From Halodesulfurarchaeum sp. (GTDB lineage: Archaea; Halobacteriota; Halobacteria; Halobacteriales; Halobacteriaceae): a DNA stretch of 34,712 nt. Positions 1-34,712 of this stretch are shown piece by piece. Location: contig JBDGUI010000004.1 in the NCBI GenBank assembly GCA_042216015.1, positions 35,393-70,104 of the forward strand. Reading direction: 5' to 3'. Under the pieces are notes generated by a model. It saw nothing but the letters and a program-made list of their open reading frames with translations, made no database searches and was not told the DNA's origin. The translations under genes were made by a program, and so were the position numbers. Position 1 is the first letter of the stretch. Each line of letters starts with the position of its first letter.

Positions 1-39
1 CACACGATTCCCCCGATTTCACACGAGTTCCCCGATTTG
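1..39. repeat. Short tandem repeat, 2 x 19-20 bp, possibly truncated by the window edge
   Basis: cacacgattcccccgattt (1-19) followed by cacacgagttcccccgattt (20-39). Confidence 0.6.
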
Positions 40-610
40 GGTCACAGCTGTGGCCGAACGGGCGGTGGACCCCCGTGATCGATTGACCCGTTATAACTGC
101 CCCCTCCACCGGGCTACTTTCGTGACCGGCCGGCCCGGCAAAACGGTTTCACGGCTGTCGAACCCTTATATCCGTTTTTCACCTCACGAATTCCCTCGCT
201 CACACACTCCCGTTCGAAGTGGAGTCCCTCGCCCGGGTGGACGGGAGCGTTCGTCTCATCGATTGCCTTTGGACCCCTCGTGGCGCTGTTCGGGATATCG
301 GGAGTTTTCGGTGCGGCCGCGGGGGTCGTGACGATCGGTGGCGGACGGGATTGCCCTCGTGAGACGGGAAGGCTGCGCAGTCACGTCCCATCCCACCGGG
401 TTCCACGCTCGACTCCTGCCCTCGAGCAAACCCCTCGAGGCTGGAGCAGCATCCGGACCGACCGAACCCTCACCTGCGACGGGAACCCAAAATGCACATT
501 TGGACCGACTGGATCGCGGCCTGGGATCGGTCCTCGACCTCGACAGAGACCCGTATGGACCCCCTTCCACCCGAGCCGACCCGGCGTCTCGGTGAGCGTA
601 GGTGTGCCGC

Positions 611-1912
611 TCAGGTGACCGAAAGGGGATCCTCGAAGAGCCGAAGCGCGGTCCTCGAGAGCACGGAAACCCCGATGGGGAGACACGCCTCGTCCACGTC
701 GAACGTCGGCGTGTGATAGTCCCCGGGGTGGGTCGTTCCGATTCCGATGAGCGTTCCGTACCCGCCGTTGTCGCTGACTGCTTTCAGCAGATAGGACACG
801 TCCTCGCTCGACCCCATCTCCATCCACGGAACCACCTCGGACACGCCCTCTCCTTCGGCCGCCCACCCGGTCACCAGCTCGACCAGCGCCGGGTCCGAAT
901 CGTGCCTGATGGACTCCCCGATGGTTCTGTACTCGAGGCGGCATTCGTGCATCTCCGCGGCGGATTCGAGGATCCGCTGTGCCCGCTCCCGCAGGTACGC
1001 CATCAACTCGGTCGTCTCGCCCCGCACCTCGACTTCTGCCGTCACGCGATCCGCGACGACGTTCGTCCCGTTTGCCGAGGAAACGTGCCCCAGATTCACG
1101 CGGGTCGTGCCCTCCCGGTGCCGCGGTATCGCATAGAGGTTCTGGCCGGCCGCGAGGAAGGCCTGGAGGGCGTTGTCCCCCTCGTTCGGCGCGAGTCCGG
1201 CGTGAGCCTGTGTCCCCTCGAACTCGAATCCCATCCGGTTGAGCGCGAGGGCCCCGCGTGCTCCAGCGACGATCCCACCGGTGGGCTGGCCCAGCCCGAC
1301 GTGGGTCCCGAGCAGGTAATCGACGTCGTCCACGTGTGGGCCGTTGGCCATTGCCTTTCCCCCGCCGAGGAGTTCCTCCGCTGGCTGGAAGAACACTTTG
1401 AACGTTCCCGCGAAGTCGCTCTGTTGGAGCGTCTCGATGGTCCCCAGTCCGAAGGTGACGTGTGCGTCGTGGCCACAGGCGTGCATGTAGCCCTCGTTCT
1501 CCGAGCGGAACCCCTCCGCGGCGGGGACGTGGGCCGGATCGTCGGATTCCGGAACCGGGAGCGCGTCGATGTCCACCCGGAGGCCGACGGTTGGGCCCTC
1601 GCCCCGCTCCAGGACGGCGACGACGCCGGTCTTCCCACCCTCGATCGTATCGAAGACGGGGGACGCGCCGTCGTAGTGCTCCCGTGCCCGCTCGACCCAC
1701 GTCTCGAGTTCGTCGTCGTCCGGCACGCCCAGGCGAGCAGACGTGTCGAGAGCGTCCTCACCGACGAAAATCTCGTCGACGCCGATGGATTCGAGTTCGT
1801 CGACGATCCGGACGGTCGTGAGGAACTCCCGCCAGCCGGGCTCGGGATATCGATGGAACGTGCGACGAAGCTCGAGAAGCCGATCCCGGTCAGGTGGGGT
1901 GGCCGCTGTCAT
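611..1912 (-). CDS. M20 family amidohydrolase (AbgA/hippurate hydrolase-like)
   Basis: 433 aa acidic ORF with motifs RRTFHRYPEPGWREF, RVDIDALP, MHACGHDAH, FQPAEE, SED and YHTPTFD. Confidence 0.9.
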   Translation of the reverse strand: MTAATPPDRDRLLELRRTFHRYPEPGWREFLTTVRIVDELESIGVDEIFVGEDALDTSARLGVPDDDELETWVERAREHYDGASPVFDTIEGGKTGVVAVLERGEGPTVGLRVDIDALPVPESDDPAHVPAAEGFRSENEGYMHACGHDAHVTFGLGTIETLQQSDFAGTFKVFFQPAEELLGGGKAMANGPHVDDVDYLLGTHVGLGQPTGGIVAGARGALALNRMGFEFEGTQAHAGLAPNEGDNALQAFLAAGQNLYAIPRHREGTTRVNLGHVSSANGTNVVADRVTAEVEVRGETTELMAYLRERAQRILESAAEMHECRLEYRTIGESIRHDSDPALVELVTGWAAEGEGVSEVVPWMEMGSSEDVSYLLKAVSDNGGYGTLIGIGTTHPGDYHTPTFDVDEACLPIGVSVLSRTALRLFEDPLSVT

Positions 1913-2091
1913 TCCCGGAGGGTTGGTGCCGACTCCTCGAAGTACCTTTCCTCTTCACGAGATCCCGCACAACCTGCCGGGTTCGGATCGAAGCCGAATC
2001 GCCGTTTCGCTTCGGATCTGTGTGCTGAAAACCGGCGCGATATCTCCTGCCAGGCCCTCGGCCCGATAGCAACTGCCGGGTTCGTGGCGTC

Positions 2092-2256
2092 TCAGTGGTC
2101 GTCGGTTCCGTCACGCCTGGCGGTCCGTTCTGCCGTCTCTCGGTCCATGGTTTCCCGCCGATCGTGTTCGTCTCGAACGAGAACGTAGAGGACGAGCGAA
2201 CCCCCGACGGCAAGGAGGAAAAAGAGCGCGAGGAATCCGAGAAGCGGGGCTGCCAT
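2092..2256 (-). CDS. Small single-TM membrane protein, 54 aa (not in the ORF track)
   Basis: Hand translation MAAPLLGFLALFFLLAVGGSLVLYVLVRDEHDRRETMDRETAERTARRDGTDDH*. The ATG overlaps the TAA of the upstream zinc-ribbon gene (TAATG). Confidence 0.75.
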   Translation of the reverse strand: MAAPLLGFLALFFLLAVGGSLVLYVLVRDEHDRRETMDRETAERTARRDGTDDH

Positions 2257-2468
2257 TACCCGAGGAAGATATCGACGATGTCACTCGTCCCAGACGTCGT
2301 GTCCCGATAGAGTTCAGAGTACCCGCAGTTCGTACAGGACACGACCTTGAAGCTGTTCGTCTGGATGTCGAACATCTTCGAAAGGCCGCCGCCAGTCGTC
2401 GATATCGTCCCGACCTCCGTCTCTGTGTCACCGCATTTCGGACAGCCGCGTTCGGTATCGGACGCCAT
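2256..2468 (-). CDS. Zinc-ribbon protein (YpzJ-like, CPxCG microprotein)
   Basis: 70 aa with CPKCG...CTNCGYSELY and TGGGLSKMFDIQ. Confidence 0.85.
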   Translation of the reverse strand: MASDTERGCPKCGDTETEVGTISTTGGGLSKMFDIQTNSFKVVSCTNCGYSELYRDTTSGTSDIVDIFLG

Positions 2469-2522
2469 GACCTATCCGTCCCGGTGATAGCCGTATCAAT
2501 CTTTGTTTCGAACACACGGCTC

Positions 2523-2614
2523 TTGAATTAGTCCGGTCCGGGCCATTGAACCAGTCCGGCCCGGGACATTGAACCAGTTCGGCCCGGGCCATTGAACCAG
2601 TTCGGTCCGGGAGA
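2523..2614. repeat. Tandem repeat, 4 x 23 bp
   Basis: ttgaattagtccggtccgggcca / ttgaaccagtccggcccgggaca / ttgaaccagttcggcccgggcca / ttgaaccagttcggtccgggaga. Confidence 0.9.
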
Positions 2615-2705
2615 ACGAGATGAGGGCTTTTCGATAACCCACGAGACAGTGGTAGTTCGACGGATCCGCGAGGCAGCGCCATTTCGCCGAACCGGGGTGA
2701 CTGTC

Positions 2706-3437
2706 TCATGATCCCACCCACGAAATGAGTGACCTCGCCCGATCCACGACGGTGGCGACGCCAACGCGGATGGTGGGGAATCGCGCCGGTTCGGGAACGA
2801 ACGAGAGGGTGAGGTCCTCCTCGATGTGGCCCGCGTATTGCTCGTGGCTCTCGCCACGCCAGCGGATCGTCGTTTCGTTGCTGAAGTCACCGTGGATCCC
2901 GTGAAGCTCGAAGCCAGGGGGTGCCCGAAGGGTCAATTCATCCGCTCCCGGGTATGGACTGCCCTCTCCGCCGAGGGCAAATGGGGGTGGGTCACGGGTG
3001 TGGAAGGCGTCGAATTGCAGGACCCCGAGGGTACTGTGGGCAACGTCGGATGAAGTGTATCGAACGCGTAACGTCCCGTCGACGAGAGCCGTCCGGAGGT
3101 CCTCTCGCTCTTCGACGAGGGTGTAGGAGACGTCACGGACGATCGTCTCGCGAAGCGACACGTTTCCGAGCCGATCGCTCCCCCGTGTGAGTTCGACACG
3201 GGCGAGAAATTCCGCAGTCCCGTTTGGCCACAGACGAATGTGCATCGTGCTCGCGCCGCGTTCGAGGACCACGCCGCGAGCAGCCGCGGCCTCCTCGATC
3301 TGTCCTGTACAGACGCCACAGACTGGCTCTGGCGGGGCCTTGGCCGTCACGGTGGTGACGACCGCCTGGTTTGGACCGAGAATCGCGATGACGGCCAGGC
3401 CGATCAGGAGAAAGCGGATCGCCGTGGACGGTTTCAT
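2706..3437 (-). CDS. Hypothetical secreted/surface protein with CxxC (PPEPVCGVC), 243 aa
   Basis: Start reassigned to ATG 3437 (MKPSTAIRFLLIGLAVIAILG, signal-peptide-like). The longer ORF start overlaps the divergent gene. Confidence 0.7.
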   Translation of the reverse strand: MKPSTAIRFLLIGLAVIAILGPNQAVVTTVTAKAPPEPVCGVCTGQIEEAAAARGVVLERGASTMHIRLWPNGTAEFLARVELTRGSDRLGNVSLRETIVRDVSYTLVEEREDLRTALVDGTLRVRYTSSDVAHSTLGVLQFDAFHTRDPPPFALGGEGSPYPGADELTLRAPPGFELHGIHGDFSNETTIRWRGESHEQYAGHIEEDLTLSFVPEPARFPTIRVGVATVVDRARSLISWVGS

Positions 3438-3546
3438 GTGATCCAGTCTGGAATTCTGTTGCCCGTCGAATAACATTTCGGGAGTCAAACGGAGATCGAA
3501 TCCGGGGACCAACACGGCTTTGAGACCCCCCGTCTTCACCCCGAAC

Positions 3547-4224
3547 ATGCCGACGGCCGACCTGCCATGGTACCTCGCCCCGCTTTCCCGGCGAATCGAG
3601 GACCTGGCTCTCCGGCTCGCCGTGCCGATCGCCCTCGTCAATCTCGCGGGAACCGCCTTCGGCTTCTGGTACTACCGGTACCAGTTTTCGCTCACCCCGA
3701 TGGCGGCCTGGCCACTGGTCCCGGACAGCCCGCTTGCCACCATGTTCGTGGGCCTCTCGCTTCTCGCCTACCGCTTCGGGTACGAGGCCGACTGGCTCCA
3801 CGGCCTCGCTTTCTTCGGCGCGCTCAAGCTCGGCCTGTGGACGCCCTTCGTCCAGCTATTTCTCAACGACCCGGCCGGGATCGCGGCGTGGCTCTACGTC
3901 TTCCTGATCCTCAGCCACCTCGCGATGGCCGCCGAGGCGTTCGTGATCCACCGCTATGCCACGTTCTCGATTCCGGCGGTCGCGGTCGCGGTCGCCTGGT
4001 ACGGGTTCAACGACCTCGTCGATTACTTCGTGCCCGTCGCCGGGCGGGTGCATCACACCCTCATCCGGGCCGAACGGGTCGCCGGCGGGTTCAACCACGA
4101 CCTCCCGGCCCACGACTACGCGGCGGCGGTCGCAGTCGTGCTGACCCTGTTGGCGACGTTTCTCGCGCTCTCGACCCGGATCCACGAACTCCGGGGACCA
4201 TCCGCACAATCTCGATCCGCATGA
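3547..4224 (+). CDS. DUF1405-like integral membrane protein
   Basis: Multi-TM protein with NLAGTAFGFWYY, VPDSPLAT, SHLAMA and NDLVDYF motifs; ATG at 3547. Confidence 0.8.
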   Translation: MPTADLPWYLAPLSRRIEDLALRLAVPIALVNLAGTAFGFWYYRYQFSLTPMAAWPLVPDSPLATMFVGLSLLAYRFGYEADWLHGLAFFGALKLGLWTPFVQLFLNDPAGIAAWLYVFLILSHLAMAAEAFVIHRYATFSIPAVAVAVAWYGFNDLVDYFVPVAGRVHHTLIRAERVAGGFNHDLPAHDYAAAVAVVLTLLATFLALSTRIHELRGPSAQSRSA

Positions 4225-4379
4225 GCGACCGTCGATCCCGCCCACCCCGACGAAGCGGAAAATTTTGTGTCTTCGGGCGCCAATTTACAATAGTGAAGCC
4301 CGCTTCCGTCCGTCTCCAGGTCCAGGACCGACGGTGGGGAAACGGGCTGTGCTCATCGCGGGCAATCGAGTGACCCGAC

Positions 4380-4856
4380 ATGACCGAGATCGCCGAACCG
4401 AGCGAGTGGCTGTTCGACGGCAGCGAGCCGGGGCGCGATCTCCCCCCGGCCGAAGCCGAGGAGGTCGCGGCGTTGAGTCTCACCTACGACGAGCCGATCT
4501 GCACGACGCTTCCCGAGTCGGCAGTCGAGGCCGTTCGCGAACTGTTCCGGGGGTTTTACGCTCACACGCCCTACCGCCGAATTGCCGCCGTCGAGCGGGT
4601 CGACGAGGAGACGATCGCCGTGTACGGTGAGACGCGATCGAGCGCCAGCGGTGCCGACGACTGGGAGCCTCACCTCCATACCCAGGACGTCGATGACCTT
4701 CAGACCCTGTTGATCGAGTATTTCGGGCCGCTCTGGCGGGTTCGACGCCGTGAGCCACCCCTCGACCGATCGGGGGAGGCCGGCGGCGCGGTCGAGATTA
4801 GCCGCGTCGTCGGTCGACGGTTTCACTATCCCGGCGCCGAAGGGGATCGACAATGA
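4380..4856 (+). CDS. Hypothetical acidic protein, first gene of the AAA/vWA module
   Basis: 158 aa acidic ORF; ATGA overlap (4853-4856) with the AAA gene. Confidence 0.7.
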   Translation: MTEIAEPSEWLFDGSEPGRDLPPAEAEEVAALSLTYDEPICTTLPESAVEAVRELFRGFYAHTPYRRIAAVERVDEETIAVYGETRSSASGADDWEPHLHTQDVDDLQTLLIEYFGPLWRVRRREPPLDRSGEAGGAVEISRVVGRRFHYPGAEGDRQ

Positions 4857-5923
4857 GCGACAGGGGAACCGATCCCGGTGAACCGGCATCGGAGTGGAGC
4901 GAGGACGGCGAGTACTACGATCTCAACGGCCTGCGGGTCGACGTCGACCCGGATCGATTGCTCGCCGGGAGACCGACTGGTGAAACCCATGCCGGGCTCC
5001 GCGTGCTCGAGAACGATCACCCGGCGGTCCCCGAAATCGAGGTGCCGTACTTCCCCGCACCGCTCGATGGCGTGCCCCGCGACACCGAGGAGACGTTCTA
5101 CCGGGCCCTCTCGCTCCACAAACCGGTCATTCTCGAGGGGGAGGCCGGAACGGGTAAAAACCATCTCGTGCGCGCGGTTGCGTCGAGGGTCACCCTCCCG
5201 GTCTACCGCCAGGAGTTCGGCGCTGACACGTCCGTGCTCGATGTCGTGGGGGAGAAGGACCTCGACGGGCACGGGGGGACCTACTACATCCTCGGCCAGG
5301 CCGCGAAGGCCGCAATCTTCGGCGGAATCTACGTCGCGGACGAACTCAACATGGCGACGGGCTCGGTGACGGCGTATCTCCACCCGCTGTACGAAGACCG
5401 GGGCAAGCGCGAACTCCATCTCCGGGGCGTGGGACGCACGCTCAGGGACCTGCCCTCGGACGAAACGTGGGACCCCGGAAAGCACCTCGGGCGATACATC
5501 CACCCGGACTTCCACGCGACGGCGACGATGAATCCCCTCCACTACGCGGACACCGCCGAACTCAACGACGCCCTGCGCTCGCGGTGTGTCGTGATCGAAC
5601 ACCCGTATCTCGCCGCGAGCGAGGACGACGAGGCGGGGATCGAGACCGAGGTGGAACTCCTCCAGGTCGAGACGGGGGCCGAAGACGAGGACCGACTGAT
5701 CGACCTGGTCCGATTCGCGGCCGTCCTCCGCGAGGCAAGGCGGGAGGCAAACGCCATCGCCACCCCAATTGGCCACCGCGAACTCCGGGACACCGTCGAG
5801 ATGGCCGGGCCGAACGAGGAGTTCATGGCCTACGACGAGGCTGCCCGGGTGAAATTCGTCGGCCAGGCCGCGATGAAGAGCGACAAGCAGTTCATCAGAG
5901 ACGCGATCGCCGACGAACTCTGA
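4853..5923 (+). CDS. MoxR-class AAA+ ATPase (CbbQ/NirQ/NorQ/CobS-like)
   Basis: Walker A GEAGTGKN, Walker B IYVADELN, sensor-1 TMNP, arginine finger LNDALRSR. Confidence 0.88.
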   Translation: MSDRGTDPGEPASEWSEDGEYYDLNGLRVDVDPDRLLAGRPTGETHAGLRVLENDHPAVPEIEVPYFPAPLDGVPRDTEETFYRALSLHKPVILEGEAGTGKNHLVRAVASRVTLPVYRQEFGADTSVLDVVGEKDLDGHGGTYYILGQAAKAAIFGGIYVADELNMATGSVTAYLHPLYEDRGKRELHLRGVGRTLRDLPSDETWDPGKHLGRYIHPDFHATATMNPLHYADTAELNDALRSRCVVIEHPYLAASEDDEAGIETEVELLQVETGAEDEDRLIDLVRFAAVLREARREANAIATPIGHRELRDTVEMAGPNEEFMAYDEAARVKFVGQAAMKSDKQFIRDAIADEL

Positions 5924-5949
5924 GCGGTTCCCAATCACCCGTCCCGCCC

Positions 5950-7863
5950 ATGCCAGTGACGCTCACCCCCGACGTCGATCGGGACGCCCTCGCGACCGCC
6001 CTCGGCAGGGCCGTCGACAGGCAGGCCGTTCGCACGGGTGAGGCCCGTCGTCGCCGCCTCGAACGAAACCTCCGTCGTCTCTCCCGGGCCTGGGAAACGA
6101 CGGTCGAGATCGACGAGGAGATCCGCACGACTGCACTGGACTCGAGCGGCCCGGCGGACGAACCCGAATACGAGGTCACGATCACGGGCCGCCGGGTTCC
6201 CCAGCCGGTGACCGAATACGATCCGCGGGCCTGGGATTGGCTCGTCCAGCGGGCTCTCGCCGTGCACGAGGCCGGCCACATCCGGTACACGGACTACGAG
6301 GACTGGGAGGACCGACTGGCGACCCTCGACACCGGCGACGAGGGAGTGGCTCACACGCTTCACAACGCCCTCGAGGACGCCGCGATCGAGACCCAGATCG
6401 CCGAGCGATGGCCGAACTACTCCGATCCGCTTCGGACCATTCGTGCAAACCTCCTCGAGAACGCCACCATCGGCATTCCTGATCCCGAACGCGGCGGATT
6501 CGTCTATCCCGTCGCCCACGCCGTCCACGCCTCGATCCTCGACGTCTGGCTCGCTGCGGTGTACGACCTGGAGTTTGGCGTCCTCGATTCCCTGCTCGAC
6601 CCGGCGGATTCCACACACCACTTCGTTACCGATGCGGACCGAACGCTGTTCGAGACCGAGGTGTTGCCCCGGCTCCCGGGGATCGTCGAAACCGTCCGGT
6701 CGACCCCCCAGAGTTTGGACCGAAACGCGGCGATCCTCGACTTCGTTCGAACGGTTCTCGACCTTCTCGAGGACGCCGACGCCGACGGTCGGACCCAGCA
6801 ACGGGGCCGCGAGGGCACGGGTGCGACGGGAGAGGGGATGCCCGACGATTCGCGGGACAATCACTCCGGGGAAAGTGTGGCCCCAGCGGACGCCCTCGAG
6901 AACCCGGATTTGAAGGATATCGAACCGACCGAACGGGGGCCAGGCGGCTCGTCACTCGACTCGCTGTCGGCGGTCGATGTGATCGAGGACGTGGAAGCGG
7001 GGGCCATCGAGGAGGCCGCAGACGACGCCCGCGAGGAGGCTGGCGTGACGGAGGCCGCGCTCGACGAATACGAGGAGCTCGTCGGGTCGCTATCCGGCGA
7101 CGGTGAGTGGGCCAGTGACGGGCTCCGTTCACTCGAACTCGTGATTCCGACCGAGTCCTGGGAAGCCGACGAGACGGTCCTGGAGCGGGTCCGCTCGGCG
7201 TACCGGCGGCTGGCCCGAATCTTCCGAAATCGCCTGCAACACGAACGACGCACGGCAATTCGTCGGGGGACCCGCCGGGGCCGGCTGGATCCCCAGCGCC
7301 TCTATCGAACCGGCGTGGAACCGATGCCGGATGACCTCAGGCGCCATCGCGAGGAACCCGATGAGAAGGACTACCACGTCGCGTTCGTGCTCGACCGATC
7401 CGCGTCGATGGGCCGGAAGATCCGTCAGGCAGAACTCGCCCTGGGGCTCCTGATCTACGCCCTCGAGGACGTGGGTGTCGAAACCTCCGTCTTCGAACTC
7501 TACGACTCGACCGTGCGAATCGCCAAACCGTTCGGGGTCCCGGCAGATCGCAATCGGGACCGGCTCTTCCACGGACGAACCGGCGGGGCGACGCCGTTGA
7601 CGACGGTGCTGCACATCGTTCGAGAACGCCTGAACCGCGAGGCAACCCGGGAAACCAGACGGGTCATGTTCGTCCTCACGGACGACAGGCCGGCCAACCC
7701 ACGGAGTTTTGCACAGACGATCGAGGCGACGACCTTCCCGGTGGTGGGGGTGAACCTTGCCGAGGCACCGTCCACCGGAACCTATACGCGGTCGGTCGCG
7801 GCGGAACCGGGAAGCGATCTTCAGGAGAAATTGCGGCAATTGGCGACCGAGATCCTGTTTTGA
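5950..7863 (+). CDS. vWA (MIDAS) protein with N-terminal HExxH zincin-like domain (CobT-like architecture), 637 aa
   Basis: Start reassigned to ATG 5950. HEAGH and HNALED motifs, acidic linker, RRGRLD, MIDAS DRSAS...GATP...LTDD. Confidence 0.85.
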   Translation: MPVTLTPDVDRDALATALGRAVDRQAVRTGEARRRRLERNLRRLSRAWETTVEIDEEIRTTALDSSGPADEPEYEVTITGRRVPQPVTEYDPRAWDWLVQRALAVHEAGHIRYTDYEDWEDRLATLDTGDEGVAHTLHNALEDAAIETQIAERWPNYSDPLRTIRANLLENATIGIPDPERGGFVYPVAHAVHASILDVWLAAVYDLEFGVLDSLLDPADSTHHFVTDADRTLFETEVLPRLPGIVETVRSTPQSLDRNAAILDFVRTVLDLLEDADADGRTQQRGREGTGATGEGMPDDSRDNHSGESVAPADALENPDLKDIEPTERGPGGSSLDSLSAVDVIEDVEAGAIEEAADDAREEAGVTEAALDEYEELVGSLSGDGEWASDGLRSLELVIPTESWEADETVLERVRSAYRRLARIFRNRLQHERRTAIRRGTRRGRLDPQRLYRTGVEPMPDDLRRHREEPDEKDYHVAFVLDRSASMGRKIRQAELALGLLIYALEDVGVETSVFELYDSTVRIAKPFGVPADRNRDRLFHGRTGGATPLTTVLHIVRERLNREATRETRRVMFVLTDDRPANPRSFAQTIEATTFPVVGVNLAEAPSTGTYTRSVAAEPGSDLQEKLRQLATEILF

Positions 7864-7951
7864 AAACTGTGGGAAAACGAATCATCGGCTGTGCCTCTTT
7901 TCGTCCACGATCGGAACGGGGCCGAGCGATCGATTGAATTTGTGGCTTCGG

Positions 7952-8886
<935 letters not shown>

Positions 8887-8890
<4 letters not shown>

Positions 8891-10413
8891 CGCTCACGCA
8901 CCTCGATGAGGGACGGATCTTCGCCCGGAGCCGATCCCGAGAGGATCGAGGCGACGACCGTCACGAGGACCCCGACCCCGATCGCATACAGGGAGAGACT
9001 CCAGCCGAAATAGGCGGTGGCAAAGAGGACGACTCCCGAGACCGTCGTCTCGGGGAGGACGTTGAAGGCGAGGTAGATCGCCTGTGGGACGACGATCCCG
9101 GCACCCATGCCCGTCCGTGTCGTCCCCCGCCAGTAGAGCGCGAGGACCACCGGCCCGGCCAACTGGGCGAACCCCCCGAAGGCGAGATCGCCGATATCGA
9201 CCAACAGCGAACCGACGGTGGCCGCACCGAATCCCCCCTTCTCGATCCAGAGGCTCGCGAGCAACGCCGCGAGGGCGAAGACGACGACCCCGATTCGTCC
9301 CAGCTGATCCTCGCGACGATCCGAGAGGTCCCGGGCGACGAACGGTCGGTAGAGGTCCCGGGTGAAATAGGAGGATCCAGAGAGGAGCATCGAGTCCGAG
9401 GATGACATCATCGCCGCGATGGCCCCGGCGATGACGAGCGCGGCAAACCAGCCCGGGGTGTAGGCCGCAAGCAGCGACGGAAGCACGCTCTCACCCGCCG
9501 CCACGTCGGCCTCGATTCCCAGCCCGGCGGCCCAGGTTCCAAGCAGGAACGCGGGAACGAAAAGCAGGAGCACGAGCACTGGCCAGAGGGTGAAGGTTCG
9601 CTTCAGGACCCGTTCGGACCTGGCGGCGAAGAACCGCTGGTTGATCTGTGGAAACATGGTCACCCCGATGGCGATCGAGATGGCAAACGAGAGCATGAAC
9701 TGCGGCGTGTAGGCCCCTCCCCCGAGGGCGAGAAAGCCCGGCTCGGTCGCCTGGATGCCCGCGTTGATCGCGCCGATCCCGCCGTCGACGGCCACGAGCA
9801 CCCACCCCAGGGCCAGCCAGACGACGACGAGCATGAAGACCCCCTGGAGCGTGTCCGTCCAGGCGATTCCACGCATTCCCGCGAGTGCGACGTACGCGAT
9901 CATGAAGACGGTGATGAGCGTCGCGCCGGTCCAGAAGGGAACCGCGCCCCGGGTGAGCCCAGTAATTGCCGCGCCCGCGCCGATCTGCTGGAGCATCACG
10001 TAGGGGAACAGCCAGAAGAGGGAGACACCCGCGACCAGCCCCCGGATCCCCCGGGAGTCAAAGCGGTCATCGAGCAGTTCCCCGAGGGTCACATACCCCG
10101 AGCGCTGGCCCATGAGCCACTGCTTGTACCCGATCACGTACCACAGGACGGCGAAGATGAGCCCGTCCATCAGGCCCATGACGAGGATCCACTCCGGGCC
10201 GAGCGAGAACGCGGTGTCCGGCCCGCCGAAGAACGTGAACGCCGAGAGCAGCGTGGCGAACACGGTGAAGAGGAGCACGACCGTTCCGAGGCTGCGGCTC
10301 GCGAGGTAGAAGTCCTCAGCCGTCCGCTCGGTCACGCGGTAGGCGATCAGGCCGACCGCCAGCGCGACGAGGAGATAACCGACGATGATCCCCATCTGGA
10401 GAGTCACGCTCAT
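8887..10413 (-). CDS. Sodium:solute symporter (SSS, PanF/PutP-like)
   Basis: Start ATG 10413 (MSVTLQMG). Highly hydrophobic multi-TM protein with EDFYLASR, SAFTFFGGP, WTDTLQG, QRFFAA and AAMMSSSDS. Confidence 0.92.
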
Positions 10414-10673
10414 CGTCTCCCACCCCCGGGTCCCCCATCGTGGGTTCCGTCCGGCCGATCCCTGATCCCCGGTCGATCCGTGATCCAGAGCCCCCACGCC
10501 CGCGTGGCGAAGATCCGAAAGACGACCGCCGCGAGTCCCAGCCAGCCGATGTGCCACCAGAGCCAGAGCGGGAGTCCGAAGAGCAAACGAGCAGACCCCC
10601 AGAGGAACCAGGGGATCGCCAGTCCGAGCAACAGGGCGAACACGCCAGCCCAGCCGATCGATCGTGCGTCCAT
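10410..10673 (-). CDS. Small membrane protein of DUF3311/DUF997 type (SSS accessory), 87 aa
   Basis: MDARSIGWAGVFALLLGLAIPWFLWG...FGLPLWLWWHIGW; ATGA overlap with the SSS gene. Confidence 0.8.
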   Translation of the reverse strand: MDARSIGWAGVFALLLGLAIPWFLWGSARLLFGLPLWLWWHIGWLGLAAVVFRIFATRAWGLWITDRPGIRDRPDGTHDGGPGGGRR

Positions 10674-10699
10674 TTGATAACGAACTCGGTTTTCGAGGG

Positions 10700-10752
10700 T
10701 TAATAGGTTACTATTTCTTTGCATACTGCCCGTTCGAAGAAATATATTCTTC
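10700..10752 (-). promoter_or_regulatory. TATA box of the DUF3311-SSS-DUF6293 operon with two nearby inverted repeats
   Basis: TATTAA on the minus strand about 27-32 bp upstream of ATG 10673; aatag-gtta-ctatt (10702-10715) and gaagaa-atata-ttcttc (10736-10752). Confidence 0.5.
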
Positions 10753-10781
10753 AATGAAGTCCCATGTGGGATCGTTTCGGC

Positions 10782-10975
10782 CCGGTCGCCGGTTCGGAAC
10801 CGGCGGTGTCCGGCCGGTGGTTCGGAACCGGTGGCGTTCGGCGGATGGGTCGGCACTGATAAATCCGACCGGTGATCCGGAACTGGAGGCGTCCGGCGGA
10901 CGTTTCGGCACTGATGGATCCGGTCGGTGGTTCTGAATTGGTGGTGTTCGGCCGGCGGTTCGGTACCGCTGCTAT
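10782..10975. repeat. Degenerate tandem array, 7 x 27-28 bp (A-A-B-A-B-A-A')
   Basis: A units resemble ccggccggtggttcggaaccggtggcgt; B units are tcggcggatgggtcggcactgataaat and ccggcggacgtttcggcactgatggat. Confidence 0.8.
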
Positions 10976-11122
10976 CCAGGAACGCGAGGGGGGTTCCTGT
11001 AACCCTGTCTCGCGGCGTTTTCGGGGGGGGGGTGGAAAAGGGTTCCACGGCCCGGCTCGTGCCCCTTTGACACCGACGACAGCTATTAAAGCGGCCCATT
11101 CGTCTTTTGAACTGACACGAAC

Positions 11123-12403
11123 ATGGAGGACACGGCGAAATATCTCATCCACGCGGACTTCGTCGCGGATGGCGTCGTCGAGCGCAGCGACGTCGTTGGG
11201 GCCGTATTCGGCCAGACCGAGGGCCTCCTGGGTGACGAACTCGAACTCCGTGACCTCCAGGAGTCCGCCAAACTCGGGCGGATCGACGTCGAGGTCGAGA
11301 GTACTGGCGGGCAGTCACGGGGGACGATCACGATCGCGAGCAGCCTCGACCGGGTCGAAACCGCGACCCTCGCGGCCGCACTCGAGGCGATCGAGCGGAT
11401 CGGCCCGAGTCAGGCCGCTGTCGAGATCCAGCGGATCGAGGACGTCAGGGCCGCGAAGCGCCGGGAGGTCGTCGAGCGGGCGAAGGAACTCCTCGCGACC
11501 GCCTTCGACGAACAGGTGATGGACAGTCGGGCCATTCTCGAGGAGGTCCGGGAGTCGATCAGGGTCGAGGACATCATCGAGTACGAGGGCTTCCCGGCCG
11601 GCCCGCGGGTCGAGGAGAGCGACGCCGTCATCGTCGTGGAGGGTCGGGCGGACGTCCGAAACCTGCTGCGTTACGGGATCAAAAACGCGATCGCCGTCGA
11701 GGGCACGGACGTCCCCGAGGCCGTCGCCGCACTCACCCGCGAGCGAACCGCCACGGCCTTTCTCGACGGCGACCGCGGCGGGGAACTCATCCGGGAGGAA
11801 CTCATGCAGGTCGGCGATCTCGACTACGTCGCACTCTCGCCCCGCGAGCGCTCCGTCGAGGATCTCTCCCGCCAGGAGGTCCACACGGCACTCCAGGAGA
11901 AGGTCCCAGTCGAGGCCCTCGAGACGGGTCAGGAGGCCGAGGGAGCCGATCAGCCCGTACCGACCGTGGGGGGTTCCCAGTCGAGTGTGGAGGGGGGCGG
12001 CGCCGTTGCGCTCGCCGCCGAATCGAGGCCCACTGCTCCCGAGTCGTCCGTCGAGGACACACCGAATGCCGAGGAACAGCCGACAGAAGCCGGCGAGGGG
12101 AGTGCCGAAACCCCAGCTGCCCCCACGCTCGCTGACCACATCGACGCCGTCTCGGGGAGCGAAACGGTCCGGATCCTCGCCGAGGATGCGAGGCAACTCG
12201 ATTCGGGCGCCGTTTCGGCGGCCAAATCGCTGCTCGCCGAGGCCGACCCGGACGCAGCGACCGTCCTCATGGATGGAACCGTCACGCAGAAACACCTCGA
12301 CCTGGCCGCCGAGGGCGGCATCGGCACCATCTATGCCCGGGAGGAGGGAGACATCGTGAAACAGCCCGCGTCGGTCGGGATCCGGTCACTCGCGGATCGC
12401 TGA
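11123..12403 (+). CDS. dnaG: Archaeal DnaG (TOPRIM protein)
   Basis: KYLIHA...GVVERSDVVGAVFGQTEGLLG, TOPRIM VVEGRADV and DGDRGG; TATTAAA at 11084-11090. Confidence 0.95.
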   Translation: MEDTAKYLIHADFVADGVVERSDVVGAVFGQTEGLLGDELELRDLQESAKLGRIDVEVESTGGQSRGTITIASSLDRVETATLAAALEAIERIGPSQAAVEIQRIEDVRAAKRREVVERAKELLATAFDEQVMDSRAILEEVRESIRVEDIIEYEGFPAGPRVEESDAVIVVEGRADVRNLLRYGIKNAIAVEGTDVPEAVAALTRERTATAFLDGDRGGELIREELMQVGDLDYVALSPRERSVEDLSRQEVHTALQEKVPVEALETGQEAEGADQPVPTVGGSQSSVEGGGAVALAAESRPTAPESSVEDTPNAEEQPTEAGEGSAETPAAPTLADHIDAVSGSETVRILAEDARQLDSGAVSAAKSLLAEADPDAATVLMDGTVTQKHLDLAAEGGIGTIYAREEGDIVKQPASVGIRSLADR

Positions 12404-12438
12404 ACCGATACGAACGGAACGTCGGTGGGAACGGGCAT

Positions 12439-13737
12439 TCACACGACGAGCAGCGAGACGAGCGCCCCGGCGACACCGCCCGCGCTCGTGGCGAGGAAGT
12501 TCACGGTCTGGTTGCCAACGTACTGCCCCTCGATCGTCGCCCCGGCCAGGCTGTCGACGGTCATCCCGATGAGCCCGCTCAGGACGATGACCGCCACCCC
12601 GATCGGCGAAATCGGGAGGAACCCGACGGCCAGCAGGCCGGTGAGAGCGGCCCCGGCGAGGCCGGCGAACTCCCCCTGCCAGGTCACCGCCCCGTCGGTC
12701 CCGGGCTCGACCCGTTCGAAGGTGGTCAGGAGGCGTGGATCGTCGAACAGCCCGCCGATCTCGCTCGAGAGCGTATCGGCGAGCGCGGTCGCCACGCTGC
12801 CGGCGAACGCGTAGACCAGCACCACACTGGAGACGGGGAGGCGGGGATGGGCGGCGAAGAAGAGCAGGGCGACCAGCGCGGCGAGCGAGTTCCCGAGGAC
12901 GTTGCCGGTCCCGCGGGCCCCCTCGTTGGCCTCGGCGACTCCCCGGGCCACCTTCTGCTCGTAGCGGAACTTCGTTGCGAGCCCGCCGATGCCGAAGAAG
13001 GCGATCAAGACGACGAACCAGCCATAGCCCCCGAGCACGACGGCCAGAAGCGAGAGAAACACGCCCGTGAGCATGCCCGGAATGGAGGCGGTCTCGAGCG
13101 AGATCGAGAGCCAGCCGAACAGGAAGGACACGAGGAGGGCCACGAAAACGGGGGTCCAGGAGACGCCCACGGCGAGGTCGAAGAGCAGCCACAGAAAAAG
13201 CGTCAGAAAGCCAAGCACGAGCGGGTCGTTCCGGGCGACGAGCACGGATCTGAGCAGGGCCCCCAGGAACGCCCCGCTCGCGGCGACGAACAGGACGTGA
13301 GAGGAGCCTGTCGCTCCGCCCGTCAGCGCTCCCAGGACGAGCTGGCCGACGATTCCGGCTGCGCCACCGGCGAACACGAAGCCGGCAGTCGAGGAGACCG
13401 CCCCGCGGCGGACCCGTTCGACGGCCCGGCGTCCGAGATCCCCGTACCCGACGGTGAGCATCGTGGTCACGTAGACGGGTGGAGGCAGTTCCACGGCCGG
13501 AATCAGGGCGGCGAGCGCCCCGCCCGTGAGCGCGAACGAGACGAGGGTCCGCAGCCGGCCGTCCTGCACGTCGACGGCGGTCGAGAGGGCGTCGAAGAGC
13601 CTTCCCGCCGGGAGGAGGGCGCCCAGAACCGCGATGGAGAGAAAGATCGCCACCGTCCCCCACACCGAAACCGCGACGGCAAGGGACACCGTGGAGAGTG
13701 CCGCGAACGCCGCTGCCCGGGAGAGGAAACGGTTCAC
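12439..13737 (-). CDS. DUF92/TMEM19 family membrane protein
   Basis: Probable GTG start 13737. Motifs RGTGNVLGN, ADTLSSEIG, VEPGTDGAVTWQG, DSLAGAT and VNFLAT. Confidence 0.85.
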   Translation of the reverse strand: MNRFLSRAAAFAALSTVSLAVAVSVWGTVAIFLSIAVLGALLPAGRLFDALSTAVDVQDGRLRTLVSFALTGGALAALIPAVELPPPVYVTTMLTVGYGDLGRRAVERVRRGAVSSTAGFVFAGGAAGIVGQLVLGALTGGATGSSHVLFVAASGAFLGALLRSVLVARNDPLVLGFLTLFLWLLFDLAVGVSWTPVFVALLVSFLFGWLSISLETASIPGMLTGVFLSLLAVVLGGYGWFVVLIAFFGIGGLATKFRYEQKVARGVAEANEGARGTGNVLGNSLAALVALLFFAAHPRLPVSSVVLVYAFAGSVATALADTLSSEIGGLFDDPRLLTTFERVEPGTDGAVTWQGEFAGLAGAALTGLLAVGFLPISPIGVAVIVLSGLIGMTVDSLAGATIEGQYVGNQTVNFLATSAGGVAGALVSLLVV

Positions 13738-13830
13738 ACGTTCGGGGACGTTTCGGGGCGGCTCACTTAAGGTCCTCGAAGCGGGGTGCCGATCCACGCG
13801 GGTTTTGTCCCCGGGCGTGCAACGTTCCCT

Positions 13831-14439
13831 GTGGCCCTCTACGATCGCTATCTCGCGCTCCGGGTCCGGCTGACCGCGGGCGAGCCGCCGGCCCACGTCG
13901 CGCTGGTCATCACCGAGCGGGACCTGCTGGAGCGGGGCGCGTACGGGAGCCTCGAGCGCTTCGTCGAACTGGCCTTCGAGGTCGGGGCCGAGCGGGTGAC
14001 GGTGTACGTGAGCGTCCTCGATTCGGCCGTCCTGGGGACCGTCGAGCGATCGGTTCGACAGCTCGACTTTCCCCGCGAGGTGGCCATCCGGGACCCCCGG
14101 GCGCCCGAACCCGGGTCGGCGCCGATCCAGATCAACCTCGGGCTGGGCGGCAAGGAGGAGTTCGCCACCGCCGTGCGGTCGATCGCCGAGGCCGTCGAGG
14201 CCGGCGAGCTGGATCCCGAATCGATCTCCGAGCGCGACATCGAGGACCGGCTGGTGTTCGCCGACGAGCCCGACCTGGTCATCAAGACCGGCGAGGAGCG
14301 CCTCTCGGATTTCATGATCTGGCAGTCGGTGTACTCGGAACTGTACTTCACCGACGTCAACTGGCGGGACTTCCGCGATCGCGAGTTCCTTCGAGCGGTC
14401 CTCGAGTACAAAAAACGCACGCGCCGGTTCGGGCAGTGA
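13831..14439 (+). CDS. cis-prenyltransferase-like subunit (NgBR/Nus1-type, lacks DGNRR), 202 aa
   Basis: GTG start (MALYDRYL). PDLVIKTGEERLSDFMIWQSVYSELYF, C-terminal RRFG; VITERD replaces the catalytic IxDGNRR. Confidence 0.82.
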   Translation: MALYDRYLALRVRLTAGEPPAHVALVITERDLLERGAYGSLERFVELAFEVGAERVTVYVSVLDSAVLGTVERSVRQLDFPREVAIRDPRAPEPGSAPIQINLGLGGKEEFATAVRSIAEAVEAGELDPESISERDIEDRLVFADEPDLVIKTGEERLSDFMIWQSVYSELYFTDVNWRDFRDREFLRAVLEYKKRTRRFGQ

Positions 14440-14459
14440 ACCCCGGCTCCGGTGCTGTT

Positions 14460-15536
14460 CTAGAACAGGTCCTCCAGTTCGTCGGTCTCGAAGGCCCGCT
14501 TTCGGTCCGGGCCCGTGTCGACCTCCTCGGCCGCCTCGCGTGCCCGGTCCATGAACGACTGGAGCCGGGGCGATCCGGCGATCCCAGAGAGGACCACGAC
14601 GACCGCGATCCGCTCGCTCGAGAGCGGGAAGTCACCGCCCCTGACCAGCATGCTTCCCGTCTCGTCCTCGACCCACTTCCGGGCGCGCTCGACCCCCTTT
14701 CGCGAGAGTCGGTCCGGATCGCCGGCGACGATCACGAGTGCCGACTCCGCCGTCGTCGTCTCGGGAACGCTCATGTCCGTCAATAGCGCCTGGCGGGCCG
14801 TGCTCGTGATGACGTTGACGTTCTCGGCGGGGTCCGGGGAGGCGTCCGCCGCGGCGTAGCCGATCGCGGCCATCGACCCCCGCTTCAGCGTGTTGATCAC
14901 CTCGCTCGAGTCGACGACCGACTCGCCCACACCCTCGACGGCCTCGCCGGCCGCGAGCACCAGTCCGATCCGTCGGGCGATTCGGTCGTTGATGGCCTCG
15001 AAGGACCCGGCGACGGATTCGCCGGTCTGGCGCCAGGCGTCGTTTTCGAGGAGGATCAGCGAGTCGGCCTCCCGGGCGACCGTCTGGACGGACTGCCCGG
15101 CGTTTTGCAGGTAGATCGCCCCCTCGTCCCGGCCCGGCAGGATGCCGAGGCCGTAGACCGGCTTGTCGTAGAGTCGCCGAAGCTCCTTTGTGAGGACCGG
15201 CGCGCCGCCGCTCCCGGTGCCCCCGCCGAGCCCCGCGACGAGGAGGATTGCCTCCGTTTCCGGCTGGACGATTCCGTCGAGACCGGCGAGCACCTCGCCG
15301 ACGTCCGCCTGCATGATGGACGCCCCGAGTTGGTTGTCCCCGCCGACCCCGTGGCCGCTGACGCGGTCCTCCCCGATCAACATCGTCTCCACGTCGAGTC
15401 CCTTGAGGTCTGCGCTCGCGGTGTTCACGGCCAGGACGCCGCGAACGCCGTCGTAGCCGGCCTGGCGGTCGGCGTCCCGGATCGCCTCGGCGACGCGACC
15501 GCCGGCCTGTCCGAGTCCGATCAGCGCGGCTTTCAT
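14460..15536 (-). CDS. cetZ2: Tubulin/FtsZ-superfamily protein CetZ (CetZ2-like), 358 aa
   Basis: Start ATG 15536 (MKAALIGLGQAGG). GGGTGSG signature, GHGVGGDN, GESVVDSSEVINTL, RKGVERARKWVEDETGSMLVRGGDFP; from memory closest to Haloferax CetZ2. Confidence 0.85.
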   Translation of the reverse strand: MKAALIGLGQAGGRVAEAIRDADRQAGYDGVRGVLAVNTASADLKGLDVETMLIGEDRVSGHGVGGDNQLGASIMQADVGEVLAGLDGIVQPETEAILLVAGLGGGTGSGGAPVLTKELRRLYDKPVYGLGILPGRDEGAIYLQNAGQSVQTVAREADSLILLENDAWRQTGESVAGSFEAINDRIARRIGLVLAAGEAVEGVGESVVDSSEVINTLKRGSMAAIGYAAADASPDPAENVNVITSTARQALLTDMSVPETTTAESALVIVAGDPDRLSRKGVERARKWVEDETGSMLVRGGDFPLSSERIAVVVVLSGIAGSPRLQSFMDRAREAAEEVDTGPDRKRAFETDELEDLF

Positions 15537-15630
15537 GGGTAACTTCTCGCAGGGTCGGGACAATAACGTTGGGTACCGATGGTTCCTTGTCGGATCCGTC
15601 CCCGCAGGCTTGGACGACCGGGGACCCCCT

Positions 15631-17754
15631 TCAGGAACTGGCACTCCACCCGGACAGCCTCGTGGTCGCAGTCGGTTCGAGTGCCTTGCGAACGTCCTCC
15701 TCCCGGACTCCGAGCGGCGAGAGGATCGACGCCGCGGCCCGGATCGCCCGATCGTGGTAGAAGCCCACGTCGTAGGTGTCGCCCGGCTCGTGGGCCAATC
15801 GGACCCGGTCCCGCGAGGATTTCTCGTCGTCGACCACGACGTAGTGGACGTCCTGGCCCGGGCTGACGTCGATCCCCTGCACGCGGGAGCGCTCGAGTGC
15901 GGCCACGTTTCGCGTGGACCGGGTGTATGCCTCGAGGGACTTCGAGACCCGGTTCGTGAGCCGGAGCCGATCCGGGTCGACCGTCCCCGTGGCGAGTTCG
16001 TCGAGCCACCGTCGGAGGGTCCGCAGGACCGGCTCCGGGGCCCGGTGCTCGTCGAGTGTCTCGAGCAGCGCGCGCTGGAGATCCCCGACCCACGCACAGG
16101 TCGAGCGCTGGCGCAGTTCGATCCCCCGGACCCTGTAGGGGTCCTCGCCCGGCGCCGGGTCGGTGCGGCGGCCGAAGTACTTCGTGAGCGCCCCTTCCTC
16201 GCCCTCCTTCGTCGGGACGAAGGCCACCCAGTCGTAGGCGGCCTCGTACTCCAGATCGATGTCGGTTTGCGCTGAGACGGTGGCCGCGATCTCCTCGAGT
16301 GGCCGCTGTGCGGCGTCCGCCCGTGGGGTCACCCAGATCGAATCCACGATGCCGTGGAGCACGCGATAGCCGCCCGCCTCGAGGTGGTCCTTGGCCGCGA
16401 GCAGGAGTCGCCGGGCGAAGGCGTTGATGGCCTCGTGGGCCTCGATCCGGCCGAACTTCGCGTTCGAGAAGCCCTGGTAGCCAAAGCAGGAGACGAGGAT
16501 CCACTTGAGCGCCTCCGAGCGCCCCGCCAACGCCGCGCGGCGGTCCGGATCGTCGGTCTCGCGGAGTTCGGCCTTGATCGCCTCGCGATCCGCGATCAGC
16601 GGCTCGAGGACGTCGGGGAGATAGCCCCGCTCCGCACAGATCTCGTAGTCAAGCCCGGGGACCGTCGTCGACTCCCGACAGTCCCCGCGGATCGTCTCCG
16701 GGGAGATGTTCCGGGTGACGATGATGTTCGGGTACATCGAGGCGAAGTCGAGTTCGTGGACGTCCTCGTGGAGGCCCACCTCGGGGGAGAGGGTCGTCCC
16801 GCCCCGATCGGCCGCCTGGAGCTGGGCCATCGTCTTGAATCGCTCGTGGCGCCACGAGCGCCAGGGCACGAGCACGTTCCGCCGGCGGGCCTCCCGGATC
16901 TGGATCGCGGTGAGGACGTTGCCGATGGAGGCCCACCCGAGTTCCTGGAGCGGCTTCCGGGATCGCTCGACCAAATCGAGGACGCCCGCGAGGTTCGTCC
17001 GGCTGTAGAAGAAGGTGTTCGAGCGGTCGATGATGGCCCGACCGGGGACGGCATACCGGGCCGGGGAGTGGCCCACCCGCCCGTAACTCTCGTAGGTGGA
17101 CTGACCCGCGAGCTGCCGATAGCCCGGCTTTCGCCCCACCGAGATCGGCTCGCGGTCGTGGTCGGCGGCCACGTCGAACAGCTGAGGGATCACGTCGGCG
17201 CTCGAGACCACGAGCACGTCCGGGTCGAGGGCCTGGAGCCGGTCGAGGACGGTTTCGAGCACGGCGAGCCGGTCGCCGGTGACCCGCTGGTCGCCGATGG
17301 TGGCCTCGCGGAAGCCGCTTTCCCCGGCCATTTCGGTCACCGGGACGTCGATCGAGAGCGTCTCGAGGTCCCGCTCCGGGACCGGCGAACGGCCCGTCTC
17401 GAGACAGTAGCGAAACTGCGGCGTGAAATCCACGTCGAAGAGCCGCAGCGTGCCGGGCCGGTCCATGTTCGCGATCTGCGGCGCGAGCGCGTCCACGCTC
17501 TCGACGTGGTCCACCTCGACGGCGAGGACCTCGCGGGCCTCGTGTCGCCAGCCCGGCCGCTTTTCGGCGACGGCGACCTTCGCGACGGTCGGGTGGGCCG
17601 CGAGGTTCTCGTGGACGCTCGCGAGCGCCTCCCGGTCCTCGCTGCCGACGTAGATGGTCGGCCGGTAGTCCGCATCGACCGTGGCCGTCGCGCCGTCGGC
17701 CGCTGCCGTCCACCGGCGGACGCGTCCGTCCTCGAGGAAATCGACGGTGAACAT
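15631..17754 (-). CDS. polB2: Family B DNA polymerase, PolB2 group
   Basis: Motif A LDFASMYPNII, motif B LKWILVSCFGYQG, motif C altered to HGIVDS, RGIELRQ; no recognisable intact exonuclease motifs. Confidence 0.9.
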   Translation of the reverse strand: MFTVDFLEDGRVRRWTAAADGATATVDADYRPTIYVGSEDREALASVHENLAAHPTVAKVAVAEKRPGWRHEAREVLAVEVDHVESVDALAPQIANMDRPGTLRLFDVDFTPQFRYCLETGRSPVPERDLETLSIDVPVTEMAGESGFREATIGDQRVTGDRLAVLETVLDRLQALDPDVLVVSSADVIPQLFDVAADHDREPISVGRKPGYRQLAGQSTYESYGRVGHSPARYAVPGRAIIDRSNTFFYSRTNLAGVLDLVERSRKPLQELGWASIGNVLTAIQIREARRRNVLVPWRSWRHERFKTMAQLQAADRGGTTLSPEVGLHEDVHELDFASMYPNIIVTRNISPETIRGDCRESTTVPGLDYEICAERGYLPDVLEPLIADREAIKAELRETDDPDRRAALAGRSEALKWILVSCFGYQGFSNAKFGRIEAHEAINAFARRLLLAAKDHLEAGGYRVLHGIVDSIWVTPRADAAQRPLEEIAATVSAQTDIDLEYEAAYDWVAFVPTKEGEEGALTKYFGRRTDPAPGEDPYRVRGIELRQRSTCAWVGDLQRALLETLDEHRAPEPVLRTLRRWLDELATGTVDPDRLRLTNRVSKSLEAYTRSTRNVAALERSRVQGIDVSPGQDVHYVVVDDEKSSRDRVRLAHEPGDTYDVGFYHDRAIRAAASILSPLGVREEDVRKALEPTATTRLSGWSASS

Positions 17755-18102
17755 TCACTCCCTCGCCCCGGATTCGGTCGGATCGACTTCCCCCTCACCG
17801 GCTGCCGCACTCCCGCCGGAAGCGGCAGCCGTTTCGGCGTCGACCAACGCCGCCTGGAGCGACTCGACCCGCTCCTCGAGTGCGCCGATCCGGCGCTCCT
17901 GCTCCAGACAGATCGAGAGGAGGACGGCGTCCATCGGATCGGACGGGTTCTGGAAGCCGCCCGCGTCGGCGTGGGCCCGGGCGTGCTCCCAGAGCCGGTC
18001 GAAGGGCTCGCGGTTTCGCCGCCGGAGCGTGTGACGGTAGTCGCCCCAGCGCTCCTCGAGGGTGCGGAGCCGATCGCGGTAGGTCGGGTTGGTGCGGCCC
18101 AT
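17755..18102 (-). CDS. Small helical PolB2-associated protein (arCOG07300-like), 115 aa
   Basis: Start ATG 18102 (MGRTNPTYRDRL...YRHTLRR...FDRLWEHARAHADAGG...LLSI). TGATG overlap with the upstream gene; its stop abuts the polB2 ATG. Confidence 0.82.
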   Translation of the reverse strand: MGRTNPTYRDRLRTLEERWGDYRHTLRRRNREPFDRLWEHARAHADAGGFQNPSDPMDAVLLSICLEQERRIGALEERVESLQAALVDAETAAASGGSAAAGEGEVDPTESGARE

Positions 18103-18776
18103 CAGGGACTCACCCGGGCTGTGGATCGTTGCGTTGCCCCCCTCTCGTGGAGCGGCCGTCGGGCCCCGAGGATCCGGGCCCAGTAGGCCAGGGTCGTCTG
18201 TACCGTGGACCCGCCCTCGGGATAGACCAGCGTCTCGAAATCCGCCCCCCGGAATCGCGGACCAAACGCCGTCCGCTCGACCTCGATGACGTCGGTCGCG
18301 AGCCGCTCGACCGGGGCGCTGAACGCGTCCGCGTCGGTCCGGGTCGCGAGGACGGGCAGCCCCTCCTCGCGGGCGTACCGGGCCAGCCGGGAGAGAGTCT
18401 GCAGGAGGAGCGTCTCGGGCTCGGCACCCCGGATGTCCTCGTCCCGGTAGCGGGCGTCGACGGCCGGGACGACGAGGAGCCCGGTTTCCGCTCCCAGTTC
18501 CGCTCCCGCGTTTTGGACCAGCGCCCGGTGCTGGGAGGCCGTGAACCCGCGGGCGATTCGAATGCGGTCGAGAACCCGCCTGGAGGGGGCGACCTCGGCG
18601 AGGTGGCTCGAGATCCCGTGGCCGTTCGCGTCGATCCAGACCGCCGACCCGCCCTCGAGGAGCAGGTGATCGAGCACGAGGGCATGCAGGGGGCCGACCG
18701 CTCGGCCGTCCGTTTCGAGGAGGTGGACCCCCTCGCACAACTGGGGCAGTTCGGGGATGGACCGGGAGTGCTGCAT
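18102..18776 (-). CDS. Degenerate RadA/RecA-fold protein (no Walker A; ImuA-like)
   Basis: AVWIDA, LDRIRIARGFTASQH and LLVVPAVD match the RecA core; no GKT; C-terminal FETLVYP...QTTLAYW. Confidence 0.75.
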   Translation of the reverse strand: MQHSRSIPELPQLCEGVHLLETDGRAVGPLHALVLDHLLLEGGSAVWIDANGHGISSHLAEVAPSRRVLDRIRIARGFTASQHRALVQNAGAELGAETGLLVVPAVDARYRDEDIRGAEPETLLLQTLSRLARYAREEGLPVLATRTDADAFSAPVERLATDVIEVERTAFGPRFRGADFETLVYPEGGSTVQTTLAYWARILGARRPLHERGATQRSTARVSP

Positions 18777-18841
18777 GGGTAATTCGAGGAGTCCCGACCG
18801 GAAAAAGCGGCCACGGACCCTTCCGACCCTTCCGGACCGGG

Positions 18842-19885
18842 TCAGTCCGGTCGCGGGGCGTCCTCCACGAGGCGGTACTCGCGGCGCTGGGCGGCCCCCG
18901 AGGCCGCGAGGAGGTCGTACTGCTCGAGCTTCCGGAGGTACTTCCGGACCGTCCGTCGCGAGCGCGGATCGTCCATCCGCTCGGCATACCGCTCGTAGAT
19001 CGCGCCCGGGCTGAGCGGCCCGGCCGCCGCGAGGAGCTCGTAGATCGCCCGCTGGTGGTCGTTCAGCCGCTCGAGGGTCGCCCGGCGCACGTCGTGGCTG
19101 GCCGCGTCGATCGCCCTCGTCACGTGGTCGGGCCCGATCCGCTCCGTGCCGTCCTCGACGGCTCGGCGGGCGGCGCCCTCGAGTGCGGCGATGGCGTCCC
19201 GAGCGTTGCCGTTCGCGGCCCGGGCGACGTCTCCGAGCAGGTCCGGTTCGATCACGTCGGGCTGGAGGCCGTATCTGGCCCGCTGTTCCAGGATCGGCTC
19301 GAGTTCCGCGGCCGTGTAGGGGGAGAACGTCACGTCGACGAAGGTGCGGAGCCGGGACTGGATCCGCTCGTCCAGTCCGGCCGTCACGCCGGCCCGGTCG
19401 TTCGCGGTCACGACGACCGCGAGGTCCCGCGTTTCGTAGAGGTCATAGAGCACCTCGGGATCGGCGAGCTGGTCGGCCTCGTCGAGGATCACGACGACCG
19501 GCGCCCCGATCTCCCGGAGGGCGTCCTGGAGCGCCGTCGCGGCGTGATCCCGGGCCCGCACCTGCTCCCCCTCGATAGCCTCGACGATCCGGTAGAGCAC
19601 TCGATACCGGGAGTGTTCGGACCAGCAGTTGACGACCGCGGTGTGCAATTCGCCGGCGTGGGCGGCGAGTCTCTCGAGGAGATAGCGGCTACTGCTCGTC
19701 TTGCCCGTCCCGGCGGGACCGGCGAGGAAGAGCCCCGGGGCGGGTTCGCCCTCGAGGATCGGCTCGAGCGCCGTCGCCATCGTGTCGAGTTCCCCGTCGC
19801 GGGAGTGAAAGTCGGCCGGGACCCACTCGGCGCCGAAGACCGCGCTGTCCGCGAAGATCGCGCCTCGATGGGACCGACGGAGCAT
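18842..19885 (-). CDS. cdc6: Orc1/Cdc6 family AAA+ ATPase with C-terminal wHTH
   Basis: GPAGTGKT, VNCW, VILDEADQL, RIQSRL, FSPYT, GNARDAI and wHTH RRTVRKYLRKLEQYDL. Confidence 0.92.
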   Translation of the reverse strand: MLRRSHRGAIFADSAVFGAEWVPADFHSRDGELDTMATALEPILEGEPAPGLFLAGPAGTGKTSSSRYLLERLAAHAGELHTAVVNCWSEHSRYRVLYRIVEAIEGEQVRARDHAATALQDALREIGAPVVVILDEADQLADPEVLYDLYETRDLAVVVTANDRAGVTAGLDERIQSRLRTFVDVTFSPYTAAELEPILEQRARYGLQPDVIEPDLLGDVARAANGNARDAIAALEGAARRAVEDGTERIGPDHVTRAIDAASHDVRRATLERLNDHQRAIYELLAAAGPLSPGAIYERYAERMDDPRSRRTVRKYLRKLEQYDLLAASGAAQRREYRLVEDAPRPD

Positions 19886-19931
19886 GATGGACCGTCGGAG
19901 ATCCTCGGCCTAAACCGACCGCCTACCGGGG

Positions 19932-19942
19932 TGAAAGTGAAA
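19932..19942 (-). promoter_or_regulatory. TTTCACTTTCA DNA-damage/UV-response-like motif upstream of orc1/cdc6
   Basis: Plus-strand tgaaagtgaaa, 47-57 bp upstream of ATG 19885 and upstream of a TTTAGG TATA-like element at about 19909-19914. Confidence 0.7.
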
Positions 19943-19975
19943 CTGCCCGGGCGCCGATCGCAGCCGGCTGCCCCG

Positions 19976-20926
19976 CTATTGCAACCCGGCGGGCGCCTCG
20001 CCGGGCAACTCCTCACGGTCGTGGGGCGCCTCGAAGTCGAGGTCGGGCCCCCGGGCGACGATCCGCTTGGGGTTGATCTGGGGGTGGGTCCGGTAGTAGT
20101 GCTCCTTGATGTGGGCCAGGTTCACCGTCTCGGGGACGCCGGGGAGCTGGTAGCTATCGCGGGTGTGGCCCCACAGGGTGGGATAGTCCCGGAGCTGGCT
20201 CACGTTGCACTTGAAGTGGGTGTGATAGACCGAGTCGAAGCGGACGAGGGTGGCAAAGAGCCGCAGGTCGGCGAGGGTCAGCCGGTCGCCCACGAGGTAT
20301 CGCTGCTCGGCGAGTCGCTCCTCCCAGCGGTCGAGCGCCGCGAAGAGGTCCTCGACCGCCTCGTCGTAGGCCGCCTGGGAGTCCGCGAAGCCGGCCCGGT
20401 AGACGCCGTTGTTGACCCCCTCATAGAGGTCTGAGACGACCCGGTCGATCTCCTCGCGCCGATCCTCCGGGTAGAGATCGACTGGCCCATCGCGGCGGGC
20501 GTCGAAGGCCGTCGCGAGCATGCGCATGATCTCGATCGACTCGTTGTTGACGATCGTCTCGGTCTCGCGGTCCCAGAGGACCGGCACCGTCGGCCGCTTC
20601 GAGAACCGCGAATCTGCGAGCTGGTAGACCTCCGCGAGGTAGTCGGTGCCGTTGACCGTGTCGGGGGTGCACCCGTCCTTCTCGGGGGTGAACTGCCAGC
20701 CCCGATCCTCGCGATACGGGTCGAGGACGTCCATCGAGATGACGTCCTCGAGCCCCAGCAACTTCCGCACGAGCACGGCCCCGTGGGCCCACGGACAGGC
20801 CCGCGAGATGTAGAGGTGATAGCGATCCGGCTCCGGCCGGAAGGTGGCCTCGGGGTCGTCCCGAATTTTGTCCCGGAAGACCGCCTCCTGGCGCTCGAAT
20901 CGGCCGACCTCGTCGGACTCGAACAT
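19976..20926 (-). CDS. Xi-class glutathione transferase / glutathionyl-hydroquinone reductase (YqjG-like)
   Basis: Start ATG 20926. YHLYISRACPWAH, TVPVLWD, IVNNES, NNGVYRAGFA, RFDSVYHTHFKCN, HIKEHYY. Confidence 0.92.
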   Translation of the reverse strand: MFESDEVGRFERQEAVFRDKIRDDPEATFRPEPDRYHLYISRACPWAHGAVLVRKLLGLEDVISMDVLDPYREDRGWQFTPEKDGCTPDTVNGTDYLAEVYQLADSRFSKRPTVPVLWDRETETIVNNESIEIMRMLATAFDARRDGPVDLYPEDRREEIDRVVSDLYEGVNNGVYRAGFADSQAAYDEAVEDLFAALDRWEERLAEQRYLVGDRLTLADLRLFATLVRFDSVYHTHFKCNVSQLRDYPTLWGHTRDSYQLPGVPETVNLAHIKEHYYRTHPQINPKRIVARGPDLDFEAPHDREELPGEAPAGLQ

Positions 20927-21060
20927 ACCGAGATATCGGCGTGCTGTCGTAAATAGGCGGCGTCGGCGGCAGTTCCATGGCGGTTTCGGATCGTTTGAGG
21001 AATGACCCCCATCCATCCATTCGCCGATCCTGGGGTGGAGTACCCTTCCAACTCGATTGC

Positions 21061-21132
21061 CGGATGCCAGAGAATCACCGGATGTCAGGGAATCACTCGA
21101 TGCCAGAGAATCACCGGATGTCAGGGAATCAC
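21061..21132. repeat. Tandem repeat, 4 x 18 bp (ABAB, 2 x 36 bp)
   Basis: cggatgccagagaatcac / cggatgtcagggaatcac / tcgatgccagagaatcac / cggatgtcagggaatcac; the last unit contains the lipoprotein stop codon. Confidence 0.9.
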
Positions 21133-21764
21133 CCCGAAGTCGGGTGCTGGATGCCGGCGAACATCGTGTCGACCCCGGCCTGCTCGGCCGTCATGACGGA
21201 GGGATGGACCGCGACCCCGATGACGTAATCCTCCCCGTGGGCGACCCGAACGAGATGGACGGTGACGTCGACCTCCCGGTCGGCAACCCGGGTCGTGGCC
21301 TCGAAGACCGAGACGGTCGCGTCCTCGCCGAGGACGGTCACTGTGCGGTTGTCACGAAACGCCACGTTCGAGAGCCCCCTCTGGGCCGTCGAGATCGTCC
21401 CGAGGAGCTGGCGCGGGCTCAGCTTCCCCACCGGGTTCACGGCCTGCCCGGCCACGATCATCTGGGGAGTCGCGACCACGACCACCGTCCCGACGGCGCC
21501 GGTGCTTTCCACCGAGCGGTTCCGTTCGTAGGTGGCGATCCAGTTGGTCGCTTCGATGGTCCGTTCCTGGCCGAGGGCCTCGACCGTCCGGCTGATCGAC
21601 TGGTTCTCCACGCCGCGGAGGTCGTACCGGGCCTCCTGCAGTGTGTCATTCGAAACGGTCGCCGCGTTGGCGCTGAATTCGAGCGTCTCTCCGGTGAGGA
21701 GCGCACACCCGCTCAGCGAGACGAGTGCCACGAGTGCCACGACTGCCAGTGTGCGTCGGTCCAT
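21129..21764 (-). CDS. Putative Tat lipoprotein (DUF6517-like)
   Basis: MDRRTLAVVALVALVSLSGC has twin Arg plus a lipobox; ATPQMIVAGQAVNPVG; HGEDYVIGVAVHP. Confidence 0.75.
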   Translation of the reverse strand: MDRRTLAVVALVALVSLSGCALLTGETLEFSANAATVSNDTLQEARYDLRGVENQSISRTVEALGQERTIEATNWIATYERNRSVESTGAVGTVVVVATPQMIVAGQAVNPVGKLSPRQLLGTISTAQRGLSNVAFRDNRTVTVLGEDATVSVFEATTRVADREVDVTVHLVRVAHGEDYVIGVAVHPSVMTAEQAGVDTMFAGIQHPTSG

Positions 21765-21815
21765 ACCACCCATTGGGTGTCCCGGTATCTTAACCTTCGT
21801 CCGGCAGCGACCGGG

Positions 21816-22721
21816 TCAATCGGCGGGCGAATCGGCCTCCTCGACCGGCTGCTCCCCGTCCGGCAGCGTCTCGCCCAGCCGGTCGAGCACCCGTCGGCCC
21901 TGCACCTCGTCGCCCAGGGCCCGGACCAGCGCGAGGGCCCGCCGGGTTCGGGTCCGGCGCCAGGAGGCCTCGCGGGCCTCGTAGGTCCGGATCGCCCGGA
22001 GGAAGTCGACCTTCGAGAACTCGGGCCAGTAGGGCGTACAGAAGAAGGCCGCGGCCTCGTTCCCGTTCGCATACCAGGGGAGGAAGTTGCTCGTCCGCTC
22101 GTCCCCTCCGGTCCGGACGATGAGGTCGACCTCCCGCATCGATCCGTGGTAGAGCCGGGATTCGACGGTGTCCACGTCGACCGTCGCGGGGTCGAGTTCG
22201 CCGGTGGCGACGTCGCGGGCCACCTCCCGGGTCACGTCGAGCAGGGCGGCCCGGCCGCCGTAGGCGATCGCGACATTGAGCGTCAAAGCGTCGTACTCGG
22301 CGGTCTGGCGCTGGGCGAAATCGATGGCCTCCTGCACCCGCTGGGGCATCCGGTGGGTCTGGCCGAGCACCCGGATGTGCACCTCCTCCTCGTGGACCCG
22401 GTCGCTGTCCGCGAACTCGGAGAGCTTCTCGGCGAGCAGGTCATAGAGGTGTTCTCGCTCCGCGGGGGGTCGGTCGAAGTTCTCCGTGGAGAAGGCATAG
22501 ATCGTCAGCTCCTCGATTCCCAGCTCGGCACACCACTCGAGGACGCGCTCGGTGGTCTTCGCGCCGGCCTCGTGACCCTCCTTCGGCGCGTCCCCCTGCT
22601 CGCGGGCGTAGCGACGGTTCCCGTCCTGGATGATCGCCACGTGGGTGGGCGCCCCCGAGATCTCCCGGCGGAGCAGTCCCTTGTAGATGGCCCGGAAGCT
22701 GCGGGTGACCCACTCTCGCAT
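21816..22721 (-). CDS. uppS: cis-prenyltransferase catalytic subunit (polyprenyl diphosphate synthase)
   Basis: Start ATG 22721. PTHVAIIQDGNRRYA, YAFSTENF, YGGR, DLIVRTGGDERTSNFLPW. Confidence 0.93.
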   Translation of the reverse strand: MREWVTRSFRAIYKGLLRREISGAPTHVAIIQDGNRRYAREQGDAPKEGHEAGAKTTERVLEWCAELGIEELTIYAFSTENFDRPPAEREHLYDLLAEKLSEFADSDRVHEEEVHIRVLGQTHRMPQRVQEAIDFAQRQTAEYDALTLNVAIAYGGRAALLDVTREVARDVATGELDPATVDVDTVESRLYHGSMREVDLIVRTGGDERTSNFLPWYANGNEAAAFFCTPYWPEFSKVDFLRAIRTYEAREASWRRTRTRRALALVRALGDEVQGRRVLDRLGETLPDGEQPVEEADSPAD

Positions 22722-22885
22722 CGTCTGAATCCACTCTCCCGGCGTCCATGAGTTTTCCGCTCGAAGCCCGGTCTCAGTCGGCGTTGGGCTCGGGATCGAA
22801 GCGGTCGGGAAATCCCCGGGGAAGGGAATCGATTCGTCGTCCGGGAGACCGGAGCGGCTAAACGGTCCCTCGCCCAACCCCTCCC

Positions 22886-23302
22886 ATGGCCGAGACAGCC
22901 GACACGGAACTCTACCAGCAGGCGGTCTCGCTTCTGGGCCCGGGCGAGGCCGAACTCGCCGGAATCGTCGTTCACACGGACTTCGACCGGACCGAGGAGG
23001 CAGCGATGAACGAGTTGATGCTCTCGATCGGCGAGCGAATCGCCGACCAGCTTCAGGAGGGCGAGATGTACGTCTACGCGGGCGAAGACGACGACCGCTT
23101 CGGGGCCGGCCAGTTCCACGGTCGCCGGCTGGACGACGATGGGATCATCTGGGAGTGCCAGCAACTCCTCCGCGAGCACACCTTCGACCTCGTCTTCTAC
23201 TGGGAACGGCGGGGCGAACAGGGCGCCATCGTCTCCGCGGTGAACGAACTCGTCGACGCGGTCGTCCCGATCACCGAGGACGGGTTCGTCCTCCCGGAGT
23301 GA
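22886..23302 (+). CDS. Conserved haloarchaeal hypothetical protein (DUF5778-like)
   Basis: 138 aa acidic ORF with YVYAGEDD..F...QFHG and WECQQLLREHTFDLVFYWE. Confidence 0.75.
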   Translation: MAETADTELYQQAVSLLGPGEAELAGIVVHTDFDRTEEAAMNELMLSIGERIADQLQEGEMYVYAGEDDDRFGAGQFHGRRLDDDGIIWECQQLLREHTFDLVFYWERRGEQGAIVSAVNELVDAVVPITEDGFVLPE

Positions 23303-23369
23303 GAGCGCAAAACCGGTCGGCCACGCCGGAACGAAAGCCCGTTTCATCCGCCGGCTCGAGACGACAGGT

Positions 23370-23642
23370 ATGGGAGAGACACTCGCGCCCGAAACGATCC
23401 GAAACCGACTCCCGGCAGGGTGGACCTATGAGGACGGACGGGTCCGTCGGACATTCGAGTTCGACTCGTATCTCGCCGGGGTGGACTTCGCGAGGAGGGT
23501 CGCCGAACTCGCCGAGGAGGCCGTCCATCACCCTCGAATCGTGATCGAGTTCCGCGCCGTCACCGTCGCGTTCACCAGCCACGAGGCCGGGGGCGTCACC
23601 GAGCAGGACCTCGAACTCGTCGAACGGGTCGAGCAGCTCTGA
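23370..23642 (+). CDS. Pterin-4a-carbinolamine dehydratase
   Basis: 90 aa; RTFEF, AEEAVHHPRI, TSHEAGGVTEQD. Confidence 0.9.
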   Translation: MGETLAPETIRNRLPAGWTYEDGRVRRTFEFDSYLAGVDFARRVAELAEEAVHHPRIVIEFRAVTVAFTSHEAGGVTEQDLELVERVEQL

Positions 23643-23767
23643 ACCCCCACCGCGACACCCATACGCCCGTGGTGATGGGAGCGGTCTCTCTCCTCGACTG
23701 ACGGGCCATCGATTCACCCGTCGCGCAACGCAAAGCACTTATCCGCCCGCTGACAACTGTGGCTCGA

Positions 23768-24418
23768 ATGCAGCCCGAGGCCTACGATTTCTGGGTGCTC
23801 GACCTCGACGGCACGCTGGTCGACACCGAGTGGGCCTACACGCGGGAGGTCTTCGACGCGGTCGGCGAGCGAATGGGGTATCACTTCACCGACCGCGAGG
23901 CCCGCTCGCTCTGGCACGGGCTCGTCGGCTCGCGCGACGCCTATCTCGAGCGACTCGGCTTCGAACCGGTCACGTTCTGGGAGACCTTCCACGCCGTCGA
24001 GGACCCGATGGAGCGGGCGGCGGCCACCTACCTCCACGACGACGCGGCGTTCGTCGCGGACCTGGACGTGCCGGTGGGCATCGTCACGCACTCCCAGCCG
24101 TTCCTCGCCGAGCCGGTGCTCGAGAGCCTCGACATCGCGGACTGGTTCGACACGGTCGTCACCTGCTCTGCGGAACTCGGCTGGAAGCCGGACCCGACCC
24201 CGGTCGAGGCGGCGATGGACGACCTCGGCGTCTCCCCCGACACCTCGACGGGGGTGATGGCTGGCGACGCGGACACGGACGTCGGCGCGGCCTGGAACGC
24301 GGGACTCGACGCCGTCCACGTCGAGCGCCACGGAGCCACAGAGCGCGGGAAGTGCGTGCTGGGCGATTATCGGGTCTCGAGCTTTACCGACCTGTGGACC
24401 CAGTCGGCCTCGGATTGA
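23768..24418 (+). CDS. HAD-superfamily hydrolase
   Basis: DLDGTLVD, IVTH, WKPDP, GDADTDVGAAWNAG. Confidence 0.9.
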   Translation: MQPEAYDFWVLDLDGTLVDTEWAYTREVFDAVGERMGYHFTDREARSLWHGLVGSRDAYLERLGFEPVTFWETFHAVEDPMERAAATYLHDDAAFVADLDVPVGIVTHSQPFLAEPVLESLDIADWFDTVVTCSAELGWKPDPTPVEAAMDDLGVSPDTSTGVMAGDADTDVGAAWNAGLDAVHVERHGATERGKCVLGDYRVSSFTDLWTQSASD

Positions 24419-24454
24419 TTCCGCGCGGAACCATCGAGTACCCCCGCTCGCCAG

Positions 24455-24748
24455 TCAAACGCCGTATCGGTCGTGGACGTCCTCGATCGGAACGATCTCG
24501 AGCACACCGACCTCCCCTTCGTCCTCCAACACCGTGTAAAAGGCGGTGAAACTCCGCGAAATGTGGAGTCGGTACCGATCGCGGCGACCGGCTATTGGGC
24601 GCTTTTCTCTGTCCCCTCGACCGCGTCCAGGGTACGGGTTTTCCGCCAAATGGCCCAGTTTCTCTCTGCAGATCCGCGTCGTTTTCTCGTCGGCGACCGG
24701 CAGAAACTCCGCCGGGTCCGGACCGAGCAGTACGTCGTATTCAGGCAT
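24455..24748 (-). CDS. RelE/ParE-family toxin
   Basis: 97 aa; basic core, LAENPYP, YRLHISRSFTAFY; overlaps the upstream small acidic ORF. Confidence 0.75.
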   Translation of the reverse strand: MPEYDVLLGPDPAEFLPVADEKTTRICREKLGHLAENPYPGRGRGDREKRPIAGRRDRYRLHISRSFTAFYTVLEDEGEVGVLEIVPIEDVHDRYGV

Positions 24749-24935
24749 CTTCGAGATGCGTCAACTCGTCGCTGTCCGCGGCTTCGAGGTCCTGAAATCG
24801 CGCTTCCAGGTTCGTTCGTCGCTGTCGCGTGACCATCTCCTCGAGCAAGTCATCGTAGGTCTGTCGAGGGTCTTTCAACTCGTGGAGTTCCCTTCTGGTT
24901 TCATCGGTCACCGGGATGCGTTTGTCGGCGGACAT
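24741..24935 (-). CDS. Putative antitoxin (RHH-like)
   Basis: 64 aa, KRIPVTDETRRELHELK...TYDDLL with an acidic tail; 8-bp overlap with the toxin. Confidence 0.7.
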   Translation of the reverse strand: MSADKRIPVTDETRRELHELKDPRQTYDDLLEEMVTRQRRTNLEARFQDLEAADSDELTHLEDA

Positions 24936-24990
24936 TCGCTACCAGGACGTAAAGCACTGACAGCCGTCACAGTTTCCCATCACGATTACC

Positions 24991-25010
24991 CCGCAGCACC
25001 GATGCTGCGG
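24991..25010. other. 8-bp perfect hairpin between moeA and the TA pair
   Basis: ccgcagca-ccga-tgctgcgg, 11 bp after the moeA stop; function unknown. Confidence 0.4.
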
Positions 25011-25021
25011 CCTCGACCGGG

Positions 25022-26242
25022 TCAGCACGATCCCTCGCCCCACCGTTCCACCGTGATTATTTCGGTCGATGGGATTTCGGTTCGTGCCTCCTCGACCTGC
25101 ACCCAGCCGTCGATCTCTCCGAGGGAGGGAAGCCCGCCTCGCGGAGCGACTCGGGCGGTTGGGCTCTCGCCCGTCTTCGTCGGTTCCTCGAGGCTGAGGC
25201 CGTGAACCGTCCGGTGACCCTGCTCGCTTTCGAGACCGTCGGGGAGCGTGGCTCGGACGGTGGGTGGATCGACGACGGCTGTCCCGGCCGCCCCGCCGAG
25301 CGCCGGTCGAACGAGCACCCAGGCGACGACCATGGCGGCGATCGGCGTCCCGGGGAGCATCGCGATGGGGGTTCCAGAGACGACGCCGATGCCCGCGCTG
25401 TGGCCGGGTCGAAGCGCCAGTCCGTCGACCACTACCTCGCCCCGATCCGCCACGACCGCCGGCAGGAGGTCCCGTGAACCCACCGAGGATCCGCCGGTCG
25501 TGACGATGAGGTCCGCGTCCAGCTCCCGATCGATCGCCGCTCCAAGAGCGTCCTCCTCGTCCGTCACGACGTCGCGGTACCTGGCGTGCCCACACCAGTG
25601 TTCGACGAGCATTGAGCCGACGAGCCCGTTCGTCTCCACGACCTCCCCCGGCCCCGGATCCGACCCGACGAGTTCCTCGCCCGTCGGAACGACCGCGACC
25701 TCTGGCGGTTCGACCACCGGAACCGCCCGGATGCCGGCCACTCGCAGCGCCCCCAGATCACCCGGTCGAAGGCGGTGAGCCGCTTCGTACAGTTGGGCCC
25801 CGACCTCGAAGTCCGCCCCGATCGGGGTCACGTGGGTTCCCGAGGCGACCGGCTCGGTAACCGTGATCCCCTCGCCGGTCTCCTCGACCGATTCGACCAT
25901 CACGACGGCGTCTGCCCCCTCGGGAACCGCCGAGCCCGTGTGAACCCACGTCGCTTCACCGTCCCCGACAGGTCCGTCCGTCGTTTCGAGGAACGTCGGC
26001 TCCGCCGCGGTGGCTCCCGCCGTGTCCCGGGCCCGGATCGCGTAGCCGTCACGATTCGACCGCCGGTAGTGGGGCTGTGGCCGTTCGACCTCGATGGGCT
26101 CGGCGAGCACCCGGCCCGTTGCTTCCCGGACTGCAACCGTTTCGGTTCGGTCGATCCGGCCGATTTTCCTCCCGAGTTCGGCGATTGCGTCCTCGACGGT
26201 CGTCGATCCCCCGTCCGGGACGAACCCACTGGGCCGGTTCAT
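25022..26242 (-). CDS. moeA: Molybdopterin molybdotransferase MoeA
   Basis: Start ATG 26242. GRVLAE, DGYA, TGSAVPEGADAVVMVE, PTGEEL, TTGGSSVG, LPGTP. Confidence 0.88.
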   Translation of the reverse strand: MNRPSGFVPDGGSTTVEDAIAELGRKIGRIDRTETVAVREATGRVLAEPIEVERPQPHYRRSNRDGYAIRARDTAGATAAEPTFLETTDGPVGDGEATWVHTGSAVPEGADAVVMVESVEETGEGITVTEPVASGTHVTPIGADFEVGAQLYEAAHRLRPGDLGALRVAGIRAVPVVEPPEVAVVPTGEELVGSDPGPGEVVETNGLVGSMLVEHWCGHARYRDVVTDEEDALGAAIDRELDADLIVTTGGSSVGSRDLLPAVVADRGEVVVDGLALRPGHSAGIGVVSGTPIAMLPGTPIAAMVVAWVLVRPALGGAAGTAVVDPPTVRATLPDGLESEQGHRTVHGLSLEEPTKTGESPTARVAPRGGLPSLGEIDGWVQVEEARTEIPSTEIITVERWGEGSC

Positions 26243-26385
26243 GGGCACGCATACGTGATGTTCCGCCAAAACAGGCGGGGTAGGTGGTTCCGTGGGAAAG
26301 GGGGGGGGGAGTTGGGCCGGGTACGACGGGGATCGGTGGTGAGGAGTACCCCGACGTTTTTGCACTCGAGTCCGTCTCCAGAGTC

Positions 26386-27375
26386 ATGACCGACGTCCTG
26401 TTCCTGACGAGCGAGGAAGTCTCGGGGCTCGCCGAGCCGGCGGCGTTCGTCGAGGCCGTCCGTGACGCGTATCGCCAGCGGGGTGAGGGCGCCCCGGCGA
26501 AACCTCGCACCGCTCTCGAGAGCGAGTCGCCAGCGGGACTGTTCACGACCTATGCAGCCGTGCTCCCGGACACGGGGGTTATGGGCGGCTACATGTACAG
26601 CGCCGGGTTCGGGGCCGGTGACGCGTGGTTCGTCACGCCGCTTTTCGACGCCGACTCGGGCGAACTGCTTTCGATCGTCGACGGGGCGAGCATGAACCCA
26701 CACAAGACCGGGGCCACCGGGGCCGTCGGTGTCGACACATTGGCTCGCGAGGACGCAAGCGAACTCGCGATCATCGGCAGTGGCACCCAGGCCCGGGGGC
26801 AACTCCGGGCGACGGCGACGGTGCGGAACCTCGATGCGGTCCGGGTCTTCTCGCCGACCCGGGAAAACCGCGAGACGTTCGCCGAGGAAATGACCGCCGA
26901 ACTGGATCTCTCGATCACGCCCGTCGAGAGCGCCGAGACCGCGATCGAGGGGGCCGATATCGTCATCACGGCCACGAAAGCCAGCGAGCCAGTCTTCGAC
27001 GGCTCGCTCCTCGAACCTGGGACCCACGTCACCGCGATGGGCCAGTACGATCCCGATCGCTTCGAACTCGACGCGACGACCGTCGAGCGCTCCGTGTACG
27101 TGCCCGATCTGGTTGCCCGAACCGATCAGGACGCCGGTGCCTATCTCAACGCCGTCGAAACGGGCGCCATCGATGCTGATCATGCCCACGCGGAACTCGG
27201 GGAGGTGATCGCTGACGTGGCACCCGGTCGAACGGATCCCGAGCAGATCACCGTCTTCGACAGCGGGGGCACCGGCATCGAGACCGCAGCAGCCGGGTAC
27301 CTCCTCTACGAGCGGGCCAGCGAGGCCGGGCTGGGTACCACGATCGAGTTTTCCCCGGCGAGCGAGGCGTTTTGA
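26386..27375 (+). CDS. Ornithine cyclodeaminase / mu-crystallin family protein
   Basis: Start ATG 26386. KTGATGAVG, IIGSGTQA, GADIVITAT, GTHVTAMG, FDSGGTGIET. Confidence 0.9.
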   Translation: MTDVLFLTSEEVSGLAEPAAFVEAVRDAYRQRGEGAPAKPRTALESESPAGLFTTYAAVLPDTGVMGGYMYSAGFGAGDAWFVTPLFDADSGELLSIVDGASMNPHKTGATGAVGVDTLAREDASELAIIGSGTQARGQLRATATVRNLDAVRVFSPTRENRETFAEEMTAELDLSITPVESAETAIEGADIVITATKASEPVFDGSLLEPGTHVTAMGQYDPDRFELDATTVERSVYVPDLVARTDQDAGAYLNAVETGAIDADHAHAELGEVIADVAPGRTDPEQITVFDSGGTGIETAAAGYLLYERASEAGLGTTIEFSPASEAF

Positions 27376-27484
27376 CGGCGGTGGCCTGCGCCCTCGGGAG
27401 GGATCGGGATCACCGCAACCCTCGTTTCTCCGCCAATCCGACCCGATTCGAGGGGCACTACGTTCCTCGGCCCGACAGCGGGGT

Positions 27485-28569
27485 ATGGACGTTCCGCCGT
27501 TCGAACTCGAGCGCTGGTTCGCGGAGTACGAGTTCGACGCCGACATCATGCTCGCGGAATCGGGGATCAGGAGCCTGTCGGCCGACCGCTTCGACCTCGA
27601 CCCTGGCCGTCTCGGATACGTCATCCCGACGAACGGCGATTCCGAACTGCGCGCAGCGATCGGGTCCCGATACGGTCGAAGCCGGGATGAGGTGCTGCTC
27701 ACCGTCGGCACGCAGGAGGCGAATTACACGCTCCACCGCTCGCTCCTCGATCGCGGTGATCACGCAGTCGTGATCACGCCGACCTACCAGGCGCTCCGAA
27801 CCGTCCCCGAAACGATCGCCTCGGTGACCACCGTCTCACTCCAGCCTCCGGACTGGATCCTCAACCTCGACGCCGTTCGCGAGGCGATCCGCCCCGAGAC
27901 GAAACTCATCGTTCTCAACAATCCCAACAACCCGACCGGCCGGTATCATGACCCGGAGACGATCGAGGCGCTCTACGACCTCGCGGCGGACAACGACGCC
28001 TCCCTCCACGCGGACGAGGTCTACCGCCTCCTCTCCCCGGATCCGGACCCGCGGTTGCCTCACTCGGCGAGCGGGGCATCAGCACGGCCGGGCTCACCAA
28101 GGCCTACGGGCTCGCTGGCCTCCGATTCGGCTGGCTCGTGGGTGCCGAGGAGATCGTCGAGGGGGCGTGGCAGTGGAAGGACTACACCACGATCTCGCCC
28201 TCGAAGATCGGCCAGCACATCGCCAAACAGGCCCTCGGCGAGCAGGAGGCCGACATCCTCGCTGCGAACCGGGAACTCGCCGACCGGAATCGAGCCATCG
28301 TCCGGGACTTTCTCGCAGAACGGGACCTCGACTGGTCCGACCCGGTCGGAGTCAACGGGTTCGTCGAGGTTCCGCCGGGATTCGACGGTTCGGAGGCGTT
28401 TTGCCGCGAATTCGTGGAGCAGGAGTCGGTGGTGCTGGCACCCGGCGCGGCCTTTGGCTTCGAGGACTACTTCCGGATCGGCTTCGGGCTCCCGACCGCC
28501 GAGTTGGCGGAGGGACTCGACCGATTGGACTCGTTTTTGGCCCGAGCCGACACCCCGACCCCCGACTGA
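27485..28569 (+). pseudogene. PLP-dependent aminotransferase class I/II with a 1-bp frameshift near 28048-28050 (pseudogene or sequencing error)
   Basis: First frame gives FELERWF, NNPNNPTG and DEVY. The second frame continues AVASLGERGISTAGLTKAYGLAGLRFGW...APGAAF...FRIGFG to TGA 28569. Confidence 0.85.
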
Positions 28570-28676
28570 ACCGATACCTCGATTCCGGACAGAGCCCACA
28601 CTTCATCCCCGACTGAACCGATACCTCGTCATCGGATTGAACTGCCATCCCGTCTCCGGACCGAGCCGACCCCTCC
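28540..28676. repeat. Degenerate 23-24 bp tandem array containing an exact 22-bp duplication at 47-bp period
   Basis: ccccgactgaaccgatacctcg at 28560-28581 and 28607-28628; spans the aminotransferase stop. Confidence 0.7.
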
Positions 28677-28710
28677 ACGTCGCTCGATTCGTGATGGAAC
28701 GTGTCACCAC

Positions 28711-28800
28711 GCGAAAAAACGGGGACAGGTTGGAGAAAACGGAACCAGCTTGGGGAAAACGGGGACAGATTGGGGAAATCGGAACCACCTGGGGGAAACG
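28711..28800. repeat. Tandem repeat, about 4.5 x 20 bp (ABAB)
   Basis: gcgaaaaaacggggacaggt / tggagaaaacggaaccagct / tggggaaaacggggacagat / tggggaaatcggaaccacct / gggggaaacg; adjacent to the katG stop. Confidence 0.85.
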
Positions 28801-28802
28801 CC

Positions 28803-31544
<2,742 letters not shown>

Positions 31545-31545
<1 letters not shown>

Positions 31546-32366
31546 TGTTCCCCGGCGCGAACGCGGATCGTGCGGAAAGCGACTTCGTGATCGTCGGGGC
31601 CCCACTCGACGTCTCCACGAGTTTTCAGCCCGGCACTCGCTTCGGCCCCGACCGGATCCGTCGCTTCGCGGCGGGATTCGAGGATTACGACCACCACACC
31701 GAGCAGCATTTCACCGACCTCCGGGTCCACGATCACGGCAACATTGAGGCGTGGAACGACGCGCGGGAGTACCTCGATTTCCTCGCCGGCACGCTCGGCG
31801 ACGTTCGGAGCGAGGGGTCCATCCCCCTCCTTCTCGGGGGCGAACACACGGTCACCGTGGCCGGCGTCGAGGCCGTGGACCCGGACGTGTTCGTCACGCT
31901 CGATGCGCACCTGGACCTCCGGGAGGAGCTGGGCGGCACCGAGTGGAGCCACGCGACGGTGACCAATCACGCCCTCTCCGTGGCGGATCGGGCGGTGATT
32001 CTCGGGGCGAGGGCCGGCAGCGAGGCGGAGTGGGACCGTGCCGAGGCGGCGGACGTCGCCGTCGTTCCGCCCGGGGACGTCGGGGACTGGACACCGGAAT
32101 TCGACGCCGAATCGGTCTACCTCAGCGTGGACATCGACGCCGCCGATCCCGGGGTCGCCCCAGGGACGGGAACGAAAGAACCGTTCGGACTCGGGTCCCG
32201 GGACCTCCGGCACGTCGTCGAGCAGGTGGCTCCGATCATGGACGGGTTCGACGTGGTCGAAGTCAACGATCGGGACGACGGCCAGGCAGCCACTCTCGGG
32301 GCGAAACTCCTCAGGCTGGCCGTCTTTCGATCGGCGGCGGGCGGATCGACCCGGAACTCTTTGTAG
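31545..32366 (+). CDS. speB: Agmatinase-like ureohydrolase
   Basis: TGATG overlap with aIF5A; PGTRFGP, GGEHTVT, DAHLD, SVDIDAADP, DVVE. Confidence 0.9.
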
Positions 32367-32387
32367 GAGCAACGCGATCGACCCGGC

Positions 32388-33155
32388 ATGCAAACCGATG
32401 AACTGTTCGACCGGCTGGACGAGGAACTGTCGATCGAGGACTACGCCGGGGTCGACGCGAGCGCGAACGGGCTCCAGGTCGGAACGACCGCCGGATCCAC
32501 GGAGCGGGTCGCCTTCGCCGTCGACGGCGTTCTCGCCACCATCGAGGCGGCGGCGGAGTGGAATGCAGACGCACTCATCGTCCATCACGGGCTTTCGTGG
32601 GGTGGAATCGAGCGGATCACCGGTCGGACCCACGATCGGATTGCCGCGCTGGTCGAGAACGGTATCGACCTCTACGTGGCCCATCTCCCCCTCGACGGCC
32701 ACCAGTCATTCGGCAACGCGGCGGGACTCGCCGACCTTCTCGATATGGGCAACCGGGCGCCGTTCGGGACACTCGGGCCGGTGACGATCGGGCAGCAGGG
32801 CTGGCTCCGACAACCGATGGGCCGGGGGGAGTTGCGATCGACCCTCGAGGACGAACTCGATCACGGCGGAGCCGGCGTCGACGTGCTCGACTTCGGTCCG
32901 GAGACGATCGAAACCGCGGCCATCGTCACCGGGAGCGGGACGGACTGGCTCGACGACGCGGCGGCCGCGGACGTCGACGCGTTCATCACCGGCGAGGGGA
33001 AGGGCAAACTCTATCACATGGCCCGGGAATCGGGCGTGAACGTGTTTCTCGGCGGGCACTACGCCACCGAGACCTTCGGCGTCGAGTCGCTGGCCGATCT
33101 GGTCGCGGAGTGGGGGCCGGAGACGACGGTCATCGGCGAACCGACCGGGCTCTGA
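32388..33155 (+). CDS. Nif3-like dinuclear metal-centre protein (YbgI/DUF34)
   Basis: NGLQVG, IVHHGL, AHLPLDGH, FITGE, GGHYATE. Confidence 0.92.
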   Translation: MQTDELFDRLDEELSIEDYAGVDASANGLQVGTTAGSTERVAFAVDGVLATIEAAAEWNADALIVHHGLSWGGIERITGRTHDRIAALVENGIDLYVAHLPLDGHQSFGNAAGLADLLDMGNRAPFGTLGPVTIGQQGWLRQPMGRGELRSTLEDELDHGGAGVDVLDFGPETIETAAIVTGSGTDWLDDAAAADVDAFITGEGKGKLYHMARESGVNVFLGGHYATETFGVESLADLVAEWGPETTVIGEPTGL

Positions 33156-33261
33156 GGCCCCGCCGGAACCACGTGTGAACTCTTTTTGCCGGAGATAGGC
33201 TCGAGACGTTCTCACAGCCGCCTCCCGAACGCCTTTGTGACCGTCTGCCGTGCGTGGATCC

Positions 33262-33387
33262 GTGCCAGCAGTTCCCACAACGGGCCCGGTCTGTCCGGCC
33301 TGCGACCGGGCGCTTTCCCGCCGACACTGCAAGTACGTCTGTCCGAACCACGGCGTCGTCTTCGACTGTTCGGATCCGTTCCGGTGA
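33262..33387 (+). CDS. Small Cys/His zinc-finger microprotein (HVO_2523-like), about 41 aa (not in the ORF track)
   Basis: Hand translation from GTG 33262 (alternative GTG 33250): MPAVPTTGPVCPACDRALSRRHCKYVCPNHGVVFDCSDPFR*. Confidence 0.72.
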   Translation: MPAVPTTGPVCPACDRALSRRHCKYVCPNHGVVFDCSDPFR

Positions 33388-33388
33388 C

Positions 33389-34363
33389 TCAGAGATCTTC
33401 GAGGACGCCCGCGACGATCAGCGGGAGCACCAGCGTGGCCTCGGCCTCGACCTGCGTGTGGTTCTTCTCGCCATCCTTGATCTTGCCCCACGAGACGGCC
33501 TCCTTCGGCGGCGCGCCCGAGAGCGAGCCATCGCCCTCCATCCCCGTCGAGACGTAAACCGCGTAGTCCGCGCCGCCGCGGAAGAGGTTGGTCATGATCG
33601 CCTGGTGCTTGGGCACCCCGCCGCCCAGCACGATCAGGCCGGTCTCCTCGGCCAGCAGGCCCTCGTCGATCAGCGCGTCGTAATCCTCGAGGATCTCGAT
33701 GCCGACCTCGGGGTCCTCGTTCTGCCGGTAGTAGTAGAGGAAGTTCCCCACCTCGGCGTCGGTGAGCGCCGGGCAGTACACCGGCACGTCGTTTTCGGCG
33801 GCCTGGACGAGCATCGAGTCCTCGTCCTCCATGCGCTCGCCGATCTCGCGGGAGAAGGCGGTGGGAGTCCGGATCTTCTCCTCGGCGAAGAAGTCGGGGA
33901 AGAAGTCGTTGAGGTAGGACTCGAGCCAGACGTAGCGGTCCGAGGGGACGAAGATGTTCCCGAGCCGATTGATCCCCTGCTCGCGCATTTTCCCCTCGTC
34001 GACGTCCCACTCGCCCATCTTGAACGGTTTTGCCGATTTGATGATGTCCTCGGTGATCGACCCGGAGGTGGTAATGAGCACGTCCACGAGTCCCTCCCGG
34101 ACCATGGCGGCGACGACCTCCCGCAGCCCGGAGGAGACGATGTTCGAGGTGAGGGTGAGATAGATCGTCGCGTCGGCCGCACGCATCTGTTCGATCAGGT
34201 CGATGGCCTCGCTGACGGCACTGGCCTGGAAGCCGGTCGTCGCGTAGCTGTCGAGCAACTCGCCCACGTCGAATTCGCCCCGGAAGTCATAGCCCCGGAC
34301 GTCGGGGCCGGAGAGGTTCGCTTTCGACCCCGGAACGACGTTGTCTCTGGTGTCCTCGGTCAT
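33389..34363 (-). CDS. dhs: Deoxyhypusine synthase
   Basis: Start ATG 34363. TGFQA, TSNIVSSGLRE, INRLGNI, CPALTD, GGGVPKH, DGSLSGAPPKEAVSWGKI. Confidence 0.95.
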   Translation of the reverse strand: MTEDTRDNVVPGSKANLSGPDVRGYDFRGEFDVGELLDSYATTGFQASAVSEAIDLIEQMRAADATIYLTLTSNIVSSGLREVVAAMVREGLVDVLITTSGSITEDIIKSAKPFKMGEWDVDEGKMREQGINRLGNIFVPSDRYVWLESYLNDFFPDFFAEEKIRTPTAFSREIGERMEDEDSMLVQAAENDVPVYCPALTDAEVGNFLYYYRQNEDPEVGIEILEDYDALIDEGLLAEETGLIVLGGGVPKHQAIMTNLFRGGADYAVYVSTGMEGDGSLSGAPPKEAVSWGKIKDGEKNHTQVEAEATLVLPLIVAGVLEDL

Positions 34364-34672
34364 AGTGAATGGGGCGGGACGCGGCGTAAAGAGTCCATCA
34401 CTTTCGATCCGGGAACAGGTCCGCCGGGACGCGGTCCAGTCGGTTTTCGGACCGGAGTTTGTTTTTTCCTCCGGGCCGAACGCCGAGGTGGCCGATGACG
34501 ATCCACCGGGCCGAGCCGGCATAGGCACCCGGCGATGACGAGCCCTATGAGTGCCGAGGCCCTACTTCCTACGTATGATTATGCGTGGGAAGCCTAGAAA
34601 CTTCCGATTTTTCCAGAGAAAAATGGACCTCCGTAGTATATCATCCGTCAGTAGCTTGACTGAGACTCTACG

Positions 34673-34712
34673 TCATTCCAAGCCCAGTTCCTCCATCAAT
34701 TCCTGATATCGG
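34673..34712 (-). CDS. Possible 3' end of a gene entering from the right edge
   Basis: Minus strand reads ...RYQELMEELGLE* ending at TGA 34673-34675; too short to be certain. Confidence 0.3.
   Translation of the reverse strand, partial: RYQELMEELGLE

Follow-up and report, generated by a model that had tools for sequence, protein, structure and literature searches.

The closest described relatives of the locus analysed here are the PolB2 operons of archaea. Makarova 2014 (PMC4104785) reported that the arORC2 gene adjoins the PolB2 operon in many euryarchaea and that lexA is the neighbour in bacteria. Timinskas 2025 (PMC11791011) named the iRadA-PPB2-PolB2 combination a mutasome and drew the parallel between Orc and LexA. 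It counts 364 cases of orc1/cdc6 as a PolB2 neighbour, set against 1823 PolB2 entries, and its tables place orc1/cdc6 at position -4 in a sister species, Halodesulfurarchaeum formicicum. The complex of H. formicicum was modelled there as PolB2 with iRadA, three PPB2 and three PCNA, and the mutasome model, H. formicicum included, is given an ipTM of 0.76.

Two precedents link Orc1/Cdc6 proteins to the response to DNA damage: Orc1-2 of Sulfolobus, which recognises ANTTTC, is an activator of dpo2 and raises the expression of its own gene (PMC6061795), and a haloviral Orc1 relays the signal of mitomycin C damage (PMC10123103). In Halobacterium, Boubriak 2008 (PMC2556686) described a UV-B-responsive motif and listed radA1, top6B, vng17 and vng280 as motif-bearing genes induced by UV-B.

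The window, meaning the whole 34,712-nt stretch of DNA that was analysed, comes from a Halodesulfurarchaeum-like haloarchaeon. Its core linkage of orc to iRadA, PPB2 and PolB2 is already published, as is the analogy to LexA. The suggestion that the arrangement was undescribed in haloarchaea did not hold, since Makarova 2014 (PMC4104785) and Timinskas 2025 (PMC11791011) precede it and the latter lists H. formicicum.

The PolB2 operon and its neighbours

Five co-oriented genes occupy the minus strand, on which all elements described below also lie. These are an orc1/cdc6 paralog of a PolB2-linked clade ("Orc-P"; 18842-19885, 347 aa), a RadA-like gene, iRadA, that lacks the P-loop (18102-18776), a gene for a small PPB2- or arCOG07300-like protein (17755-18102, 115 aa), polB2 (15631-17754, 707 aa) and a cetZ2-like gene of the tubulin family (14460-15536). 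The TGA stop of iRadA and the ATG of the 115-aa ORF overlap by one base (TGATG), and the stop of this ORF directly abuts the polB2 ATG. A 65-bp spacer (18777-18841) separates orc from iRadA, and one of 94 bp separates polB2 from cetZ2. The original prediction had proposed the five co-oriented genes, the tight coupling of the trio and the position of orc 65 bp upstream of it; the coordinates and family searches agree on each point.

The iRadA product matched Pfam Rad51 with 24.3 bits. It has the RadA/Rad51 fold but no N-terminal HhH domain. Aligned with a congener's true RadA, it showed a deletion of the Walker A loop, confirming that the RadA-like gene had rightly been called inactive. A PCNA-binding-like (PIP-like) motif, QTTLAYWA, is predicted at residue 193, of which Q193, T194, T195 and W199 were invariant in 29 sequences. 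The corresponding table entry for H. formicicum iRadA is QTTLTYWA at residue 193 (Timinskas 2025, PMC11791011). The 115-aa ORF had no match in Pfam or NCBIfam and was assigned by its position and sequence conservation: tblastn found such an ORF between iRadA and polB2 in most of the surveyed loci, and its N-terminus, MGRTNPTYRDRL, matches the PPB2 sequence that the supplement of Timinskas 2025 (PMC11791011) gives for H. formicicum.

PolB2 matched NF004418 with 1022 bits (cut-off 692) and was 52-86% identical to the proteins of 84 surveyed loci. It keeps motif A (LDFASMYPN). The motif C region reads HGIVDSIWV at residue 467, where IVD replaces DxD and the first Asp is substituted; an identical IVD string is tabulated for H. 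formicicum PolB2 (Timinskas 2025, PMC11791011). The trio is accordingly a PolB2 operon, as predicted, and of the published iRadA-PPB2-PolB2 type. Beyond it, the cetZ2 product matched CetZ_C with 210.7 bits and Tubulin with 93.6 bits. Its best PDB match was 4B45 (448 bits), ahead of 4B46 (334 bits), which we take to be CetZ2 and CetZ1, respectively.

The PolB2-linked Orc clade

The orc product was identified by TIGR02928 (183.9 bits, cut-off 181.3) and a Cdc6 lid domain. It comprises AAA+, lid and C-terminal winged-helix (HTH) domains, with Walker A (GPAGTGKT) at residue 56 and Walker B (ILDEAD) at residue 133. Across 29 sequences, the ATPase motifs did not vary, nor did R311, R314, K319 and Y323 of the winged helix. 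According to clade searches, PolB2-linked Orcs are separate from other paralogs, the members scoring at least 168 bits and the others at most 108 bits; tree support for the clade was moderate (0.745). Its best PDB relatives were the ORC1-type 2V1U (84 bits) and 2QBY_A (70 bits), ranking above Aeropyrum ORC2 (1W5S, 56 bits).

Among 77 loci with full context, a clade Orc occurred within 6 kb of polB2 in 41, and in 37 of these it was upstream and co-oriented. At a cut of E <= 1e-40, which may admit a few non-clade paralogs, a clade Orc was present in 162 of 193 PolB2-positive genomes versus 51 of 108 PolB2-negative ones. Its presence in the latter indicates that the Orc is not devoted to PolB2 alone.

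Promoter elements of orc and the trio

The UV box TTTCACTTTCA (19932-19942) lies 47-57 nt upstream of the orc start codon and is followed, 16 nt downstream, by a TATA-like GTTTAGG (19909-19915). The latter is kept as gtttag in congeners and lies ~26-29 nt before the ATG, a distance consistent with a leaderless transcript. Together with its preceding bases, the box forms two tandem ANTTTC hexamers, AGTTTC and ACTTTC. Five exact copies were counted on both strands of the 1.68-Mb genome where a first-order Markov model predicts 0.12 (~40-fold enrichment), and the reversed word occurred once; because of these counts, the box is more than chance. The copies precede orc, radA (C34), top6B (C26, two tandem copies) and a small Zn-ribbon-like gene. 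Genomes of relatives contained 6-9 copies each versus 2-4 of the reversed word. Both the presence of this 11-mer in the orc promoter and the name UV box had been put forward in the original prediction; the position supports the one, and the published UV-B-responsive motif (Boubriak 2008, PMC2556686) the other.

In three of five genomes that lack a clade Orc, radA keeps its UV box, and the clade Orc is therefore probably not the protein that binds this box. Since Halodesulfurarchaeum lives anaerobically in sediments, the label "UV" probably stands for DNA damage in general or for replication stress.

Comparison of promoters across loci revealed a different element in the orc-iRadA spacer: tandem GGAA boxes, GGAAGGGTCGGAA (18821-18833), with a 9-nt period. 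They end 14 nt upstream of a TATA-like T-run, GCTTTTTCC (18800-18808), which lies ~26-30 nt before the iRadA ATG and matches by position the gcttat or gtttat of other loci. At the level of sequence, orc and the trio each have a separate predicted promoter.

The GGAA tandem was present in 59 of 76 iRadA upstream regions. The full GGAA-TATA architecture was found in 43 of the 76 and in 34 of 43 orc upstream regions, as compared to 6 of 870 random 200-nt windows and none of the reversed sequences. The distance from box to TATA was 14-15 nt in 42/43 cases for iRadA and 31/35 for orc. A loose version of the pattern had five matches in the genome under study, of which only the iRadA site closely resembled the tandem boxes. 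The unlinked Orc-clade members L136 and L133 are likewise preceded by GGAA boxes, which also occur on H. volcanii pHV4. Where the genome encodes a clade Orc, 43 of 52 iRadA promoters had the boxes; where none was found, 2 of 6 had them. The naive p of 0.019 for this difference counts relatives as if they were independent, which they are not. The boxes could belong to a factor other than Orc.

The promoter element in the 65-bp spacer had been overlooked in the original prediction. Two features seem to be new: the tandem GGAA boxes that iRadA and orc promoters share across haloarchaea, 14-15 nt upstream of TATA, and the radA-type UV box that, only in this genus, the orc promoter bears instead of them.

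Proposed regulation and comparison with known systems

Overall, we read the locus as a chromosomal instance of the group 1a PolB2 mutasome operon already known from archaea (iRadA-PPB2-PolB2), accompanied by a linked, non-initiator Orc1/Cdc6 paralog that would regulate the trio, and we assign this reading a probability of roughly 0.6. The data suggest a two-step cascade from damage signal to Orc to mutasome. DNA damage or replication stress would raise Orc via a UV-box factor; the intact AAA+ winged-helix protein would bind the GGAA boxes next to BRE/TATA and, once bound, would switch on the error-prone polymerase complex. Elsewhere, in genera whose orc promoter bears the same boxes, Orc would be autoregulated. 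The outcome would be a local regulator that acts like LexA.

It is possible, but unlikely, that Orc acts instead at the protein level, as an AAA+ loader or recruiter of the ATPase-dead trio to stalled forks or PCNA, with the GGAA boxes read by some other transcription factor. The loss of the iRadA ATPase beside invariant Walker A and B motifs in Orc would fit such a role, as would the linked and co-oriented genes in 37 of 77 loci and the replication-related role that Makarova 2014 (PMC4104785) proposed for the neighbourhood. However, Orc has its own predicted promoter and is often encoded 0.5-3.4 kb from the trio with intervening genes, or elsewhere in the genome, as in G113. Moreover, the sharing of boxes between the Orc promoter and that of the trio agrees with a regulator-target pair, and the published complex models need no Orc (Timinskas 2025, PMC11791011). 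We regard as very improbable the possibility, raised by Makarova 2014 (PMC4104785), that Orc is an initiator, firing a nearby or cryptic origin or supporting origin-independent initiation with the trio. The protein is indeed a full-length Orc1/Cdc6 with an intact ATPase and winged helix, and the PDB entries closest to it are initiator-type ORC1 proteins. Nevertheless, the window contained no ORB-like sequence at up to three mismatches, the 90-bp and 65-bp spacers contained no repeat array, and the locus had a GC content of 0.71-0.72 throughout and no AT-rich stretch near orc. The ORB inverted pair of this genome, with its G-string, served as positive control and was detected at C37:2412-2641, beside a different orc and neighbouring an AT-rich region of GC ~0.40. 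The PolB2-linked clade is also distinct from the Orcs at position 1 of complete chromosomes. These results uphold the earlier view of this Orc as a non-origin paralog.

We give little credence to two further explanations. If TTTCACTTTCA were an AT-rich promoter word that arose by chance and regulates nothing, this would be in keeping with archaeal promoters being AT-rich islands within a GC-rich genome, and with the copies that precede unrelated genes, such as a nitrate-reductase-delta-like chaperone gene in relatives. Against this, in addition to the enrichment of the 11-mer, the exact word and its flanking bases are identical in five distinct congener loci whose surroundings have diverged, and its spacing to TATA is the same at orc and radA. 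The other carriers radA and top6B are, furthermore, two of the four motif-bearing genes published as UV-B-induced (Boubriak 2008, PMC2556686). The original prediction had also included cetZ2, as a co-regulated morphology effector, in a five-gene damage cassette. The gene is co-oriented, begins 94 bp after polB2, and recurs in this arrangement in five further loci of close relatives. This adjacency was nonetheless confined to 5 of 84 loci, all from the closest relatives and from this genus only; at 11 loci of CetZ2 orthologs in other genera of the family, polB2 was never alongside. In addition, the 94-bp spacer contains neither the UV box nor the GGAA tandem, and cetZ2 has its own predicted TATA box, ACCCAACGTTATTG (15561-15574), ~25-30 nt before the ATG and kept in six of six congener loci. 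The text and supplements of Timinskas 2025 (PMC11791011) include no tubulin or CetZ terms. We therefore rejected cetZ2 as a cassette component on the grounds of its own conserved promoter and genus-limited adjacency; it is a neighbour predicted to be transcribed independently.

Returning to Orc as the regulator of the trio, the genes do not differ in substance from those of PolB2 mutasome operon group 1a, sharing their order, tight coupling, IVD string, P-loop-less RadA homolog, PIP-like iRadA motif and orc1/cdc6 neighbour. The mutasome papers give no analysis of promoters, and the word "promoter" does not appear in the main text of Timinskas 2025 (PMC11791011); the present analysis adds the GGAA boxes and the UV box in front of orc. 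With the Orc1-2 circuit of S. islandicus (Sun et al. 2018), the locus shares a non-initiator Orc1/Cdc6, a PolB2 (there Dpo2, a damage-inducible target), a short T-rich promoter element upstream of TATA and, within the haloarchaeal UV box, two occurrences of ANTTTC. It differs in that the Orc appears, from the PDB ranking, to be orthologous to neither crenarchaeal Orc1-2 nor Aeropyrum ORC2. Further, orc1-2 of Sulfolobus is a global regulator, whereas the present Orc is linked to its presumed target, and the element shared by the Orc and trio promoters is tandem GGAA here but ANTTTC in Sulfolobus.

In common with the UV-B regulon of Halobacterium NRC-1, the identical 11-mer is found ~50 nt before the start and upstream of TATA, and it precedes radA and top6B in this genome as well. 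By contrast, it here also precedes a PolB2-linked orc; "orc", "cdc6" and "polB" are absent from the main text of Boubriak 2008 (PMC2556686). On pNRC200, the polB2 locus of NRC-1 is preceded by an IS200/IS605 transposase, and neither iRadA nor PPB2 is annotated within 7 kb of it.

The locus also invites comparison with lexA-linked mutagenesis cassettes such as imuABC. This imuABC comparison is absent from Timinskas 2025 (PMC11791011). As in these cassettes (imuA-imuB-dnaE2 or bacterial PolB2), the gene of a damage regulator, here a putative one, adjoins an operon encoding both an inactive recombinase homolog and an error-prone polymerase. The regulators differ: LexA is a self-cleaving repressor, whereas the present one is an AAA+ Orc and probably an activator positioned upstream of BRE/TATA.

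Composition and precedent of the polB2 locus

All five genes predicted to lie co-oriented in 14460-19945 were found there on the minus strand, with identities from family scans. In the direction of transcription, they encode an Orc1/Cdc6 protein of 347 aa (18842-19885; TIGR02928, 183.9 bits), a Rad51-fold protein of 224 aa, iRadA (18102-18776; PF08423, 24.3 bits), a PPB2-like protein of 115 aa without a family-scan match (17755-18102), a PolB2 of 707 aa (15631-17754; NF004418, 1022 bits) and a CetZ protein of 358 aa (14460-15536; CetZ_C, 210.7 bits). The predicted coupling also held, comprising a TGATG overlap, a stop codon directly followed by the next ATG and 65 bp of spacer between orc and iRadA. 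The RadA-like protein had been called inactive; aligned with the true RadA of a congener, it has no HhH domain and lacks the entire Walker A segment. It carries QTTLAYWA at residue 193, and PolB2 has IVD where DxD is expected. The AAA+ and winged-helix motifs of Orc are intact and are invariant across 29 members of its clade.

The closest named relatives are Halodesulfurarchaeum MAGs, whose PolB2 proteins are 86% and 79% identical to that of the window. The genes flanking the cassette are ordinary, encoding GST-like, DUF6517, two UPPS-like and Toprim proteins. The two undecaprenyl-diphosphate-synthase-like genes bracket the locus at 13786-14439 (plus strand) and 21819-22877 (minus strand); the match of the 217-aa product to its Pfam model covers just the C-terminal half of the model, and this protein may be a truncated paralog. 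A mobile-element origin of this copy was rejected: the window contains no tRNA, its high GC content (0.61-0.72) is even, and congeners keep the GST-like and UPPS-like genes in synteny. No integrase or transposase family occurred among the Pfam matches of the 24 window ORFs scanned.

Much of this arrangement is already in print. Passages of Makarova et al. 2014 (PMC4104785) describe an operon of PolB2, an inactivated RadA and arCOG07300, with an arORC2 gene in the operon neighbourhood of many euryarchaea and lexA in the bacterial versions. Sections of Timinskas 2025 (PMC11791011) rename the small protein PPB2, model a complex of PolB2, iRadA and three PPB2, and report orc1/cdc6 to be enriched next to polB2, the supplementary table holding 364 listings versus 1823 PolB2 entries. 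These sections read the linkage by analogy to LexA and Sulfolobus Orc1-2, and the table includes H. formicicum, with orc1/cdc6 at −4, an identical IVD string and the iRadA PCNA motif QTTLTYWA. The claim of the original prediction that the arrangement was undescribed was therefore wrong, because these parts of the two papers report it, H. formicicum included. Since the cassette, its Orc neighbour and the UV box had all been published, the finding is mostly confirmation: its interpretation was largely right yet already published, and its cetZ2 component is rejected below. The present analysis adds the promoter wiring, for which our searches found no precedent and which is directly testable.

Two elements upstream of orc and iRadA

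The UV box noticed earlier in the orc promoter, TTTCACTTTCA, occupies 19932-19942, which is 47-57 nt upstream of the orc ATG, with a TATA-like GTTTAGG 16 nt downstream. A full-text search with this 11-mer led to Boubriak et al. 2008 (PMC2556686), parts of which place the same word ∼50 nt before the UV-B-induced radA1, top6B, vng17 and vng280 of Halobacterium NRC-1. The exact word occurs five times in the genome of the window versus 0.12 expected: besides the orc site, it precedes radA at a contig edge (C34:~70), an intein-bearing top6B (1372-aa ORF; two tandem copies, C26:124 and 138) and a 57-aa CxxC-rich gene (C1:92317). Four relatives carried 6-9 copies each versus 2-4 of the reversed word, and relatives shared the sites upstream of radA and of the small CxxC gene. 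Comparison of eight loci (L100, L103, L109, L116, L101, L106, L111 and L112) and the window's own genome suggests that a UV-box regulon is conserved from Halobacterium to this family. Its members are radA, top6B and the gene for a small protein (57-66 aa) that has CxxC and CxC pairs but matches no Pfam family; this gene had the box in 5/5 genomes looked at. The box also occurs before a PLP-dependent, ACT-domain gene resembling threonine dehydratase at three loci (L104, L113 and L089, in genomes G004, G010 and G113), separated from it by a conserved untranslated stretch of ∼120-175 nt.

At orc, the UV box is identical in five congener loci despite diverged flanks, and it was not found in the orc promoters of any other genus examined. 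We considered whether the Orc of this clade might itself bind the UV box. This is unlikely, because radA retains the exact box in three of five genomes without a detected clade Orc.

The original prediction recognized the UV box and missed a second element, the tandem GGAA boxes GGAAGGGTCGGAA at 18821-18833, in the 65-bp orc-iRadA spacer, which end 14 nt before a T-run TATA. We scored a tandem pattern, G[GA]AA or TTCC-GGAA, and an architecture consisting of this motif plus TATA. The tandem pattern was present in 59 of 76 distinct iRadA upstream regions and the architecture in 43, versus 32 and 6, respectively, of 870 random 200-nt windows from the same loci. Scored for architecture only, 34 of 43 distinct Orc upstream regions matched, and reversed sequences yielded none. 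The spacing from box to TATA was 14-15 nt in 42/43 iRadA promoters and 31/35 orc promoters. Among the eight orc promoters without boxes were all five Halodesulfurarchaeum loci, which have the UV box instead. A loose version of the architecture pattern matched the genome of the window five times, and of these matches the iRadA site alone closely resembled the tandem boxes.

GGAA boxes also precede clade Orc genes unlinked to polB2. They occurred in 43/52 iRadA promoters from genomes with the Orc versus 2/6 from genomes without it (naive p = 0.019). Two loci from genomes in which the clade Orc was not found had unusual iRadA promoters: in L181 (G160), the GGAA boxes are cut off at an apparent insertion breakpoint, and L075 (G167) has a UV-box-like TTTCAGTTTCAC instead of GGAA boxes. 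Our literature searches, which did not cover subscription-only papers, returned no described GGAA / TTCCGGAA operator and no identified UV-box binder.

Neither element occurs in the 94-bp spacer between polB2 and cetZ2. This spacer contains a promoter box, ACCCAACGTTATTG, kept in 6/6 congener loci. The closest solved structure to the cetZ2 product was 4B45, which we take to be H. volcanii CetZ2, at 448 bits versus 334 for 4B46, presumably H. volcanii CetZ1. A cetZ gene followed polB2 in just 5 of 84 loci, all from the closest relatives; among 14 loci of CetZ2 orthologs in the family, polB2 adjoined in 3/3 from this genus and 0/11 from other genera. With a conserved promoter of its own, no damage motif and an adjacency confined to the genus, cetZ2 is, we conclude, a mere neighbour, outside the cassette to which it had been assigned.

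Distribution and identity of the PolB2-linked Orc

Of 301 genomes sampled from the class, 193 encoded PolB2 (E ≤ 1e-50). After two same-contig duplicates were dropped and with the window not counted, 84 distinct polB2 loci were examined, 77 of them with 5.9 kb or more of upstream context. The linkage of orc to polB2 recurs in relatives: an Orc at least 35% identical to that of the window was encoded in 41/77 loci, 37 times upstream and co-oriented, twice downstream and co-oriented and twice in opposite orientation. In 13 of the 77, the Orc gene lay within 400 bp of iRadA. PolB2-linked Orcs scored at least 168 bits against the query versus at most 108 for all other collected paralogs. In a tree of 92 sequences, they formed one clade of 50 tips (support 0.745), including one divergent extra member, apart from Orcs located at position 1 of complete chromosomes. 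The clade Orc was found in 213/301 genomes (E ≤ 1e-40): 162 genomes had both it and PolB2, 31 PolB2 only, 51 the Orc only and 57 neither. The association is real yet not exclusive, with the caveat that genomes of relatives are not independent samples.

The view that this Orc is a non-origin paralog was upheld. An ORB pair, an inverted repeat with a G-string around a stretch of GC ∼0.40, adjoins another orc of the same genome, on contig C37; C37:2412-2641, just upstream of the Orc1-type gene of that contig, is the probable oriC. The window had no ORB match at up to three mismatches, and the flanks of its orc had no repeat array and no AT-rich stretch.

Many cassette promoter regions are near-identical between genera, which suggests that the cassette often moves horizontally. 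PolB2 homologs occurred on 106 haloarchaeal plasmid records. A congener (G010:C1:1199471-1213588) has a second, apparently decaying copy, in which orc is reduced to its last ∼100 residues and an in-frame TGA interrupts polB2, with the GGAA boxes upstream of iRadA retained.

On pHV4 of H. volcanii (record 57789-66289), the clade Orc, a Cdc6/Cdc18 gene product 39% identical to that of the window, is followed by SRAP, a metallophosphoesterase, an RNase H-like protein, iRadA, PPB2, a TnpB insertion and polB2 (HVO_A0065), with iRadA and PPB2 annotated merely as hypothetical proteins. GGAA boxes precede both the Cdc6/Cdc18 gene and iRadA. A link between this Orc and the UV-linked Orc14 (PMC12890983) was dropped, because a review places Orc14 in a chromosomal prophage (PMC7776575). 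The polB2 locus of Halobacterium NRC-1 pNRC200 has an IS200/IS605 transposase upstream and, as its sole orc, a convergent canonical orc4, and no iRadA or PPB2 is annotated within 7 kb of polB2; given this make-up, Halobacterium UV arrays are uninformative for polB2.

A candidate regulatory cascade

The locus has two promoters with different upstream elements, and its recombinase homolog, which is dead, is coupled to a polymerase with an altered DxD motif. None of the eight sequencing runs returned by a run search is recorded as RNA. In the proposed cascade, a damage signal would act on the UV box, raising Orc; by binding the GGAA boxes, which directly precede BRE/TATA, Orc would activate the mutasome operon, and in other genera it would also control its own gene. 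Taken jointly, the data are consistent with the PolB2-linked Orc clade being a dedicated, usually autoregulated transcription factor whose operator is a tandem GGAA / TTCCGGAA box 14-15 nt upstream of TATA. In Halodesulfurarchaeum, the orc promoter may have been rewired from self-control to a radA-type UV box, giving a two-tier cascade from a UV-box factor to Orc to the mutasome. We give this tentative reading a probability of roughly 0.4.

To our knowledge, most of the many haloarchaeal Orc paralogs have no known function. The non-origin Orcs of H. volcanii have been called probably dormant (PMC7776575). If true, the proposed scheme would define, for the first time, the operator of a non-initiator Orc in haloarchaea. 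This candidate operator, a short element at a precise position, is widely conserved in front of the PolB2 mutasome operon as well as one specific Orc clade, offering a concrete, cheap test, for which pHV4 carries a tractable copy. Binding of Orc to the boxes would explain how an error-prone polymerase is gated in archaea.

The proposed cascade would work like LexA control of error-prone polymerases. Among archaeal systems, a haloviral Orc1 relays mitomycin C damage (PMC10123103), and Sulfolobus Orc1-2, which binds ANTTTC, up-regulates its own gene as well as activating dpo2 (PMC6061795). The window Orc is not orthologous to Orc1-2, so the likeness is in the proposed way of working and not in group membership: it would work like Orc1-2 without belonging to that group, and, if it binds the boxes, would extend the Sulfolobus paradigm to Euryarchaeota via a non-orthologous Orc.

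Follow-up and report, generated by a model that had tools for sequence, protein, structure and literature searches.

A UV box before a short Orc1/Cdc6 paralog and a putative two-tier damage circuit in haloarchaea

In a 34,712-nt stretch of DNA from Halodesulfurarchaeum sp. (hereafter the window), the promoter of a gene for a short Orc1/Cdc6 paralog (the short orc) carries an exact copy of the haloarchaeal UV box, TTTCACTTTCA, and the adjoining iRadA-PPB2-polB2 cassette carries a box of a different kind, hereafter the CGGAA box. Directly observed are both boxes, where they lie, how far they are conserved, and phylogenetic profiles that run opposite to each other. On these patterns, a two-tier damage circuit into which the UV box would wire the short orc is our slightly favoured reading. 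Statements on published work refer to the available portions of the papers cited.

Results

The UV box at the promoter of the short orc

The promoter and its gene comprise the following features.

19932-19942, minus strand: UV box TTTCACTTTCA, 47-57 nt ahead of the ATG (19885) of the 347-aa Orc1/Cdc6 paralog
19932..19944, minus strand: UV box with its 5' AG; conserved core ACTTTCR
19911..19914, minus strand: orc-promoter TTTA, TATA-like, 17 nt past the UV box and 29 nt before the ATG
18842..19885, minus strand: short Orc1/Cdc6 paralog P0001, 347 aa; Pfam AAA_22 and Cdc6_lid; TIGR02928 183.9 bits versus a cut-off of 181.3

The minus strand of the promoter region reads cAGTTTCACTTTCAcc. The AG that precedes TTTCACTTTCA completes two tandem ANTTTC motifs (19944-19939 and 19938-19933). 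This arrangement, a perfect 11-mer 47-57 nt before the orc start with two tandem ANTTTC and a TATA-like element downstream, had been described in an earlier note on this DNA and was found as described. The TTTA is kept in the closest orthologs, and the gap between UV box and TATA element, 17 nt here, compares with 18 nt at radA in relatives. The orc transcript is probably leaderless.

In the window, TTTCACTTTCA is the sole match with at most one mismatch (0.12 in shuffles). The genome assembly (1.68 Mb, 86.6% complete, 64.5% GC) holds five exact and seven one-mismatch copies. With 0.12-0.15 exact copies expected under Markov models of orders 1, 3 and 5, the enrichment is about 35-fold, and a chance match was rejected (five exact copies against about 0.13 expected). 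The exact copies lie before this orc, as a tandem pair before a gene that we take, from its translated sequence, to be top6B, ahead of a small Cys-rich ORF, and where contig C34 ends. Three genomes of the same genus have a radA promoter that matches this end of C34 at 86-88%. The radA gene itself was not found in the 86.6%-complete assembly, where the radA promoter was recognised at the end of C34 only. The genome-wide scan that the earlier note had proposed thus returned the box at radA, where it was expected, and at top6B.

An ortholog of the short orc was present in 9 of 12 genomes of the genus, the other three being 57-80% complete. All nine orthologs are preceded by the tandem UV box (TTTCACTTTCA, or a form ending in -CG), which in the six closest stands at -57. 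For a wider sample, 91 loci were taken from the best-scoring members of the short-Orc clade among 300 genomes of the class, and 89 were kept after two without a start (L025 and L107) had been left out. Across these 89 promoters, 76 had a CGGAA-type box only, five a UV-type box only and eight neither (shuffles, 2.7 and 0.08). The five UV-type promoters were four of the same genus and L083; the 11-mer with at most one mismatch was found in four, all of the same genus. The CGGAA-type box was either a tandem repeat or a TTTCCGGAAA palindrome, positioned as the UV box is. Conservation of the motif before orthologous orc genes, another check put forward in the earlier note, therefore held in the genus (9/9) and mostly failed outside it, where the CGGAA box is usually found instead.

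We consider it very likely that the UV box is a functional damage element at the orc promoter. The short orc is probably damage-induced, because the same box marks radA and top6B and precedes all nine orthologs in the genus; its predicted membership in the damage regulon is well supported.

Three side observations concern these loci. The UV-type box of L083, and perhaps that of L006, seem to be separate instances of such a box before a short orc. A subclade of 342-aa short Orcs (L068-L116) is highly conserved, often plasmid-borne and scattered over families, and its promoters carry the palindromic TTTCCGGAAA in place of the tandem repeat. Finally, one genome of the same genus has a second orc-iRadA copy (L153, G010:C1:1203035-1205488), in which the match to Orc is limited to the C-terminal 104 aa; the copy lies directly behind direct repeats with variable spacers that resemble a CRISPR array.

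The CGGAA box and the polB2 cassette

Downstream of the short orc, the window contains the following features.

18818..18834, minus strand: CGGAA box, tandem CGGAAGGGTCGGAAGGG; begins 58 nt ahead of the iRadA start and is the predicted short-Orc site
18800..18807, minus strand: TATA-like T-run of the iRadA-polB2 promoter
18102..18776, minus strand: 224-aa ORF, iRadA (inactive RadA-like protein) of the PolB2 cassette, labelled by position
17755..18102, minus strand: 115-aa ORF, PPB2/arCOG07300, labelled by position; its ATG overlaps the iRadA stop
15631..17754, minus strand: 707-aa B-family DNA polymerase, taken to be PolB2 from its cassette; Pfam DNA_pol_B; NF004418 1022 bits versus a cut-off of 692

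The three genes are co-oriented, the last encodes a B-family polymerase, and the orc adjoins them. The 224-aa and 115-aa ORFs had no match in NCBIfam, and the names iRadA and PPB2 come from position, order, size and co-occurrence. A 410-aa ORF at 17755-18987 was rejected as a frame artefact across two real genes. The space between orc and iRadA is 65 nt long and holds the CGGAA box followed by the T-run; the space upstream of orc is about 90 nt.

Within the genus, the CGGAA box precedes iRadA in all eight visible cases. Two loci of the genus have the genes head-to-head with separate promoters, the UV box being on the orc side and the CGGAA box on the iRadA side. Promoters of 82 iRadA loci were then compared, the short-Orc clade being scored as present at a best E value of 1e-60 or below and as absent at 1e-32 or above. 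The 54 loci from genomes with the clade had the CGGAA box only in 42 cases, both boxes in one, the UV box only in five and neither in six, versus no CGGAA box, 17 UV boxes and five promoters with neither among the 22 loci from genomes without it; these genomes are related, so that the counts overstate independence, and motif patterns and E-value cut-offs were tuned with the data already in view. The six intermediate loci had four UV boxes and two promoters with neither. A looser CGGAA pattern, expected by chance in 15.6 of the 82 loci and tightened afterwards, gave two CGGAA-only and five double promoters in the 22 loci without the clade. Two of the five box-less loci in Orc-less genomes have another, distant orc beside the cassette. 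The UV-type iRadA promoters are scattered over three separate parts of the iRadA tree.

A GGAAGG variant of the CGGAA box is common to the genus and to G113, whose Orc forms the sister branch, and also occurs at iRadA copies not linked to an orc (L125, L152). On the other side, the sister orc of G113 has neither box. The co-occurrence of clade and CGGAA box, the helix and wing residues that P0001 shares with its clade and the action of the related SNJ2 Orf8 (both below) argue for the short Orc as the reader of the CGGAA box, a pairing that we regard as quite likely.

The short Orc and its clade

P0001 has intact Walker A (at 56), Walker B (133), arginine finger (174) and sensor 2 (226) motifs, and its winged-helix recognition stretch spans residues 307-316. 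Residues R311, R314, K319 and Y323, in helix and wing, are kept in P0001 and invariant in 23 of 23 aligned clade members. At the column of the Orc1-2 recognition-helix threonine (T356 of S. islandicus Orc1-2), P0001 has an arginine, as does the Orc1 of the genome. This threonine is conserved in Orc1-2 and absent in initiators, A. pernix ORC2 being an Orc1-2 homolog (PMC12490963).

The clade is neither core nor single-copy: over the 300 genomes of the class, scores were bimodal and multiple copies occurred. It was found in 121 plasmid records and was not found in 10 of 10 genomes that were rechecked with all candidates scored. In a tree of 91 rows made with a quick method, the branch of this genus's short Orc is long (0.5-0.8). 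SNJ2 Orf8 (336 aa) is 30% identical to P0001 and groups with the clade as its sister (98% SH-like).

The UV box in genomes without the short-Orc clade

In 30 genomes searched, 29 radA promoters were retrieved, of which 19 had the exact box, six a box with one mismatch, two with two mismatches and two none. For the genomes chosen as lacking the clade (n=25), the corresponding numbers were 15, six, two and two, so that 21 of 25 were within one mismatch. Two genomes with no clade member after all candidates had been scored (G080 and G165) contain 11 and four exact 11-mers, which precede radA among other genes; two of the other box-headed genes are presumably rpa and mre11. The UV box is thus not dependent on the short-Orc clade.

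The window's Orc was rejected as the general reader of the UV box because the box persists at radA in clade-lacking genomes. ANTTTC is present at P0001's own promoter, but across the clade sample the 11-mer occurs at just 4 of 89. The suggestion of the earlier note that this Orc binds the motif found no support, given this persistence, the CGGAA box at clade promoters outside the genus and the missing helix threonine.

A conserved second Orc as candidate reader of the UV box

Two other Orcs are encoded in the genome, an origin-type Orc1 and a 372-aa paralog, L204 (G000:C13:40946-42061), called here the core Orc. L204 is conserved in 24 of 26 other halophile genomes at 63-89% identity; elsewhere in the phylum, many genomes have it at about 50%. 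It scores over the cut-off on NF001626 and NF001624 and below it on NF001623 (125 bits versus 311). Its similarity to Orc1-1 structures (E values 4e-39 and 8e-36) compares with 1e-16 to A. pernix ORC2. In the alignment, the GYTRY of its recognition helix falls on the GYTQY of A. pernix ORC2 (1W5S), and GYT is kept in relatives; rows L316 and L308 were excluded from the core-Orc helix and promoter comparison. Two halobacterial Orcs are reported as core, one of them in the Orc1-2 cluster, and the rest as a mobile shell (PMC3914693). Because L204 is overall nearer to Orc1-1 and below the NF001623 cut-off, its putative orthology to Orc1-2 relies on that report and one helix motif.

Beyond the halophiles, ACTTTCR was sought within 260 nt upstream of radA in 60 of 134 genomes, hand-picked across families. 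It was present in 32 of 37 genomes with a core Orc, in none of three intermediate ones and in 3 of 20 without it (shuffles, 1.0 and 0.55; reverse strand, 0). By family, the radA box was present in 14 of the 15 with a core Orc; the genomes are related here too, so that these counts are not independent. The full 11-mer with up to two mismatches had separated the phylum groups poorly (12/35 versus 1/20), and the seven-base core was used subsequently, with a cut-off moved from 1e-85 to 1e-75.

Exceptions were of both kinds. Among the three box-positive genomes without a core Orc, one has its box at -253, and the other two are G310, whose Orc passes NF001623 and has a GYTQF helix, and G329, with a match similar to that of G310. 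Conversely, the box is missing at radA in five of the 37 core-Orc genomes, and several genomes with a YT helix have no box (G330, G353, G358, G363). The promoter of the core Orc itself had ACTTTCR in 2 of 16 windows, one of them mis-cut. None was visible at the core-Orc promoter of this genome, unlike at the autoregulated orc1-2 of Sulfolobus.

In two halophiles of family f3 without a core Orc (G003, G026), the box is missing at radA, and neither genome contains an exact 11-mer.

The invariant core of the UV box across Halobacteriota is ACTTTCR, an ANTTTC. We find it fairly probable that the core Orc, as an Orc1-2-type protein, reads the UV box; their relation was observed as co-occurrence, and binding is a prediction. 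The link between crenarchaeal and haloarchaeal damage regulons drawn in the earlier note gains support from this shared core. Its route is another matter: it would not run through the window's Orc, and most likely runs through the other non-origin Orc.

As a separate observation, the G003/G026 lineage yielded neither a core nor a short Orc, no iRadA cassette and no UV box, and its damage response must be wired differently. A 33% match in the two genomes was rejected as a diverged core Orc, since it is the origin Orc1.

Discussion

A putative circuit and its rivals

Damage induction, the pairing of each protein with its box, and activation rather than repression are what we infer from the above. 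In the circuit that we slightly favour, damage would activate the core Orc1-2-type protein, which would bind ACTTTCR, some 17-22 nt ahead of the TATA element, at radA, at top6B and, in this genus, at the short orc. Through its UV box the short orc would be switched on, and its product would in turn activate the iRadA-PPB2-polB2 cassette from the CGGAA promoter. In most haloarchaea, where the CGGAA box also stands at the short orc's own promoter, orc and cassette may form a self-contained, likely autoregulated, mobile unit; in this genus, the orc promoter instead has the host UV box in that position. Elsewhere, the cassette may be wired directly under the UV box with no short Orc.

We extend this picture only tentatively, our belief falling slightly on the doubtful side. 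Halobacteriota, that is halophiles and related methanogens, would share with Sulfolobales an SOS-like regulon with an ANTTTC-type box read by an ancient Orc1-2 paralog (Halobacterium Orc6 type). The mobile short-Orc family would be a second tier, gating the mutagenic polB2 cassette through its own CGGAA box, and promoters would have switched boxes repeatedly.

Two rival readings concern the reader of the UV box. It might be a non-Orc factor (an HTH regulator or an alternative TFB), the two tiers otherwise being as proposed and the co-occurrence with the core Orc reflecting shared history. Consistent with this, the core-Orc promoter is mostly without the box (2/16), exceptions to the pairing run both ways, and losses cluster in few families, so that independent events are few. 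We nevertheless think it unlikely, since the core of the box is the ANTTTC footprinted by Sulfolobus Orc1-2, the Orc1-2 helix threonine is kept in the core Orc, the box occurs in 14 of 15 core-Orc families, the box-positive exception G310 has an NF001623-passing Orc with a GYTQF helix, and one halophile lineage lacks both box and core Orc. The other candidate reader is the window's Orc, which would bind TTTCACTTTCA, autoregulate and be the haloarchaeal Orc1-2. The box at its own promoter in 9/9 genus orthologs is as one would expect, and the long branch (0.5-0.8) leaves room for a local change of specificity; yet the idea is very improbable in view of the box within one mismatch at radA in 21 of 25 clade-lacking genomes, the 11 and four exact copies in G080 and G165, which have no clade member, and the 11-mer at merely 4 of 89 clade promoters. 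In addition, P0001 lacks the helix threonine, keeps the clade-invariant helix residues and retains the CGGAA box downstream.

The action of the short Orc on the CGGAA box could also be of the opposite sign, with a repressor relieved upon damage as LexA is, or the box could be read by another cassette-linked factor. Bacterial polB2 has lexA where orc stands here (PMC4104785, PMC11791011), which is the attraction of this proposal. Against it, the CGGAA box is placed as an activator site would be, about 11 nt ahead of the TATA element, the related Orf8 of SNJ2 is an activator (PMC10123103), and a damage-induced repressor would work against induction of the cassette; we hold it to be improbable. 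Least credible of all, to the point of being close to negligible, is the view of both motifs as origin recognition boxes, belonging to a small replication origin beside an initiator Orc. They do adjoin an orc gene, and GGAAA is found in haloarchaeal ORB-like elements (PMC3528665), but the intergenic spaces are merely about 90 and 65 nt, and each box is found at constant spacing from a TATA element, and again at promoters that have no orc close by. The interval 17001-22000 (GC 0.62-0.77) had neither an ORB match nor an AT-rich tract. The origin reading was rejected for this want of origin features near P0001.

Relation to known systems

Three elements were known from publications: the UV box, the regulon of DDRE and Orc1-2, and the linkage of orc to polB2. 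In Halobacterium NRC-1, the motif TTTCACTTTCA precedes radA1, top6B, vng17 and vng280 (Boubriak 2008, PMC2556686), and the earlier note was right that it lies before UV-induced genes, radA included. The available text of that paper names no binder and has no occurrence of 'orc' or 'cdc6'. NRC-1 and the present genome agree in the 11-mer, letter for letter, in its place about 50 nt ahead of the start with a TATA element behind it, and in the targets radA and top6B; here, however, the box heads an orc gene, in many other haloarchaea it heads the polB2 cassette, and the conserved core shrinks to ACTTTCR.

The earlier note had also correctly named ANTTTC as the damage-responsive element tied to Orc1-2 in Sulfolobus (PMC6061795). 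The Sulfolobales regulon resembles the present one in three respects, namely an ANTTTC core ahead of the promoter, regulation (here predicted) by an Orc that is not an initiator, and a polB2/dpo2 target (PMC6061795, PMC9738581, PMC12490963), and the methanogen form of the box, AATACTTTCA, resembles the Sulfolobales consensus AATAGTTTCRG. Unlike the Sulfolobales Orc1-2, the window's Orc lacks the helix threonine, is patchy and is often plasmid-borne, control of polB2 here appears to go through a second Orc and a second box, and the promoter of the candidate haloarchaeal Orc1-2 itself mostly has no box. Whether damage genes are regulated by Orc1-2 proteins outside Sulfolobales was a question raised by Sun et al. 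(2018). A term search of PMC5817253 found no mention of Halobacterium.

The arORC2-iRadA-arCOG07300/PPB2-polB2 neighbourhood of euryarchaea, and with it the link between orc and polB2, has been published (PMC4104785, PMC11791011, PMC1906834), with the same gene set and order as here. Its available descriptions contain no promoter boxes, whereas the present loci have a cassette-specific CGGAA box that is exchanged with the UV box. For this neighbourhood, a role in replication (Makarova 2014) and one in regulation (a 2025 paper) have been suggested. The promoter that directly follows SNJ2 orf8 depends on Orf8 for its activation after mitomycin C, a function that host Orcs cannot take over (PMC10123103). 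Orf8 thus shares with our proposal that a short haloarchaeal Orc activates the next downstream promoter after DNA damage, and differs in that the switch under its control is viral and that Orf8 itself is not induced (PMC10123103). The SNJ2 P7 promoter (L151:3511-3653) has TTCCGTTC repeats and not the tandem CGGAA box; one repeat lies about 12 nt before a TATA-like element, and the repeats are a candidate Orf8 site. In H. volcanii, Orc14 has been proposed as a possible non-initiator, without these boxes in the available account (PMC12890983).

Among the papers searched, mostly open-access ones, none was found to name the binder of the UV box, to describe the CGGAA box or to connect the two motifs. 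If the circuit is real, the UV-box factor left unnamed in 2008 would come down to one specific non-essential protein, the core Orc: an orc6 knockout has been reported as viable (PMC1906834), and we infer that L204 is the Orc6 counterpart. For the extra Orc paralogs of haloarchaea, a large clade of patchy distribution, it would suggest a site to bind and a likely role, the local regulation of the polB2 damage-tolerance cassette. The outcome would be a regulatory cascade of Orc paralogs, each with a box of its own, and with an error-prone polymerase in the cassette.

Additional observations

Very small Cys-rich (zinc-ribbon-like) ORFs of 48-96 aa were repeatedly found behind a UV box in several haloarchaea (C1:92317 and C5:54773 of this genome; L229, L239, L228, L222, L225 and L227). 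They are probably further members of the regulon, with no function assigned. At C32:10891 (minus strand) of this genome, a core box with TATA spacing lies ahead of an unnamed 509-aa ORF, a possible extra member.

A top6B-like gene begins on each of contigs C26 and C36; the promoter box is the same and the N-termini are nearly identical. The two genes diverge past the start of apparently different inteins, which may reflect strain mixing or intein polymorphism. The radA leaders of family f12 (L242-L247) have two copies of GTGCAC in the stretch that leads from the TATA element to the start of radA, which suggests the site of another regulator.
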